Positions 1 to 64,000 of a DNA stretch of 64,000 bases are shown piece after piece. Source of the DNA: Candidatus Marinacidobacterales bacterium (GTDB lineage: Bacteria; Acidobacteriota; Vicinamibacteria; Marinacidobacterales; SMYC01); NCBI GenBank assembly GCA_965224085.1, contig CBDCYI010000005.1, positions 896,001-960,000 on the forward strand, written 5' to 3'. Each line of letters starts with the position of its first letter. The first letter of the stretch is position 1. Both the position numbers and the translations under genes were made by a program. The notes below the pieces were generated by a model. The model saw only the letters and a list, made by a program, of their open reading frames with translations. It was not told the DNA's origin and made no database searches.

Positions 1-515
1 GCCAAGCTTCGAAAGCGTTGACCCAGGGACTCTACACGACAGCCGCGGCGTTCGCGCTCGCGAGCATGCCGCGTCTCGACGAGATCACGTCCGAGGAGAT
101 GGTGAATACCCTCGAGAGCGCGAACCAAACGATGACACTCCTACTCGCGGGCATCGCTGCCGTGTCGCTCGTCGTCGGTGGGATCGGTATCATGAACATC
201 ATGCTCCTCGCGGTGACCGAGCGCACGATGGAAGTTGGCCTGCGCATGTCGGTCGGCGCGCGCCGCCGGGATGTGTTGTCGCAGTTTCTGCTGGAAGCGA
301 TTCTTCTGAGCCTCGCGGGAGGCTTTTTAGGGATTGGACTCGGCTTCACCTCCGCGGGAGCGCTAACGCAGTTTCTCGGATGGCCGACCTATATCTCGGC
401 CCAAGCGGTCGCGCTGGCCTTCGGCCTCGCCTTCGCCGTTGGCGTCGTCTTCGGCTATTACCCTGCGATGCGGGCGGCCCGCCTCGACCCGATCGACGCG
501 CTACGCTACGAATAG
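1..515 (+). CDS. ABC transporter permease, MacB/FtsX type (5' partial)
   Basis: Motifs IAAVSLVVGGIGIMNIMLLAVTERTMEVGLRMSVGA and PIDALRYE; frame is open to the window edge. Confidence 0.9.
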   Translation, partial: QASKALTQGLYTTAAAFALASMPRLDEITSEEMVNTLESANQTMTLLLAGIAAVSLVVGGIGIMNIMLLAVTERTMEVGLRMSVGARRRDVLSQFLLEAILLSLAGGFLGIGLGFTSAGALTQFLGWPTYISAQAVALAFGLAFAVGVVFGYYPAMRAARLDPIDALRYE

Positions 516-586
516 AACCGCAAGGCCAGGCTACTCGGTGCCGACCTTTCGGCGATCAAAGCGTCTTAGTCGCCCGCACTAGCCTA

Positions 587-1325
587 GTACCCGTCCTGAC
601 AGGTGTAAGAGGTTGAGAAAAAAGGGGTAATCGCAAATTTAGGGCTAGCCTTCTGAGGGAGTGTCGTTTAGTATCGAGTCGTCAAAAACAAGAGTCTAAA
701 CGACTTAACTCCAAAGGAGACCAGCCCTAAATGCGAAAAACGATCAACCCACAACCAAGCCTTCGCGAGCCCTGGCTGGAGCTGGAGCACGCACGCGAAC
801 TCGAAACGATATCATCGCTGCTCGATGCCCATCCTAAGCTCAATGAGCTGGTACTGCAAGACCTGAGGTCGGTCACCCCATCGGCAGGGAGCGATGTTGG
901 TCGTGGGGGAATGAGCGCGGAGCAGGTTCTCCGGGCGTTGTTGCGCGGTGACCGATATGGTCAAGAGTTCCTGGGTCTATCAACGCCTACGGCGATTTCG
1001 CTGCGGAATCGAAGGCGTCATTTCGTTCTTGAAACGAGTCTTTGGTCTCGACCGATGCACATGGCGCTCATTGCCTTCTTTCAAATCCTACGTATGGAGT
1101 TCCATCATCACCTGCAACCTGTTGGTAATGGCAAGGCACCTATTACGATAATAATGATTGCTCTTACTGCGTTTATAGCCATGGATTGCTGACGATTCGC
1201 CTCTCGTTTCGTCCAAGATTTTCATTCGCTTCCGAGCCTACGAGGTGCCGACTGAAAACGTATAATACCCACGTCTTCGATAGGCCTCTCGTACACCACA
1301 AGTTATGGTGTTTCTGGACAGGAAC
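587..1325 (+). mobile_element. Internally deleted ISNCY/IS5-like insertion sequence
   Basis: Imperfect terminal IRs GTACCCGTCCTGACA / rc GTTCCTGTCCAGAAA; ACTAGCCTAG repeated at 578-587 and 1324-1333; only transposase N- and C-terminal pieces remain. Confidence 0.75.
731..1151 (+). pseudogene. Transposase remnant: N-terminus 731-~945 joined out of frame to C-terminus 948-1151
   Basis: N-term GRGGMSAEQVLRA; C-term RFRCGIEGVISFLKRVFGLDRCTW typical of DDE transposase ends; catalytic core absent. Confidence 0.8.
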
Positions 1326-1329
1326 TAGC

Positions 1330-1809
1330 CTAGGGCGTCGTGTGCGGATCCGGTGCGGTCGAGTCCATCGGCTCGGCGACGAAGGGCAGGTCAATCTCGT
1401 AGGGCTCCCCTTCGTAAATGAAAGCAACGACGGCGCGGGCCTTTGAGTCTTCGACAGCACGGCCCGTCGCAACCCAGCTTTCACCGAACTCATCGATGAC
1501 GAGCTCGAGCGGTTCCGGATCTCCTTCTGTTCGCAGGATGGAGATCGTCACGTCCGTCGCGACAGCCGCGGGGAGCTCCACGCGATAGGCGTCGCTGAAA
1601 TACACGTGGTGCTCCCCTGATGCGCGCAGCACGACCTCGAAGTGAAGATCCCCATTCATCCACACCGTGCCGTCGTGTTTTGGATTGTGGTCGCCGTGAG
1701 CCATCGGGGTTATCGACGGTGCGCCCTCGACGGGCGGAGGCGGAGCCTCTTCCGCGCAACCGGAGCCAAGCAGCAACGTAAAGAAAGTGGCCGCTCTAAG
1801 AAACTTCAT
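1330..1809 (-). CDS. Hypothetical lipoprotein with AHGDHNPKHDG metal-binding motif
   Basis: RBS GAGAGGAG before ATG 1809; lipobox LGSGC; motif shared with the 13880-14899 protein. Confidence 0.75.
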   Translation of the reverse strand: MKFLRAATFFTLLLGSGCAEEAPPPPVEGAPSITPMAHGDHNPKHDGTVWMNGDLHFEVVLRASGEHHVYFSDAYRVELPAAVATDVTISILRTEGDPEPLELVIDEFGESWVATGRAVEDSKARAVVAFIYEGEPYEIDLPFVAEPMDSTAPDPHTTP

Positions 1810-2929
1810 CGTCTCCTCTCGCAAGCTCACCCCACGTTTTCCATGTATCGTCGGCTTCACGCCATGTGCGCTCGGCATAGGCCATCACGTAACCGCGATA
1901 GCGATCGACGAAACGCAGGAATCCCCAAGCGTCGGCCATGAGCGCGTGCTTCTCGAGCCAAAGTACGGCGCCCACGCGGTCCAAGCGTCCTTCAAGATAG
2001 CGCCGCGCCCCGTCCGCGGCGATTCTGCGCAGACACCGACCCAGTCGATCGATCTCGTTGCGCTCGCCGTCGCCGAGCGCGAGCTCAGCACCTTGGCTCG
2101 CGAGCGCCTCGAGCCGCCACCCATAGGGGCTGTGAAGCGTCTGAACAGAGAACTCCTTCAAGCCCCGTCGCCGCACGAGCTCCGTTTCGGCCAGGACGGT
2201 CAACGTATGGTGTCCCGGATAGCTTTCGTGGCACAGCGACTCCAACACGTCACGCGGCGTCCACGCTACGTCCTGGTTGATCTGCACCACGCTCAAAAAC
2301 GCGCCGCGATAGACGTGATAGGCCGCCCACGGCTTACCACGCACGTACTCCACGTCTACCCGCTCGCCCTCGGGGAGCTCCACGTGCTGAAGGGTACGGT
2401 GCCGGCACGTTTCGAGAGCCTTCGTCACGAGCTCTTCGAGCTCGTCGACAGCCACGATGGTTTGCCTATGATAGGCCGTGTAGCGGGCGAGAAGTGTCAC
2501 GTCTCCAGGCAGCAGCTCGTCCAAGCGCGCGTGTACGGCCTGAACCTTCGGCTCCCCGAGTGGAGGCAAGGTGACGCCGTACAAAGCTTCGAGCTCCTCG
2601 TCGAAGGAGAGTGACGCGCCTCTCAACACGCGCGTGCGCGTATGAAGCGCTGTGAGCTGCTCTCTCAAAAAGCGCGTGCGCGGCGATGCGGACATCCCTC
2701 CGAGCTCGCCCAGAAGTCGGCGGGCATCGTCCTCGATCGCTTCGAGCTCTAGTGGTAGGGGCTCGGGTCGCTTCGCACCTACATAGGCATCTACATATCC
2801 AGGGTCGTACGCATCGAGAGCCCATGCGAGCTGGATATAGCGCTCCGCGACAGCCTCGAGCGGAGCCCCGCCCGTCGAACAACCGAAAAACCCGCAAAGT
2901 CCGAGGGCCAATACGAACGAGCGCACCAT
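1796..2929 (-). CDS. DUF885-like putative Zn-metallopeptidase lipoprotein
   Basis: Lipobox FFGC; CHESYPGHH (HExxPGHH) motif with downstream E. Confidence 0.65.
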   Translation of the reverse strand: MVRSFVLALGLCGFFGCSTGGAPLEAVAERYIQLAWALDAYDPGYVDAYVGAKRPEPLPLELEAIEDDARRLLGELGGMSASPRTRFLREQLTALHTRTRVLRGASLSFDEELEALYGVTLPPLGEPKVQAVHARLDELLPGDVTLLARYTAYHRQTIVAVDELEELVTKALETCRHRTLQHVELPEGERVDVEYVRGKPWAAYHVYRGAFLSVVQINQDVAWTPRDVLESLCHESYPGHHTLTVLAETELVRRRGLKEFSVQTLHSPYGWRLEALASQGAELALGDGERNEIDRLGRCLRRIAADGARRYLEGRLDRVGAVLWLEKHALMADAWGFLRFVDRYRGYVMAYAERTWREADDTWKTWGELARGDDEVS

Positions 2930-3019
2930 CTCAACGGCAAGCTACCATCAAACTAGCGTTGCCGTCGAGAATAGGCTAGTGTCAGCGTCATTCTTCCTTC
3001 ATATAGACAGGAGGCCACA

Positions 3020-4684
3020 ATGAGATGGCATTGGGCAGTTCTGAGCATTCTCAGCATCAGTGTTTTCTTCTTCAGCTGCGCTCCTCCACAAAGTGATGCT
3101 CCCGCGGCAAGCGAATCTCGCTCCGCAACACCGGCCCTCGGGATCCGGGCCCATGCGGACGAAGAAATCTCGCCCGACTTGAGCTTGATTCCTGACGAGC
3201 TGAAGCAAGTCTACGACTTCATCGACGCGAACGTCGATGAGCATGTCGGAAACCTGCAGCGGTGGATCCAACAGCCGAGTGTCTCGAACTCCGGTGAAGG
3301 CATCCCGGAATCCGCACAGATGGTCCAAGGCTTCTTCGAGCAGCTCGGTTGCCAGGAGTCGCGCGTCTACGAAGTCCCGATGACCGAGTGGGGGCAGCCG
3401 GGCAATCCCGTCGTCTACGCGAAGTGCGACGAAGGCGCCGACAAGACACTTCTCATTTATTGGATGTACGACACGATGCCCATCACGCAACCCGATGCGT
3501 GGGTCTCCCCGCCTTTCGAGGCGCGCATCGTCGAGTACCCGCCCTTCAAGAAAGTGATCATCGGCCGCGGCGCGACGAACTCGAAAGGCCCACAAATGGT
3601 CCAATGGAACGCGTTCATGTCGCTGCGCGAGGTCGTCGGCAAGCTTCCCGTCAACCTCGTCATCGTCGCCGAGGGTGATGAAGAGCGTATGTCGATTGGC
3701 CTCCGTCAGTTCGTGCGCGAGCATGCTGAGCTTTTCGAAGGCATCGACGCGATGTATCGCTTCGGTCGCCAGGGACGTAGCGGCGGCGGTGGAATCTCGG
3801 GAGGCTCCGAGGGCTGCGTCTATATCGAGCTCACCACGAGCGGCGAAAAATGGGGACGGGGCCCCGTCGCCTCGAACATCCACGGCGCGAACAAGCGCTC
3901 GACCGACAGCCCCGCGTGGCGGCACATCAAGATGCTGAGCACGCTCGTCGCCGATAACGGCAACACGATCCTCGTTCCGGGCTTCGGCGACGGCGCCATA
4001 CCGCTCACTGAGGCGGAGCTCGCCAAACTGAAGGCATCCGCGGAAAAGATCGACATGGAGGTCGCCGCCAAGAATATCGGTGTGGCCCGTTTCATCAGCG
4101 ACGATCCTTTCGAGTACATGAAAATGGCCCGCTACGGCCTCTCGCTCAACCTCGACGGTATCTGGGGCGGCAACATGTATCCAGCGGGAGCCGGCGCCAT
4201 CCTCCCCAACAAAATCACCTCGAAGCACAACTTCCGTTACGTGCCCAACATGGACGGCCTCGAGATGGTGAAGCGCGTGCGCGAGCACCTCGATGCGCAG
4301 GGCTATGAAGATGTCGAAGTCACAATCATCGGCGATGTGCCGTGGTCGAAGATGCGCTACGACACCGACGCCGCGCGAGCTTTGATGAGAACCTATGACA
4401 TTTTCGGGATCAGCTACGGTGAGCCGCCTCAAGAGAACTCCATCCTAGGTCCGTATTGGCCGGCCTATCTCTTCGTGAACGACCAAGAGACGGGTATCAG
4501 CATGCCGATCGTCGGCGGCGCCGCGGGTCACGGTGGCGGCGCGCACGCGGCCAACGAGTTCTGGGTGGTCGAGGGCGCCGGCAAGGTCTATGGCATGGCG
4601 GGCGCCGAGAAATCCGTCGCGACCTTCCTCTACGCCTATGCCGGATTGCTGCCAGAGGAAAGCGGGGAGAGCACCGGGAATTGA
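3020..4684 (+). CDS. M20/M25/M40 family metallohydrolase, lipoprotein
   Basis: RBS AGGAGG; lipobox FFSC; YWMYDTMP, GRGATNSKG, EGDEE and AHAANE motifs. Confidence 0.85.
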   Translation: MRWHWAVLSILSISVFFFSCAPPQSDAPAASESRSATPALGIRAHADEEISPDLSLIPDELKQVYDFIDANVDEHVGNLQRWIQQPSVSNSGEGIPESAQMVQGFFEQLGCQESRVYEVPMTEWGQPGNPVVYAKCDEGADKTLLIYWMYDTMPITQPDAWVSPPFEARIVEYPPFKKVIIGRGATNSKGPQMVQWNAFMSLREVVGKLPVNLVIVAEGDEERMSIGLRQFVREHAELFEGIDAMYRFGRQGRSGGGGISGGSEGCVYIELTTSGEKWGRGPVASNIHGANKRSTDSPAWRHIKMLSTLVADNGNTILVPGFGDGAIPLTEAELAKLKASAEKIDMEVAAKNIGVARFISDDPFEYMKMARYGLSLNLDGIWGGNMYPAGAGAILPNKITSKHNFRYVPNMDGLEMVKRVREHLDAQGYEDVEVTIIGDVPWSKMRYDTDAARALMRTYDIFGISYGEPPQENSILGPYWPAYLFVNDQETGISMPIVGGAAGHGGGAHAANEFWVVEGAGKVYGMAGAEKSVATFLYAYAGLLPEESGESTGN

Positions 4685-5394
4685 TCCGCACCGAAGAGCT
4701 GACGAAGACGTACGCGCTCGGAGAAGTCTCGGTCGAGGCCCTTCGCGGGGTGTCGGTCGAGATCGAAGCGGGCGAGCTCGTCGCCGTCGTGGGGGCGTCC
4801 GGGTCCGGCAAGTCCACTCTGATGCATATCCTCGGTTGCCTGGATCGTCCCACGAACGGCAAGTACTTTCTCTCGGGAAAAGACGTCTCCGAGCTCTCGT
4901 CCGACGAGCAAGCCCGCATCCGAAACCAGCAGATCGGGTTTGTGTTCCAGAGCTTCAACTTGCTCCCGAGAACACCCGCTGTCGACAACGTCGAGCTGCC
5001 TCTTCTCTACAACGCCGAGAGGCTGACACGAAGCGAGCGACGCGACCGAGCTTTGGCGGCGCTCGACGCGGTCGGTCTTTCGGAGCGGGCGGCGCATCAC
5101 CCGAGCCAACTCTCCGGTGGACAGCAACAACGCGTCGCCATCGCGCGCGCTCTGATGAACGACCCGCGTCTCCTGCTCGCGGACGAGCCCACTGGAAATC
5201 TCGACACCAAAACGAGCGTCGACATTATGACGACACTCCATGCGCTCAATGAGAAGCGGGGACTCACAATCGTCATCATCACCCATGAGCGCGTCATTGC
5301 GGAATATGCCTCACGCATCATCGAGCTTTCCGACGGGCTGATTACGGAGGATCGTCCCATCGAGGCCGCCACGGCCCCTCTCGCTGGAGTCTGA
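4681..5394 (+). CDS. ABC transporter ATP-binding protein (MacB/LolD type)
   Basis: GASGSGKST, LSGGQQQRVAIARAL, LLADEPTGNLD; TTG start overlaps the upstream TGA. Confidence 0.92.
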   Translation: MIRTEELTKTYALGEVSVEALRGVSVEIEAGELVAVVGASGSGKSTLMHILGCLDRPTNGKYFLSGKDVSELSSDEQARIRNQQIGFVFQSFNLLPRTPAVDNVELPLLYNAERLTRSERRDRALAALDAVGLSERAAHHPSQLSGGQQQRVAIARALMNDPRLLLADEPTGNLDTKTSVDIMTTLHALNEKRGLTIVIITHERVIAEYASRIIELSDGLITEDRPIEAATAPLAGV

Positions 5395-5397
5395 ATC

Positions 5398-6852
5398 ATG
5401 CTGGACGCCCACACGTTCGAGATAGCACTTCAATCGCTCCGCCGCTTTCCGCTTCGTACGGTGCTCGCCCTCGTCGGTATGGCGATAGGCGTGGCGGCCG
5501 TGCTCGTCACGGTCGCGATCGGGACCGGAGCTCAGAGAGCTATCCGCGATCAGGTGCGCGCCGCAGGACTGAATGTCATTCAAGTCAAAGCCGGCAACTA
5601 TCGGACGAAAGGAGATGGCGACGGCGGCGTGCTAGCGCCCCACGCCTTCCTGATCTGGCTCGACAGGTGGCTCACGCCCACGGCGCACGCCCACCCGGAG
5701 AACGATCCGATGGAGAAGCACGATCACCCGACCGCAGCGGATCGACTCGGGGATAACAAAGCCGGCCTCGGCGGAGCGGCGACGCTAACGCAAGCGGATG
5801 CCGACGCGATCGCGGAGCTTCCCGGGGTCGCGAACGTCGCACCGGGCGTGCACGAGAACATCAAAGCCCATGCCGGCGAGCGTCGCTGGTTCACGCGGCT
5901 CCACGGGACCGATGTCGATCTCCCTTTGATCCGGCGCGCGCACGGCGTCGCCCAAGGACGTTTCTTTTCGCGGCGTGAGCTTCGACGTGCCGACCAAGTC
6001 GTCGTGCTCGGAAGCGTCGTGCGCGACAAGCTCTTCGGCGAGGGTGCCGATCCGGTCGGCGAAGGGCTGACGCTGTGGAACCAAACATTTCACATCGTGG
6101 GGGTCACCGAGAGCACGAATTGGATGACTCCCGGCACCGCGGGAGACGACGCGTTCGATGCCGTTTACGTGCCATTTACGACCATCCATCGTTTGCTGAA
6201 CGTCACTAACTTGAACACCATCACCGTGACGACGGAGTCGGCGGGCGAAGTCTCGACCATCGCCAAAGCGATCAGCGAGCTTCTGCGCGAGCGGCACGCG
6301 ATCCCCGATACTGCGCCCGAGGACTTCACCGTCACGACCCAGGCGAGCGAAGTCCTCGCAAGAGGGCTTCACCCCAATGTCGCGCGCGTTCTCGTAGGCA
6401 ACTTACCCAACCTCGAGCGTGCCACGCTTCAAGAGCTCTCGATGACGCTCGAGCGCGCAGGACGCACGATGAAAGCGCTCCTCGCCTCGATCGCCGCCGT
6501 TTCTCTCGTCGTTGGCGGGATCGGCATCACGAACATCATGCTGTTATCCGTGACGGAGCGGACGCGGGAAATTGGTGTGCGCATGTCCGTCGGCGCGCGC
6601 GCCCGCGACGTGGGCGCTCAGTTCTTCGCGGAAGCATTGACGCTCGCGCTCACCGGAGGCCTTCTCGGAATCGTGCTCGGCGTCCTCGCGTCGTGGACCT
6701 TACGACAGAGCTTGGGTTGGGCGATGGAAATCTCGCTCGGCGGCATAGCACTCGGCTTTGCCGTCGCGACCGCGATCGGCTTGCTCTCGGGCGTGTTCCC
6801 CGCGCGCCGCGCTTCGGCGCTCGATCCGATCCACGCACTGCGTTACGAATAG
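5398..6852 (+). CDS. ABC transporter permease (MacB type) with His-rich periplasmic insertion
   Basis: MacB periplasmic core plus FtsX domain; insertion AHAHPENDPMEKHDHP. Confidence 0.9.
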   Translation: MLDAHTFEIALQSLRRFPLRTVLALVGMAIGVAAVLVTVAIGTGAQRAIRDQVRAAGLNVIQVKAGNYRTKGDGDGGVLAPHAFLIWLDRWLTPTAHAHPENDPMEKHDHPTAADRLGDNKAGLGGAATLTQADADAIAELPGVANVAPGVHENIKAHAGERRWFTRLHGTDVDLPLIRRAHGVAQGRFFSRRELRRADQVVVLGSVVRDKLFGEGADPVGEGLTLWNQTFHIVGVTESTNWMTPGTAGDDAFDAVYVPFTTIHRLLNVTNLNTITVTTESAGEVSTIAKAISELLRERHAIPDTAPEDFTVTTQASEVLARGLHPNVARVLVGNLPNLERATLQELSMTLERAGRTMKALLASIAAVSLVVGGIGITNIMLLSVTERTREIGVRMSVGARARDVGAQFFAEALTLALTGGLLGIVLGVLASWTLRQSLGWAMEISLGGIALGFAVATAIGLLSGVFPARRASALDPIHALRYE

Positions 6853-6913
6853 CGGCTCAAACGACGAGCTCGCCATGCTATATTGCTGCCCGGTTCAAAC
6901 TGGGAGGTGAGCG

Positions 6914-7333
6914 ATGGAACGAATCAATTGGGCCCGCGTGTTCGCCGGCGGTCTCTTGGCGGGTCTCATCATCAATATTGGAGAATTCATCTTGAACGTG
7001 CCCCTCATGGGGGAGGAATTCGATGCGGTTGTCACGTCGATGAACCGTGAACCGCCAGGACCCAGCGCGATCATGGTTTTCGTTTTGATGGGATTCGCTC
7101 TCGGAATCTTGGCAGTGTGGCTTTACGCCGCGATCCGTCCGCGCCTCGGCGCCGGAGCGAAGACCGCAGCTTGTGCTGGCTCGACGGTATGGGCGCTGGC
7201 CTATCTCTACCCAAGCTTGGGGTTCATGGCGATGGACTTCTTCCCTACGAAGCTTATCTTGATTGGCACCGTTTGGGGATTTTTCGAGGTTACGTTGGCG
7301 ACGGTGGCGGGAGCGTGGATCTACAAAGAGTGA
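6914..7333 (+). CDS. Hypothetical 4-TM membrane protein
   Basis: RBS GGGAGG; four hydrophobic segments. Confidence 0.75.
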   Translation: MERINWARVFAGGLLAGLIINIGEFILNVPLMGEEFDAVVTSMNREPPGPSAIMVFVLMGFALGILAVWLYAAIRPRLGAGAKTAACAGSTVWALAYLYPSLGFMAMDFFPTKLILIGTVWGFFEVTLATVAGAWIYKE

Positions 7334-7506
7334 GTGGACTCAAGAAGGGCGGGTGGCACCTCCCTTGCGATCGTTGACTTGCACAACCGCTCTATTTCGT
7401 GATACTTCCACCTGCTAATGGGTGCACGGAGCTAGGCTAATGGAGTCGCACACCCTGACACATTTCCTACACGCTATACGTGTGTCGAAGGAGAGGTGAT
7501 CTTCCG

Positions 7507-8139
7507 ATGGCAGATCAGTTAGAAATGCTCGAAGAAACAGACAAGAGTCTATCGAGACGTAACTTCATCAAAGGGGTCATCGCCGGAGGCGCAGCGACGT
7601 ATTCCGCCGGCTACCTCTTCCGGACCGGCACGGTTCGAGCGCAGTCGGGCGCGGCGGGCTCCGTCGAACGCTTGATCACGCTCAACGTGAACGGCCAGGA
7701 ACGCCGCGTGGACGTCATGAAACAAGAGACGCTCGGGATGACGCTCCGCTACAAACTGGGATTGACCGGCACTAAAATGGGCTGCGATCGAGCTGAATGT
7801 GGCAGCTGTACGGTGCTCCTCGATGGAACAACGCACTACTCGTGCTCGGTGCTCACCCACTCGGTGCGCGGCCGCGAGGTCACCACGATCGAAGGTTTGG
7901 CCGACACAGATGGAACGCTTCATCCGGTGCAGCAGGCCGTCGTCGATGGGGCAGGTTTCCAATGCGCGTACTGCGCGCCCGGCTTCATCATGAGCATGGT
8001 TGCCATGGTGGACGCGAATCAGAGTCCGACGCGCGCCGAGGCAGCGCAGGCCCTTTCGGGCAATCTGTGCCGCTGCTGCGACTACAACAAAATCCTCGAC
8101 TGCGCCATGAGCGCCGCCGATTACACGCGGGGGGTTTAA
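7507..8139 (+). CDS. Mo-hydroxylase 2Fe-2S subunit with Tat signal (PaoA/CoxS-like)
   Basis: SRRNFIKG; GCDRAECGSCT, QCAYCAPG and NLCRC motifs; RBS GGAGAGG. Confidence 0.92.
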   Translation: MADQLEMLEETDKSLSRRNFIKGVIAGGAATYSAGYLFRTGTVRAQSGAAGSVERLITLNVNGQERRVDVMKQETLGMTLRYKLGLTGTKMGCDRAECGSCTVLLDGTTHYSCSVLTHSVRGREVTTIEGLADTDGTLHPVQQAVVDGAGFQCAYCAPGFIMSMVAMVDANQSPTRAEAAQALSGNLCRCCDYNKILDCAMSAADYTRGV

Positions 8140-8140
8140 C

Positions 8141-10546
8141 GTGGCCGACGGAAAATTGTTTGGAACCAATTACACTCCGCCCGATCTCGTTGCGAAAGTG
8201 ACAGGTCAGGCTAAGTACGCGGAAGACTTCCGGGCCGAAGGCATGCTTTTCACGAAGCTCCTCATGAGCCCGATGCCGCACGCGCGCGTCTTGGACATCG
8301 ACTATCGCGACGCGCTCGCGATGGAAGGTGTTGAGGGCATCATCACGGCCGACGATCTTCCGGAGACCGACAACTTGGTCGGTGGCGATCGCGCGCTGAC
8401 CATGGAGCCGATGTATCAAGGCGAGCCCATCCTCGCCGTCGCGGCGGTGGACGAGGCAACGGCGGCAGCCGCCATCGAGAAGATCAAAGTCGATTACGAG
8501 CCTCTCCCCTTCGTCATCGATCCTCTCGATAGCCTTCGCCCTGGCGGCCCCAATGCGCGTGTTGGCGGCAACACCGTCGTGGACCGGAAGGAAGTGGTCG
8601 AGATCAAATGGACTGCCCAAGACTTCGAGGAAGCCGGCGATGACATGCCTATGGGCCAGGCTGAAGTGGAGTGGGAAGTCGGTGACGTCGCGCAAGGTCT
8701 CGAAGAGGCCGACCTCGTCCTCGACGAAACGCTCTACCACCAGTCCCAGACCCATCACCCGCTCGAGACGCGAAGCTGCATGGCCTACTGGCAGAACGAC
8801 AAGCTCTACATCCACCCGTCGACCCAGAGCACCCAGCGCACAGCTCCGGGCGTCGCGAGAGCGGTTGGCATCGACCCGACACAGGTGGTCGTCGTCGCCG
8901 AATATTGCGGCGGCGGGTTCGGGAGCAAGATCCCCGGCACCGTGAACATGCCCATCGCCGCGCTGCTCTCGAAGAAGACCGGCCGGCCGGTGATGCACCG
9001 CGTGAGTCGTGAGGAAGAGAACGCTTATGGACGTGCACGGCCTGGCTTTCAGGGCCGCGTGAAGCTCGGGTTCAGAAACGACGGGCGCATCACGGCTATC
9101 GACTTGTACATCATCCAGGACAATGGCGGCTACGGCCGCCGGGGTGATTTCACCAGCGCGAGCCGCTGCGCTTCGCTCAACTACACACCGCTCAATATGC
9201 GTTTTCGCGGCATCTCGGTGCTCACGAACACGCCGACGCGGGCCGCGCAACGAGCGCCCGGCGGTGTCCAAATCACGGCCATGCTCGAGCCGGTCATCGA
9301 CAAGGCAGCCAAGGAGCTCGGTCTCGACCGGATCGAGATCCGCAAGATCAACGCCCCGGACAACGACACGACCTACGGCTCGAACGAACATCACGTCACG
9401 TCGGCTTACGTTCGCGAAGCGCTCGACAAAGCTGCTGAGGTCGCGAACTGGGAAGAGCTCAAGCAGCAGAGCGGCCAGACGAACGGGAGCAAGATTACCG
9501 GGGTCGGCATCGGGCTCTCGTCCTATGTCGCGGGAAGCCGCGGTTTCGACGGGCTCATGGTGCTGAAGCCGGACGGAAAGCTCTACATTCATCACGGCAT
9601 CGGTAACCTGGGTACGCACTCCGTCTTCGACACAGCGCGCGTCGCGTGCGACCACCTCGGCATGCCCTGGGAGAAGACGGAAGTGATCTGGGGCAACACC
9701 AGCAAACACCTCCCCCACTCCGCGGTGCAAGCCGGAAGCCAAACGGCCCACGCTCACAGCCGGGCGAACCTCGCTGCGGCGACCGACATGGAGAAAAAGC
9801 TCAAAGAGGTCGCTGCGCGCACGCTCGGCGGATCCCCGGAAAGCTACATGGTCGGCGGCGAGCGCGTCTTTCGCCGCGGCAACCGCGGGAGCGGTCTGAG
9901 TTTCGCGCAGGCCGCGGAAAAAGCCATCGAGCTCGGCGGGAAATTCGACGGGCACGAAGCGCCCGAGGACATCAACGACTGGACGAAGGGTGCTGTGGCC
10001 AGCTTGGCAGGACAAGGCCTCATGGGCGTGGCGAAAGATAACTACGGCGGTGAAGGCGACCTCTGGTCCTTCGTCGTCGGCGTCGCCAAAGTCGAAGTCG
10101 ATCGGGATACCGGTGCCGTCGAAATCCAGCACTACACCGCCGTCGCCGATACCGGCGCGGTGATGAACCCGAGAGGCCTCGCCGCGCAAATCCACGGCGG
10201 CGGCGTCCAGGGTTTCGGTCTCGCGCGGAGCCAGAAGTGGGTGTACGACCCGAAGTGGGGTGTACCTTTCACCCAAAGGCTCTACACGGCGAAGCCGCCG
10301 TCCATACTCGACATCCCACTCGACATGAAGGCGGGGGCGGCCGAGATGCCCGATCCGCAGAATCCCGTGGGTGCCAAAGGCATCGGCGAGGCGCCTTTCG
10401 GCGCCGGCGTGGCCGCGGTTCTCTGCGCCATCCAGGACGCCATTGGCGAGTTTGAGTTGAAGCGCTCGCCGATGACGACCGATTTGATTCTGAATCAGCT
10501 CGAGGGCGAACCGCAGCCCATCAACGTCCTTGCGACCGACGTTTAA
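8141..10546 (+). CDS. Xanthine dehydrogenase family molybdopterin-binding subunit
   Basis: KVTGQAKYAED, GGGFGSK, QIHGGGVQG, GAKGIGE. Confidence 0.93.
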   Translation: MADGKLFGTNYTPPDLVAKVTGQAKYAEDFRAEGMLFTKLLMSPMPHARVLDIDYRDALAMEGVEGIITADDLPETDNLVGGDRALTMEPMYQGEPILAVAAVDEATAAAAIEKIKVDYEPLPFVIDPLDSLRPGGPNARVGGNTVVDRKEVVEIKWTAQDFEEAGDDMPMGQAEVEWEVGDVAQGLEEADLVLDETLYHQSQTHHPLETRSCMAYWQNDKLYIHPSTQSTQRTAPGVARAVGIDPTQVVVVAEYCGGGFGSKIPGTVNMPIAALLSKKTGRPVMHRVSREEENAYGRARPGFQGRVKLGFRNDGRITAIDLYIIQDNGGYGRRGDFTSASRCASLNYTPLNMRFRGISVLTNTPTRAAQRAPGGVQITAMLEPVIDKAAKELGLDRIEIRKINAPDNDTTYGSNEHHVTSAYVREALDKAAEVANWEELKQQSGQTNGSKITGVGIGLSSYVAGSRGFDGLMVLKPDGKLYIHHGIGNLGTHSVFDTARVACDHLGMPWEKTEVIWGNTSKHLPHSAVQAGSQTAHAHSRANLAAATDMEKKLKEVAARTLGGSPESYMVGGERVFRRGNRGSGLSFAQAAEKAIELGGKFDGHEAPEDINDWTKGAVASLAGQGLMGVAKDNYGGEGDLWSFVVGVAKVEVDRDTGAVEIQHYTAVADTGAVMNPRGLAAQIHGGGVQGFGLARSQKWVYDPKWGVPFTQRLYTAKPPSILDIPLDMKAGAAEMPDPQNPVGAKGIGEAPFGAGVAAVLCAIQDAIGEFELKRSPMTTDLILNQLEGEPQPINVLATDV

Positions 10547-10557
10547 GGAGACAAAAA

Positions 10558-11559
10558 ATGGCTGTGATTCGTGACACGATTCCGGAATTCGAGCTCTTTC
10601 AGCCGGCGAGTATCGACGATGCGCTGGCGCTCAAACGCCGCTACGGAAAAACATCCTGGGCCTTCGCCGGCGGTCTCGACAGCCTCGACTGGTTCAAAGA
10701 TCGCATTAAACGTCCCGATGTCGTGATCGACTTGAGCGCTGTCGACGCGATGCGCGGGATCCGCGACGTCGACGACGGTCTCGAGATGGGCGCGATGACG
10801 ACGCTCACCGAAGTCGCCGAACACGCGGGGATCCTCTCTCGCTTCGGCCTTCTCGCCGACGCGGCGTCCAAGGTGGCGACCCCGCAGATCCGCAACCAGG
10901 GCACCATTGGCGGCAACGTGACGCAAGACACCCGCTGCTGGTACTACCGGGGTGGATGGCCTTGCTATCGCGCTGGCGGCAACATTTGCTACGCGGATAC
11001 GCCGACGTCCATCAACCGGGAGCACGCTCTGTTCGAGTCGAACCGTTGCGTGGCGGTGAATCCGTCGGACACGGCCCCGGCGCTCGTAGCACTCGACGCC
11101 AAGTTCGTCATCATGGGCGGAAGCGGTGAGAAAGTCGTCGACGCGGAGGACTACTTCATCACCCCGGCGACCGACATCACGCGCATGACGATCTTGGAGC
11201 CTGGCGAGCTTCTGACGTCGATCCGCATCCCGGGAACGTGGGCCGGCTCGCGTTTCTACTTCGAGAAGGTGCGTGACCGCCAAGCGTGGGACTTCCCGCT
11301 CGTGAACATCGCCTCGGCAATGAAAGTCTCCGGCAATACGATCGAGGATATTCGCCTCGTCGTGAACGCCGTGGGGCCGCGGCCGCTGCGGCTCACAGAT
11401 GTGGAGCGTCAGCTGAAAGGCCAATCCGCGACCGCAGATGTTGGTAAGGCCGCAGGCGAGCTCGCGCTTCTCGGCGCCCGTCCGCTGCAGCACAACGCTT
11501 ACAAGATGCCGCTCATGCGGAATCTCGTGAAGCGCGCCATCAGCGGAACGGAGGCCTGA
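10558..11559 (+). CDS. FAD-binding subunit with 4Fe-4S insertion (PaoB/HcrB-like)
   Basis: ATPQIRNQGTIGGN; RCWYYR..CYRAGG..C..NRC insertion. Confidence 0.92.
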   Translation: MAVIRDTIPEFELFQPASIDDALALKRRYGKTSWAFAGGLDSLDWFKDRIKRPDVVIDLSAVDAMRGIRDVDDGLEMGAMTTLTEVAEHAGILSRFGLLADAASKVATPQIRNQGTIGGNVTQDTRCWYYRGGWPCYRAGGNICYADTPTSINREHALFESNRCVAVNPSDTAPALVALDAKFVIMGGSGEKVVDAEDYFITPATDITRMTILEPGELLTSIRIPGTWAGSRFYFEKVRDRQAWDFPLVNIASAMKVSGNTIEDIRLVVNAVGPRPLRLTDVERQLKGQSATADVGKAAGELALLGARPLQHNAYKMPLMRNLVKRAISGTEA

Positions 11560-11561
11560 GC

Positions 11562-12383
11562 ATGAGCATTTTCCAATGGGCACAGAATCCCTGGGGTCAG
11601 GAGGTCCTCGTCCGAATCTCCTGGGATCTGCTATATCTTGCGATCGCGGGCGGGCTAGGCTTCGTCATCGGCCACCTCGTCTACCGCGCCAAAAATCCGC
11701 CGAAGACCGCGGATGTGCCCGACGCGGGAGCCGCGGGGAAAGACATCCCGGAGAAAGTCGTCCGCCACTCCCTGGCAGCACGGCTGTTCCACTGGGTGAT
11801 GGCGGTGACGATGATCACACTTTTAGTCACCGCGTTTTTCCCCATCCTGGGTATTCAGTTCAATTGGGTGCCGATTCACTGGATGGCCGGCGTCGTGCTC
11901 ACGGCCGCCGTGATCTTCCACATCATTCACGCTTCTTTCTGGCTGAACTTGAGGAACATCTGGATCAGCGGCAAGGACTGGGCCGAGTGGAAGCAGGAGA
12001 TGGAGCACGCCCTCGGCAAAGGCGAGCCGCCTCCGAAGCCGGACAAGTACCCCGTCGATCATCGCCTTTATCACAACGCTGTCCTTGTTACGGGCTTGGG
12101 CGTGATCGTGACGGGCCTTTTGATGATGTCGCGTGTCGAGAACCTGATCTTCGCACGAAACTCCTATCTCTTGGCGGAGAGCACCTGGGGCTGGGTCTAC
12201 GTGATCCATGGCCTTTCGGCCGTGGGCCTCGTCGGGCTCATCATCACGCACATCTATTTCGCGATCCTGCCTGAGAAGCGTTGGATAACCAAGTCCATGA
12301 TTTGGGGCTTCATCACGAAGAAGGAGTTTCTCGCTAATCACGACCCGGAGCGCTGGGTCGTGACGGATAAAGCTTCCAAGTAA
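11562..12383 (+). CDS. Cytochrome b subunit (formate dehydrogenase gamma / Ni-hydrogenase cyt b-like)
   Basis: RHSLAARLFHW; TM His residues (IHW, IHG, THIY); coupled to the FAD subunit gene. Confidence 0.85.
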   Translation: MSIFQWAQNPWGQEVLVRISWDLLYLAIAGGLGFVIGHLVYRAKNPPKTADVPDAGAAGKDIPEKVVRHSLAARLFHWVMAVTMITLLVTAFFPILGIQFNWVPIHWMAGVVLTAAVIFHIIHASFWLNLRNIWISGKDWAEWKQEMEHALGKGEPPPKPDKYPVDHRLYHNAVLVTGLGVIVTGLLMMSRVENLIFARNSYLLAESTWGWVYVIHGLSAVGLVGLIITHIYFAILPEKRWITKSMIWGFITKKEFLANHDPERWVVTDKASK

Positions 12384-12393
12384 CATCTTCCTC

Positions 12394-12430
12394 TCCCCTC
12401 TCCACCTCAACCGGTGGAGAGGGGATTTTT
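12394..12430 (+). terminator. Rho-independent terminator
   Basis: 13-bp stem TCCCCTCTCCACC / GGTGGAGAGGGGA followed by TTTTT. Confidence 0.85.
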
Positions 12431-12440
12431 GTGCGTACTC

Positions 12441-12863
12441 ATGTCACTAGCCGATATAAAAACACGTATCGAAGTCATCGAAGAAACCTACGAGTTCATG
12501 CTCGCCTACGCCGCCCAGGGACTCGAAGGCGACAAGGGTAGCAAGACCGGCGGCCAGCTCCGCGATTTTCTGAAGAAAGCCGATGAAGCTATCGACCAGC
12601 TCGCGACCGAGCTCCGCGCTCTCGTGGAGAGCGAGGGGCTCGAGCCGAAGGAGCGCTACCTCGCTTATACCGACGTCGTCGAGCAGGATGCCCGCGCCGC
12701 GGGAGCGGGTCTCAAGCTCGTGCTCGCGCAGGATTCGTTAAGCTCCCAGCTCGTTGACAACATGAACGCCAGCATCCACCTGAGGGCGTTGCTAACGGAT
12801 TTGTTTCTCATTGACGAGATCGTCAAACGCTCTATTCGGCGGAGAAACGATGGACCGGGATAA
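12441..12863 (+). CDS. Hypothetical helical protein
   Basis: Genome-like codon usage; YEFMLAYAAQG...SQLVDNMNASIHLRALLTDLFLIDE. Confidence 0.7.
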   Translation: MSLADIKTRIEVIEETYEFMLAYAAQGLEGDKGSKTGGQLRDFLKKADEAIDQLATELRALVESEGLEPKERYLAYTDVVEQDARAAGAGLKLVLAQDSLSSQLVDNMNASIHLRALLTDLFLIDEIVKRSIRRRNDGPG

Positions 12864-13890
12864 ACTCGATCCATGCAGCGGGTTGTGAGAGTCTCAACTC
12901 GCTGCCGGACGGTAACCGCAAGGGGTTGGTGAGGGTATATTTTTCACGCCACTGAGCTCGGTAGTGCTCGATCACCAAGATCGGGTCGATGACTCCATCA
13001 GGGGTGACGACCTCGATACGGAGCGATCCGTTCACGTCGACCGGATCCGGGAAGAGGGCGACGAGCTCAATGTCTTCGTCGAAGGTGTGGATCGAGCTGG
13101 AAATGCGCGCCGATTGAACGGGAGTTGCGCCGCCTTCAAAGCGCAGTCCGATCTCGCTCCGGTCGGTGAATCGTTTCCCCTCGTCTTCCCAGCCTTTGAC
13201 GTAGAGAATCTCGACGGCCAAGTCGGCCCCTTTCGGGAGTACGTGGGCAAGCGTCACACTTCCCTGCCCCGGAAGCCACGTTGCGAGCAGCTTCGCGCTC
13301 GCGCAGGAGTCGCCGAGCCCGATCGTCGCACGGCGCATGAGCGTCGGCAGGCCGGGCTTGACCTCGAGCTCCGACACAGTGCGCGGCCCGGCCAAACCCG
13401 TGGGCAGCACGAGGCACTCCGTGAGCTCGTAATCGTCTTCGCCGATCACGATAGCGTCCGCGGGGGCCAATAGGAGGTCGGGCTTCTCCATTTGCCATCC
13501 CCCCGAGAACTCGGAAGCCTCGAGCTCCGCCGCTGTGAGAGGGGCTCCTTCCGGCGTCAAGCCCACCACCCAATCGATGATCATGTCGATCTCTTCGGGC
13601 GAGAGCGAGCGCGCATGCTGGAAAGAGCCAATACCATCCGCGGGGAGCCACGGAGGCATTTGCTCACCGAGAACCTGCATTTTGATCGCGTTGGCCCAAG
13701 GCACGGCCGATTGGTAGTCGAGCAGCGACATCGGCCCCGCGCCGCGTGCGTGGTGACAGCCACCGCAATGGGTTACGAATATGGGACGCAGGTGCCTCTT
13801 ATAGTTGTAGCGCGAGGGACTGCCCTCATGCGCGGCCACTTGCCCCGCGCAGGCGAGCGCCAAAAACGTCCATGTCCATCTAATGCCCAC
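12832..13890 (-). CDS. Secreted c-type cytochrome with Cu-monooxygenase-like C-terminal region
   Basis: Signal peptide ending VAA|HEG; CGGCH; MPPW; LSPEEIDMIIDWV. Confidence 0.7.
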   Translation of the reverse strand: MGIRWTWTFLALACAGQVAAHEGSPSRYNYKRHLRPIFVTHCGGCHHARGAGPMSLLDYQSAVPWANAIKMQVLGEQMPPWLPADGIGSFQHARSLSPEEIDMIIDWVVGLTPEGAPLTAAELEASEFSGGWQMEKPDLLLAPADAIVIGEDDYELTECLVLPTGLAGPRTVSELEVKPGLPTLMRRATIGLGDSCASAKLLATWLPGQGSVTLAHVLPKGADLAVEILYVKGWEDEGKRFTDRSEIGLRFEGGATPVQSARISSSIHTFDEDIELVALFPDPVDVNGSLRIEVVTPDGVIDPILVIEHYRAQWREKYTLTNPLRLPSGSELRLSQPAAWIEFIPVHRFSAE

Positions 13891-14899
13891 GTGCCGCCTC
13901 CAACTCCTGGATCGATTGCTCGAACAGCCGGTAGGCTTTTTCGACCTCGAGACGATTCCCCATGTCGCCGTAGACGTCGAGAAGCCAGGCAGCGCGAACC
14001 AGTTTCTTGGCAGGAGCGCTTACGCGCCCGCCTTCTTTCTCGTGGAGTACGAGAACGAGGTCTTTGGCTTCGAGCGCAGGGATGTACAGATCCGGCCACA
14101 CACCGCGCGCGATGAGCTCTTGGACCCGGGCGTCCCGATGCAGGATCGCCTCGAAGATCCCATCGGCCGTTTCGGGTACACGGGGGAGCACGATGGTCCT
14201 CACCGTCTCTTTGGCGGCCGCCATCTCAGAGGCGAAAATGAAGTCGAACCGCGCTTCATCTTCGTGCGAACCCGGGAAGCCGACATGCACGACGAGCTCG
14301 GTCGGATAGCTTTCAGGCACGCCGAGATTCGCGGTCAGGATCGCCGCCTCCGGTGCGGAAACGAGGGGCGTATCGCCGACGCGCGCTTCGAAGCCGCTCG
14401 CGTCGATGGGCTTGGTGAAGTCGTTATAGACAAAGAGCTGGAACGTTCCAGCGTCGTCGAGCGTGCCTTCGATGTGGTGAAATCCGTTCGGCGCCATGAA
14501 CAGGATGCCGCCATGCTTCGGGTTGTGGTCCCCGTGCGCCATTGCGATGCTACGCATGTGCAGGAGACTGCCGTCGGGACATTCGCCGTCGGGAAGGCTC
14601 GACGTCCGTTCCGGTTGTTCGGGACAGAACCACTCGAGCTCGCGCGTCGTGGGCACGAGGTTCATGTTGCAGATGGGGCACGAGCCGCGATCGTCTTCAT
14701 CGATGTGCTGGTGCATCGGACAGGAATAGCTCGGGACCAAGAGGCGCTGCACCATCTCGCGATCGCAGACGGAACAGTGAACGGGCCCGGTCGCCTGCTA
14801 GTCCCGGTGGACCGGACAAAGCCAGACTTCGAACGACTCACGCTCCACCGTTTGGAGGGGGGCGCTCAGTGCGAACACCAGAAACCACGCACTTATCAT
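13880..14899 (-). pseudogene. Secreted heavy-metal-binding protein (CPxH..CxxC repeats, HGDHNPKHGG) with in-frame TAG at codon 34
   Basis: ATG 14899 gives MISAWFLVFALSA..CPVHRD*QATGPVHCSVCDREM in frame with ORF 13880-14755 (YSCPMH..CPICNMNL). Confidence 0.7.
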
Positions 14900-14906
14900 G
14901 ACGCGG

Positions 14907-15398
14907 TTATTCTAACGCAACGGGCCGATCACGTTCCGTCAGGTTAACTACAATGGCGCGCGCGGCGCGGACTAGATTCTGCGGCGTGATCAAAATCTCT
15001 TGTCCCCAAACGCCGGCACCGACCCCGAGAAGGGGCTCCTCCATCAATGCTCCATCCACAAAGGAACGGAAGCCCGTCGGCTGCCAATGAAACGGTGGCA
15101 CAGACCCGATTTTGTACCCCGTGACTTCCTCGACCACCTCGGGACGAGCCATCTTGATGTTCCGATCGCCGATGGCTTTCTTCAGATTTCCCGACACGGC
15201 GCTGCGGTCACCGCCCACCATGACGAGGACGCGCTCGCTCGTGCCCGATTCGAAGACCAAAGTCTTGACCATCTGGTGCTCGCGAAACCCGAGCACGCGG
15301 GCCACGTTGGCGGCACCTTTGTCCGTCGTATCGGGAAACGCGCGCGTCTCGTAAGCGATCGCTTGTTCGTCCAAATGGATATGGGCTGGGAGCCTCAT
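14907..15398 (-). CDS. ybaK: YbaK/EbsC aminoacyl-tRNA deacylase
   Basis: QMVKTLV, TGYKIGSVPPF, VGAG motifs. Confidence 0.8.
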   Translation of the reverse strand: MRLPAHIHLDEQAIAYETRAFPDTTDKGAANVARVLGFREHQMVKTLVFESGTSERVLVMVGGDRSAVSGNLKKAIGDRNIKMARPEVVEEVTGYKIGSVPPFHWQPTGFRSFVDGALMEEPLLGVGAGVWGQEILITPQNLVRAARAIVVNLTERDRPVALE

Positions 15399-15453
15399 GG
15401 GGAAAGGGTATCAGGCAATCAGCCTTCAGGGTGCTCAGGCGGTGTGGTTTTGC

Positions 15454-15482
15454 TTGACACGCAGGCCGGCCGGCGTTAACTT
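15454..15482 (+). promoter_or_regulatory. Sigma70-type promoter of the met leader/operon
   Basis: TTGACA-17 bp-TAACTT. Confidence 0.7.
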
Positions 15483-15507
15483 CAAGTTGTCTATTGGAGA
15501 TCAGGTT

Positions 15508-15591
15508 TTGAGATTGGCTAGGTTCCACCGAATGTCGATGCCCGGCATGTTTATGCGCAGGCCGGGCAGCGCGCGTCGGCGGAGCGGATAA
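15508..15591 (+). CDS. Putative Met-rich attenuator leader peptide, MRLARFHRMSMPGMFMRRPGSARRRSG
   Basis: GGAGA at 15496-15500, TTG 15508, four ATG codons within 8 codons (15532, 15538, 15547, 15553), stop 15591; precedes Met-pathway genes. Confidence 0.7.
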   Translation: MRLARFHRMSMPGMFMRRPGSARRRSG

Positions 15592-15619
15592 CTACTTCTC
15601 GGCACTTCTCCTCTGGCGT

Positions 15620-15668
15620 CGCACCGCCCGGCTGTCCCCGCTGACACCGTCCGGTGCGCTTTTTGTTT
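15620..15668 (+). terminator. Attenuator terminator hairpin
   Basis: CGCACCG..CGG.TGTC-loop-GACA.CCG..CGGTGCG then CTTTTTGTTT, about 30 nt before the next ATG. Confidence 0.7.
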
Positions 15669-15697
15669 CTAGACGTCATTTCCAGAGGAGATCCACG

Positions 15698-16456
15698 ATG
15701 TTCTATCCTTGTTTGGCTTCGGCCAATCTTCCCATCACCGTTCTCAAGTTTGGCGGCTCGGTCCTAGCGGGACCGGATGCACTGAGTGATGTCGTATCGG
15801 AGATCGAACGCACGGTTCGCCGTGGGCATCGCGTCGTCGCGGTCACGTCCGCCTTTGCGGGGGTTACTTCGCGGCTTCTCAAAAAAGCTCAGGAACGCTT
15901 TCGGGCGCCCGCGGAAAAATCGCTTGCGGGTCTTCTCGCCACAGGGGAGTCCCGCTCTGCGGCGTTTGTTTCCCTCGCCCTCGACGACGCCGGTATCCGG
16001 AACGAGCTGCTCGACCCGGATCGCATCAAGCTTCGCGTGCGCGGCGCTTGGCTCGACGCGGAGCCTATCGACGTCGACTTGGGCGCACTCGAAAAGGCGC
16101 TCATCGGGGCTCCTGTCATCGTCCTTCCGGGATACTTTGGACGCCGACGTGATGGCTCCCATGCCCTTCTCGGTCGAGGTGGCTCCGATCTCACGGCGCT
16201 ATTTCTCGCCGAGCGGCTCGGGGCTCGCGACTGCCGGCTCATCAAGGATGTCGACGGACTGTTCAATCGAGATCCAGCCACCGGCGGCGACGAGCTTCAA
16301 GCATTCACGGTCGCGAGCTTTCTGGAGCTTTCTGCGCTCGGCGGCGGACTCGTGCAGGCTAAAGCCATCGATTTCGCAAAAGCCCATGGGCTCGAGTTCA
16401 CGATCGCAACCCTTGCCTCGGATAGAGGGACGCTCATTGGCCCGGTGCGCTCGTGA
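15698..16456 (+). CDS. Aspartate kinase-like amino acid kinase (no ACT domains)
   Basis: VLKFGGSVL, LGRGGSDLTA, KDVDGLFNRDP. Confidence 0.85.
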   Translation: MFYPCLASANLPITVLKFGGSVLAGPDALSDVVSEIERTVRRGHRVVAVTSAFAGVTSRLLKKAQERFRAPAEKSLAGLLATGESRSAAFVSLALDDAGIRNELLDPDRIKLRVRGAWLDAEPIDVDLGALEKALIGAPVIVLPGYFGRRRDGSHALLGRGGSDLTALFLAERLGARDCRLIKDVDGLFNRDPATGGDELQAFTVASFLELSALGGGLVQAKAIDFAKAHGLEFTIATLASDRGTLIGPVRS

Positions 16457-17652
16457 GACGCCAGACCGAATATTTGCAATACGAGTCTTCGCCGGGAGAT
16501 CCACACCGCCCGAGTGCGACGCCTCTTTACCAAACGGCGACGTTCCGCCTCCAGGATGGCGCCGAGTTCGACTACTCCCGCTCCGGGAACCCGACGCGAT
16601 CGGTCGTCGAGGAGCAGCTTGCGGCCATCGAAAGGGGCACCGCGGGCTTCGCGTTTTCGAGCGGCATGGCAGCCCTCGATGCGGTGTGCTCGCTCGTCTC
16701 CGCCGGCGAAGAGATTGTCGCCTGTGTGGACTTGTATGGTGGTACATACCGGCTGCTATCCCACGTCGTCGCGCGGCGCGGGGTGCGGGTGCGTTTCGTG
16801 AACACGTCGGACGATTCGGTTCTCGTCGAAGCGCTCGAAAGAGCGCCCCGGCTCGTTCTCGTCGAAACGCCCACGAATCCTCTTCAGAGCGTAACCGATC
16901 TGTATCGATTGTCCGAGCTCGCGCGCGCACGTGGAAGCCTCGTTGCTGTCGACAACTCCTTGATGTCAGCCTATCTTCAAACACCGCTTCAATGTGGCGC
17001 GCATCTCGTGATCCACTCAGCGACGAAGTTTCTCAACGGGCATAGCGATGTGACCGCGGGCGCCGTGGTTACGAGCGACGCGGAGCTCGCGGAGAAAGTC
17101 CGCTTTCACCAAAACGCTACAGGGACCGCGCTCGCGCCATTCGAAGCCTGGCTTCTCGCGCGCGGCATGAAGACGCTCGCCCTCCGCCTCGACCGCCAGC
17201 AACGCAATGCCGAAGTGCTAGCTCGCTACCTGAGAGATCATGAAGCGGTGACCCGCGTTCACTATATCGGCCTCCCGGACCACCCCGGACGCGAGACCCA
17301 CAATCGCCAATCGCTCGGCCCCGGAGCCGTCATCGCGGTCGAGACGGGCTCGCTCGAGCGCTCCTTGGCTCTCGTCGAAGAAGCAAAGCTGTTCGACGTT
17401 ACCGTCAGCTTCGGCGGTGTGCGGTCGACGTTGAGCCTTCCCGCGAGGATGTCGCATGCGAGCATTCCCGAAGAAGTCCGCTCGAGGCGGCAATTCCCTG
17501 AAGATCTCATCAGGCTATCGATCGGGATCGAGCACCTCGAAGATCTTCGCGGCGACCTTTCTCGCGCACTCGATCGCGCGCTCGCCGCGTCGGAGCTTTT
17601 GGTTCGAAACGAGAACTCGCGGCTCGTATCCCGTGCTCGTGCACGTCGATAG
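16453..17652 (+). CDS. Cys/Met metabolism PLP enzyme (cystathionine gamma-synthase / beta-lyase)
   Basis: YSRSGNPTR, FSSGMAA, ETPTNP, HSATKFLNGHSD. Confidence 0.92.
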   Translation: MRRQTEYLQYESSPGDPHRPSATPLYQTATFRLQDGAEFDYSRSGNPTRSVVEEQLAAIERGTAGFAFSSGMAALDAVCSLVSAGEEIVACVDLYGGTYRLLSHVVARRGVRVRFVNTSDDSVLVEALERAPRLVLVETPTNPLQSVTDLYRLSELARARGSLVAVDNSLMSAYLQTPLQCGAHLVIHSATKFLNGHSDVTAGAVVTSDAELAEKVRFHQNATGTALAPFEAWLLARGMKTLALRLDRQQRNAEVLARYLRDHEAVTRVHYIGLPDHPGRETHNRQSLGPGAVIAVETGSLERSLALVEEAKLFDVTVSFGGVRSTLSLPARMSHASIPEEVRSRRQFPEDLIRLSIGIEHLEDLRGDLSRALDRALAASELLVRNENSRLVSRARARR

Positions 17653-17677
17653 GCTGCGCCGGTGGGATACTTCCTTG

Positions 17678-18503
17678 TCAGTTCTTCTTCCGGCGTCCAA
17701 AAAGACCTTCCAACGCGTCCCCGGCCGCTTCCGTCACTGCTTTTTTCGCTTCGCGCTTCGCGCCTTGTTTCGCCTGCGCGAGAAGCGCGCCGCTATCCGG
17801 TCGCACCTTGGCGGATTGAAGCATCCCACCAACCGTCATCGGAACAGGCACCCAGCCTTCGTCATCGGCGAGCACGTCGAGCGTTGCGCCTCCGATGCCC
17901 TGAATCTCGAGACCATCCCGCGGCGTCGCGACAGAGAACTCGAGGCCGATGGGTCCTTCGAGACTCACCGTGCCGCTCAGGTCGAGACGCGCGACGTCGC
18001 TCGTGAAACGGAAAGGCGACAAATGGATGACGTTGTTCTCGAGCGTGAAGCTCGCCTCCGTCGCTTCGTAAGCCGCTCCCACGAGTACCGGTTTTCCTAG
18101 TGCTTTGTCGACGCCCGTGAACATATCGATGTTGGGAAACTCTCCGGCGGCCAGCTGCAACCCGCCCGTCGCCTTGACGTCTTTGGTCTCTGCGCCCGAT
18201 CCTTCCGCTTCGAGGCGAACCGTCCCCGGCCCGAATCCCTCGGAAGCTCCCGTCATAGAGTTCAAGTCGAGCGGATCCCCCTGCGCCGACATGGTGTAAG
18301 TGAACGGAACGGGGTTGAAGTCGACTTGCGCATCCGCACCGAAATTTCCATGCGGCGTCCTGAACACAAGCTCCGTCAAATCGAACAGCGCGCGGGCGAG
18401 CTGAAACGTGCTCTTCAAATCGCTCACGGTGATCGTGTCGAGCACGATTTGCGTGATCGTCAGCTCCCCTTCGGCCGAGAGCGCCGCAAGAGATTCTGCA
18501 GTC
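17678..18503 (-). pseudogene. AsmA-family gene, C-terminal half
   Basis: In frame with 48917-49475 across the shared 8-mer GACTGCAG (..FDPTA|ESLAALSAEGE..); beta-rich AsmA-like C-terminus. Confidence 0.8.
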
Positions 18504-19362
18504 GGTACTGAACACGAATTCGAGTCACTCCCCGGTCCGCCCGCACGGGCGGTGCCATTGCTGTCAAATTGAGCTGGTGACTGACAGAATGGTCCAATGA
18601 AGACCGATGCGCCAAGCTACCACGGCTATCGATTTCCACCGGAAATCATCAGCCACGCCGTCTGGCTCTACCACCGATTCTGCGTGAGCTTTCGAAACGT
18701 CGAAGAGCTGCTTGCTCAGCGAGGCATCACGGTTTCCTACGAAGCGATCCGACTTTGGTGCATCAAGTTCGGGCCGGAATACGCTCGGCGACTGAAGCGT
18801 CGGCAGGGTCGCCTTGGTGACACGTGGCACCTGGACGAGGTCTTCATAAAGATACAAGGCGAACGCCAATACCTCTGGCGCGCGGTAGACCAAGATGGTG
18901 ATGTGATTGATATCCTCGTCCAGCCTCGCCGTGATCAGAAAGCCGCCAAACGATTCTTCCGCAAGCTGTTGAAAGGGCAAGGCCGTCCGCCCTGGCAGCT
19001 GGTCACCGACAAACTGAGAAGCTACAGCGCCGCTCACCGCGAGGTCATGCCGTCCGTCGTCCACGACACTGACCAGTACAGAAACAACCTAGCCGAAGTC
19101 TCGCACGAACCGACGCGACAACGGGAACGACAGATGCGGAAGTTTAAAACTCCTTGGCAGGCGCAACGATTCTTGACCGTGCATGGACTCGTGCAAAACC
19201 TCTTTCGCGTCGGACGGCATTTGTTGCAAGCGCATCATCATCGGGAGCTACGAGACCGCGCTTTCATCGTCTGGCAGGAGGTAACCTGTGCCGTCCGATG
19301 AGAGCAAAGGAAATCAGCTCGACGCAATAGGTTCGCTCGCTCAACGTCAACTTGACAATACC
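18504..19362 (+). mobile_element. IS6 family element, copy 1
   Basis: Ends GGTACTG.. and ..TCAACTTGACAATACC; abuts the target 8-mer at 18496-18503. Confidence 0.88.
18597..19301 (+). CDS. IS6 family DDE transposase
   Basis: RFPPEII, WHLDEVF, YLWRAVD, VTDKL, NNLAEVSH. Confidence 0.95.
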   Translation: MKTDAPSYHGYRFPPEIISHAVWLYHRFCVSFRNVEELLAQRGITVSYEAIRLWCIKFGPEYARRLKRRQGRLGDTWHLDEVFIKIQGERQYLWRAVDQDGDVIDILVQPRRDQKAAKRFFRKLLKGQGRPPWQLVTDKLRSYSAAHREVMPSVVHDTDQYRNNLAEVSHEPTRQRERQMRKFKTPWQAQRFLTVHGLVQNLFRVGRHLLQAHHHRELRDRAFIVWQEVTCAVR

Positions 19363-19435
19363 TCGACGAGTCCTCGGAGTGGTGAGCGCCTCCTCGAAAT
19401 GCCACGCGCGTGACCTTCTTGCGTACGGCCGTCGA

Positions 19436-20104
19436 CTATACCAGCGTGCGGAGCCAGTGGCCTATGTCGGCGATCTCCTGCGGCGACACGCTGTGCGGCA
19501 TCGGATAGCTATGCCATTCGACGGCGTAGCCATTTTCCTCGAGGGTCGCGACGGTCCGCTCCGCAAGATGGATAGGCACCACGGCATCTTGTGAGCCGTG
19601 GGCCATGAAGATGGGGACAGCCCGGTTCGCCTCGGAGGCGCGCTCTTTAATAAGGTTGGGAAGAGGGTGGTAGCAGGAGAGCGCAAGGATGCCGCCGAGA
19701 CGCTCTTCGGCCTGGAGTCCCGCATAGAGGACGATGGCGCCGCCTTGGGAGAAACCGGCCACCACGATTTTCTCGCTCGCTATGCCGAGCGCGCGTTCGT
19801 GCGCGATCCATGCCTCGAGCTGTTCTCCGGACTCTTCGAGATGCGCCTCTTCGACATGCCGTTCGAGGTCGAGCGTCTTGATGTCGTACCAGGCGCGCAT
19901 GACCGCACCCCCATTGATGGTCACGGGACGCATCGGCGCGTGCGGGAAAACGAAACGCACGCTGGCAGCCTCCGGAATACGGAGCTCGGGAACGATCGGT
20001 CCGAAGTCATGACCGTCCGCCCCCAGGCCATGCAGCCAAATGACGGAGGCTTTTGGCTCGGAGGACGGGTTCAGTTCGATGGCGGGAAGCAGTTCGGCAG
20101 TCAT
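19436..20104 (-). CDS. Phospholipase/carboxylesterase (alpha/beta hydrolase)
   Basis: WLHGLGAD, GFSQGG, HGSQD, MPHSV; ATG overlaps the upstream stop. Confidence 0.9.
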   Translation of the reverse strand: MTAELLPAIELNPSSEPKASVIWLHGLGADGHDFGPIVPELRIPEAASVRFVFPHAPMRPVTINGGAVMRAWYDIKTLDLERHVEEAHLEESGEQLEAWIAHERALGIASEKIVVAGFSQGGAIVLYAGLQAEERLGGILALSCYHPLPNLIKERASEANRAVPIFMAHGSQDAVVPIHLAERTVATLEENGYAVEWHSYPMPHSVSPQEIADIGHWLRTLV

Positions 20105-23100
20105 CGTTTCAGGAAATCCTCTTTCAGAACGTCGCGAAGGCGGTCGAGAAACTGGTCGGCGTTTGCTTTGGTGAAGACGAGAGGCGGCTTGAGCTTGATG
20201 ACGTTTTCGAGAGGCCCGTCGGTGCTGTTGAGAACCCCGCCGTCTTTCATGCGGTTGACGAGATAGGTCGCCTCTTCCGCCGCCGGCTCGAGCGTCTCTC
20301 GGCTGCGCACGAGCTCGAACCCGAGAAAGAGCCCTCGCCCCCGCACGTCCCCGATGATGGGGTGCTCGGCTTGCAGTTCGCGCAAACCGTTCAAGAGGCG
20401 TTCGCCGAGCACATGCGCGTTCGCCTGCAGCTTTTCTTCCTCGATCACGTCGAGCACCGACAGTCCGATCGCACACGAGACCGGATTGCCGCCAAACGTG
20501 TTGAAATATTCCATCCCGGTATGGAAAGACTCCGCGATCGCGCGGGTTGTAACGACGGCGGCCAACGGGTGGCCGTTCCCGATGGGCTTTCCCATGGTGA
20601 CGATATCGGGCACCGCGTGCTGGGTCTCGAACGCCCAGAAATGCGAGCCGACGCGTCCGAAACCCACTTGAACTTCGTCCGCGATAGAGACGCCGCCCGC
20701 TTCGCGGACGAGCCCGTAGAGCCCTTTCAGATAATCGGGAGGCAAAACGATTTGGCCGCCGCAGCTCAAGATCGACTCGGCGATGAGAGCGCCCACGGGC
20801 CGTCCATCTTTTGCAAGACGTTCGATCAAAGCGCGCGCGTCGTGTAGATAGCGTTCTCCGAATTCGGGATCCGAAGCGCGATGCTGGCCGCGGTATCCGT
20901 CCGGCATGGCGAGCTTGTGCACGTGCCGCGGCGCGCCGCGGCCGCCGCGGCCATCGAACTTGTACGGGCTCATCTCGATGAGTGATGTCAGGTTCCCATG
21001 ATAGGCGCCGTCGAGTACGAGCGTGTCCTTGCGGCCGGAATGCGTACTGGCCAGGCGCAGCGCGAGATCGTTGGCCTCGCTCCCCGAGTTCACGAAGAAG
21101 CAAACTTCGAGGGGAGCGGGGAGCTTAGCCGTCAAGCGCTCGGCATAGTCCACGATGTTGGGATGGAGATAGCGCGTGTTCGTGTTCAAGACGGCGATTT
21201 GATTTTGGGCCGCGCGGACGACGCGCGGATGGCAGTGGCCCACATGGCAGACGTTGTTGACCATGTCCAGATAAGGACGGGCCTCCCTGTCGTAGAGAAA
21301 GACGCGGTGGCCGCGAACGATAGAGAGCGGTTCGCGATAGGACAGACTGAGCGTCCCGGATAGATGTTGTCGCCTTGTTGCGCGGATGGCCTCTTTCGTC
21401 ATCCGCGGATCTTGTGGCGCCGATTCGGCAAGCCCGAGCACGTCGCGCGGATTCGGAGACAGCGCGAGCCATAGCGTTCTCTCGGACGGTTTAGCCACGC
21501 CGGGGAAGTCACCTTTGCGGTCGAGCAAGTCGAGGATAATTTGAAAGTGAAGATGCGGCGGCCAATTGCCGTTTTTCGGGTAGCTTCCGACCACGGCGAA
21601 GACTTCGCCGCGGTCGATGGACTTAGAGCACTCGAGTGCGGAAAGCGAGTCTTCCGAGAGATGGCCGTAGAGCGTCCAGAATCTCTCGCCTTCGTCCGTC
21701 TCGTGCTCGAGGATGATTGTGGGGCCGTAATCGAGCGGTGCGTCGTTCACTTGGAAACTGTGCACGCGGCCCGCGAACGGGGCCGCGAGGCTCGTGCCCG
21801 CTTCGACGAACAAATCGATGCCGATGTGGATCGTGCGCGGCTCGAACCCTTCTCCGAGGCCCGGCCAGAATGCCTCGCTCGTGTAGAGAGCGCGCGCCTC
21901 GTCGTAGCGTCCGATCCCGACGCACGCGCCAGCGTCTCGCATCGCGGTGAAGACGTGTCCGGTGAAGCGCTCGACGTCGTCGAGCACGTCGAGACCGCCA
22001 AGCTCCGTGCTCGAAACACTCAAGTCGAGCTCGTGCCCCCCCCCATCCATCAACGCATCCGGGAGGACGCGCGCGGCGTCCTCGGCGTGCGCGTCGAGCC
22101 AATCCACGACCGCGTGGGCGTGCGGGAGAGGTGCGAGCCCGCACGCGTCGCGAAAGCGGTAGTGAGCAAGCCTCGGGCATATCGACTTTAGCTTCTCGAT
22201 CATCTGCCACGCCGCGCGCTCGCTCACCCTCAGATAGTCTTTGTCGGGCTCGTCCTTCGCTTGGCGTGCCGCGTTCGCGACGCTCATCGCGAGGCGGGTA
22301 CAGATGAGAGGGAAGACGAGCTCGAGCTCGGTAGCACAGAGCGGCCGTGCCTCGTTATAGCCCGCGACGACATGGGACGCGACTTTGACCGGGTCGTCTT
22401 TGTCGAGTATGCAATAGGCGGCCGTGTTCGCCACTTCGAAGACAAGTGCGCTCGAGACCATGTCGCCGAAATCGAGAATTCCAGCCATCTCGCCATCGCG
22501 CACGAGAATGTTGTGGTCGTTCCCATCGTTGTGGATGACGCCTTTCGGGAGTGTTTTGAGCCTCGGCGCAACCTCCTCTTCGAAGCTCCGGAGATAGTAC
22601 TCGACGAGTCCGCGCTTGTGTTTGTCTTTCTTAGTGCCTGGCTTAGTGCCCGCGATATATTCGAGCCCTTCTCGGATGGTGGCTGCGGCGTGTTTCGAGT
22701 CCCAATACAGATAGCGATCCTGCGCGTCATGAGAGAAGCCTTCGAGCGCCTTATCGAGGCGGCCCATGAAGCGTCCCACACCGCGGAGGAGTGCTTCGCG
22801 ATGAGGTCTCGTATCCGCAAGCGGTTTTCCCGGGATAAAATTCAGGAGCCGGCACATGTGGCCGCCTTCGATCGTCTCGATAAGACAGCCCGAGAGTGCG
22901 GTGCGGATCCGGGGGATCGACAGCTCTGGGTCTTTTTGCGCGATGTGGGTGAGCGCTTGATTCTGAAATTCCAGGATCGCGTGCTCTTCGCCGAGGTTCG
23001 CGACTTTCAACACGTGCTTTCCCGTCGAGGTCTCGGCGAGAAAGTTCTGGTCGCGCTCGCTCGCGAGCTCCTCGATCTCTCTCGCTTCGACCCCGTAGAC

Positions 23101-23163
23101 CGCTTTCAGAACGGTCCGCGCTCGGTCGAAGCCGAGCCGCGGCCGCGTCGTGTTCAACATCAT
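20101..23163 (-). CDS. Phosphotransferase + M23-like + class III aminotransferase fusion (hydroxylysine kinase / phospho-lyase type)
   Basis: IHNDGNDHN and DFGD; HIGID and PHLHFQ; DEVQVGFGR and GKPIGNG. Confidence 0.88.
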   Translation of the reverse strand: MMLNTTRPRLGFDRARTVLKAVYGVEAREIEELASERDQNFLAETSTGKHVLKVANLGEEHAILEFQNQALTHIAQKDPELSIPRIRTALSGCLIETIEGGHMCRLLNFIPGKPLADTRPHREALLRGVGRFMGRLDKALEGFSHDAQDRYLYWDSKHAAATIREGLEYIAGTKPGTKKDKHKRGLVEYYLRSFEEEVAPRLKTLPKGVIHNDGNDHNILVRDGEMAGILDFGDMVSSALVFEVANTAAYCILDKDDPVKVASHVVAGYNEARPLCATELELVFPLICTRLAMSVANAARQAKDEPDKDYLRVSERAAWQMIEKLKSICPRLAHYRFRDACGLAPLPHAHAVVDWLDAHAEDAARVLPDALMDGGGHELDLSVSSTELGGLDVLDDVERFTGHVFTAMRDAGACVGIGRYDEARALYTSEAFWPGLGEGFEPRTIHIGIDLFVEAGTSLAAPFAGRVHSFQVNDAPLDYGPTIILEHETDEGERFWTLYGHLSEDSLSALECSKSIDRGEVFAVVGSYPKNGNWPPHLHFQIILDLLDRKGDFPGVAKPSERTLWLALSPNPRDVLGLAESAPQDPRMTKEAIRATRRQHLSGTLSLSYREPLSIVRGHRVFLYDREARPYLDMVNNVCHVGHCHPRVVRAAQNQIAVLNTNTRYLHPNIVDYAERLTAKLPAPLEVCFFVNSGSEANDLALRLASTHSGRKDTLVLDGAYHGNLTSLIEMSPYKFDGRGGRGAPRHVHKLAMPDGYRGQHRASDPEFGERYLHDARALIERLAKDGRPVGALIAESILSCGGQIVLPPDYLKGLYGLVREAGGVSIADEVQVGFGRVGSHFWAFETQHAVPDIVTMGKPIGNGHPLAAVVTTRAIAESFHTGMEYFNTFGGNPVSCAIGLSVLDVIEEEKLQANAHVLGERLLNGLRELQAEHPIIGDVRGRGLFLGFELVRSRETLEPAAEEATYLVNRMKDGGVLNSTDGPLENVIKLKPPLVFTKANADQFLDRLRDVLKEDFLKR

Positions 23164-24557
23164 TTCATCAGCATCTTCAGCCAGCGGAGCTTGCCTCCAT
23201 ACGGCGGGTAGCGGATGGGTGGATCGAAGAGCGTGCTGCCTTCGACGACCGATTTCTTGTGCGAGAAAGTCTCGAAGCCGTAGCGGCCGTGATAGCTTCC
23301 GCTGCCGCTGCCGCCCCGGCCGCCAAAGGGTAGGGCCGGATTCGAGAACTGGATCAACGCATCGTTGATGGCGCCGCCTCCAAACGGAATCTCCTGCATC
23401 ACGCGCTCTTGACGCTTGCGGTCTTTCGAAAAGAAGTAGAGCGCGAGAGGATTGGGGTGGCGCAGCGTCGTCTCGATCGCTTCGTCGAGGTTTCGATAGG
23501 TGAGCACTGGTAGGATGGGGCCAAAGATCTCCTCATCGAGAGATCTAGCACCTTCCGGGATCTCCGCGAGGATCGTGGGTGCGATGTAGCGTTCGTCGCG
23601 TTCCGTCTCGCCCCCAGTGACGATGCGACCGTCTTCTAGATAGCCCGAAAGCCTATCGAAGTGGCGGTGGTTGACGATACGCGCGAAGTCGGGGCTCGTT
23701 CTCGGATCGTCCCCAAAAAATCGTCGGACGTTCTTCTTCATCAGAGACAGAAAATCCTCGGCCAACGTCTCCGGCACGAGCAAGTAGTCGGGCGCGATGC
23801 AGGTTTGCCCCGCATTCAGAAACTTGCCCCAGGTCAGTCGGCGCGCGGCGACTTCGAGATCGACTTTCTCGTCGACGATGGCCGGACTCTTACCGCCCAG
23901 CTCTAGGGTAGCAGGAGTGAGATGCTTGGCGGCGGCGGTAGCGACGATACGTCCGGCCTCCATTCCTCCCGTGAAGAAGATGTGATCGAAACGCTCGGCG
24001 AGGAGCGCCTCAGCGATCTTGGCGTCGCCAACTACCGTGCTCGCGATCTCCGCGGGAAAATAGCTCGCCGCGAGCTCCGCCAGGAGCTCCGATGTGTGGA
24101 CTGCAGTCTCGGACGGTTTCAAGAGCGCGCAGTTTCCGGCGGCGAGGGCGGCGGCGAGAGGCGCCATCACGAGCTGGAAGGGGTAGTTCCATGGAGCGAT
24201 GATGAGCACGAGTCCCAAGGGCTCGTGACGGATGAAACTCTTCGACGGAAAAAACGTGAGCGGCGTTTTGACCCGCTCGGGCTCCATCCACGTCTCGAGA
24301 TGCTCGAGTGCGTGCGAGCACTCGGCGATGACGAAACCGGTCTCCGAGGCGAAGGCTTCGAACGCGGGCTTTCCCAAATCCGCAGCGAGTGCTTCGTGAA
24401 TCCGTCCCTCGTGATCACGCACGAGAGCGCGGAGGTTTCGCAGCTGTTGCCGCCGGAACGCGTAGGGGCGTGTCGCGCCAGAGCGAAAGAAACGCCGCTG
24501 CTGGTCGAGGACCGCCGCGATGTCGAGCTCGGTGTGTTGGTTTTGGCTCGCGTTCAC
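23160..24557 (-). CDS. Aldehyde dehydrogenase (ALDH3-like)
   Basis: PWNYP, LELGGKSP, NAGQTCIAPDY, EEIFGP. Confidence 0.93.
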   Translation of the reverse strand: MNASQNQHTELDIAAVLDQQRRFFRSGATRPYAFRRQQLRNLRALVRDHEGRIHEALAADLGKPAFEAFASETGFVIAECSHALEHLETWMEPERVKTPLTFFPSKSFIRHEPLGLVLIIAPWNYPFQLVMAPLAAALAAGNCALLKPSETAVHTSELLAELAASYFPAEIASTVVGDAKIAEALLAERFDHIFFTGGMEAGRIVATAAAKHLTPATLELGGKSPAIVDEKVDLEVAARRLTWGKFLNAGQTCIAPDYLLVPETLAEDFLSLMKKNVRRFFGDDPRTSPDFARIVNHRHFDRLSGYLEDGRIVTGGETERDERYIAPTILAEIPEGARSLDEEIFGPILPVLTYRNLDEAIETTLRHPNPLALYFFSKDRKRQERVMQEIPFGGGAINDALIQFSNPALPFGGRGGSGSGSYHGRYGFETFSHKKSVVEGSTLFDPPIRYPPYGGKLRWLKMLMK

Positions 24558-24569
24558 AATGCGAGCATG

Positions 24570-25310
24570 TTACTCGATCTCGAGTTCGGCAATCAGTGGA
24601 AGGTGATCGGAAGCGCGGCGCGCCAGTCGAAGCCGCGCCCGGTAGACATGGCTCAGACGCACGTCGCCGCGTACGTAGATGGCGTCGAGCGCTCGCACGG
24701 GACCCCAGGCGGGAAACGTCTTTATCGGCGGACCGACGCCGCCGAAACCGGAGGGCTCCAAGAGCTTTCTTCCGAGCGTGCCCCACACATCGTTGAAGTC
24801 TCCCGCAACCACGATCGGCGTTCGATGATGAAGCCCGACGAACGGATGACTCTCGAGAAACTTACGAAGCTGGATCTTTCGTTCGATTCCGGAAAGTCCA
24901 AGGTGGAGGTTGTAGACGTGCAATGTACGCATGTGACGCCCGAGCGAGCCGTTGAGGCGCACCCGATAGCGCGCGTGAAGAACGCTGCGCCGTTTTTTGG
25001 GTGGCACGGTGACGTCGATGTTGGACGTCTCCGTCAGCGGGAACCGGCTCAAGATGGCGTTCCCGTAAGCGCCGCCGCTCCTTATTTTCACGTTCGGAAA
25101 ATAGGTGCGGTGTCGAAGGCCCAAGAAGTCGCCCAGTAGATCGACTTGGCGATCGGCGTTCGACCTGCGGGCGTGCTGGTCGACCTCCTGCAACATGACG
25201 AGGTCTGGATCGTATCGAGCGATAACGTTGGCGACGCGCAACGGATCGTAGAGCCGGTCGACGCCGCCGATGCACTTGTGGATGTTGTAGCTAAGGATCT
25301 TGAAGCGCAC
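24570..25310 (-). CDS. Endonuclease/exonuclease/phosphatase family protein
   Basis: SYNIH, LQEVD, GDFND, SDHLP. Confidence 0.9.
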
Positions 25311-25474
25311 GTTAGTTCTGAAAAGCGATCAGTTAACAAATGATACCACGCCGATCGTCGAGAACGACGATTTCGAGAGTTAAAAGCGTCGGCCGAGTCT
25401 GCTATGATGCTGGCGCAGCGAGGTTTTGAGGGGCCTTCCTCGTTCCTCGAGCGAAGCCGTGCGGGCGTACGAAT

Positions 25475-25747
25475 ATGACGCGAAGCGGAAACAGGGGAGG
25501 GCTATCCCTAGCGGATCCGATTGTCGTCACGACACAAGATCCACGAAGTCATCGGTTCACTTTGAGCGGCCCTGCCGGTGATGGCCTCTTGCTCATCGAG
25601 GGTGGCCGCATCGTGCACGTGACCTATGGTGAGCTTCCGCCGCTCGATGCCGCGCACGTTCTTGTGACCGAGCAGAGCGTAGACTTTGAGCTCGAAGCCG
25701 ACGCCGAGATCGCTGGCCACACGACGTCGGTGCCCAGGAGCTTCTGA
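25475..25747 (+). pseudogene. Probable DUF4388-like domain remnant
   Basis: GLLLIEGGRIVHVTYG resembles DUF4388/PATAN; short and truncated. Confidence 0.4.
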
Positions 25748-25895
25748 TGGAAGCGATGCGGCGGCTCGACGAAGGACTTTTGAAGCGTCTTGTTCCAATA
25801 AAGTGATGACCGACGTCACAATGAGGCGCGTGGGTTTTGGCTTTCGCGGGAGCGTCTGAGCAGCGCGGCGCGGCCGATCCTGGAGGAGGCACCGA

Positions 25896-27511
25896 GTGTT
25901 AGCGTTTGGATCCGGGGACCCGAGGAGCGCACCGAGAACGGAACGGGCGCGCGGTCGTGCGACGCTTCTCGAGCCGACAGTACCAGGAGGGAAACGGGTG
26001 GCGCGGCTTCCCGGGCGCTCTGTGCTCGACGGGATCGACACACTTCGAAACGCGACGTGGAGCTTCGAAGATTTCGGGCTCGACGCCGTCGCGCGCGAGC
26101 TTCTCGGGCGGGGGAAGCTCATCGAGGAGGGAACCTCGAATCGGATCGAGGAGATCAAGCGTCTCTTCCGCGAGGCCCTTGGGATCTGTTGCGCTACAAC
26201 CTCGAAGATTGTCGTCTTGTGGAGGCCATCTTCGAGAAAACACACCTCATCGATTTCTCCCTCGAGCGCGCGGAGCTCACCGGGCTCGCACTCGATCGGG
26301 TCGGGGGATCGGTAGCCGCCTTCGACAGCTTGTATCTGCCGCGCCTCCATCGTCGAGGCCGGGTGGCGCGAGACATCGAGGAGCGCTCGCTCGACGACCT
26401 CAGCCCGGGCGGCTACGTCATGGATTCCGAGCCGGGTCTGTTCCGAAACGTGATCGTGCTTGATTTCAAGAGTCTCTACCCAAGCATCATTCGAACCTTT
26501 CTCGTCGACCCACTCGGCCTTGCCGAAGCCGGGGAGGACAGCGTTCCAGGTTTCAAAGGCGGGAAGTTCTCACGCGACACGCACATCCTTCCCGGAATCA
26601 TCGAACGTCTTTGGAATGCGCGCGACAAGGCCAAACGGGCAGGCCACAAAGCGACGTCGCGCGCGATCAAGATCATCATGAACTCCTTTTACGGCGTTCT
26701 CGGAACGCCCGCTTGCCGTTTCTTCGAGCCGCGCCTCGCCTCGAGCATCACGCTGCGCGGGCACGAGATCATCACGAAGAGCCGTGCGTTCATCGAGTCG
26801 GAGGGCTATCGGGTCATCTATGGCGACACCGATTCGCTGTTCGTGCTGCTCGATGAAGCGAAGAACGAAGAGCGTTGCCTCGTGCTCGGGAGAGAGCTCG
26901 CGAAGCAGCTGAACACGTTCTGGAGTCAGAGACTGCAAGAAGAGCACCGACTCGACTCGCATCTCGAAGTCGAGCTCGAAACGCACTATTTGCGTTTTTT
27001 CATGCCGGCTATCCGAGGCTCGGAGCTAGGCAGTAAGAAACGCTACGCGGGGCTCGTGCGCTGTGGCGACGAGATAGGCCTCACGTTCACTGGACTCGAA
27101 GCGGTACGCTCGGATTGGACGCCCCTCGCGCGCGAGTTTCAACGTGAGCTCTACCGTCGGGTCTTCCACGACGAGGTTTTTGAAGACTACGTGAAGCAGA
27201 CGGCGGACGATTTGTTCTCGGGCAAGCGCGATGGAGACCTCGTCTACCGGAAGCGGCTTCGGCGCAAGCTCGAAGACTATACGAAGAACGTGCCGCCCCA
27301 TGCGCGCGCGGCGCAGAAATCGAAACGCTCGCGCAGATGGGTAAGATACGTCATCACCACGAATGGACCAGAACCGCTCGACAACAACCCGTCGCCTCTC
27401 GACTATCAACGCTATCTCGACCGTCAGCTCGCGCCAGCCGCCGACGCCTTGTTGCTGGTGAAAGGCACTTCCGTGAGTAAAATCTTGGACAAGCAGTTGA
27501 GTCTTTTTTGA
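25896..27511 (+). pseudogene. polB: DNA polymerase II, 5'-truncated and frameshifted near 26175
   Basis: DFKSLYPSII, KIIMNSFYG, YGDTDS, KKRYAG; upstream GRSVLDGID region lies in another frame; N-terminal part absent. Confidence 0.85.
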
Positions 27512-27858
27512 TGACGCGCACTCGGTGGGCCTTCGGGATCACGGTTTTCGTCATGGCGGTCTTCTTCGTAGACTTCTGCGCTTTGGTCTTTCAATGCGGC
27601 TGCCGATCGCTCTGGAACGGAATCTCTACTTATTGCAACATCCACGCGGCTAGCGCGCCGCATTGTCCGTGGTGCGAGCGTCCTCTCGCGGGAGGCGGCG
27701 TCGCCTTCGGCTCGGCTCTCCTGGCTCAGTGCGCAGCTTTCTTCTTACCCAAGAACGTAAGCTTCGGGAAACGATGGCTGCTCGCGGTGATCGCGTTTCC
27801 CCTGGCCGCCGCTATCGTCGCGCTTGCGCAAGGGCTCGTCTGGGGGTATTGGCGGTAG
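27511..27858 (+). CDS. Small Cys-rich membrane protein
   Basis: Three TM segments; C-x5-CGC..CNIH..HCPWC; start overlaps the polB stop. Confidence 0.7.
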   Translation: MTRTRWAFGITVFVMAVFFVDFCALVFQCGCRSLWNGISTYCNIHAASAPHCPWCERPLAGGGVAFGSALLAQCAAFFLPKNVSFGKRWLLAVIAFPLAAAIVALAQGLVWGYWR

Positions 27859-27910
27859 GAGGCGAGCCCTCTCCCGTCGCCGTCGACGCAGAGAGGGCAC
27901 TGACAGACTG

Positions 27911-28437
27911 CTAGCGAATTTGTCCCCGGATCTCTCCAGACGGGACGCGCAACGTGTGCACGTTCACGTAGCCAGCTCCCGCGCCAAGAGCGCGGATGAA
28001 CTCGCGAAATTCTCCTCTGGCGATGCCCTGCTCGCCGGGGCCAACAACGTCGTCGGCGGTGATGGTGCCGGATATTGTTCCGTCGGCGTCGATGCAGGAA
28101 CGTGCGTGCTCCGCGGGGTCGACCTCGAGCTGGGCCGAGCAGAGGCGAACCATGAGGCCGCCCTCCGTCTTGGACTGGCCGAAGTGGATGTGCGCCCGTA
28201 TCACTGGGGTCGAAAGACCTGCGAGCTCAGCGTGAATGCGAGGGACGTGCCGTCTTCGCTGACTCGCGCCGCGAAAAGCCCGTGGCCAGCGGTCGACACT
28301 GACGGCACTTCGTTATACCCATGCAGTCGAGTGCCGAAATCTGTCTGGACTTCGTCTTCGGCATATGTTGCGAAAGACAGGGTTGCCCCGAGCATCGCGC
28401 CGGCCACCAACAAGGTAAGAGCAAGTTTTTTCACCAT
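27911..28437 (-). pseudogene. CHRD-domain secreted protein, frameshifted
   Basis: Signal peptide and LHGYNEVPSV in one frame; AHIHFG..YVNVHT..GEIRGQI in another; 1-nt deletion near 28225. Confidence 0.8.
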
Positions 28438-28574
28438 GACGTTCTCCTCCATCGAAGGTGTTTACCCGAGCGAAGAGCCTCTTGCTCTCGCTCCTCTGTT
28501 TTTTCGACGACTACAAGACCGTCATAGAGGTGAAAAGGATTAATAAAGATTTCGCTGACGAGGGTTTTTTCTGT

Positions 28575-29195
28575 TCACGGTGCGTCGACTCTCGTGCGGT
28601 AGAGCGCCAGGCGAAACCCCGGCGCACCAGAGAGGCGTTCGATCGGAAGCTCTTCGTCGTGGTCGAGACCTGCGATGCGAAACCCGTGATCGGGAGTGAG
28701 CACGACTAGAAATGCACGGCGGCGAGCGTGGCTCGCTAGGAATGCTGCGAGCTCGTGCTCGTTGCCATCCGGGTAGTTGAAGAACGCGTCGATGTCTTGG
28801 ACTTGAATACCGAGACTCGCATAGGTCTCGCTATCCAAGTAGTCGCCTTCGCACGCGCGCCAAATTCTTGGCAAGCCCCGCTCCGAGAGAGCGCACAAGT
28901 TCTCGTTTGCGAGCTCCGAAAGCTCATGGTGGCTTTCGATCCCGTAAGCGCGAAGGTTTTCGTCCACTGCGCAAAGCGACGCGACGATGCGGCCGTCGCC
29001 CATACCGGCGTCGAGAACCTTCGGCGCGTCGCCGAGCCGCTTCCAGAAACCCACCCTGCTCAGCGCCTGCATGGCTGCCGCGACGACGTCGAGTGGTGCA
29101 GGAAGCCAAATCCCCGCGCCGGTCAAGCGGACGGGCTGCCCGCCGAAGGCTCGTGTCTCAGACTGTTCGAACGTAGCTGTGAAATCCGGGCTCAC
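28575..29195 (-). CDS. Class I SAM-dependent methyltransferase-like protein
   Basis: VLDAGMGDGR, GIE and EGDY motifs. Confidence 0.7.
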   Translation of the reverse strand: MSPDFTATFEQSETRAFGGQPVRLTGAGIWLPAPLDVVAAAMQALSRVGFWKRLGDAPKVLDAGMGDGRIVASLCAVDENLRAYGIESHHELSELANENLCALSERGLPRIWRACEGDYLDSETYASLGIQVQDIDAFFNYPDGNEHELAAFLASHARRRAFLVVLTPDHGFRIAGLDHDEELPIERLSGAPGFRLALYRTRVDAP

Positions 29196-29485
29196 GGAGC
29201 AACGCTGGCCTTCCGCGTGTAGTCGAGCTTTGGAGACTTGGCGCGTAGCCGGACGTGAAACCGTTCGGGAGTCTTTTTGGCGAAAGTCTCGTGGTTCGGA
29301 TCTCGAAATGCCGCTTCAACGAGGAGCGCCACGACACGGAACATGGTCGCAATTATATGTCAAGCCGTCGCTCCTCTTTGGTATCTTCTCGACAGAACCA
29401 TCGCACAGAGTTGACGAAGCGAGGCGTGTGATACGAGACGAAACATGCTTGCGATCCTGTCCCCCTGCCGGGTAGCTTTGTCTTC

Positions 29486-30211
29486 ATGACGGAAGAGAAA
29501 ATTACGAAGTCCGGCCAGGTGCGAAAGCTTCTGAAAGTGCAAGCGGATCCGGAAAAAGCCGCGTTCTTCCCGCGCTTTTTCAAAACCGGACGGGGTGAGT
29601 ACGGGGAAGGGGACCGTTTCCTCGGTGTTACCGTTCCTAAGTGCAGGCAAATCGCGCGCGCGGCACGCGAGATGGAGCTCTCCGAGATCACGAAGCTTCT
29701 GGGCTCGCCATGGCACGAAGAATGGGAAGTGGCAATATTCATCCTCGTCGAGGCGTTCAAACGGGCAAAGAGCGACAAGGCTCGTGGAGACATCTATCGC
29801 TTCTATGTTGAGCATCTCGATCGCGTCAACAACTGGGATCTGGTCGACGGAAGCGCGCCGACCATCGTCGGCGGCTTTCTCGAAGACAAGGATCGAAAAC
29901 AGCTCTATCGTTGGGCGCGGAGCCGCGACTTGTGGGAGCGGCGCATCGCCATGCTGGCAACGTTGTGCTACATCAAGAAAAATGACTTCAAGGACGCGCT
30001 CGCAATCGCCGCCATCTTGAGAGATGACGAAGAAGATCTCATCCACAAAGCGGTGGGCTGGATGATCCGCGAGATTGGCAATCGTGACCGTGCGGCTGAG
30101 GAACGTTTTCTCGACCGGCACTACAAGAGGATGCCGCGTACGATGTTGCGCTACGCCATCGATAAGTTCCCCGACAAGAAGCGCCAGGCTTACTTGAAGG
30201 GCAACGTCTGA
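29486..30211 (+). CDS. DNA alkylation repair protein (AlkD-like)
   Basis: EYGEGDRFLGV, NNWDLVD, KAVGWMIREIG, MPRTMLRYAI. Confidence 0.88.
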   Translation: MTEEKITKSGQVRKLLKVQADPEKAAFFPRFFKTGRGEYGEGDRFLGVTVPKCRQIARAAREMELSEITKLLGSPWHEEWEVAIFILVEAFKRAKSDKARGDIYRFYVEHLDRVNNWDLVDGSAPTIVGGFLEDKDRKQLYRWARSRDLWERRIAMLATLCYIKKNDFKDALAIAAILRDDEEDLIHKAVGWMIREIGNRDRAAEERFLDRHYKRMPRTMLRYAIDKFPDKKRQAYLKGNV

Positions 30212-30730
30212 CGGCTTTCTTTGAATCTCGCGATCGTGCGCCGCGCGGCGCGTTGGGTCACGATCAGAATCAACATGCTGAGAACGAGACAGATGGGGGT
30301 CACCCAGTAGCCGCCGATGACTTCGGTCCCTTCCGATAACGGGAACTGCGCCAATGGCCCGCGGGATGCCGTCGCGCACCAAAAGGCCCACGTTGTCGGG
30401 AAAGAGGAGCTTGAGAGGCGCTAGCGCTAGAAGAGCCAGCCCCGTCATGTAACCCGTGAAGTACACGAGCGACTTGGCGAATCCCGATAGGGTCGTCGCG
30501 GCGAGAAGCCACAGCGAGCGCAATAGAGGCGCGACGTATCCCGTCGTCGCCGCCTCGTCGAGCGTGAACTCAGAGGCGAAGACGCGGGCAAGCTCGAGCG
30601 GCGGCTCAATGCCCGCGAGGACCCGCTCGACCCCCTCGCGCTCGTCACCGTTGTTTCCGAGCTCCTCGAGTCGCTCGCGAATATGAGATTCGACTTCGCG
30701 CACCGAAGGCGAGGGCACGTCCGCTCGGAG
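30208..30730 (-). pseudogene. DUF1700/HAAS-like membrane protein remnant
   Basis: REVESHIRE..; LAPLKLLFPDNVG; start lost and frameshift near 30325. Confidence 0.5.
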
Positions 30731-31250
30731 CGAGGTCCACGGTCCACCCCGGTACACGGGTCGAAGGCTCCGGAACGTCCAATCGGTTTCCCGCGCGATC
30801 CATCCATGCGTGCTCGTTGAACGTAGGCCGATGGTATACGAGGTTGGTCGCAGAGACCGAATAGCCGTCCCCCAACGGCCCTCCCCGAACGCCCGGCGCG
30901 ACGGTCAGGGGTTCTCCATCGAATACGAGACGATCCAAATCGAATCGGCGTGCGAACAAAGTTCCCGTCAAGCGAGCAGTGTTCGAGCCGAATTCGGCGT
31001 AGAGAATGTATCCGGGGTCCACGTACATCGCGGTGCGCGAGTCCCGGATGAGCTCTTTAGCTTCGCCGGTCGACAGATCGCCGAGCCACACGCGTACCGG
31101 TGGCGGCGTGAGCGAATCGAACAAGAAGTGCCGACCGTGAGGGAGGAAATACGGACGGTTATGATACCCATCCTCCTCCGCTCTACGCGTGACCGGCACC
31201 GCTTCTCCGCCAGATGCGGCGACGCGGTACAAAACCCCGCCAGGACTAGA
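30730..31250 (-). pseudogene. Remnant of a TolB-like beta-propeller (as in Ser/Thr kinase fusions)
   Basis: YRVAASGGEAVPVT, PYFLPHGRHFLF, AWMDRAG repeats; no start, truncated at both ends. Confidence 0.6.
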
Positions 31251-31274
31251 TCAAATCGAACGGAAGCAAAGGGT

Positions 31275-31703
31275 TCAGTCGCGGCACGGGTCGACGACCA
31301 CGACATCGAAACGCGCGAAATCGCGATCCGACGTACACACGCTGGCTCCGTTCTCGATGGCGAGTGCTGCTATCGCTGCGTCGGTAACCAAGGGACCGGA
31401 GACTTGTGCGTCCAACAACAAGTTGCTGAAGATCCGCCAGTACTGCTCCCCGGGCGCCACGGCGCGAACGGGGGTCGTCTCGAACCAAGAGGATACGATG
31501 GTCTCGGCCTCTTTCATCGTCAGTGGTTTTTCGAACGCCCGCGGGTTCGTACTAATGCGAAGAAACGCCCAGACGGTGAGCCATGGCAGACCCACTGGGG
31601 ACGGTGACGAAAACTTGTCTTCGATCCATCGACGGCAAGGTTCGTGGAACTCGGATCGAGGATTGTAGGCGTAAAGAACTATGTTGGCGTCAACGAGGAT
31701 CAC
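31275..31703 (-). CDS. vapC: VapC PIN-domain toxin
   Basis: MILVDANIVLYA, VTDAAIAALAIE, TSDRDFARF. Confidence 0.92.
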   Translation of the reverse strand: MILVDANIVLYAYNPRSEFHEPCRRWIEDKFSSPSPVGLPWLTVWAFLRISTNPRAFEKPLTMKEAETIVSSWFETTPVRAVAPGEQYWRIFSNLLLDAQVSGPLVTDAAIAALAIENGASVCTSDRDFARFDVVVVDPCRD

Positions 31704-31948
31704 CGGTTCGTCGATCCCTCTGTTTGCTCCAAGAACTCGCCGATATTGTCGAGGCTGAGTCCTGGACGAAGCTCTCCCAAATCCCTCGCTTGCACGCGAA
31801 AAGGGGTGGGTCTACGATCGCTCTTCTTCGCGAGGAAACCCAGCCGCAGATATTCGTTCACGATCTCCTTGAGCGACCGCCCGGTTCGCTTGGACTCCGC
31901 TTTGAGTTTCGCCGCAACATCGTCCTCGAGTGTCAGCGTCGTTCTCAT
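31700..31948 (-). CDS. vapB: VapB antitoxin
   Basis: MRTTLTLEDDV N-terminus; 4-nt overlap with vapC. Confidence 0.88.
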   Translation of the reverse strand: MRTTLTLEDDVAAKLKAESKRTGRSLKEIVNEYLRLGFLAKKSDRRPTPFRVQARDLGELRPGLSLDNIGEFLEQTEGSTNR

Positions 31949-31983
31949 ATAGTGACGCTATCAGACGAGCATCATGATGTCAA
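31949..31983 (-). promoter_or_regulatory. Leaderless vapBC promoter with operator palindrome
   Basis: TTGACA-17-TAGCGT-6-ATG; near-palindrome ACATCATGATGC overlapping the -35. Confidence 0.65.
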
Positions 31984-32198
31984 ATTAAAGAAGTTCTGAT
32001 GCAATCAATCAAGCATCAGGGAGGACGATCTCGATGCCGACGATATAGCGCTTGAAAAGTGCTCCTCGCCGATGCGGGGCGGAGTCGCCGCCTGGGACGC
32101 CCGAAGCACGGCAATGTCCCGAGCAGCAGCATCGCGAACCTGTTCGCTTCGTTACGCCGCAGCCTACGACGTAAATCTCGTCGACGATGAGATACCGA

Positions 32199-32650
32199 AT
32201 GGCAGACGAATTCAACTTCGATTCGATATCAGACGACGAGCTACTGCGAAGGCTGTCGCAGATCTTGAAAGAGTCTCGGCGCGTCGAGGTCGAGCTGGTT
32301 GCACATCTCGGCGAAGTCGACGAGCGTCGGTTGTCCGCACGGACCGAAGCCTCGCCGATGTTCAGATATTGCGCTGAGCTGCACTTGTCCGAGGCCGAAG
32401 TCTACTTGCGTCTCGCCGTCGCGCGCGGCGCGTAAGCATCCGGCTATTCTGCCGATGCTTCAAGACGGTCGTCTTCACTTGAGCGGTATCGCGAAGCTCG
32501 CGCCTGTTCTCACCGAGGCGAATAGCGCCGCGTTACTCGCTCGCACGACGCACGAGACCATGCGGAAGATCGAGGAGTTAGTTGCCGAAGTGGCACCAAG
32601 CGGACGTACCTCCTACGATGCGCAAAACTCCAATAAGTGCGTATTCCAGC
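32199..32650 (+). pseudogene. DUF222-like / HNH-associated N-terminal domain remnant
   Basis: SDDELL..LVAHLGEVDERRL..MFRYC..LHLSE..; continues HPAILPMLQDGRLHLSG in another frame. Confidence 0.6.
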
Positions 32651-32694
32651 GCGGAGGTGATTTCGACCGATCACCCCCGCACTCGAGTTTCTGA

Positions 32695-33149
32695 CTACGA
32701 GCAGCAGGTCGGCTCGCAGCAAGGCTCCTCGGACGCGGCAGCTTGCACCGCCGGATCGCTCTTTGCGGTCACGTCATCTTCCTTGACGACAAAGACTTCC
32801 CAGCGATAGCCGTTCGGGTCGGTGACCCAGACTTTGTCTTGAAGCGCGTAGCAGCACACGGCGTCGTTCTCCTCGAGGGTCTCGAAACCGGCTTCGGCCA
32901 GGCGCTTCGTTGCACGGACGACCTCCTCGGTAGAGCTCACTTGAATACCGAGATGGTTGAGCGAGCTGGGGTCCTTCGGAACCTCTGAGCTCTTGTTGAG
33001 CGTGAAGTTCAGCCCGGGCGACTCGAGCTCGAATTTCGCATATCCGGGTTTGAGCTTTAGGGGCTCTTTTCCGAAGAAGCCGCGAACGCGATGGACTCAT
33101 CGAACTTGTTGGTGTTCAAAGCGACGTGGATTTTTTGGCTTGTCGTCAT
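32695..33149 (-). pseudogene. arsI: ArsI/CadI family VOC metalloenzyme, frameshifted
   Basis: IHVALN, KPGYAKF, LNHLGIQV, CCYALQDKVWVTDP; deletion of about 4 nt near 33083. Confidence 0.8.
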
Positions 33150-33163
33150 ACTTTTGCTCCTAT

Positions 33164-33183
33164 GTTTCTAGATAAATCGAATT
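33164..33183. promoter_or_regulatory. Putative ArsR operator upstream of arsI
   Basis: GTTTCTAGATAAATCGAATT is a near-exact inverted copy of 33545-33564. Confidence 0.6.
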
Positions 33184-33220
33184 GTTGAGTTGGCTTTCGG
33201 CTCGACGGTGGGTCATGGGC

Positions 33221-33544
33221 TTACACTTTGGTGGGTACGGAGATGTTGACGACGGGCTGCCGGGTGCAGCACTCGGCGTAGAGGAAGTTCAAAAGTTTTT
33301 GGAGAGACTCGGTCCCGGCGCGGTAGCGAAGAAACCGCCCCTCGCGCTCCTGTTCGACGAGCCTTTCGTGCCGTAGCGCGTCGAGATGATGGGAGAGAGT
33401 CGACGCTGGGATAGCGAGCTCTTCCTGGAGCTCGCCGACAACGAGACCCGTGGGGTGCGCGGCGAGCAGCAGGCGGATGATGGCCACGCGTGATTCGTGG
33501 CCGAGGGCCCCGAACATGCGTGCGACGTCCGCCGTGTTATTCAT
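33221..33544 (-). CDS. arsR: ArsR/SmtB transcriptional repressor
   Basis: ALGHESR, STLSHHL, C-terminal ECC. Confidence 0.9.
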   Translation of the reverse strand: MNNTADVARMFGALGHESRVAIIRLLLAAHPTGLVVGELQEELAIPASTLSHHLDALRHERLVEQEREGRFLRYRAGTESLQKLLNFLYAECCTRQPVVNISVPTKV

Positions 33545-33579
33545 AATTCGATTATTCTAGAAATGACGGTTAATGTCAA
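33545..33579 (-). promoter_or_regulatory. Leaderless arsR promoter overlapped by operator
   Basis: TTGACA-17-AATAAT-6-ATG; operator ATTTCTAGAATAATCGAATT. Confidence 0.65.
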
Positions 33580-33765
33580 GAGGTTTTTGATGAAAGAACG
33601 TAACCTGTTCCTCCCGAGGGACTTCTTCGTCGAGCTGTGCGACGGCAAGCATCGAGCAAAGCTCGCATTCCACGAGTTTGCCTGGCATCGAGCCATGCGT
33701 TCTTCGGACGAATACTGATCGGGTCGTGGGCGGCGAGGCTACAATGGCCTTCGCAGGAGGACTCC

Positions 33766-35400
33766 ATGTTGCGTCTCGCCGTCACCCTAGGCTTTGTCGT
33801 CGCCTTTTTCGCATGCCAGAGCGCGCCCGAACCCGAGCCGGACGCGCCCGCGAGCCCGATGCGGGAGCTTCTCGGTAAATACACGACGGTCCGTCTCACG
33901 ACGGATCTCGACGCGCTCACCGAGTCGGAGCGCGCGATGCTGCCGCATCTCATCCGCGCGGCCCAGGCGATGGAGGGTCCTTACTGGAAGCAAGCCTATG
34001 GCGACCGCGATGCGTTCATGGCGTCGCTCGACGAAGACGCCAGGCGTTTCGCAGTGATCAACTACGGTCCGTGGGACCGTCTCGACGACAACGCGCCTTT
34101 CATACCCGGCACGGACGAGAAATCCGCAGGCTCGAATTTCTACCCCGCCGACATGACCAAAGAAGAGCTCGAGGCCGCGGACAACCCTGAGCTTCGAAGC
34201 CTCACGACGATGGTGCGGCGCGACGACGACGGCGCGCTCACGGCGATCCCGTACTCGGTGTTCTTCGAAGACGCGTACGACGCCGCGGCCCAGGAGCTGC
34301 GAGCCGCGGCTGCGCTTGCCGAAGACCCTGGCCTCAAACGCTATCTCGAGCTTCGCGCCGAGGCGCTTTTGACCGACGACTATCGCGCGAGCGACATGGC
34401 GTGGATGGACATGAAGAACAACACGCTCGACATTGTCATCGGCCCCATCGAAACCTATGAAGATCAACTCTTCGGCTCGAAAGCGGCGAACGAGTCCTTC
34501 GTGCTCGTCAAGGACCAGGAATGGAGCGCCCGGCTCGCGCGCTACACGTCGCTTCTACCAGAGCTCCAAGAGGCCCTCCCGGTTGCGGACACGTACAAGC
34601 AGGAAACGCCCGGGCGCGACTCGGACTTGAACGCCTATGACGTGATCTACTACGCCGGCGACGCCAATGCGGGCTCGAAAGCGATCGCCGTCAACCTGCC
34701 GAACGACGAGGAAGTGCAGCTCCAGAAAGGCACGCGGCGGCTTCAGCTCAAGAATGCCATGCGGGCGAAGTTCGACAAGATCCTCGTACCCATCAGCGAG
34801 CTCGTTATCGCCGACGATCAGCGTGAGCTCGTCAACTTCGACGCGTTTTTCGCCAACGTCATGTTCCACGAAGTCGCCCATGGACTCGGCATCAAGAACA
34901 CCGTCAACGGCCGCGGTCGCGTCCGGAACGCGCTTCAAGAGCGCGCCTCGGCTCTCGAAGAAGCGAAAGCCGACGTGCTCGGTCTATTCATGATCACCGA
35001 GCTCATCAAAAAGGGGGAGCTCGAGGACGAAAGCCTCAACGATAACTACGTCACGTTTCTCGCGTCGATCTTCCGCTCGGTGCGCTTCGGCGGGGCGAGC
35101 GCGCACGGGCGCGCGAATTTAATGCAGCTCAGCTTTCTCGCCGAGGCCGGAGCGTTCTCCTACGACGTGAGCACCGAGACCTATCGGGTGGACCTCGAGA
35201 AGATGCAGCAGGCGGTTAACGACCTCGCCAGTGTGATTTTGAAGATCCAGGGCGACGGGGACTATGAAGGTCTCGGCGCTTTCATGGAAAAACACCAGGT
35301 CACGACCGACCGGCTCCGTGAGAGCCTCGACCGGCTTGCGGCCGAAGGGATCCCCGTCGACATCGTCTTCGAGCAAGGGCCTGCTGTCCTCGGACTTTAG
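33766..35400 (+). CDS. Peptidase M49 (DPP III)-like Zn hydrolase lipoprotein
   Basis: RBS AGGAGG; lipobox FFAC; IGPIETYED, NLPND, FHEVAHGLG, LEEAKAD. Confidence 0.85.
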   Translation: MLRLAVTLGFVVAFFACQSAPEPEPDAPASPMRELLGKYTTVRLTTDLDALTESERAMLPHLIRAAQAMEGPYWKQAYGDRDAFMASLDEDARRFAVINYGPWDRLDDNAPFIPGTDEKSAGSNFYPADMTKEELEAADNPELRSLTTMVRRDDDGALTAIPYSVFFEDAYDAAAQELRAAAALAEDPGLKRYLELRAEALLTDDYRASDMAWMDMKNNTLDIVIGPIETYEDQLFGSKAANESFVLVKDQEWSARLARYTSLLPELQEALPVADTYKQETPGRDSDLNAYDVIYYAGDANAGSKAIAVNLPNDEEVQLQKGTRRLQLKNAMRAKFDKILVPISELVIADDQRELVNFDAFFANVMFHEVAHGLGIKNTVNGRGRVRNALQERASALEEAKADVLGLFMITELIKKGELEDESLNDNYVTFLASIFRSVRFGGASAHGRANLMQLSFLAEAGAFSYDVSTETYRVDLEKMQQAVNDLASVILKIQGDGDYEGLGAFMEKHQVTTDRLRESLDRLAAEGIPVDIVFEQGPAVLGL

Positions 35401-35410
35401 TGTGCTTCGA

Positions 35411-35775
35411 TCAACCTAAATCACTCGCCGTCAGCGATCGGACGGAGTCGAGCCCAGCGAAGGGGAGGGCGGTAGCGAAGCTCAGACCCGCGAGAGCGGG
35501 GATCGCCCAGCCCAATAGATCGAGCCGCTCAGAAGCGTCGATGAAGCCTGCAGCGATGAGCGGTGCTACGAGCGACGCATAGCCGAAAACGACCGTAAAG
35601 GCCGGGTTCGCCCGTGAGAGGTCCAGGACCGGCGTGCACTCGCCGAGTAGCGCGAGGCTCACGGGAAAGATACCGCCTGCAGCGCGCAGCCGACGAGGAT
35701 GAAGCTCGTAAGAGCGAGCGTCGTCCGCTCCGGCAGCCACGCTGCTGAGATGTAGCCGGCCGCGACCGCCGCTAG
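35411..35775 (-). pseudogene. MFS transporter C-terminal fragment, with an additional frameshift
   Basis: Continues ..GFL|AAVAAG across the IS; GGIFPVSLALLG and YASLVAPLIAA TM motifs. Confidence 0.7.
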
Positions 35776-37777
35776 CCCATGTTTCCCTTTTAGGTCTCTA
35801 AGTCATCATAAACAAAGGACTGAGATCCGCGGTTTGTCTCTACGCTGACAGCACCTCCTCGGAGAAGGCTGGCGGGTCGCGTTCAACGATTCCGAGTGCA
35901 GTCAGGATCGAGTTGGCGCGAGCGGTACCGCGCGTGACGACGCGCTTGGTCCGCCCAGAACCCAGCTGTAAGTCGACGAGCCGGACCGAGCGTAGCGCTT
36001 GTAGTGCCTCGGTTGCGGACAGGTCGAGTTCGGCGACCTTGAGCTTTTTCTCAAGAGCCCGATGCACAAGGAAGGCCAGCGTAGCTACGAAAAGATGTGC
36101 CTCCACACGCTCATCGGTCTGGTGGTAAACGGGACGCATCTCAATGACATCCTTAAGGCATGAGAAGGCTCGCTCGACCTCGTTTAGGTCCTTGTAAAGG
36201 CGCACGGCGTCGACCGGAGAGAGGTTTTGCTCCTCGGTTTGAATAACGTACTTACCCTCGTAGGCTTGCTCGCGCTTGAGGTTGACCGGGTGCTCGAAGA
36301 AGCGGAAGCGAGCGTTTTTGTACTCCCAGTCGTAGTAACGGTGACCGTGGTGGCGTGCCTGTATGCGCGCGGCGGCGGCACCGATTTTCTCGGGGGCTTT
36401 CAATCGTCCCTCGCGCACGCGGCGCTCGAGGGCCTCGAATGCCGCACGGGCACGTCCCATGGCCCGCAGCCTCTGCCCGCGCTCGTAGGCGAGCCTTTCG
36501 TCGCTGTGAACGACGAAGATGCGCACGCCAGACTGCTCGGAGCGGACTTCTTGCACACGAGTCTTAGGTGGCTCGGCTTTTTCGCTCACCGTGATGCCAC
36601 CAGGGCAGTCGATCCACTCTCCGCTGGCGCGCTCGATGTAACGATAGACCTCCTCGCGCCGTCGTCTTTGCAGCCCGACGAGATAGCCCTGCTTGCGCGA
36701 GCGCACCACCGCCAGGCTGTCGCTCGTTACCATCCCTCGGTCGCCGACAAAAACCACGCGGTGCAAACCGAATCGTTCGTTGAGATCGTTGAGCACCTGC
36801 GGCACCGTTTTCGCGTCACGCCAGTTGCCGGCGAAAACATGGTGGGCGATCGGCCAACCGTCCACCATCACCAGACCGACAAGCACTTGCCGGTTACGCG
36901 GTCTGCGGTCGCGACTGTAGCCGTGGGCGCCGAGCCCCGGAGGGCCTTGACCTTCGAAGTACGTCGACGTCAGGTCGTAAAACACCATGTCAACCTCAAG
37001 CGAAAACAGATCCCGCAAGCGCAAAAACAGCTCTTTCTCGATCTGTTCTTTGCGGGCATGCAGCTGGTCGAGCGTTCGGTACCATTGCTTGAGTTGGCAA
37101 AACTCCACGCGAACCCGCGGGGAGCGACTCGCTCGCCGCTCCCCATCATCGCGCCACTGCGGCACCCACCGCCGCCCCTGCCGGTCGCAGACGAAGTCGG
37201 TCTCGAGCCAGCGCGCCAGACCGTGCTCGCTTGACGGAGCACATAGCCGGTTGGCGACCAGCACCAAAGCTCGCTCGCTTAGCGCCACTCCGTCGCGCTT
37301 GCCGCGGCCTCCGAGCCGGTCGAGAATCTGCTCCAGTCCGAGCTCGCGCCACAGCGTCGCCGTCACCACCATCGGACCCCAATCCCACGCGTCTGCCCCC
37401 GCGATCTGCTCGGCTGCTCGCTCGGTGTCGGCCGGTTCACCGGCCCCAAGCAACCGATTGAGGGAGTCGAGATTGGCAACTAGGAGATCCTTGCGCCCCA
37501 AGTTGCACACTACGCGTTGCCTCGGCTTGCCGTGCTCCCGATACGACTCGACCAGGCGGACATACTCATGTTGAACCCCTTTGCCGCCTGCGGCCCGAAC
37601 GATGCGGAAGAACATAACCTGTCCTCACGCATACTACATATCATTGTCCACGATTACAACGTATTAATGGCGCTCAAAGCACAATATCTGTCTCTACGTT
37701 TTGGGCAAATTCAACCCCCGTTCCTTTGAATTCAGTCACTTACGAGCGTTAGGGTGCCCATAAAGGGTAAACATGGG
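35776..37777 (-). mobile_element. IS1634 family element
   Basis: IRs CCCATGTTTCCCTTT / rc CCCATGTTTACCCTTT; flanks CTAG / ATAG. Confidence 0.88.
35840..37615 (-). CDS. IS1634 family transposase
   Basis: YVRLVESYR, FYDLTSTYFEG, GYSRD, VGDRGM, VERAFSCLK. Confidence 0.93.
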   Translation of the reverse strand: MFFRIVRAAGGKGVQHEYVRLVESYREHGKPRQRVVCNLGRKDLLVANLDSLNRLLGAGEPADTERAAEQIAGADAWDWGPMVVTATLWRELGLEQILDRLGGRGKRDGVALSERALVLVANRLCAPSSEHGLARWLETDFVCDRQGRRWVPQWRDDGERRASRSPRVRVEFCQLKQWYRTLDQLHARKEQIEKELFLRLRDLFSLEVDMVFYDLTSTYFEGQGPPGLGAHGYSRDRRPRNRQVLVGLVMVDGWPIAHHVFAGNWRDAKTVPQVLNDLNERFGLHRVVFVGDRGMVTSDSLAVVRSRKQGYLVGLQRRRREEVYRYIERASGEWIDCPGGITVSEKAEPPKTRVQEVRSEQSGVRIFVVHSDERLAYERGQRLRAMGRARAAFEALERRVREGRLKAPEKIGAAAARIQARHHGHRYYDWEYKNARFRFFEHPVNLKREQAYEGKYVIQTEEQNLSPVDAVRLYKDLNEVERAFSCLKDVIEMRPVYHQTDERVEAHLFVATLAFLVHRALEKKLKVAELDLSATEALQALRSVRLVDLQLGSGRTKRVVTRGTARANSILTALGIVERDPPAFSEEVLSA

Positions 37778-38639
37778 ATAGGAATCCCAATAGGGAGAAC
37801 GCGTAGAGTATTCGCAGGTTCCCAAAGCGGTCCGCGAGCCATCCAGCGGCGGGCTGTACGAGGACGCTCCCGAGCGCCATGAAGCCTACGAATCGCAGAG
37901 TCTCGGCGCGTGTCAAGCCGAGGCGCTGGCCTTCGACGGGGTAGGTCCCCGACATCGCCACGTCGAGTACGGCGTAGACGACGGCACCGTAGAAAGCGAT
38001 CGCAAGTCCTCGCCAAGCGACGGCCGCCGGAGTCGTGGTTTCATGATGCGCACGCGTTTCCACGTCCATATTCCGCAAGCCCCAATGTGCGAGCGGCGCG
38101 ATGGCGGCGGCGGCAGCCGTGAAGATCCAAAACACGGGAAGACCGAAGGCGTCGTATAAAGGATTGCTCACGAAGACGCCGCCCATGAAGCCGAGCCCGA
38201 AGCCGGCGGTGTAGGCGGCCATCACTCGGGCTCTACGGCTGCTCGGCGTACCCTTCAAGAGCGCGTACTCGGCCGCGACGAATGTGAGCGCGTCCGCAGC
38301 GCCGAGCCACAGTCTCACCCCGAAGAGCATGCGCTCGTCCCACAGAAGGGCCAAGTGCAGCGCGCCTAAGCCGATGCCGGAGAGCAAGATCCCGATCACG
38401 TTGATGGGCCTCGGGCCGTGGCGTTCCACGAGCCGTCCCGCTAGGGGGCTGCACAAAGCGAGACCGAGCGCGAGCATGGCTACGACGCCCCCGGTAAAGT
38501 ACTCGCTGAACCCACGATCCTCGAGAAGCGCCGAGACGAGCGGCGAGGAACCGCCGATGCTGACGCCGACAAAAAACAGCGACAGAATGAGGGCCGCCGT
38601 CTCGAGCGCCGTGAGATGACTAGGTGCGCTTGCGGACAA
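37778..38639 (-). pseudogene. MFS transporter N-terminal part, interrupted by IS1634
   Basis: GRLVERHGPR and GWLADRFG motifs; frame runs into the IS end. Confidence 0.85.
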
Positions 38640-39414
38640 GATAATCGACCTGATGCGCGATATAGAGGAGGCTGGCTTTTTCGAGCTGAAGGCGCCGCGC
38701 CGACGCCCAATCCCTCGCGACCTCGCTACCGACGGCGCTTTCGATCATCTCCAGGATGTGGTCTAGGAAAAAGGCCTCCTCCGCGGGATAACGGCCCTCG
38801 GTTGGGTGAACGATCCAATCGGAGCTTCCGATTTCCAAAACTTCGACCGGGTGGCTCGCGAGCGCGTGGAAAAGCCGTCTTCCGGTCTTGCTGCCGCTAC
38901 CGCCACTACCGATCGTCTCGTGATACTGCTCGAGAACCTCACCGTCCGACGGGTGCTCCGGCTCGAAGATGGTCTCGCCGTCGAACGTAATGGGGAAGTA
39001 AAGCAGACCACCCGGGCGGGCGAGCCCGATGAGCGCCTGAAGGCTTGTGCCGAGATCGACAATGTCGAGAAAGGCATGAGCGAGGACGAGGTCGAACCGG
39101 CCCTGCTCGGAGGGATCCGAAGCGAAGTTTTCGAGTGTTTCCGCGATGAAACGGCCGTGGACGCGATCCCGCAAGCCGTGCTCGGCGATTTCGAGAAACG
39201 CGGGGCTCTCGTCGACGGCCGTGTAGTCGCGCGGCGCGGGGAGGCCGAATTCTAGATAGCGCTCGAGACCGATCCCGATCCCGGCCCCTACATCCACGAA
39301 GCTGGGTGCTCCTCGGGCTTCGAGCTCTGTTCTGAGCCTTGCTAAGACCCGGCCATTGAGCGCCCGGTCGTCGACCGTTCGCTTGGCTTCGAGGTAGCGC
39401 TGGGATATCGACAC
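38620..39414 (-). CDS. Class I SAM-dependent methyltransferase
   Basis: DVGAGIG; FDLVLAHAFLD; ITFDGET. Confidence 0.8.
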   Translation of the reverse strand: MSISQRYLEAKRTVDDRALNGRVLARLRTELEARGAPSFVDVGAGIGIGLERYLEFGLPAPRDYTAVDESPAFLEIAEHGLRDRVHGRFIAETLENFASDPSEQGRFDLVLAHAFLDIVDLGTSLQALIGLARPGGLLYFPITFDGETIFEPEHPSDGEVLEQYHETIGSGGSGSKTGRRLFHALASHPVEVLEIGSSDWIVHPTEGRYPAEEAFFLDHILEMIESAVGSEVARDWASARRLQLEKASLLYIAHQVDYLVRKRT

Positions 39415-39481
39415 GCGCGGTATCTTAGCCTCTCATACGGTAGGATAGACAGGCTACGATGCTGGAGAAAAGGAGCCCGTA

Positions 39482-40195
39482 CTGAGCGCGATCCTAGCGG
39501 ACCTCTACGCGCGACTCTCGAACGCCAAGGAGACGTCGTCCGGAAGGGCCCGCCCCTATGTCACGTTGGCCTATGCCCAGAGCCTCGATGGCAGCATTGC
39601 CGGTGACACAGGTCGTCCACTGGGCTTGAGCGGTCCGAGCTCTCTGCAGCTCACCCATGAGCTCCGGGCCGCCCACGACGCGATTTTGGTCGGGGTCGGC
39701 ACGGTGCTCGCCGACGATCCGCAGCTCAACGTTCGCCTCGTTAGCGGACGCGACCCTCAGCCCATCGTCGTCGATTCGCGCTTGCGTCTCCCCGAGACGT
39801 GCCATTTGCTCTCGAATGGCCGCGGTGCCTGGGTTGCGACGACAGATGACGCGAGCGACGAGGCCGTTTCGCGCATCCGTGCCAAGGGCGCCGACGTGCT
39901 CCGCTTGCCGGCGCTCAAAAACGGCTGGGTCGACCTCGAGAGCGTGATGGCCGTGCTCGTCGAGCGCGGCACGTCGCACCTACTCGTGGAAGGCGGGGCC
40001 CGCGTCCTCACGAGCTTCTTGAAGGCCCGTCTCGCAGACTACGTTGTCCTCACGATGGCGCCTCGCTTCGTCGCGGGCGTGCCAGCGCTCGTCCAGCACG
40101 AGCTCTCGCCGTTTCCCGAGCTGTCATCGTGGCAAAGCGAGCGTCTCGGGGAAGATCTCGTCCTGGCCGGTGAGTTGAGCTGGTCCGACGCATGA
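39482..40195 (+). CDS. RibD C-terminal-domain reductase (start uncertain)
   Basis: RPYVTLAYAQSLDG, DAILVGVGTVLADDPQL, LLVEGG; frame open upstream of 39566 to AAGGAG plus CTG. Confidence 0.85.
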   Translation: MSAILADLYARLSNAKETSSGRARPYVTLAYAQSLDGSIAGDTGRPLGLSGPSSLQLTHELRAAHDAILVGVGTVLADDPQLNVRLVSGRDPQPIVVDSRLRLPETCHLLSNGRGAWVATTDDASDEAVSRIRAKGADVLRLPALKNGWVDLESVMAVLVERGTSHLLVEGGARVLTSFLKARLADYVVLTMAPRFVAGVPALVQHELSPFPELSSWQSERLGEDLVLAGELSWSDA

Positions 40196-41211
40196 AGCGT
40201 CGTACGCTAACCTTCACGGCGCCGCGCCGCATCGAGATTCTGGAAGATGACGTCCCCACTCCCTCCGAGAAGATGCTCCTCGTCCGCACGGCTTCCTCGG
40301 CGATCAGCGCCGGCACCGAGCTCCTTGTTTATCGCGGCGACATTCCAGAAGGTCTCGTCCTCGACGAGGGCTTGCCGGCATTTCGAGCACCGTTTCTCTA
40401 CCCCGCGAGCTATGGTTATGCCGCGGTCGGCGAAGTGGTGGGGATCGGTGCCGGCGCGGACCGCTCGTGGATGGGAAAGACCGTCTTCAGCTTTCAGCCC
40501 CACACGAGCCACTTTCTCGCGGCCGAGGACGCGCTCTACCCGATTCCGGAAGGCGTTACCGCAGAGGCGGCGACTCACTGGCCGATGCTCGAGACCGCTG
40601 TCAACCTCGTCCTCGACGCGCAACCGCTCGTAGGCGAGCGCGTGCTCGTGGTCGGCCAAGGCGTGGTGGGGCTAGCGGCCACGAAGCTCTTGGCCCGTTT
40701 TCCTCTCGCGCTCCTGTGGTCGGTCGACCCCTTCGCGTCTCGGCGGCGAGCTTCGCTTCGCGCGGGCGCAAGCCGCTCTCTGGGTCCAGACGAGATGGAA
40801 GCCGAGAGTGACTTCGATTTGAGCTTCGAGCTTTCAGGAACGGCGGCCGGGCTGAACGTCGCCATCGCCGCCACGGGCTTCGAGGGGCGTGTCGTCATCG
40901 GTTCGTGGTATGGCGCGAAGCGCACCGAAGTGGATTTGGGAACGCACTTCCACCGGGGGCGTCTTCGTCTCGTGAGCAGCCAGGTGAGCCATCTCGGCTC
41001 GCCGCTTCTTTCGCGATGGTCTAAGAAACGCCGGATGGACGTGGCGGGCAAAGCTCTTTCCCTAGCGAATTCCGATGACGATAACGACGACAATGAAAAT
41101 TTCAGTGCGCTCATCACGCACCGTTTCCCGCTCGAGCGCGCCTTTGAAGCCTACGCGCTTTTAGACGAGCACCCTGAAGATTGCCTCCAGGTTTTGCTGG
41201 CCTATACTTGA
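40192..41211 (+). CDS. Zn-binding alcohol dehydrogenase-like (MDR) oxidoreductase
   Basis: AISAGTE, GYAAVG, GQGVVG, SWYG. Confidence 0.85.
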   Translation: MKRRTLTFTAPRRIEILEDDVPTPSEKMLLVRTASSAISAGTELLVYRGDIPEGLVLDEGLPAFRAPFLYPASYGYAAVGEVVGIGAGADRSWMGKTVFSFQPHTSHFLAAEDALYPIPEGVTAEAATHWPMLETAVNLVLDAQPLVGERVLVVGQGVVGLAATKLLARFPLALLWSVDPFASRRRASLRAGASRSLGPDEMEAESDFDLSFELSGTAAGLNVAIAATGFEGRVVIGSWYGAKRTEVDLGTHFHRGRLRLVSSQVSHLGSPLLSRWSKKRRMDVAGKALSLANSDDDNDDNENFSALITHRFPLERAFEAYALLDEHPEDCLQVLLAYT

Positions 41212-41218
41212 GGCCGAC

Positions 41219-41623
41219 ATGGCGAAATACGCGCTCGGCGTGAACACTGATTTCGCCGCGAAGCACTACCTTGTTGGAGGCGATTTCGGCCCCGAGGGCG
41301 AGCCCCACTCGCACGACTACCGTGTCGAGGTAGTCCTCGAGGGCGACCGCCTGGACGAGCACGGCTTTCTCGTCGACATCGTTCGCGTCAAAGCAGAGCT
41401 CGGTGAGCTCGTGGACCGCTATCGCGATAATATGTTGAACGATCTCCCCGAATTCGCGGGAGCGTCTACCGGCTGCGAAGCATTCTCCCGGGTTGTCGCG
41501 GAGGCGCTTTCTGAGCGGCTCGGCTTGGCCGGGATATCCCGGCTGCGCGTGAGGATCTGGGAGAACGCCGAAGCTTGGGCCGAAACGAGGCTCGATTTAG
41601 CATCGAATAACGATGCGGAGTAA
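41219..41623 (+). CDS. 6-pyruvoyl-tetrahydropterin synthase / QueD-like T-fold protein (COG0720)
   Basis: FAAKHYL..HSHDY..GFLVD..WEN. Confidence 0.85.
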   Translation: MAKYALGVNTDFAAKHYLVGGDFGPEGEPHSHDYRVEVVLEGDRLDEHGFLVDIVRVKAELGELVDRYRDNMLNDLPEFAGASTGCEAFSRVVAEALSERLGLAGISRLRVRIWENAEAWAETRLDLASNNDAE

Positions 41624-41625
41624 CG

Positions 41626-43521
41626 ATGGCGAAAGAGACCCACCAATTCCAAACCGAAGTCCAACAGCTCCTCGAGCTTTTGATCCACTCTCTGTACTCG
41701 CACAAAGACGTGTTCTTGCGGGAGCTCATCTCGAACGCGTCGGACGCGCTCGACCGGTTGCGGTTCGAAGCTTTGACGAAGCCCGAGCTTCTGGCGGAAG
41801 GCCCTGAGCTCCAGATCCAGCTCGAAGCGGACGCCGAGGCCCGTACGCTCACGATCCACGACAACGGGATCGGGATGAGCCGCAAGGAGTTGATCGACAA
41901 TATCGGGACGATTGCGAAATCGGGCTCGCGCGAGCTCGTGAAGAAGATGAAAAAGGCGACGTCCGGCGATGCCGAGATTGGCGAGCTGATCGGGCAGTTC
42001 GGTGTCGGCTTCTACTCCTCGTTCATGGTGGCAGAGAGAGTCGTCCTCGTCACTCGTCGCGCCGGCAAGAAAAACGCCATCCGCTGGGAGTCCGGGGGGA
42101 AAGGCGACTACACGATCGATCGCGCGGAGCGGGATTCGAGCGGCACGAGCATCACGCTCCATCTGCTGCCCGTCGACCAAGAGCAGGGAGTCGAGGACTT
42201 CGCCGACGAGCACGCGGTCACGAGCATCGTGCACCGCTACTCCGATTTCATCGCCTATCCGATCGTGCTGAAGACCAAAAACGAGGACAAGACGCTCAAC
42301 TCGATGAAGCCCATCTGGGAGCGGCAGGCCTCCGAGGTCACGGATGAGGAATATGCGGAGTTCTACAAACATATCTCGCATGACTGGCGTGAGCCGCTCG
42401 AGCGTATTCTTCAACGGGCGGAAGGAACCATCGAGTACCGGGCGCTCTTGTTCATCCCCAGCGAGGCTCCACTCGACCTCTATTACGTTGGCGCCGAGGC
42501 CGGCCTTCGGCTCTATGTGAAGCGGGTGTCGATTATGGAGCGCTGTGAGGAGCTCCTGCCCCGCTATCTCCGTTTCGTGCGGGGCGTCGTGGATTCGTCA
42601 GATCTGCCGCTCAACGTCTCGCGCGAGATGCTGCAGCACGACCGGCAGATCCGGCAAATCCGCAAAGGCCTGTTGAAGAAAATCCTCGATGCGCTTCAAA
42701 AGATGAAAGCGGACGACGACGAAAAATACTTGAAGTTCTGGGGGCCCTTTGGCCGGTCGCTCAAAGAGGGCGTCTCCGAGGACTCCGACAATCGAGACAA
42801 GTTGACCGAGCTTCTACTGTTTCCTTCCTCCGCCGATTCCGGGAAGCTCACGTCCCTCGCCAACTATGTGTCGCGGATGAAGGACGGCCAGGACTCGATC
42901 TACTACTTGACGGGCGACAGTCAGGATGTGGTCGAGAGCTCACCTCATCTCGAAGCCTTTCGCGAGAAAGGCGTGGAGGTGCTTTATCTTACGGATGCGG
43001 TCGACGAGCTCGTGGTCCAGGCGCTGACGGAGTATGACGGCAAGAAACTGCAATCCGCCGGGAAGGGTGCTGTCGATCTCGGCACCGAAGAAGAAAAAGA
43101 AGAGCAGAAGAAGGAGCTCGACGAGAAAGGCAAAGCTTTCGAGACGCTTCTCGCGCGTACCCAGGAAGCCCTCTCGGATCGTGTGAAAGAGGTACGACTC
43201 TCGACCCGCTTGACCACGTCGCCCGCCTGTCTCGTCAGCGGCGAAGGGGATGTGAGCCCGCGCATCGAGAAATGGCTACGGCAGCAGCAAGGAGATATGC
43301 CGATACAACAGCGCATCCTCGAGCTCAACCCGGGCCACGAGATCATAACGAGGCTCAAAGCGAAGCTCGACGTGCAAGAGAGCTCGGAAACGGTTCCCCA
43401 ATATGCCGAGCTTCTCTACGGATACGCGCTTTTGGCTGAAGGCTCCGAAGTCGCGGACCCGGTGGATTTCGCGCGTCGTTTTGCTGCGCTCATGGAGCGC
43501 GGGCTCAATGCGCCAGATTGA
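41626..43521 (+). CDS. htpG: Chaperone HtpG (Hsp90)
   Basis: FLRELISNASDA, DNGIGM, IGQFGVGFYS, LPLNVSRE. Confidence 0.97.
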   Translation: MAKETHQFQTEVQQLLELLIHSLYSHKDVFLRELISNASDALDRLRFEALTKPELLAEGPELQIQLEADAEARTLTIHDNGIGMSRKELIDNIGTIAKSGSRELVKKMKKATSGDAEIGELIGQFGVGFYSSFMVAERVVLVTRRAGKKNAIRWESGGKGDYTIDRAERDSSGTSITLHLLPVDQEQGVEDFADEHAVTSIVHRYSDFIAYPIVLKTKNEDKTLNSMKPIWERQASEVTDEEYAEFYKHISHDWREPLERILQRAEGTIEYRALLFIPSEAPLDLYYVGAEAGLRLYVKRVSIMERCEELLPRYLRFVRGVVDSSDLPLNVSREMLQHDRQIRQIRKGLLKKILDALQKMKADDDEKYLKFWGPFGRSLKEGVSEDSDNRDKLTELLLFPSSADSGKLTSLANYVSRMKDGQDSIYYLTGDSQDVVESSPHLEAFREKGVEVLYLTDAVDELVVQALTEYDGKKLQSAGKGAVDLGTEEEKEEQKKELDEKGKAFETLLARTQEALSDRVKEVRLSTRLTTSPACLVSGEGDVSPRIEKWLRQQQGDMPIQQRILELNPGHEIITRLKAKLDVQESSETVPQYAELLYGYALLAEGSEVADPVDFARRFAALMERGLNAPD

Positions 43522-44281
43522 GATGGCGGACGATGCGGCGCACTGCCGCGCGCGGCGACACGCGCACCGTTAGCGCCAATAGGCGATTCAACAAACCCGG
43601 GATCGCGACCGCTTGACCGCGCTCCATGGCGCGGTAGCCGATCGCGGCCACCGGGCGCGCATCCTGAAGACCGAAGCGGGCGAGTCGCGAGCCTCCCATG
43701 TTCGCCCGTGCTTGAAACTCCGTCCGGGTCGGGCCGGGGCAAAGAGCGGTCACGGTGACGCCGGTGCCGCGGAGCTCTTCGGTGATCGCTTCCGAGAAGG
43801 AGAGTACGTAGGCTTTGGTCGCGTAATAGACCGCCATGAAGGGGCCGGGCTGGAGGGCGGCGGTCGAGGCGACGTTCAGTATCTGGCCGCGGCCTCGCGC
43901 GATCATGGGCGGAAGCAATCGATGAGTCAGCTCGGTGACTGCCTCGATGTTCAAGCGGAGCATGGAAAGCTGCATGTCGAGATCGGTCTCGTGAAAGGCC
44001 GCGAGATTTCCGAATCCGGCATTATTGACGAGGGTTCCGATCTCGAGCCCGCGCTCCTCGAGCTTCCTTCGTGTTGTCTCCACGGCGTTTCCGGTCGCAA
44101 GATCCTGCACAACGATCTCGACGCTAACGCCGTGTTCGTCATGAAGCGTTTTTCCCAGCGTTTCGAGCTTGTCCGGGCTCCGTGCGAGAAGCACGAGGTC
44201 GCGCCCATTCTCGGCCGAGATGTGAGCGAGTGCTTTTCCGATGCCTGTCGATGCTCCGGTGATGAGCGTGAACCTACCCAT
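43505..44281 (-). CDS. SDR family oxidoreductase
   Basis: TGASTGIG, NNAGFG, YYATK. Confidence 0.92.
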   Translation of the reverse strand: MGRFTLITGASTGIGKALAHISAENGRDLVLLARSPDKLETLGKTLHDEHGVSVEIVVQDLATGNAVETTRRKLEERGLEIGTLVNNAGFGNLAAFHETDLDMQLSMLRLNIEAVTELTHRLLPPMIARGRGQILNVASTAALQPGPFMAVYYATKAYVLSFSEAITEELRGTGVTVTALCPGPTRTEFQARANMGGSRLARFGLQDARPVAAIGYRAMERGQAVAIPGLLNRLLALTVRVSPRAAVRRIVRHLNLAH

Positions 44282-44377
44282 AGCTGGCCCACTATACTCC
44301 GTCCAGCGCGCCCGCTTGTCAGCCCCCGTCCCTCCCGGTAAACTGGTCGACAGCTCACACGCGGCCTGGTTTTTCTA

Positions 44378-44860
44378 ATGGTGATCCGTTGTTCAAATTG
44401 CGAGATCTCGATCCCGGAAGAGGAGCTTCCGCGGATTGGAGACTCCTCGAAGGTTCTCTGTCCTAGCTGTCTCGAGCCGCTCGCGCTGCCCGAGTTAACG
44501 CTCCCCCTTGGTTACGCTGGGAAAACTCTTGCCCCTCCGACGGCCGGGTTGGATGTCGGCCGAAAATATTCGCTCCTGGTTGTAAGCGGCCCGGAAGCGG
44601 GGAAGGTTCTCGATATCACCAAGGCAGAGATCATAATTGGCCGCGACGGTTGCGACCTAGAGCTCGACGATCCTGAGATCTCACGCCGCCACGCGCTCGT
44701 CTCCATCGAGGGTGCGCGTGCGCGTCTTCGGGATTTGCGCAGCACCAACGGGACATTCGTCGCCGAAAAGCCGATTGAAGAGACGATGCTCGAAAATAGC
44801 GACCAATTCCGCGTGGGTAGTCACGAGGTAGCGCTCGTCGTCACCGAGAACGACGCCTAG
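44378..44860 (+). CDS. Zn-ribbon + FHA domain protein
   Basis: CSNC..CPSC; IGR, ISRRHA, STNGTFV. Confidence 0.85.
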   Translation: MVIRCSNCEISIPEEELPRIGDSSKVLCPSCLEPLALPELTLPLGYAGKTLAPPTAGLDVGRKYSLLVVSGPEAGKVLDITKAEIIIGRDGCDLELDDPEISRRHALVSIEGARARLRDLRSTNGTFVAEKPIEETMLENSDQFRVGSHEVALVVTENDA

Positions 44861-44913
44861 CCCGTTTCTCGGTATAATACGGTCCCTTTGGACTCCATTC
44901 TTAATGGCGGACG

Positions 44914-46983
44914 ATGAGCTATCCCTATAGAAATAAAGAAATTAGCTGGCTTTCCTTCAATGCCAGAGTGCTCCAGGAGGCGAGCGATCAGAGCGTCCCG
45001 CTCATCGAACGGCTACGTTTTCTCGGGATCCACTCCTCGAATCAAGACGAGTTCTTTCGCGTGCGCGTCGCCACGTTGCATCGTCTCGCGCGGCTCGGAA
45101 AGAAGGGTAAGAAGCTTCTCGGCCACGATCCACGCGGAGTCATCGCCGAGATCAAAGACATCGTCTCGAGGCAACAGGAGGTGTTTCAGGGCATCTACGA
45201 GCAGCTGCTCGATGAGCTCGTTGCCGATGGGATCCACGTCGTTGACGAGACGTCCTTGACGGCTGAGCAAGGCCGCTTCGTCGAAACCTATTTTCGCCAG
45301 GAGGTCCGCTCGAAGCTCACACCGCTGATGGTCAGCAAAAACTCGAAATTTCCGGAGCTCAGGGACAAGTCGATCTATCTCGCGACACGTTTGCGCAACC
45401 GGCAAGGAAAAAGCGATCGCTTTGCGCTCATCGAGGTACCGACGGATGCGCTCCCGCGTTTTCTCAGCTTGCCGCGCCTCGAGCGACGGCAATACGTCAT
45501 CCTTCTGGAGAACGTGATTCGCTACAACTTGAAGGACATTTTCTCGCTCTTTAAGTTCGAATCCATCGAGTCGCACCTTATCAAGCTGACGCGGGATGCC
45601 GAACTCGACATCGATGAGGACGTGACCGAAAGCTACTTGCGAAAAGTCATGAAGAGCGTCAAGCACCGGAAGGAGGGAAGTCCTGTCCGATTCGTCTATG
45701 ACCGCGAGATCTCGGACGAGCTTCTCGAGCTCATCAAGCGCAAGCTGCGCATTCGCGGCGAGGACAGCATGGCGCCAGGCGGGAGGACGCACAATTTCAA
45801 GGACTTCATCGACTTCCCGAAGATTGGCGAAAGCTCGCTCCTCTATCCGAAATTGGATTCCGTGCCTGTGGCGCCCATCGACCGCGCGCGCGGTATCTTT
45901 TCGGTCATGCGCACCCAGGAGATTCTTTTGCATTTCCCTTATCAATCTTTCGACTACGTGATCGACCTTCTGCGCGAGGCCGCCATCGATCCCAAAGTCG
46001 CCGAGATCAAGGTCACGCTGTACCGGGTGGCCCGCCACTCCGGCGTCGCTAATGCGCTCATCAATGCCGTCCGTAACGGCAAGGCGGTTACGGTGATCAT
46101 CGAGCTGCAGGCACGTTTCGACGAGGAGACCAACGTCGCGCTCGCGAATCAGCTTCAAGAAGAAGGCGCGCAAGTTATCTTTGGCGTCCCGACGCTGAAA
46201 GTGCACGCGAAGATCGGCCTCATCACGCGGCGAGAGAAAGGCAAACTTTCTCGCTACGCTTTTCTCGGAACGGGCAACTTGAACGAGGATACGGGCAAGC
46301 TCTACACCGACCATTGCCTCTTCACCACCGATAAGAGGCTGACGCGCGAAGTCGATGCGGTATTCGACTTTCTCCAGGACAACTACCGCGTCTCGTCTTT
46401 CAAGCATCTGCTCGTCGCACCCTTCACGTTCCGGAAGAGGCTCGTCGAGCTCGTGCAGCAGGAAATCGAAAACGCGAAAAACGGTATTGATTCGGCCATC
46501 GACCTCAAAGTCAATAACGTCACCGACCCCGGCATGATGGCGCTTCTTTACGACGCTGCGAACGCGGGAGTGAAAGTGCGTCTCAATGTACGGGGCATGT
46601 ATTCTTTGCTACCCAAGGCCAACGAGCGGCCCGAGAATCTCGAGGCGATAGGGATCATCGATCGTTACCTAGAGCACACGCGGATCTTCGTCTTCGCCCA
46701 TGGTGGTGAGCGGAAAGTGTTTCTTTCGTCCGGCGACTGGATGACGCGCAGTTTGGATCGCCGGGTCGAGGTAAGCTTTCCCATCTACGACCCTCGTATT
46801 CAGCAACAGCTCATCGACCTCTTGGACATCCAGTGGCGGGACAACGTCAAGGCTCGTGTTCTCGAAGATCTTTCTAACCGGTATCGGCCGAGAGTCGGTA
46901 AGGCCGTCCGGGCCCAGACGGCTTTCTACGAGCGGCTCCGCGGCCGCGCGGGCGACGAGTCCGAAGACAAAGCTTCCGCCTAA
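44914..46983 (+). CDS. ppk1: Polyphosphate kinase 1
   Basis: EISWLSFNARVL, ELQARFDEE, KVHAK, RYLEHTR. Confidence 0.96.
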   Translation: MSYPYRNKEISWLSFNARVLQEASDQSVPLIERLRFLGIHSSNQDEFFRVRVATLHRLARLGKKGKKLLGHDPRGVIAEIKDIVSRQQEVFQGIYEQLLDELVADGIHVVDETSLTAEQGRFVETYFRQEVRSKLTPLMVSKNSKFPELRDKSIYLATRLRNRQGKSDRFALIEVPTDALPRFLSLPRLERRQYVILLENVIRYNLKDIFSLFKFESIESHLIKLTRDAELDIDEDVTESYLRKVMKSVKHRKEGSPVRFVYDREISDELLELIKRKLRIRGEDSMAPGGRTHNFKDFIDFPKIGESSLLYPKLDSVPVAPIDRARGIFSVMRTQEILLHFPYQSFDYVIDLLREAAIDPKVAEIKVTLYRVARHSGVANALINAVRNGKAVTVIIELQARFDEETNVALANQLQEEGAQVIFGVPTLKVHAKIGLITRREKGKLSRYAFLGTGNLNEDTGKLYTDHCLFTTDKRLTREVDAVFDFLQDNYRVSSFKHLLVAPFTFRKRLVELVQQEIENAKNGIDSAIDLKVNNVTDPGMMALLYDAANAGVKVRLNVRGMYSLLPKANERPENLEAIGIIDRYLEHTRIFVFAHGGERKVFLSSGDWMTRSLDRRVEVSFPIYDPRIQQQLIDLLDIQWRDNVKARVLEDLSNRYRPRVGKAVRAQTAFYERLRGRAGDESEDKASA

Positions 46984-47011
46984 GGGTTAGCGCCCATTGT
47001 GGAGGAAAAGC

Positions 47012-48553
47012 ATGCGCGCTATAGCGTTCGTCTGTTGTTTCGCCATCGCGTCGTTCGCGTCGTTCTCAACCGGCTCAACCGGCGCAGCCGGCGCAGCCGG
47101 CGCAGCCGGCGCAGCCGGCCAGCCGCTCGCTGATTTCGACGCCTATGTGCAACGGGCCGTGGCCGACTGGGACGTCACGGGCCTCGCCGTGGCCGTGGTC
47201 AAGGACGGAGACGTCCTCTTCGCGAAAGGCTACGGTATCCGCGAGCTCGGCAGTGGGGTGAAGGTCGACGAGCACACGCTGTTTGCCATCGGCTCCACGA
47301 CCAAAGCGATGACCGCGGCTGCCATCGGTATGCTCGTCGACGAAGGCAAGCTCGATTGGGACGATCCTGTCACGGACCACTTGCGGGAATTCCGGCTCTA
47401 CGATCCTTTCGTCACGAGGGAAATCACTATTCGCGACCTCTTGACGCATCGCGCAGGCCTTCCCAACGCGGATTTTCTCTGGTACGGCCAGGATCGCGAG
47501 TCCGACGACATCCTCTTCCGCATGCGCTATGTCGAGCCCGAGACTTTGCTCCGGTCGTCCTTTACGTATCAGAACATCATGTATGCCGCGGCGGGCGAGG
47601 TCGTGGCCGAGCTCAGCGGGATGAGTTGGGACGCCTTCATCCAGAAGCGCATCTTCGAGCCGCTCGAGATGAACGGGTCGATCGCCTCCGCGGCGACCCT
47701 CGACGCGCAGCCGAACGTTGCACGGCCGCACTATCGTGTCGACGGCGCCACCCGGGTCATCGAGAACGCGAGCGTGGACGCGATCGCGCCGGCGGGCTCG
47801 GTGTGGTCCAGCGTCTTCGATATGGCTCAATGGATGCGGTTTCTGCTCGAAGGCACGACACGGGACGGGACAGAGCTCTTGTCGAAGGAGACCCTCGAGG
47901 AGCTCTTCACGCCGCAGACACTGGTGGACCCAGAGGAGTTCTACCCCACGCAGCCGGTAACGAACCCCCACTGGATGACCTACGGTCTGGGCTGGTTCCA
48001 ACATGACTATCACGGAAGGGCGGTTGACTTTCATACCGGTAGCATCGACGGGATGGTCGCCATCCACGGTCTGATCCGTGACGAGCGGCTCGGCGTCTAC
48101 GTACTCGGGAATCTGGACCACGCGGAGATCCGGCACGCGCTGATGTATCACGTGTTCGATCGTTTCGGGGAAGGCTCGAACCGAGACTGGAGTGCTGCGC
48201 TCAAAGCTCTCTATGACGAGCTGAGTCGGAACGCGGACCTACGCCAGAGCGAAGCTAAAAAGACGCGCGGCGGCGGCACTACGCCAGCGCTCGCGCTCGA
48301 GCGCTACACGGGGACCTATGCTGACGAGCTCTACGGTGCCGTCCAGATTACGGGCGATGGGGATGGTCTACGTTTGTTTTACGGGTCTGGCCTGAAGGGT
48401 GAGCTCGAGCATTGGCACTACGACGTGTTTCGGGTGCACTTCGATGCGGCGTGGCGGGGGTCGACTCTGGTGAGCTTCGAGCTCGATCGAAAAGGGGAGG
48501 TAGCTGCGCTTTCGATGGGCGATGCTTCTTTCGCGCGTAAAGCGAAGAAGTGA
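47012..48553 (+). CDS. Secreted serine hydrolase (beta-lactamase-like) with DUF3471-type C-terminus
   Basis: STTK, YQN, HTGS motifs. Confidence 0.88.
   Translation: MRAIAFVCCFAIASFASFSTGSTGAAGAAGAAGAAGQPLADFDAYVQRAVADWDVTGLAVAVVKDGDVLFAKGYGIRELGSGVKVDEHTLFAIGSTTKAMTAAAIGMLVDEGKLDWDDPVTDHLREFRLYDPFVTREITIRDLLTHRAGLPNADFLWYGQDRESDDILFRMRYVEPETLLRSSFTYQNIMYAAAGEVVAELSGMSWDAFIQKRIFEPLEMNGSIASAATLDAQPNVARPHYRVDGATRVIENASVDAIAPAGSVWSSVFDMAQWMRFLLEGTTRDGTELLSKETLEELFTPQTLVDPEEFYPTQPVTNPHWMTYGLGWFQHDYHGRAVDFHTGSIDGMVAIHGLIRDERLGVYVLGNLDHAEIRHALMYHVFDRFGEGSNRDWSAALKALYDELSRNADLRQSEAKKTRGGGTTPALALERYTGTYADELYGAVQITGDGDGLRLFYGSGLKGELEHWHYDVFRVHFDAAWRGSTLVSFELDRKGEVAALSMGDASFARKAKK
47048..47119 (+). repeat. 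Compound in-frame 9-bp tandem repeat
   Basis: (GCGTCGTTC)x2 (TCAACCGGC)x2 (GCAGCCGGC)x4. Confidence 0.9.
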
Positions 48554-48557
48554 CCGG

Positions 48558-48767
48558 TCACGTCCGGGCTTTAGCGCGCTCTATCGCTTCGGTCACCCGC
48601 TCTTGGTGACGCTGCTTTATCGCTTGGAGAAGCTTGGGATATTCGCGGCGAACTCGTTGAGCTCGTCGCGGCCGATGCGAGAAGCTCGCTATCCTGTAGT
48701 CGGCTTGAAGCCGCGCAAGCTCTTGCTTCGGGTTGCGGGAGACAGACTTCGAGAGAGATTTGAACAT
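48558..48767 (-). CDS. Small basic hypothetical protein
   Basis: 69-aa helical-looking ORF in an intergenic gap; no recognised motif. Confidence 0.4.
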   Translation of the reverse strand: MFKSLSKSVSRNPKQELARLQADYRIASFSHRPRRAQRVRREYPKLLQAIKQRHQERVTEAIERAKART

Positions 48768-48916
48768 CGAGGCCTCGATTGTTGGGTTGTGCCATCAGGA
48801 TCGCAACGCGTCGAGCTTTTATCAACGGGAACGCACCGCGATTTGGAACACTGTTTGCGGATTCAGTAGTAGCGCCTTTTCCAAAAGAGCGGTAGGCTAG
48901 TCAGAACGAGGGCAGA

Positions 48917-49475
48917 ATGTTGAAGAAGATCGTTGTTGTTTCGGCGGTTCTGTTGGTGGTGGTTGCGTTTTTGTTGATGCGGGACTACGACTCTCCTGAG
49001 CTTGGGCAGGCGCTATTGGATGAGGTCGGTGACGCCACCGGTATCGAGATGACTGCGACCGGGTTTCGATTTAGTCTTTTTAGCGGCGTCGAGCTCGACA
49101 ATGTGACGGCGACGTCCGAGAGCGAAGGGCGGAGTTTTGATTTTTCGCTCGATCAGCTGGTATTTGAGCATCGCCTTGGGCCGCTTCTTTCGGGTACGGT
49201 TGCTATCGATCGGATCGTGCTTGACCGTCCGCAATTCGAGCTTGTCGAAGCTTCGAGCTCTCCTGGCACTGAAGGCGAAGTTGAAGATGAAGCTAGAGTT
49301 GAAGGTGAGAGTGAGTCGGGCGAAGACGCGGGCGGGGCTGGGCTTGCTTTGGAGGTTTCTCGGATTCTTGTTCGCGACGGCACCATCGTTATAAAGTCGG
49401 AGGATGGCTCGTCGGAGACCCGTGTGGAGGGGCTAGATTTTGCGATGGAGAATCTAGCCTTCGACCCGACTGCAG
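48917..49475 (+). pseudogene. AsmA-family gene, N-terminal half
   Basis: N-terminal TM, GPLLSGTVAIDRIVLDRP; ends at GACTGCAG directly before the IS6 end. Confidence 0.8.
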
Positions 49476-50330
49476 GGTATTGTCAAGTTGACGTTGAGCG
49501 AGCGAACCTATTGCGTCGAGCTGATTTCCTTTGCTCTCATCGGACGGCACAGGTTACCTCCTGCCAGACGATGAAAGCGCGGTCTCGTAGCTCCCGATGA
49601 TGATGCGCTTGCAACAAATGCCGTCCGACGCGAAAGAGGTTTTGCACGAGTCCATGCACGGTCAAGAATCGTTGCGCCTGCCCAGGAGTTTTAAACTTCC
49701 GCATCTGTCGTTCCCGTTGTCGCGTCGGTTCGTGCGAGACTTCGGTTAGGTTGTTTCTGTACTGGTCAGTGTCGTGGACGACGGACGGCATGACCTCGCG
49801 GTGAGCGGCGCTGTAGCTTCTCAGTTTGTCGGTGACCAGCTGCCAGGGCGGACGGCCTTGCCCTTTCAACAGCTTGCGGAAGAATCGTTTGGCGGCTTTC
49901 TGATCACGGCGAGGCTGGACGAGGATATCAATCACATCACCATCTTGGTCTACCGCGCGCCAGAGGTATTGGCGTTCGCCTTGTATCTTTATGAAGACCT
50001 CGTCCAGGTGCCACGTGTCACCAAGGCGACCCTGCCGACGCTTCAGTCGCCGAGCGTATTCCGGCCCGAACTTGATGCACCAAAGTCGGATCGCTTCGTA
50101 GGAAACCGTGATGCCTCGCTGAGCAAGCAGCTCTTCGACGTTTCGAAAGCTCACGCAGAATCGGTGGTAGAGCCAGACGGCGTGGCTGATGATTTCCGGT
50201 GGAAATCGATAGCCGTGGTAGCTTGGCGCATCGGTCTTCATTGGACCATTCTGTCAGTCACCAGCTCAATTTGACAGCAATGGCATCGCCCGGGCGGGCG
50301 AAGGTAATCGGAGACTGACCCTTTGAGATC
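49476..50330 (-). mobile_element. IS6 family element, copy 2 (left end interrupted by IS110)
   Basis: Starts GGTATTGTCAAGTTGA; near-identical to copy 1 in inverted orientation. Confidence 0.88.
49537..50241 (-). CDS. IS6 family transposase
   Basis: Differs from copy 1 at 2 residues (A/T, W/G). Confidence 0.95.
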   Translation of the reverse strand: MKTDAPSYHGYRFPPEIISHAVWLYHRFCVSFRNVEELLAQRGITVSYEAIRLWCIKFGPEYARRLKRRQGRLGDTWHLDEVFIKIQGERQYLWRAVDQDGDVIDILVQPRRDQKAAKRFFRKLLKGQGRPPWQLVTDKLRSYSAAHREVMPSVVHDTDQYRNNLTEVSHEPTRQRERQMRKFKTPGQAQRFLTVHGLVQNLFRVGRHLLQAHHHRELRDRAFIVWQEVTCAVR

Positions 50331-52010
50331 TGTGGGAGGAAGTAGACTCCGATCGAGTGCAGCCGGGAGTCAAGGCCGAAGGTACGATGGTGCTCAGTGC
50401 CCGTTTGACAGCAAGGTCTGGAGGGTTAGCGGGAGTATCCGTGGTGGCATGTCGCGAGGCATGACCCCGTTCGAAAGAATGTTTTGAATCGCCCCTCTCT
50501 CCTGGTTGCGCCGAAAGGAGCGAGAAATGGCACGTCGCGTCAGGACAAAAAGCAGTCGTCAAGCAAGACGGAAAAAATTGGAGCACGAGCTCGACACGGT
50601 AAATCTAGATGCTGCAGGGATTGATATTGGAGCGGAGTCAATCGTGGCGGCAGTCCCGAAGGGGCGCACTCCTGAGGGCGAACATGTCCGCACGTTTCAG
50701 AGCTTTGTATGCTCGCTGCGAGAGCTGGCCAATTGGCTGAAGGCGTGCGGCGTGTGCACGGTGGCGATGGAGTCGACCGGAGTTTATTGGATTCCACTGT
50801 ACGAGTTGTTGGAAGACGAGGGATTTGAAGTCTATCTGGTCGATGCTCGCAAAGTGAAAAACGTATCTGGGCGCAAGTCAGACGTGTCGGATGCGGAGTG
50901 GCTGCAACAGCTGCATACATTCGGGCTACTCCCAAAAACCTTTCGGCCGGAATCGGCGATTTGCGAGCTAAGGGCATACACCCGCCAACGAAGCTCGCTG
51001 GTGGAGTCAGCGGCTCGCCACATTCAGCATATGCACAAAGCGCTCAACCAAATGGGGCTCCAGCTACAACACGTCCTGCGCGACGTGACCGGAGTCACCG
51101 GCCTTGCGATCATCCGAGCGATCTTGAGAGGAGAGCGAGATCCTCGTGACCTAGCAAAACTGAGGCATGAACGTTGCCACAACGATGAGGCCACGATCGC
51201 GAAAGCCTTAGAAGGTAACTATCGGAGCGAGCATGTTTTCGCTCTTCAACAGTCGGTGGAGTTGTACGATTTCTATCAAGAGAAAATGGAAGACTGTGAC
51301 AAGCGGATCGAGAGATGCCTGTCCAAATTGGAGACCCGGCCTCAGGACGCTCGGCCTAAGCCGAAACCACGGACACGGCGAGCGCGTAGCGGCAACGGGC
51401 CGCGCTTTCCGCTCGCTGAGTCTCTATTGGGACTCACGGGGGTGGACCTAACCAGGGTTCCCGGCTTAGGTAGCTATGCCGTTCTGCAGCTCGTAGGAGA
51501 AACCGGTTGCGACATGAGCCCGTGGAAAAGTGACAAGCACTTCACCTCATGGCTAGCTCTCGCACCGAATAATAAGGAGTCCGCTGGTCGATACCCAAAC
51601 CGCGCTCGGCGCTGCGACATGAGCCCGTGGAAAAGTGACAAGCACTTCACCTCATCTTTCGCCGGGCCACCCCAATGAGCTCCAGTCGTGCTGCAAAACT
51701 CTTTCGCCTCGCCGCGTGCGCTGTCCGCAATACCCAAACCGCGCTCGGCGCTTTCTATCGACGAATCCGATCGCGACGAGGTGCTCCAAAGGCCATCACA
51801 GCTACCGCCCGTAAAATAGCGACCATCTACTTCCGCATGCTTGCGACTGGAGAGGAGTTCATTGAGCTCGGTCAGGACGCCTATGAAAGGCAATACCAGC
51901 AACGCCTCCTGAGTAATCTCCGACGCAAAGCTACCCGACTCGGCTTCAGCCTCGTTCCCGATCAATCCATATCATGAAAAATGCCTTCGGCCGGGAGTGT
52001 CAGTCGAAAG
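50331..52010 (+). mobile_element. IS110 family element (ends approximate)
   Basis: About 200 nt non-coding left end followed by a DEDD recombinase; no terminal IRs. Confidence 0.75.
50527..51977 (+). pseudogene. IS110 recombinase, frameshifted by a 62-bp insertion
   Basis: AGIDIG, AMESTGVYW, GRKSDVSDA; C-terminal KAITATARKIA in another frame. Confidence 0.88.
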
Positions 52011-52014
52011 TACC

Positions 52015-52148
52015 GTGCCGAGCAGTTCGCGCCACACCTCAGGCGCTTCGAGCACCAATCCCACATCGTGTTTTACACTCCGGAAGACTGGGGCGTGCTA
52101 ATCGTGCGTGTGCTTCACAAGAAAATGGACGTCCCAAGACATTTCTAG
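52015..52148 (+). pseudogene. ParE/RelE toxin C-terminal remnant
   Basis: ..AEQFAPHLRRFEHQSHIVFY..VLIVRVLHKKMDVPRHF*. Confidence 0.7.
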
Positions 52149-52299
52149 CGGGCGCCACCTTGTAAGAAATCACACTAAACGTGATCCACCGCGATGAAAT
52201 ATCATTTGTGTCCCTGTGACCGGTTGCCCCACCCGGCGAAGGTCGAGGCGAGGAACTGCCATAGGTAAAGCTGCGTCGGCTGCAATCTAGCCGTTCGGG

Positions 52300-52572
52300 A
52301 CGGCAGCGCTATCTTTTTACTTCAGCAAGACGCTACCCTTCGAGGTGCTGCTTCGTGTCGGCTGAGTTTTGATACGAGGTCGACTTCGTCGTCTCGGGTG
52401 GACGCAACGTCGTCGCGATCGAGGTGAAGGCGGGGAGCCGCTTCCACGAAAAGGACCTAGTCGGTCTGCAGGCGTTGTCGAGCAAGACGCCCCGCCTCCG
52501 CGCCGCCGTGCTTGCGCATAACGGCGCCGAAGCCGTCAAGCTGGGAGACAAGCTACTACGCCATCCCGATAG
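52300..52572 (+). pseudogene. DUF4143-type (AAA ATPase C-terminal) remnant
   Basis: YEVDFVV..VVAIEVKAG motif. Confidence 0.6.
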
Positions 52573-52670
52573 CGACGCTACTTTCCTGATAACCGCTAGG
52601 AAGACGATCGGATATCCGTTCGCGCGCTCGTTGTGGCACAATCCCGGAGCCACTCGTCAGGAGGGACGCC

Positions 52671-54956
52671 ATGACTCGGATAGGGATTACGCTTGCCTGG
52701 CTCCTCATGGGAGCTTCCGCTTTCCCCCAAACGACCATCGCCGACAGAACGGAGGGGTTCGAGCGCGTCGAGGGTTTCATCCCGTTTTACTGGGATGCGG
52801 CCCGCGATCGTGTTCTCTTCGAAGTTCCTGAACTTTCAGAGGAGATTCTCTACTATGTTTCGACCGCTCACGGTGTGGGCTCGGTCGAGCTCGGTATCGA
52901 CCGCGGCGTCACTCGCCAGATGGTGATCCGGTTCGAGCGCGCGGGAAGCCGCGTCCACGTCGTGCAGCAAAACCTCATCCATCGCGCCCAGGAAGGACAT
53001 CCCGAGCTCGTGCGGAACGTACGCGAATCGTTCGCCGCTTCGATACTCGCAGCGCTTCCCATTGAAGCCGAGGAAGGCGGCCGCATCCTCGTGGACGCTG
53101 CGCCGCTTCTCATCCGCGACGGGGCCGATTTGGCTGGTCGTCTACGCGACCGGAATCAGGGGAGCTTCCGGCTCGATCGCGATCGCAGCTCGTTCTACCG
53201 AGAGCGGACGCAGGCTTTTCCCGAGAACACCGAGGTCGAGGTCACCGTGACGTTCGCGTCCGACAACCCGGGCGCCCTCGTTCGCGGGGTGGCGCCGGAC
53301 GGACGCTCGCTCAGCTTGCGGATCCATCACTCCTTCTTGAAGGCGCCGGAGGGCTATCGTCCGCGGCGCGCCGATTCACGCATCGGTGTAGGCCGCCTGA
53401 GCTTCAAGGACTACGCGAAGCCTTTCGATCAAGATCCGGAAGTCTTCTGGATTCGACGGTGGCGACTCGAGAAGAAGAATCCGGGGGCCGCCATGAGCGA
53501 GCCGGTCGAGCCTATCGTCTACTATCTCGACCTTGCGGTCCCCGAGCCGGCTCGAAGCGCCATCCGAGACGGCGTTCTCTGGTGGAACCGTGCGTTCGAG
53601 GCGGCGGGATTCTTAAACGCCGTCGAAGTCAAGGACCCGACGCCCGACATGGATCCGCTGGACATCCGCTACGCGTTCATCCTTTGGGTGAACCGCGACG
53701 AGCGCGGATTCTCGAGTGGGGGTGGCATCACCGACCCACGCACCGGCGAGATCCTCGGTGCGACGACGCGCATGGACTCTCATCGAATTCGGACCATCGG
53801 CCATTACTGGCAGGCCTATCAGATGACCGACACCGGGGGCGACGACTGCGCGCTCTTCATGCCCGGCATCGAGTCTTTCCTGCCGGCACAAACGAGCGAT
53901 GGCTCCCCTACGATTGACGAGATGGTGCTCGCCCGGCAAGCCGTACTCGCCGCACACGAAGTAGGGCACACGCTCGGCTTCGGTCACAACTGGAACTCGA
54001 GCATCAACGACCGGGCATCCGTGATGGAGTACCCGACGCCGCGCGTTTCTGTGACGGCGGCGGGAGCGCTCGATTTCAGCAATGCTTTCGAGACCGACGT
54101 AGGCGCTTACGATCTCTTCATGGCCCGCTATGCCTATACGGAGCTTTCGCCGGACGGAGAAGCCGCGGAGCTCGAAGCGATCATCGACGAGATGAGGCGA
54201 GAGGGCATCCTCTACACTCCCTCGACGGATCCGCGCTGGAGCTGGTACGACGATTTGGAATCACCGGCGGACTACTTTCGGGAAACGATGGCGGCTCGGA
54301 GTGTGATGCTCGACTACTACGGACCGGGCATTCTTCGCGAAGGCGAGCCCATCGGCGAGCTTCGCGACATGAGGCTCTGGATGACCTACCTCCATCATCG
54401 CTGGGCCATCGAGCACGCCCTCGATTTCATCGGCGGGATGTATCACGAGAACGTGGTGAAAGGAGACGACCTGTCTCGTATCGCGCCAACGGAGATCGTG
54501 CCCGCGGCGCTGCAGCGAGAGCTCCTGGCGCTCGTCCTCGAGGCCCTCGAGCCGGAGAACCTGGCCATCCCTGAACGGATTCTGCGATATCTCACGACGA
54601 ACCCTTATAGCGCCCGTCTCGAGGACATGTCGGAAAACTACGCGTTCGATCATCTCCTTGCAGCGCGGATTCTCTCGGCGCTCGTCGTCGAGGAGATGCT
54701 TCAGCCCGAGCGGGCGGCCCGGTTGATTGCGTTCGCCGATCGGCAAGAGGGCGCGCTGAGCTTGCCGGAAGTGCTGGACGCGGTGCTGGCGAAGAGCTGG
54801 AACGCCCCGCGCGGCCCCGAGCCCCAGCTCCGTTCTCTGCGGCGTGTGAGCGAGCGGGTCGTGCTCGATTCCCTGATGATTCTCGGAGCGCATGACGAGA
54901 CAACGCCGGACGCTGACCGGCCGACATCCCAATATTCCCAAAATGATGAATTCTGA
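52671..54956 (+). CDS. Secreted Zn-dependent metalloprotease (DUF5117/DUF4953 type), C-terminus possibly truncated
   Basis: Signal peptide; AHEVGHTLGFGHN and SVMEY Met-turn. Confidence 0.88.
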   Translation: MTRIGITLAWLLMGASAFPQTTIADRTEGFERVEGFIPFYWDAARDRVLFEVPELSEEILYYVSTAHGVGSVELGIDRGVTRQMVIRFERAGSRVHVVQQNLIHRAQEGHPELVRNVRESFAASILAALPIEAEEGGRILVDAAPLLIRDGADLAGRLRDRNQGSFRLDRDRSSFYRERTQAFPENTEVEVTVTFASDNPGALVRGVAPDGRSLSLRIHHSFLKAPEGYRPRRADSRIGVGRLSFKDYAKPFDQDPEVFWIRRWRLEKKNPGAAMSEPVEPIVYYLDLAVPEPARSAIRDGVLWWNRAFEAAGFLNAVEVKDPTPDMDPLDIRYAFILWVNRDERGFSSGGGITDPRTGEILGATTRMDSHRIRTIGHYWQAYQMTDTGGDDCALFMPGIESFLPAQTSDGSPTIDEMVLARQAVLAAHEVGHTLGFGHNWNSSINDRASVMEYPTPRVSVTAAGALDFSNAFETDVGAYDLFMARYAYTELSPDGEAAELEAIIDEMRREGILYTPSTDPRWSWYDDLESPADYFRETMAARSVMLDYYGPGILREGEPIGELRDMRLWMTYLHHRWAIEHALDFIGGMYHENVVKGDDLSRIAPTEIVPAALQRELLALVLEALEPENLAIPERILRYLTTNPYSARLEDMSENYAFDHLLAARILSALVVEEMLQPERAARLIAFADRQEGALSLPEVLDAVLAKSWNAPRGPEPQLRSLRRVSERVVLDSLMILGAHDETTPDADRPTSQYSQNDEF

Positions 54957-54960
54957 AAAA

Positions 54961-55476
54961 CTACTTGTTCTCGTCCTGATAACGTCCCGCATAAGTCTTG
55001 GCCGCGGGGCCGTCCAGACCGTAGAATACGAGCTGCAGGACACGCGCATCCCGTTTGAGCCTTAGGCCTGCGGGGTTGTGCACGACGAGCACCGAGCCGC
55101 TGCGGCCCGAATAGCCCGAGTCCCAGAGGGCGGTGCCGATATGCGCGGCGCTTCTGAGAAGACTCGAGCGCGTGCGCGCCATCCCGAACATGTTGGCCGG
55201 GATGTTCACGATCTCGTTATAGACGACCCAGTAAGGGCCGGGCTCGAGATGCCACCATCCGTCGCTGTCCGGCTCGATGGGGAAAGTCTCGGGCGTCCGG
55301 CGCTCGGAGTTGTCGAAATCGATGGCGCCGGGCTCGTCCCCGAAGCGCGCCACCTCGCGCAGGGTGAAGTCGACGCCGTTCATTTGAATCTGCGTCTCTT
55401 GGTCGACGAAGTCTTCGACCAGCGGCGGATCGGCCGCGAGTCTCGCTTTGAGGGCGGCGCCTTCGACAAGCTTCAA
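54961..55476 (-). CDS. dUTPase, archaeal-like / dCTP deaminase-related
   Basis: QMNGVDFTL, RSSLLRS, WDSGYSGR, YAGRYQ. Confidence 0.75.
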   Translation of the reverse strand: MKLVEGAALKARLAADPPLVEDFVDQETQIQMNGVDFTLREVARFGDEPGAIDFDNSERRTPETFPIEPDSDGWWHLEPGPYWVVYNEIVNIPANMFGMARTRSSLLRSAAHIGTALWDSGYSGRSGSVLVVHNPAGLRLKRDARVLQLVFYGLDGPAAKTYAGRYQDENK

Positions 55477-55477
55477 C

Positions 55478-56044
55478 TTACTCCCCTTCCAGCTTGGGCA
55501 ACGTTATGTGCTCCTGCCCTTGATACTTGCCCCTCTTGTCCTTGTAGGACAGCGCGCAGTCTTCGTCGCTCTCGAAAAAGAGTACTTGGGCAATGCCCTC
55601 GTTCGCGTAGATGCGGCACGGGAGGGGCGTCGTGTTCGAGATCTCGAGTGTGGCGTTGCCTTCCCACTCCGCGTCAAAGCCCGTCACGTTGATGATGATG
55701 CCGCAGCGCGCATAAGTCGACTTGCCGATGCACACCGCATAAACGTTTCGCGGGATGCGAAAATTCTCGACCGTGTTCGACAGCGCGAAGGAGTTGGGCG
55801 GGATGACGCAGACGTCACCTTTGAAATCGACGAAGCTCTTTGGATCGAAGTTCTTGGGGTCGACGACCGCAGTGTTGACGTTCGTGAAGATCTTGAACTC
55901 GTCCGAGACACGGATGTCATAACCGTAGGACGAGAGCCCGTAAGAAATCACGTTCTCACGGATTTGATGATCGACGAACGGGTCCACCATCCCGTGCTCG
56001 AGCGCCATCCTCCGAATCCATTTATCCGCCTTGATGGACGGCAT
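55478..56044 (-). CDS. dcd: dCTP deaminase
   Basis: [28 protein letters not shown]. Confidence 0.95.
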
Positions 56045-56063
56045 CGCGCGTCTTCCTCAGTCC

Positions 56064-56483
56064 TCAGTCTTGAATCTGGAGCGACGTGAAGAAGTAGGGG
56101 ATTTCGGCCGCCGCCGTTTCGGGCGAATCCGAGCCGTGGATGACGTTGGCCTCGATCGAGCTCGCGAAATCCTTGCGAATCGTGCCTTCATCGGCTTTCG
56201 CCGGATCGGTCGCGCCCATCAGCTTCCGCAGATCCTCGATGGCGCTGTCCTTCTCGAGGACCATGACGACACAAGGCCCCGACGACATGAACTCCATGAG
56301 GCTTCCGAAAAAGGGCCGCTCTTTGTGCACGGCGTAGAAACCCTCCGCGTGCCGCCTCGTCATTTGGATCATGCGCAGGCCTAGAATCTTGAAGCCGGCC
56401 TCTTCGATACGCGCGAGGATCTTGCCGATGTCGCCTTGGCGCACGCCGTCTGGCTTGATGATGGAAAACGTTTTTTCACTCAT
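56064..56483 (-). CDS. ndk: Nucleoside diphosphate kinase
   Basis: [14 protein letters not shown]. Confidence 0.96.
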
Positions 56484-56499
56484 GAACGGTCTCTGTTAA

Positions 56500-57369
56500 T
56501 TAACTGAGGATGTCCTTCATTCTTTGGCCCATGTCGGCTGGGCTCTTCACTACCGTGACGCCCATCGCTTCGAGCGTCTCCATTTTGTCCGCCGCCGTGC
56601 CCTTGCCGCCCATGACGATGGCGCCCGCGTGGCCCATGCGCCGGCCTGGAGGCGCGGTCTGACCGGCAATGAAAGACACGACCGGCTTCGTGACATGGGC
56701 TTTGATGTACTCGGCCGCCGTCTCTTCGGCGCTGCCACCGATCTCGCCAATCATAATGATGGCTTCCGTTTCCGCATCCGCCTGGAACAGCTCGAGCGAG
56801 TCGACGAAAGTCGTTCCGATCACGGGGTCGCCCCCGATGCCGATACAAGTGGACTGGCCGATATCGCGCTTCGTCAGCTGATAAACGGCCTCGTAGGTCA
56901 AAGTACCGCTGCGAGAGACAACACCCACCGGGCCCTCTTTGTGAATGTGGCCGGGCATGATCCCGATCTTGGCCTTCCCAGGCGAGATGAGCCCGGGGCA
57001 GTTCGGTCCGATGAGCCTTGTCTTCGAGCCTTCGATGACGCGCATCACGTCGACCATGTCGAGCGCGGGAACGCCTTCAGTGATGCAAACGACGAGCGGG
57101 AGGTCGGCGTCGACTGCTTCCAAAATGGCATCCGCAGCGAATGGCGGCGGCACGAAGATGACGGAAGCATTGGCGCCGGTTTCTTTGACCGCGTCGGCCA
57201 TGGTGTTGAAGACGGGAACGCCTTCGACTTTCTGTCCGGCTTTGCCCGGCGTCACACCGGCGACGACCTCGGTCCCATAGTCGATGGCGCCTTTGGCATG
57301 AAACTGTCCTTCACGGCCGGTGATACCCTGAACGACGAGGCGCGTATTCTTGTCGATGAAGACGCTCAC
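56500..57369 (-). CDS. sucD: Succinyl-CoA ligase alpha subunit
   Basis: QGITG, GPNCPG, RMGHAGA. Confidence 0.97.
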
Positions 57370-58532
57370 GCCGCACTTCCCAACTGCGCGACGACTTTGT
57401 CCGCAGCTTCCTGCATGCTGTCGGCCGTCAAGAAGTTCAGCCCTGACTCGGCGAGCATCTTCTTGCCGAGCTCTACATTTGTTCCCTCGGCTCGGATGAC
57501 GATGGGGATCTTCACATCGAGCTCTTTCACAGCGGCGATGACGCCCTCGGCGAGCCGGTCGACCCGCAAGATGCCGCCAAAAATATTGATGAGCACCGCT
57601 TTCACCTGATCATCGGAGATCAGGAGGCGGAACGCATTCTTGATCTGTTCGGCGCTCGCGCCTCCCCCCACGTCGAGAAAGTTTGCGGGGGCGCCGCCTG
57701 CGAGTTTGATGATGTCCATCGTCGCCATCGCGAGCCCAGCGCCGTTCACCATGCAGCCGACATTGCCGTCGAGCTTGATGTAGTTTAGCCCGAATTTCGA
57801 AGCCTCGACCTCGAGCGGGGACTCTTCGTCGGTGTCGCGGAGCTCGAGCACGTCCTTGTGGCGGAAGAGCGCGGCGTCGTCGAGATTGAGTTTCGCGTCG
57901 AGGGCGAGCACGTCGCCCTCTTGGGTCACGAGGCACGGATTGATCTCGACTTGCGAAGCATCGAGACCGCGGAAGGCTTCATAGAGCATTGTCAGGAAAC
58001 GCACCGCCTTTTTCAGCACGTCGCCCTCGAGCCCGAGGCCAAAAGCGAGCTCGCGTGCTTGGTAGGGACGCATCCCGATCGCAGGATCGATCTCGACGCG
58101 CAGGATCTTCTCGGGCGTCTCCTCAGCAACTTGCTCGATATTCACGCCTCCCGAAGCGCTCGCGATACAAATCGTGCGTCCTATGGCGCGGTCGATGAGG
58201 AAGCTGATGTAGAGCTCGTCCTTGATGTTGAGCCCTTCTTCGATAAGGAGCTTCCGGACGAGCTTGCCTTCCGGACCCGTCTGCGCCGTCACGAGGATCA
58301 TACCGAGGATCTCGCCCGCGAGCGTTTTGACGTCGTCTTCGGTCTTCGCGAGCCTGACGCCGCCGCCCTTGCCGCGGCCACCGGCGTGGATCTGCGCCTT
58401 CACGATGACGGGGAGCCCGAGCGACTGCGCCGCCGCGAGCGCCTCGTCCACCGTTTCGACTTTGATCCCGCGCGGCGTCTCGACCCCGAAGCGCGCGAGC
58501 AGTGCTTTTGCCTGATATTCGTGAACGTTCAT
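57366..58532 (-). CDS. sucC: Succinyl-CoA ligase beta subunit
   Basis: [25 protein letters not shown]. Confidence 0.97.
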
Positions 58533-58536
58533 TGCG

Positions 58537-60875
<2,339 letters not shown>

Positions 60876-61016
60876 GGATCTCCTGTCAAATCCTCCGCCA
60901 GGAACGAAGCACCGACGGGGAGTGGGATGTGTGATCTAGGAAGTGGCTCGCTTACAAACAGCCTAGTCTAACATTCAGGCGCATTTTCCACCAAGCCGAG
61001 CGACTCTCCCCCGGTG

Positions 61017-62252
61017 CTACAACTCGAAGGCAAAACCCAAGCTTATCGTCGTGAGCTCTTGTTTGAGCTCGACCGCCGTTCCCGGAAACTCGAGAATCGT
61101 CCCGGTATTCGTGTGTGTGAAGGCGTAGTACACGCTCCCTACGAGATCGACCTTCTCGGTCAGAGCGAGGGAGGCGCCGATCGCGATGGCGCTTTTGTTG
61201 ATCGCGGGAATCTGGATATTGGCGAGCGTAGCCGCGTTCGGGATCGGGTTGCCGTTGTGCGAAAAGCCGCCGGAGATCTTCCATCTTTCGTTCAGCGTCC
61301 GCTCTGCGCCCACAGCGAAGGCCCAAATGCTTTGCCACTGAAGTCGTTCGCCGCCGAAGCCCTTCGTGTTGCCATAAGAGAAGTGCCGGAGGTCGAACGC
61401 GACCGTCGTGTTCTCGAGGCCGTAATAGCCGACGCCCAGCGACAGGATCGCCGGAAGCTCGAGCTCGAGCGAAAGCTTTCGGGCTGTACCGTTCGCAGTC
61501 TTGGAGTTGTACTCGAAAGTCTCGAACCACTGTTTCGTTTTGTAGGACGCGCCGACGCTCATCTTGTCGTTGGGACGGTAGTAGACACCTCCTTGGAAAC
61601 CGAGACCCCAATACGGGCGGGCTTGCGTCGCCGGGGGGAAGAGCCCATCCGGATTCCTTGGCGCAAAGAACGCGGGGTCGGCGGCGAGGAACATCGAGCT
61701 TACTTGCCCGCCGAATCCAACGGAGAGCTTCTCCGAAAGGTCTATCGACATGATGGGATCGATCTGAAGACCCGAGAGACGGGAGCCGACCGGCCCCACA
61801 CCGATGGAGTTCGGCGGGTCGAAGGGCTTCAGAATGGGATTGAACTCACCGCCAGGGAAATCGATCGTCCGACCGACGAGCCCGCGCATGTTGAGGCCCC
61901 AAGTATAGATGGAGCCCTCGGGGCGGCTCACGATCCCGACCGCGGGAAATGCGGCGAGTCCGCTGTCGCTCCGGTTGCTCCCGACAGAATTGGTGGCTGC
62001 GACACCAGCGGTCAAAGACGTTTCGGCGTACATGAAGTCGACGCCGATGAAGATTTCACTTTCTTCGAGCCCAGCCATAGCCGCGGGGTTCCAGTAAGTC
62101 GCGCCAGCGGCATCGAGCGGCGCGGCGGTCGATGCGCCCGCCATCGAGCGATGCTTGGCGCCGGTGCTAGGGAAAATGATGCCTTGTGCCCACGCGCTCT
62201 TCGCAACGAGAACGCTCAAAAGAAAAATTAGAAAAGACCCCCAGCGGAACAT
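61017..62252 (-). CDS. FadL/OmpP1/TodX-family outer membrane channel
   Basis: Signal peptide; SMAGA..WNPAAM plug motif; alternating beta strands. Confidence 0.85.
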   Translation of the reverse strand: MFRWGSFLIFLLSVLVAKSAWAQGIIFPSTGAKHRSMAGASTAAPLDAAGATYWNPAAMAGLEESEIFIGVDFMYAETSLTAGVAATNSVGSNRSDSGLAAFPAVGIVSRPEGSIYTWGLNMRGLVGRTIDFPGGEFNPILKPFDPPNSIGVGPVGSRLSGLQIDPIMSIDLSEKLSVGFGGQVSSMFLAADPAFFAPRNPDGLFPPATQARPYWGLGFQGGVYYRPNDKMSVGASYKTKQWFETFEYNSKTANGTARKLSLELELPAILSLGVGYYGLENTTVAFDLRHFSYGNTKGFGGERLQWQSIWAFAVGAERTLNERWKISGGFSHNGNPIPNAATLANIQIPAINKSAIAIGASLALTEKVDLVGSVYYAFTHTNTGTILEFPGTAVELKQELTTISLGFAFEL

Positions 62253-62314
62253 GTTGTTTCTCCCTCCTTAGAGTTTCGGAAAAATCAGGAGAAAATAGCA
62301 CTCCTGTACCGTAA

Positions 62315-62361
62315 CGTCAAGATATTGTGTAGTCGGTAGCGAGACTAACTAGATATTGGGG
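62315..62361 (-). promoter_or_regulatory. Tandem NrdR-box-like sites overlapping the -35 of a promoter
   Basis: rc ACACAATATCTTGACG (62315-62330) and rc CCCCAATATCTAGTTA (62346-62361), 31 bp apart; TTGACG-17-TATTTT. Confidence 0.6.
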
Positions 62362-62439
62362 CTGATACGGGTGGGCGCTTATTGTCCGGGCCGGCAATGA
62401 GCTTTCTACATATTCTCTCAATTCACGCGGCTTCGGCGT

Positions 62440-62910
62440 TTACTCGCTGAGCTTGGCGTCGAGGGCCGCGTTTGTCAGGCCTAGAATCTCGGCGGCCGCG
62501 GGACGGTCGCCTCCGCATTGCTCGACGACCCGATCGATATAGTCGGTCTCCACCTCTTTGAGGGTCATAAAGTCGCCGCGAGCCATCATCTCGGGCCTCG
62601 GAGGCCCTCGTTTCAGGCCGAGATGGGTCCACACGTCGGTACCGACCCGCGCTTCGAAGATGTCGGAGAAAGACTGCGCGCTCCCAATGGTCTCGTCCTC
62701 GCTCACACGCTCTACCCGGTGGATCGGGAGAAACGTCGTGGTGAGACCCATTTCGCCCTCGCCGCGCGCGACGGAGCGGGACCAATCCTCGAAGGAGTTC
62801 AAGTCGATCCCGCGGAGGGTAATGCCGCTCGACTGGTTCGAAAGCAGGAGACCCCAGAGCTTCTCGCGCGGGTTTTGAAGACTGACAAGAACGGCGGAGA
62901 GCTTTTTCAT
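62440..62910 (-). CDS. Hypothetical protein: Sm/Hfq-like N-terminus plus Fis-type HTH
   Basis: C-terminal TLKEVETDYIDRVVEQCGGDRPAAAEILGL; 4-nt overlap with the upstream aminotransferase gene. Confidence 0.7.
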   Translation of the reverse strand: MKKLSAVLVSLQNPREKLWGLLLSNQSSGITLRGIDLNSFEDWSRSVARGEGEMGLTTTFLPIHRVERVSEDETIGSAQSFSDIFEARVGTDVWTHLGLKRGPPRPEMMARGDFMTLKEVETDYIDRVVEQCGGDRPAAAEILGLTNAALDAKLSE

Positions 62911-64000
62911 GAAGCGGAACGGGACGAAAAGAAGCGCTGCATACGCACGATGCCTTCCGCGATACGCTCGCGCGAGCAGGCGAAGCTCGTGCGCAGGTGG
63001 CCGTCATGCCCGAAAGCAAGCCCGGGGACGACGGCAACACGCTCCTCGCTCAAGAGCTCGCCGGCAAAGTCGGTCGACGTCTCGCCGCCGCGGAGATAGG
63101 CCGCGACGTTCGGGAACAGATAAAAGCCTCCCCCCGGCATCGCGACGCGGACGTCGGGGATCGCGAGCAAACCGTCGCGAAGCCTCTTCGCGCGCCACGC
63201 GTATTCGGTAATCATCTCGGCGAGCGGCCCCTGATCCGAAGTGAGCGCTGTGAGCGCGGCTTTCTGGGAGATGGAGCTCGCGTTCGACGTCATGTGACTC
63301 TGGAGCGACGCGCATGCTTTGATGACGAACTCGGGGCCCATGGCCCAGCCGATCCGCCAGCCCGTCATTGCATAGGCTTTCGACGCCGTGCCTGCGATGA
63401 GAAACCGATCGCCGAGCTTCTTCTGAACCGCTTGAAATGCAGCAGAGGGCGCGGGCTGGAACATGAGTCGCGCATAGGTGTCGTCCCAAAGGAAGAAGAT
63501 GTCGCGATCGGCAACGAGATCGCCGAGCGCTCGAACTTCGTCGTCCCCAATGACCGCGCCCGTCGGGTTCGCCGGAAAATTCACCAACAAAATGCGGGTG
63601 CGATCCGTGATCGCGGGTGCCATGACTTCGGCCGTCATGCGAAAGCCGTCCTCTTCCGAGGTCGGCACGAGGACAGGCTTCCCTCCGGCCAGGCGGACTT
63701 GCTCCGCAAAAGTCATCCAGTACGGCGTCGGGATCACGACCTCGTCGCCCGCATCCACGAGCGCGAGCATGAGGTCGAGCAGAGCGTGTTTGCCGCCGCT
63801 AGTAATTATGACGTTCGCCCTACCGAACGCCAGTCCGTAATCCTCATGATAGCGATCGGCCACCGCCTGGCGAAGCTCCGGCATGCCTGGATTCGCGGTA
63901 TAGCGGGTGAAGTCGTCTACTATCGCGTCCTCACCAGCTTTCTTGATGTGCGCAGGCGTCGGGAAATCCGGCTGACCCGCCGAGAAATCGACGACGTCTT
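62907..64000 (-). CDS. Class I/II PLP aminotransferase (aspartate aminotransferase-like), 5' partial
   Basis: FSAGQPDFPTP at the window edge, NFPANPTG, SKAYAMTGWRIG. Confidence 0.92.
   Translation of the reverse strand, partial: DVVDFSAGQPDFPTPAHIKKAGEDAIVDDFTRYTANPGMPELRQAVADRYHEDYGLAFGRANVIITSGGKHALLDLMLALVDAGDEVVIPTPYWMTFAEQVRLAGGKPVLVPTSEEDGFRMTAEVMAPAITDRTRILLVNFPANPTGAVIGDDEVRALGDLVADRDIFFLWDDTYARLMFQPAPSAAFQAVQKKLGDRFLIAGTASKAYAMTGWRIGWAMGPEFVIKACASLQSHMTSNASSISQKAALTALTSDQGPLAEMITEYAWRAKRLRDGLLAIPDVRVAMPGGGFYLFPNVAAYLRGGETSTDFAGELLSEERVAVVPGLAFGHDGHLRTSFACSRERIAEGIVRMQRFFSSRSAS

Follow-up and report, generated by a model that had tools for sequence, protein, structure and literature searches.

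In bacteria, the control of methionine supply is taught as a matter of SAM riboswitches, T-boxes and repressors such as MetJ, and leader-peptide attenuation as a matter of the trpL, hisL, thrL, leuL, pheL and ilv leaders of enterobacteria. Specificity through Met codons is barely documented for attenuation of this textbook kind. A neighbouring case is offered by the polycysteine short ORFs of mycobacteria, whose mechanism is reportedly not a terminator/antiterminator switch. In the accessible part of their description, these ORFs act as leaderless attenuators in which sulfur amino-acid codons control the operon genes downstream; they differ from the leader considered here in their Cys codons, their leaderless mRNAs and their phylum (bioRxiv 10.1101/834739).

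The nearest counterpart in print is metL of Streptomyces lividans TK24, a leader peptide before metNIQ that contains several Met codons and is proposed to act in a methionine-dependent way (PMC8079986). Like the present leader, metL is a Met-codon leader upstream of a methionine-related operon. Unlike it, metL is leaderless, encodes 29 aa of mixed Cys/Met/Thr content and controls an importer rather than a biosynthetic operon; its authors call termination unclear, a typical terminator being missing, and in the accessible part of the article the call is made at annotation level, without comparative or functional test (PMC8079986). In sequence, metL shows no likeness to the present leader. A search of openly readable articles, supplements excluded, returned no description of the present leader family, and the metL annotation was the only Met attenuator that it found. 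The statement in an initial annotation of this DNA that no well-characterised Met-only attenuator is known is thus fair, with the reservation that metL exists in print at annotation level (PMC8079986, as far as its accessible part goes).

The window, a stretch of 64,000 nucleotides from a Candidatus Marinacidobacterales genome, contains a short leader (Table 1) which is, in our judgement, probably a ribosome-mediated transcription attenuator of the trp/his type with methionine as the sensing codons. All computational tests run bore out this reading, which the initial annotation had put forward. The elements, their conservation, the codon bias and a position-dependent switch in silico are observed directly in sequence and computation. 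With classical amino-acid-operon attenuators (PMC2965389, accessible part) the leader shares a short ORF, here presumably translated, that is rich in codons for the (in this case putative) end product, predicted antiterminator and terminator hairpins that exclude one another, regulatory codons placed where a ribosome stalled on them would release the antiterminator arm, and an intrinsic terminator ahead of the first structural gene. Unlike them, it would sense by Met (AUG), a single-codon amino acid also used for initiation; it has no sequence or Rfam relationship to them, adds a helix predicted to sequester the downstream Shine-Dalgarno sequence (SD), lacks a conserved 1:2 protector, and is carried by lineages outside the proteobacteria (MAGs with the labels Acidobacteriaceae, Planctomycetota and Isosphaeraceae).

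Table 1. Features of the leader and the genes behind it (positions in the window).
Feature	Position	Strand	Basis or remark
Promoter	-35 TTGACA 15454-15459, 17-nt spacer, -10 TAACTT 15477-15482	+	Read from sequence
SD of leader ORF, GGAGA	15496-15500	+	Sequence; 8 nt from GGAG to TTG start
Leader ORF, 27 codons + TAA, TTG start at 15508	15508-15591	+	Sequence; peptide LRLARFHRMSMPGMFMRRPGSARRRSG
Met codons of leader ORF	15532-34, 15538-40, 15547-49, 15553-55	+	Sequence
Region 1, TGCCCGGC	15539-46	+	Sequence
Region 2, GCCGGGC(A)	15561-67(68)	+	Sequence
Region 3, GCCCGGC	15626-32	+	Sequence
Protector hairpin, region 1 (15539-46) with region 2 (15561-68)	15539-15568	+	-20.5 kcal/mol; lineage-specific
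Extended antiterminator, 15560-15584 (region 2 and 3' part of ORF) with 15608-15633 (anti-SD segment and terminator 5' arm)	15559-15634	+	-39.8 kcal/mol
Intrinsic terminator, stem 15620-15658 and U-tract TTTTTGTTT 15660-15668	15620-15668	+	-21.0 kcal/mol; kept in relatives
Outer helix, anti-SD 15607-15620 with 15672-15691 (holds kinase-gene SD, GGAG 15687-90), enclosing terminator	15607-15691	+	Folding and per-sequence duplex test
Aspartokinase-like gene without ACT domains, 252 aa	15698-16456	+	Pfam AA_kinase 1.9e-30
PLP enzyme of Cys/Met metabolism, 399 aa, overlapping the kinase gene by 4 nt	16453-17652	+	Pfam PF01053 (Cys_Met_Meta_PP) 1.8e-123

The linear elements of the initial annotation were recovered as described. 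Its promoter is present in the sequence, and the -35 motif TTGAC, with a TAnnnT-like hexamer, is common to all nine related leaders. A consensus promoter scan of the window did not call a promoter at the leader under a rule of at least four of six matches in the second hexamer, where TAACTT matches TATAAT at three (counted by hand). The SD and the TTG-started ORF were likewise found, and both are conserved in f1, the window's own family, all of whose leaders have GGAG or AGGAG 6-10 nt before the conserved TTG; in G060, L031 and L034 the leader SD is weak or ambiguous. ATG fills four of eight consecutive codons, as had been noted, and all four ATG triplets of this ORF are in frame, with none out of frame. 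The proposed terminator was found in the sequence as well, and a terminator-like site returned by the promoter scan at 15639-15656 is part of this larger hairpin. The whole leader folds at -86.5 kcal/mol (z -2.76; 2 of 200 shuffles as stable) and the terminator region at z -2.11 (5 of 200).

The initial annotation had suggested looking upstream of orthologues for conserved Met codons and stems, and the Met cluster and the core stems are kept; alignment-based covariation is weak. The same layout precedes orthologous genes in the same genus (G002, G003, G004), in three further genera of family f1 (G009, G010, G013/G016), in a different family of the same class (G060), in MAG loci (L031, L034, L037, L065; the MAGs carrying the leader bear the labels given above) and in metagenome loci (L121, L139, L150). 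Of 151 genomes of the class searched with a covariance model, ten matched, once each: eight f1 genomes with the operon (including G000), one remnant and G060. Relatives preserve the cluster of Met codons, the frame of the ORF, the terminator and the pairing of regions 2 and 3, the intrinsic terminator being present in 9 of 11 leaders (L037 and L065 are without a clear U-tract terminator).

The helices fared unequally. The protector proposed between regions 1 and 2 is present in the window but does not stand as a conserved core: its 8 bp are intact only in three of four leaders of the own genus, and elsewhere it is partial or differently built. The antiterminator proposed between 15561-67 and 15626-32 was correct as a conserved pairing but not in extent, the hairpin being really the longer one of Table 1. 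Its complementarity is kept despite sequence differences in L031 (12 bp) and L034 (14 bp), and its duplex energy was reached by 19, 3, 7, 3, 53, 9, 0, 0 and 10 of 500 shuffles in the nine leaders. The RNAalifold consensus is the antiterminator core CCGGGC/GCCCGG. In alignment A3, which spans antiterminator and terminator, the core helices are so nearly invariant that covariation is weak: two pairs are double-changed, and 25 of 500 shuffles score as high. A model-made alignment (A6) was set aside, as it contained spurious reverse-strand matches. The predicted outer helix, which is an addition to the earlier description, was out of register in the MAFFT alignment and was therefore examined sequence by sequence; it recurs in eight of nine leaders.

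Met residues make up 50 of the 296 residues in 11 leader ORFs (16.9%), against 1.58% in the genome's long ORFs. Pooled over the same ORFs, 50 ATG triplets lie in frame and 2 out of frame, a count for which any binomial figure is inflated, since the Met cluster decided the choice of frame and several of the leaders are related to one another. Clusters of at least four ATG in eight codons numbered 127 among 13.7 million windows over the six frames of the genome. A genome scan that required a hairpin and a T-tract behind a Met cluster gave 37 candidates; judged by eye, the present one was the sole short leader ORF among them. Crude Met-cluster counts over whole loci did not discriminate (29 on the plus strand against 31 on the minus strand); such clusters are meaningful only in a 5' leader position. 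The number and spacing of Met differ among leaders (MSMPGMFM, MCSMYM, MMTSHMVM, MMMFMDMHM), which fits selection on codons rather than a fixed RNA pocket, and indels within the leader ORFs of relatives measure 3, 6, 12 and 15 nt, leaving the frame intact.

Folding with a simulated ribosome reproduced, in silico, the exclusive logic envisaged at the outset, in which a ribosome on the Met codons frees 15561-67. Without a ribosome, the probability of the terminator was at least 0.96 in seven of nine leaders. In eight of nine, one or more of the cluster's Met codons, when placed in the A site, brought it down to 0.21 or less, and in those eight it was high again once the ribosome stood just beyond the cluster. 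In RNA cut before the 3' arm, a ribosome standing on any but the final one or two Met codons of the cluster left the terminator 5' arm paired upstream with a probability of 0.6-0.99, which dropped to 0.15-0.52 one to four codons later, in all nine leaders; the simulated ribosome leaves the antiterminator arm free while on the cluster and covers it one to four codons on. In six of nine leaders the probability of the terminator was already 0.76-0.99 when the last Met codon occupied the A site, and in the folding model only Met codons before the last one are effective. Leader g6 (L003) retained the terminator for all ribosome positions at equilibrium, and L031 and L034 also lost it with the ribosome at the stop codon, L031 in addition on the last three sense codons. 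In the full, ribosome-free leader the kinase SD was paired in seven of seven leaders (probability unpaired at most 0.08), and a stalled ribosome opened it in the folding of the window's own leader only.

From this we infer stalling on AUG, a response to methionine and termination in vivo, as follows. Transcription would start at about 15489, and a ribosome would enter the leader ORF at its TTG. Were charged elongator Met-tRNA scarce, the ribosome would stall on the AUG cluster (15532-15555), melting region 1 and leaving region 2 unpaired. Region 2, together with the 3' part of the ORF, could then bind 15608-15633, which comprises the anti-SD segment and the 5' arm of the terminator; with this antiterminator formed there would be no terminator, and RNA polymerase would continue into the aspartokinase and Cys/Met PLP genes. 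With ample Met-tRNA, the ribosome would cover region 2 on its way to the stop codon while regions 3 and 4 were being synthesised, and the terminator with its U-tract would form and end transcription. Transcripts folded in this way would also hold the kinase SD shut in the outer helix.

The Rfam check that the initial annotation had called for found neither a SAM riboswitch nor any other family that explains the region. Nothing in the whole window matched at gathering score. The leader was unmatched by the aptamer models (SAM-I, SAM-II, SAM-I/IV and others) and by Thr_leader, His_leader, Trp_leader, Leu_leader and the like, as it was, in the search of window and leader, by the T-box model, a family which we take to be among those of the Rfam library searched. 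In E-value mode its sole match was RsmY (E = 0.2), treated as noise, and 11 related Met-type leader loci gave nothing at E <= 0.01. No SAM-I, SAM-II or SAM-I/IV element was found in the window's genome, in a search whose positive controls were detected only for SAM-I. In other phyla, the PLP-kinase operon is preceded by SAM-II-like elements (30-35 bits, cut-off 36) and SAM-I/IV-like elements (33-35 bits, cut-off 41.1). Such riboswitches (SAM-II RF00521, SAM-I/IV RF01725) share with the present leader the position before the PLP-aspartokinase operon, followed by a terminator, and presumably the purpose, methionine/SAM feedback on the operon; unlike it, they sense SAM directly through an RNA pocket, an aptamer that the present leader does not have.

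A related leader type uses threonine codons. At 32 loci of Brevundimonas type, a Thr-rich leader stands before an aspartokinase-homoserine dehydrogenase fusion, an arrangement comparable to thrL-thrA of E. coli. These leaders have the same kinase family downstream, a codon cluster followed by M-P-x-R-A-G over a GC-rich arm complementary to the terminator 5' arm, and CCGCCCGG in common with the present leader in that 5' arm. Unlike it, they use Thr codons (with some Ile and Met), and in place of a PLP enzyme their operon has an APH-family (homoserine-kinase-like) gene as partner: a PLP neighbour was found at none of the 32, against five of five Met-type loci of the same set.

Other readings would share much of this architecture. 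The leader might be coupled to translation and report general translation capacity or initiation instead of methionine, or it might now do little. Until the 3' arm appears, the default state of the antiterminator arm in a ribosome-free leader is the paired one (0.76-0.91 in seven of nine leaders), so an untranslated leader would also give read-through, and frameshifts or truncations affect operon genes in G003, G010 and G004, with only a remnant left in G001. Against this, Met codons are enriched about tenfold and, in all nine leaders, lie right on the boundary of the permissive ribosome positions, and codon identity changes with pathway context; we regard a sensor of this general kind, or a decayed one, as very unlikely. 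Slightly more doubtful still is an arrest peptide, in which the nascent leader peptide, with x-x-Pro-Gly and often Met-Pro after its Met cluster, would stall the ribosome on free methionine or SAM and drive the same hairpin switch, as TnaC does for tryptophan and the plant CGS1 exon-1 peptide for SAM. In its favour are an M-x-x-P-G motif behind the Met cluster, seen in 9 of 11 leaders, and a Met-Pro ahead of the switch in Thr-type leaders as well, but CCGGGC is itself the antiterminator arm, so that RNA pairing accounts for the Pro-Gly codons. In L031 these codons are changed synonymously, with the pairing partner changed too, which could speak for the peptide; L139a (MPRMMCGGC) and L150 (MPWPD), however, have no Pro-Gly, and beyond the Met cluster and P-G no residue is shared by all 11 peptides. 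The polarity is also wrong for a biosynthetic operon, as a stall on abundant Met or SAM would here favour read-through.

The reading to which we give least credence is a switch of RNA alone, an undescribed riboswitch or protein-binding leader whose AUGs are structural and whose small ORF is incidental or untranslated. The AUG-NNU-AUG core and the CCGGGC/GCCCGG segments are strongly conserved as nucleotides, and SAM riboswitch-like RNAs hold the same position in other phyla. Such a switch sits poorly with the SD and start codon conserved in family f1, ORF indels in multiples of three, ATG triplets so largely in frame, Met number and spacing that vary by lineage, Thr codons in the related leader where the operon is a threonine one, and the lack of any Rfam match. 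Among the assembled contigs of four public sequencing runs, a 97-nt contig from a metatranscriptomic library, lying on 15515-15583, was discounted as evidence of transcription: its loose ends fit the leader of a relative, and, since assembled contigs show neither RNA ends nor proof of transcription, it carries no weight.

Methionine-dependent attenuation may also have a wider setting. It is quite possible, if somewhat short of probable, that a modular attenuator lineage spans several phyla and travels with ACT-less aspartokinases, giving feedback by stalling and exchanging Thr and Met codons with the operon partner (homoserine-kinase-like gene or Cys/Met PLP enzymes), its slot being taken by SAM riboswitches in other lineages and its switch working at two levels, terminator and SD sequestration. 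If the attenuator is what it appears to be, trp/his logic would also serve methionine, conserved in several little-studied lineages, and the swap of Thr and Met on one scaffold would form a clean natural experiment in how attenuator specificity changes. It also raises the question of how a stalling sensor copes with an amino acid needed for initiation as well. Recognition of such leaders would aid the annotation of small ORFs and operon control in the genomes of uncultured bacteria.

The genes downstream are compatible with the aspartokinase-like enzyme and cystathionine synthase/lyase named in the initial annotation, through their AA_kinase and Cys_Met_Meta_PP domains and through NCBIfam matches that stay under cut-off. 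We would place the kinase in the Met branch as an aspartokinase whose lost allosteric domains may have been replaced by leader control, roles for both genes that are read from sequence; the pairing with an ACT-less aspartokinase suggests that translational sensing can take the place of allosteric feedback. The top NCBIfam models of the 252-aa kinase are aspartate kinases, all scoring under their cut-offs. The 399-aa PLP enzyme matches TIGR01329, cystathionine beta-lyase, best, with 454 bits where the cut-off is 487.5. In relatives, homoserine dehydrogenase is fused to the kinase.

A real, conserved element lies ahead of the aspartokinase-like gene: a methionine-codon leader, very probably a methionine-sensing form of the classical attenuator and attached to a putative Met-branch aspartokinase devoid of allosteric domains; conservation, codon bias and folding, which are comparative and thermodynamic lines of evidence, bear out this reading as the initial annotation had proposed it, and every element listed there can be read from the sequence (see table). 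Our consensus promoter scan left the promoter uncalled, because TAACTT falls short of the number of second-hexamer matches that its rule demands. As a whole the leader folds with a z-score of -2.76, 2 of 200 shuffled sequences being equally stable. Taken in isolation, the protector hairpin (-20.5 kcal/mol) and the terminator (-21.0) stand against -39.8 for the long hairpin of regions 2 and 3, so that the "off" pair and the "on" hairpin are roughly balanced in energy.

Features of the leader, its surroundings and related loci (coordinates within the window unless a locus, L, is named)
Feature	Location	Strand	Basis or remarks
YbaK-like Cys-tRNA(Pro) deacylase gene	14907-15398	-	divergent from leader promoter; 55 nt from start to -35 hexamer
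Promoter	TTGACA 15454-59, 17-nt spacer, TAACTT 15477-82	+	sequence
Leader Shine-Dalgarno GGAGA	15496-15500	+	sequence
Leader ORF, 27 codons, TTG start 15508, TAA 15589-91	15508-15591	+	sequence; peptide LRLARFHRMSMPGMFMRRPGSARRRSG
Leader ATG codons	15532, 15538, 15547, 15553	+	sequence
GC-rich pairing segments (regions 1, 2, 3; protector 1:2, antiterminator 2:3)	15539-46, 15561-67, 15626-32	+	sequence
Long region 2/region 3 hairpin	15559-15634		folding
Terminator hairpin, then TTTTTGTTT	15620-15658	+	sequence; part also detected by consensus promoter/terminator scan
Outer helix, anti-SD with segment holding kinase SD	15607-15620 with 15672-15691		folding
IS6/IS240-type DDE transposase gene	18597-19301	+	about 0.9 kb 3' of PLP gene
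Met-rich leader, MAG labelled Acidobacteriaceae	L031		MRLLIHSRMFMAMCAPGG...
Met-rich leader, Planctomycetota	L034		...RMMMDMPRPG...
Met-rich leader, Isosphaeraceae	L037		...MMMFMDMHMPGPG...
Met-rich leader, Planctomycetota	L065		fewer Met codons
Met-rich leader	L121		...MMTSHMVMPRPG...
Tandem Met-rich leaders ahead of PLP gene	L139 460-800		VKRMSFMTMEMPRMMCGGCLVMD then ...KSMSMPRPG...
Met-rich leader	L150		5' end cut off
Thr-type loci (Brevundimonas-type; Thr-rich leader ahead of an aspartokinase-homoserine dehydrogenase fusion)	L058 1128-3706; L049, L052, L056-L059, L070-L072, L133, L140, L143, L144, L152, L157-L160, L164-L166, L169, L176, L180, L183-L186, L189, L190, L192, L193		
True SAM-I riboswitches	L058 882-998, L072 862-985, L166 1425-1541	-	79-85 bits, cut-off 44.4
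SAM-II-like	L036 54-126, L038 65-136, L041 97-169, L068 78-149		Pyrinomonadaceae or Acidobacteriota labels; 30-35 bits, cut-off 36
SAM-I/IV-like	L033 63-208, L039 108-244, L042 73-233		Phycisphaerae or Planctomycetaceae labels; 33-35 bits, cut-off 41.1

The first gene behind the leader encodes a 252-aa AA_kinase protein, which aspartate kinase models match in the catalytic domain only and which has no ACT domains. The second, overlapping it by 4 nt, encodes a 399-aa Cys/Met PLP enzyme whose top match, cystathionine beta-lyase, falls under that model's cut-off. A search of 61 related genomes at the protein level recovered kinase orthologues in seven further genomes of the same family, all of them with the leader. 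The unpublished genome G027 underlies none of the conclusions drawn here. When 151 genomes of the class were searched with a covariance model derived from 11 leaders, ten matched, once each: the eight operon-bearing genomes of the family, the window's own included, together with G001 and G060. The latter belongs to another family, and its leader precedes a 591-aa aspartokinase-homoserine dehydrogenase fusion; in the former, promoter and leader ORF survive while terminator and genes are gone. Decay of the operon behind an intact leader was observed at four loci (L006, L007, L008 and L120, in genomes G003, G010, G004 and G001), the kinase or PLP gene being split or truncated in the first three of these genomes.

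Conservation extends further still. Among 160 additional loci from named genome contigs and metagenome contigs, where the kinase is at most 50% identical except in L121 (62%) and L150 (54%), many show the reversed order, in which the kinase follows a metY-like PLP gene, and seven such PLP-first loci carry a further Met-rich leader before the first gene. In the tandem arrangement of L139, the first leader has its own terminator.

Leader-peptide attenuation is textbook knowledge for the trp, his, thr, leu, phe and ilv operons. Within the article text available to it, a full-text literature search found no description of this leader family; the sole printed Met example was the Streptomyces lividans "metL" leader before metNIQ, an RNA-seq-based call whose termination is described as unclear (PMC8079986). 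A 2005 study of Actinobacteria reports that an RNA element ahead of methionine operons was not found (PMC1262725), and a 2010 survey states that leader-peptide systems were until then unshown beyond Proteobacteria and Actinobacteria, itself adding a His leader in Firmicutes (PMC2965389).

Whether the codons or the RNA alone are selected may be judged from the reading frame. In 11 leader ORFs, start codons excluded, 50 ATG triplets lie in frame versus 2 out of frame; the binomial figure for this bias is inflated, because the cluster defined the frame and several leaders are kin, but the near-absence of out-of-frame ATG stands. Methionine makes up 50 of the 296 residues of these ORFs (16.9%), against 1.58% in the genome's ORFs of at least 300 aa, and clusters of at least four ATG per eight codons number 127 in 13.7 million six-frame windows of the 6.87-Mb genome (60% G+C). 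Lineages vary in how many Met codons they have and in how these are spaced, the cluster always ending just 5' of the antiterminator arm, and gaps within the ORF in the window's family measure 3, 6, 12 or 15 nt. These comparisons are evidence that the codons themselves, and not the RNA alone, would be under selection.

The pairing was assessed per sequence, as a duplex between the 24 nt 3' of the last Met codon and the terminator 5' arm. These duplex energies beat shuffles; in nine leaders, 19, 3, 7, 3, 53, 9, 0, 0 and 10 of 500 shuffles reached the observed energy. Complementarity is kept despite divergent sequence in L031 (12 bp) and L034 (14 bp), and the RNAalifold consensus of the leader alignment is the pairing of regions 2 and 3. 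In the alignment, covariation proper is weak (double changes at two pairs, a score attained by 25 of 500 shuffles), since the core is almost invariant. The protector helix is intact at 8 bp in three of the four leaders of the window's genus but partial elsewhere.

The alternative structures were folded in nine leaders with a ribosome footprint held unpaired, reaching from 15 nt 5' to 9 nt 3' of the A-site codon's first base. For transcripts that stop at the terminator stem, P(terminator) without a ribosome was at least 0.96 in seven of nine; in eight, placing the A site over one or more of the clustered Met codons lowered it to 0.21 or below, and in the same eight it was high again just beyond the cluster. 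Stalling on the Met codons is therefore predicted to favour the antiterminator, as had been proposed, with the exception of L003, where the terminator prevails at all ribosome positions under equilibrium folding. In L031 and L034 a ribosome at the stop codon abolished the terminator as well, as did one on the last three sense codons in L031. When the RNA was cut before the terminator 3' arm, mimicking the moment of decision, upstream pairing of the 5' arm was 0.6-0.99 for a ribosome on Met codons that precede the final one or two in the cluster, dropping to 0.15-0.52 at 1-4 codons past the last Met in all nine leaders; a 12-nt ribosome edge gave the same drop starting one codon earlier. By this folding the last Met codons lie, as a conserved geometry in 9/9 leaders, at the edge of the ribosome positions that free region 2.

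An outer helix encloses the terminator. It beats shuffles in eight of nine leaders (0/500 in five; 6, 7 and 14/500 in three), that of L139a being no better than shuffles (154/500), and its flanking sequence differs in every lineage. On the full leader the SD is paired at equilibrium in 7/7 leaders; when the ribosome stands on the Met codons, it becomes accessible in the window's own leader alone, with P(unpaired) of 0.4-0.6.

Rfam 15 at gathering score gave no match in the 64-kb window, its permissive mode on 15350-15750 returned RsmY at E = 0.2 only, and at E <= 0.01 the leaders of 17 related loci matched no family. The SAM-I, SAM-II and SAM-I/IV models found nothing genome-wide, the built-in positive control being detected for SAM-I only. 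The check thus produced no SAM riboswitch that would explain the region, here or in related leaders.

Thirty-two of the 160 loci carry a Thr-rich leader (e.g. ...ITTTGTTTTMPLRAGTG), without an Rfam match, with a strong terminator lying 130-175 nt 5' of the kinase gene. The kinase reading frame spans 558-574 aa in 31 of them and is interrupted by the contig edge in the other; in L058 an aspartokinase-homoserine dehydrogenase fusion is followed by an APH-family gene. A PLP neighbour occurs in none of the 32, whereas each of the five Met-type loci among the 160 has one. Both types share a Met-Pro step 5' of the GC-rich arm and the terminator core CCGCCCGG. These patterns are associations rather than tests, because kin are not independent, yet they fit an operon that would be under methionine/SAM feedback, with leader codons tracking the pathway. 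Four SAM-II-like and three SAM-I/IV-like RNAs, full-length and sub-threshold, stand before the PLP-kinase operon, and are likely divergent riboswitch variants missed by Rfam thresholds. In L058, L072 and L166, true SAM-I riboswitches lie on the opposite strand directly upstream of the Thr-type leader, so that one intergenic region separates a gene under SAM control from a divergently oriented, Thr-attenuated operon. In most leaders of both types, the Met codon nearest 5' of the antiterminator arm is followed by a Pro codon, a pattern that RNA pairing does not obviously explain.
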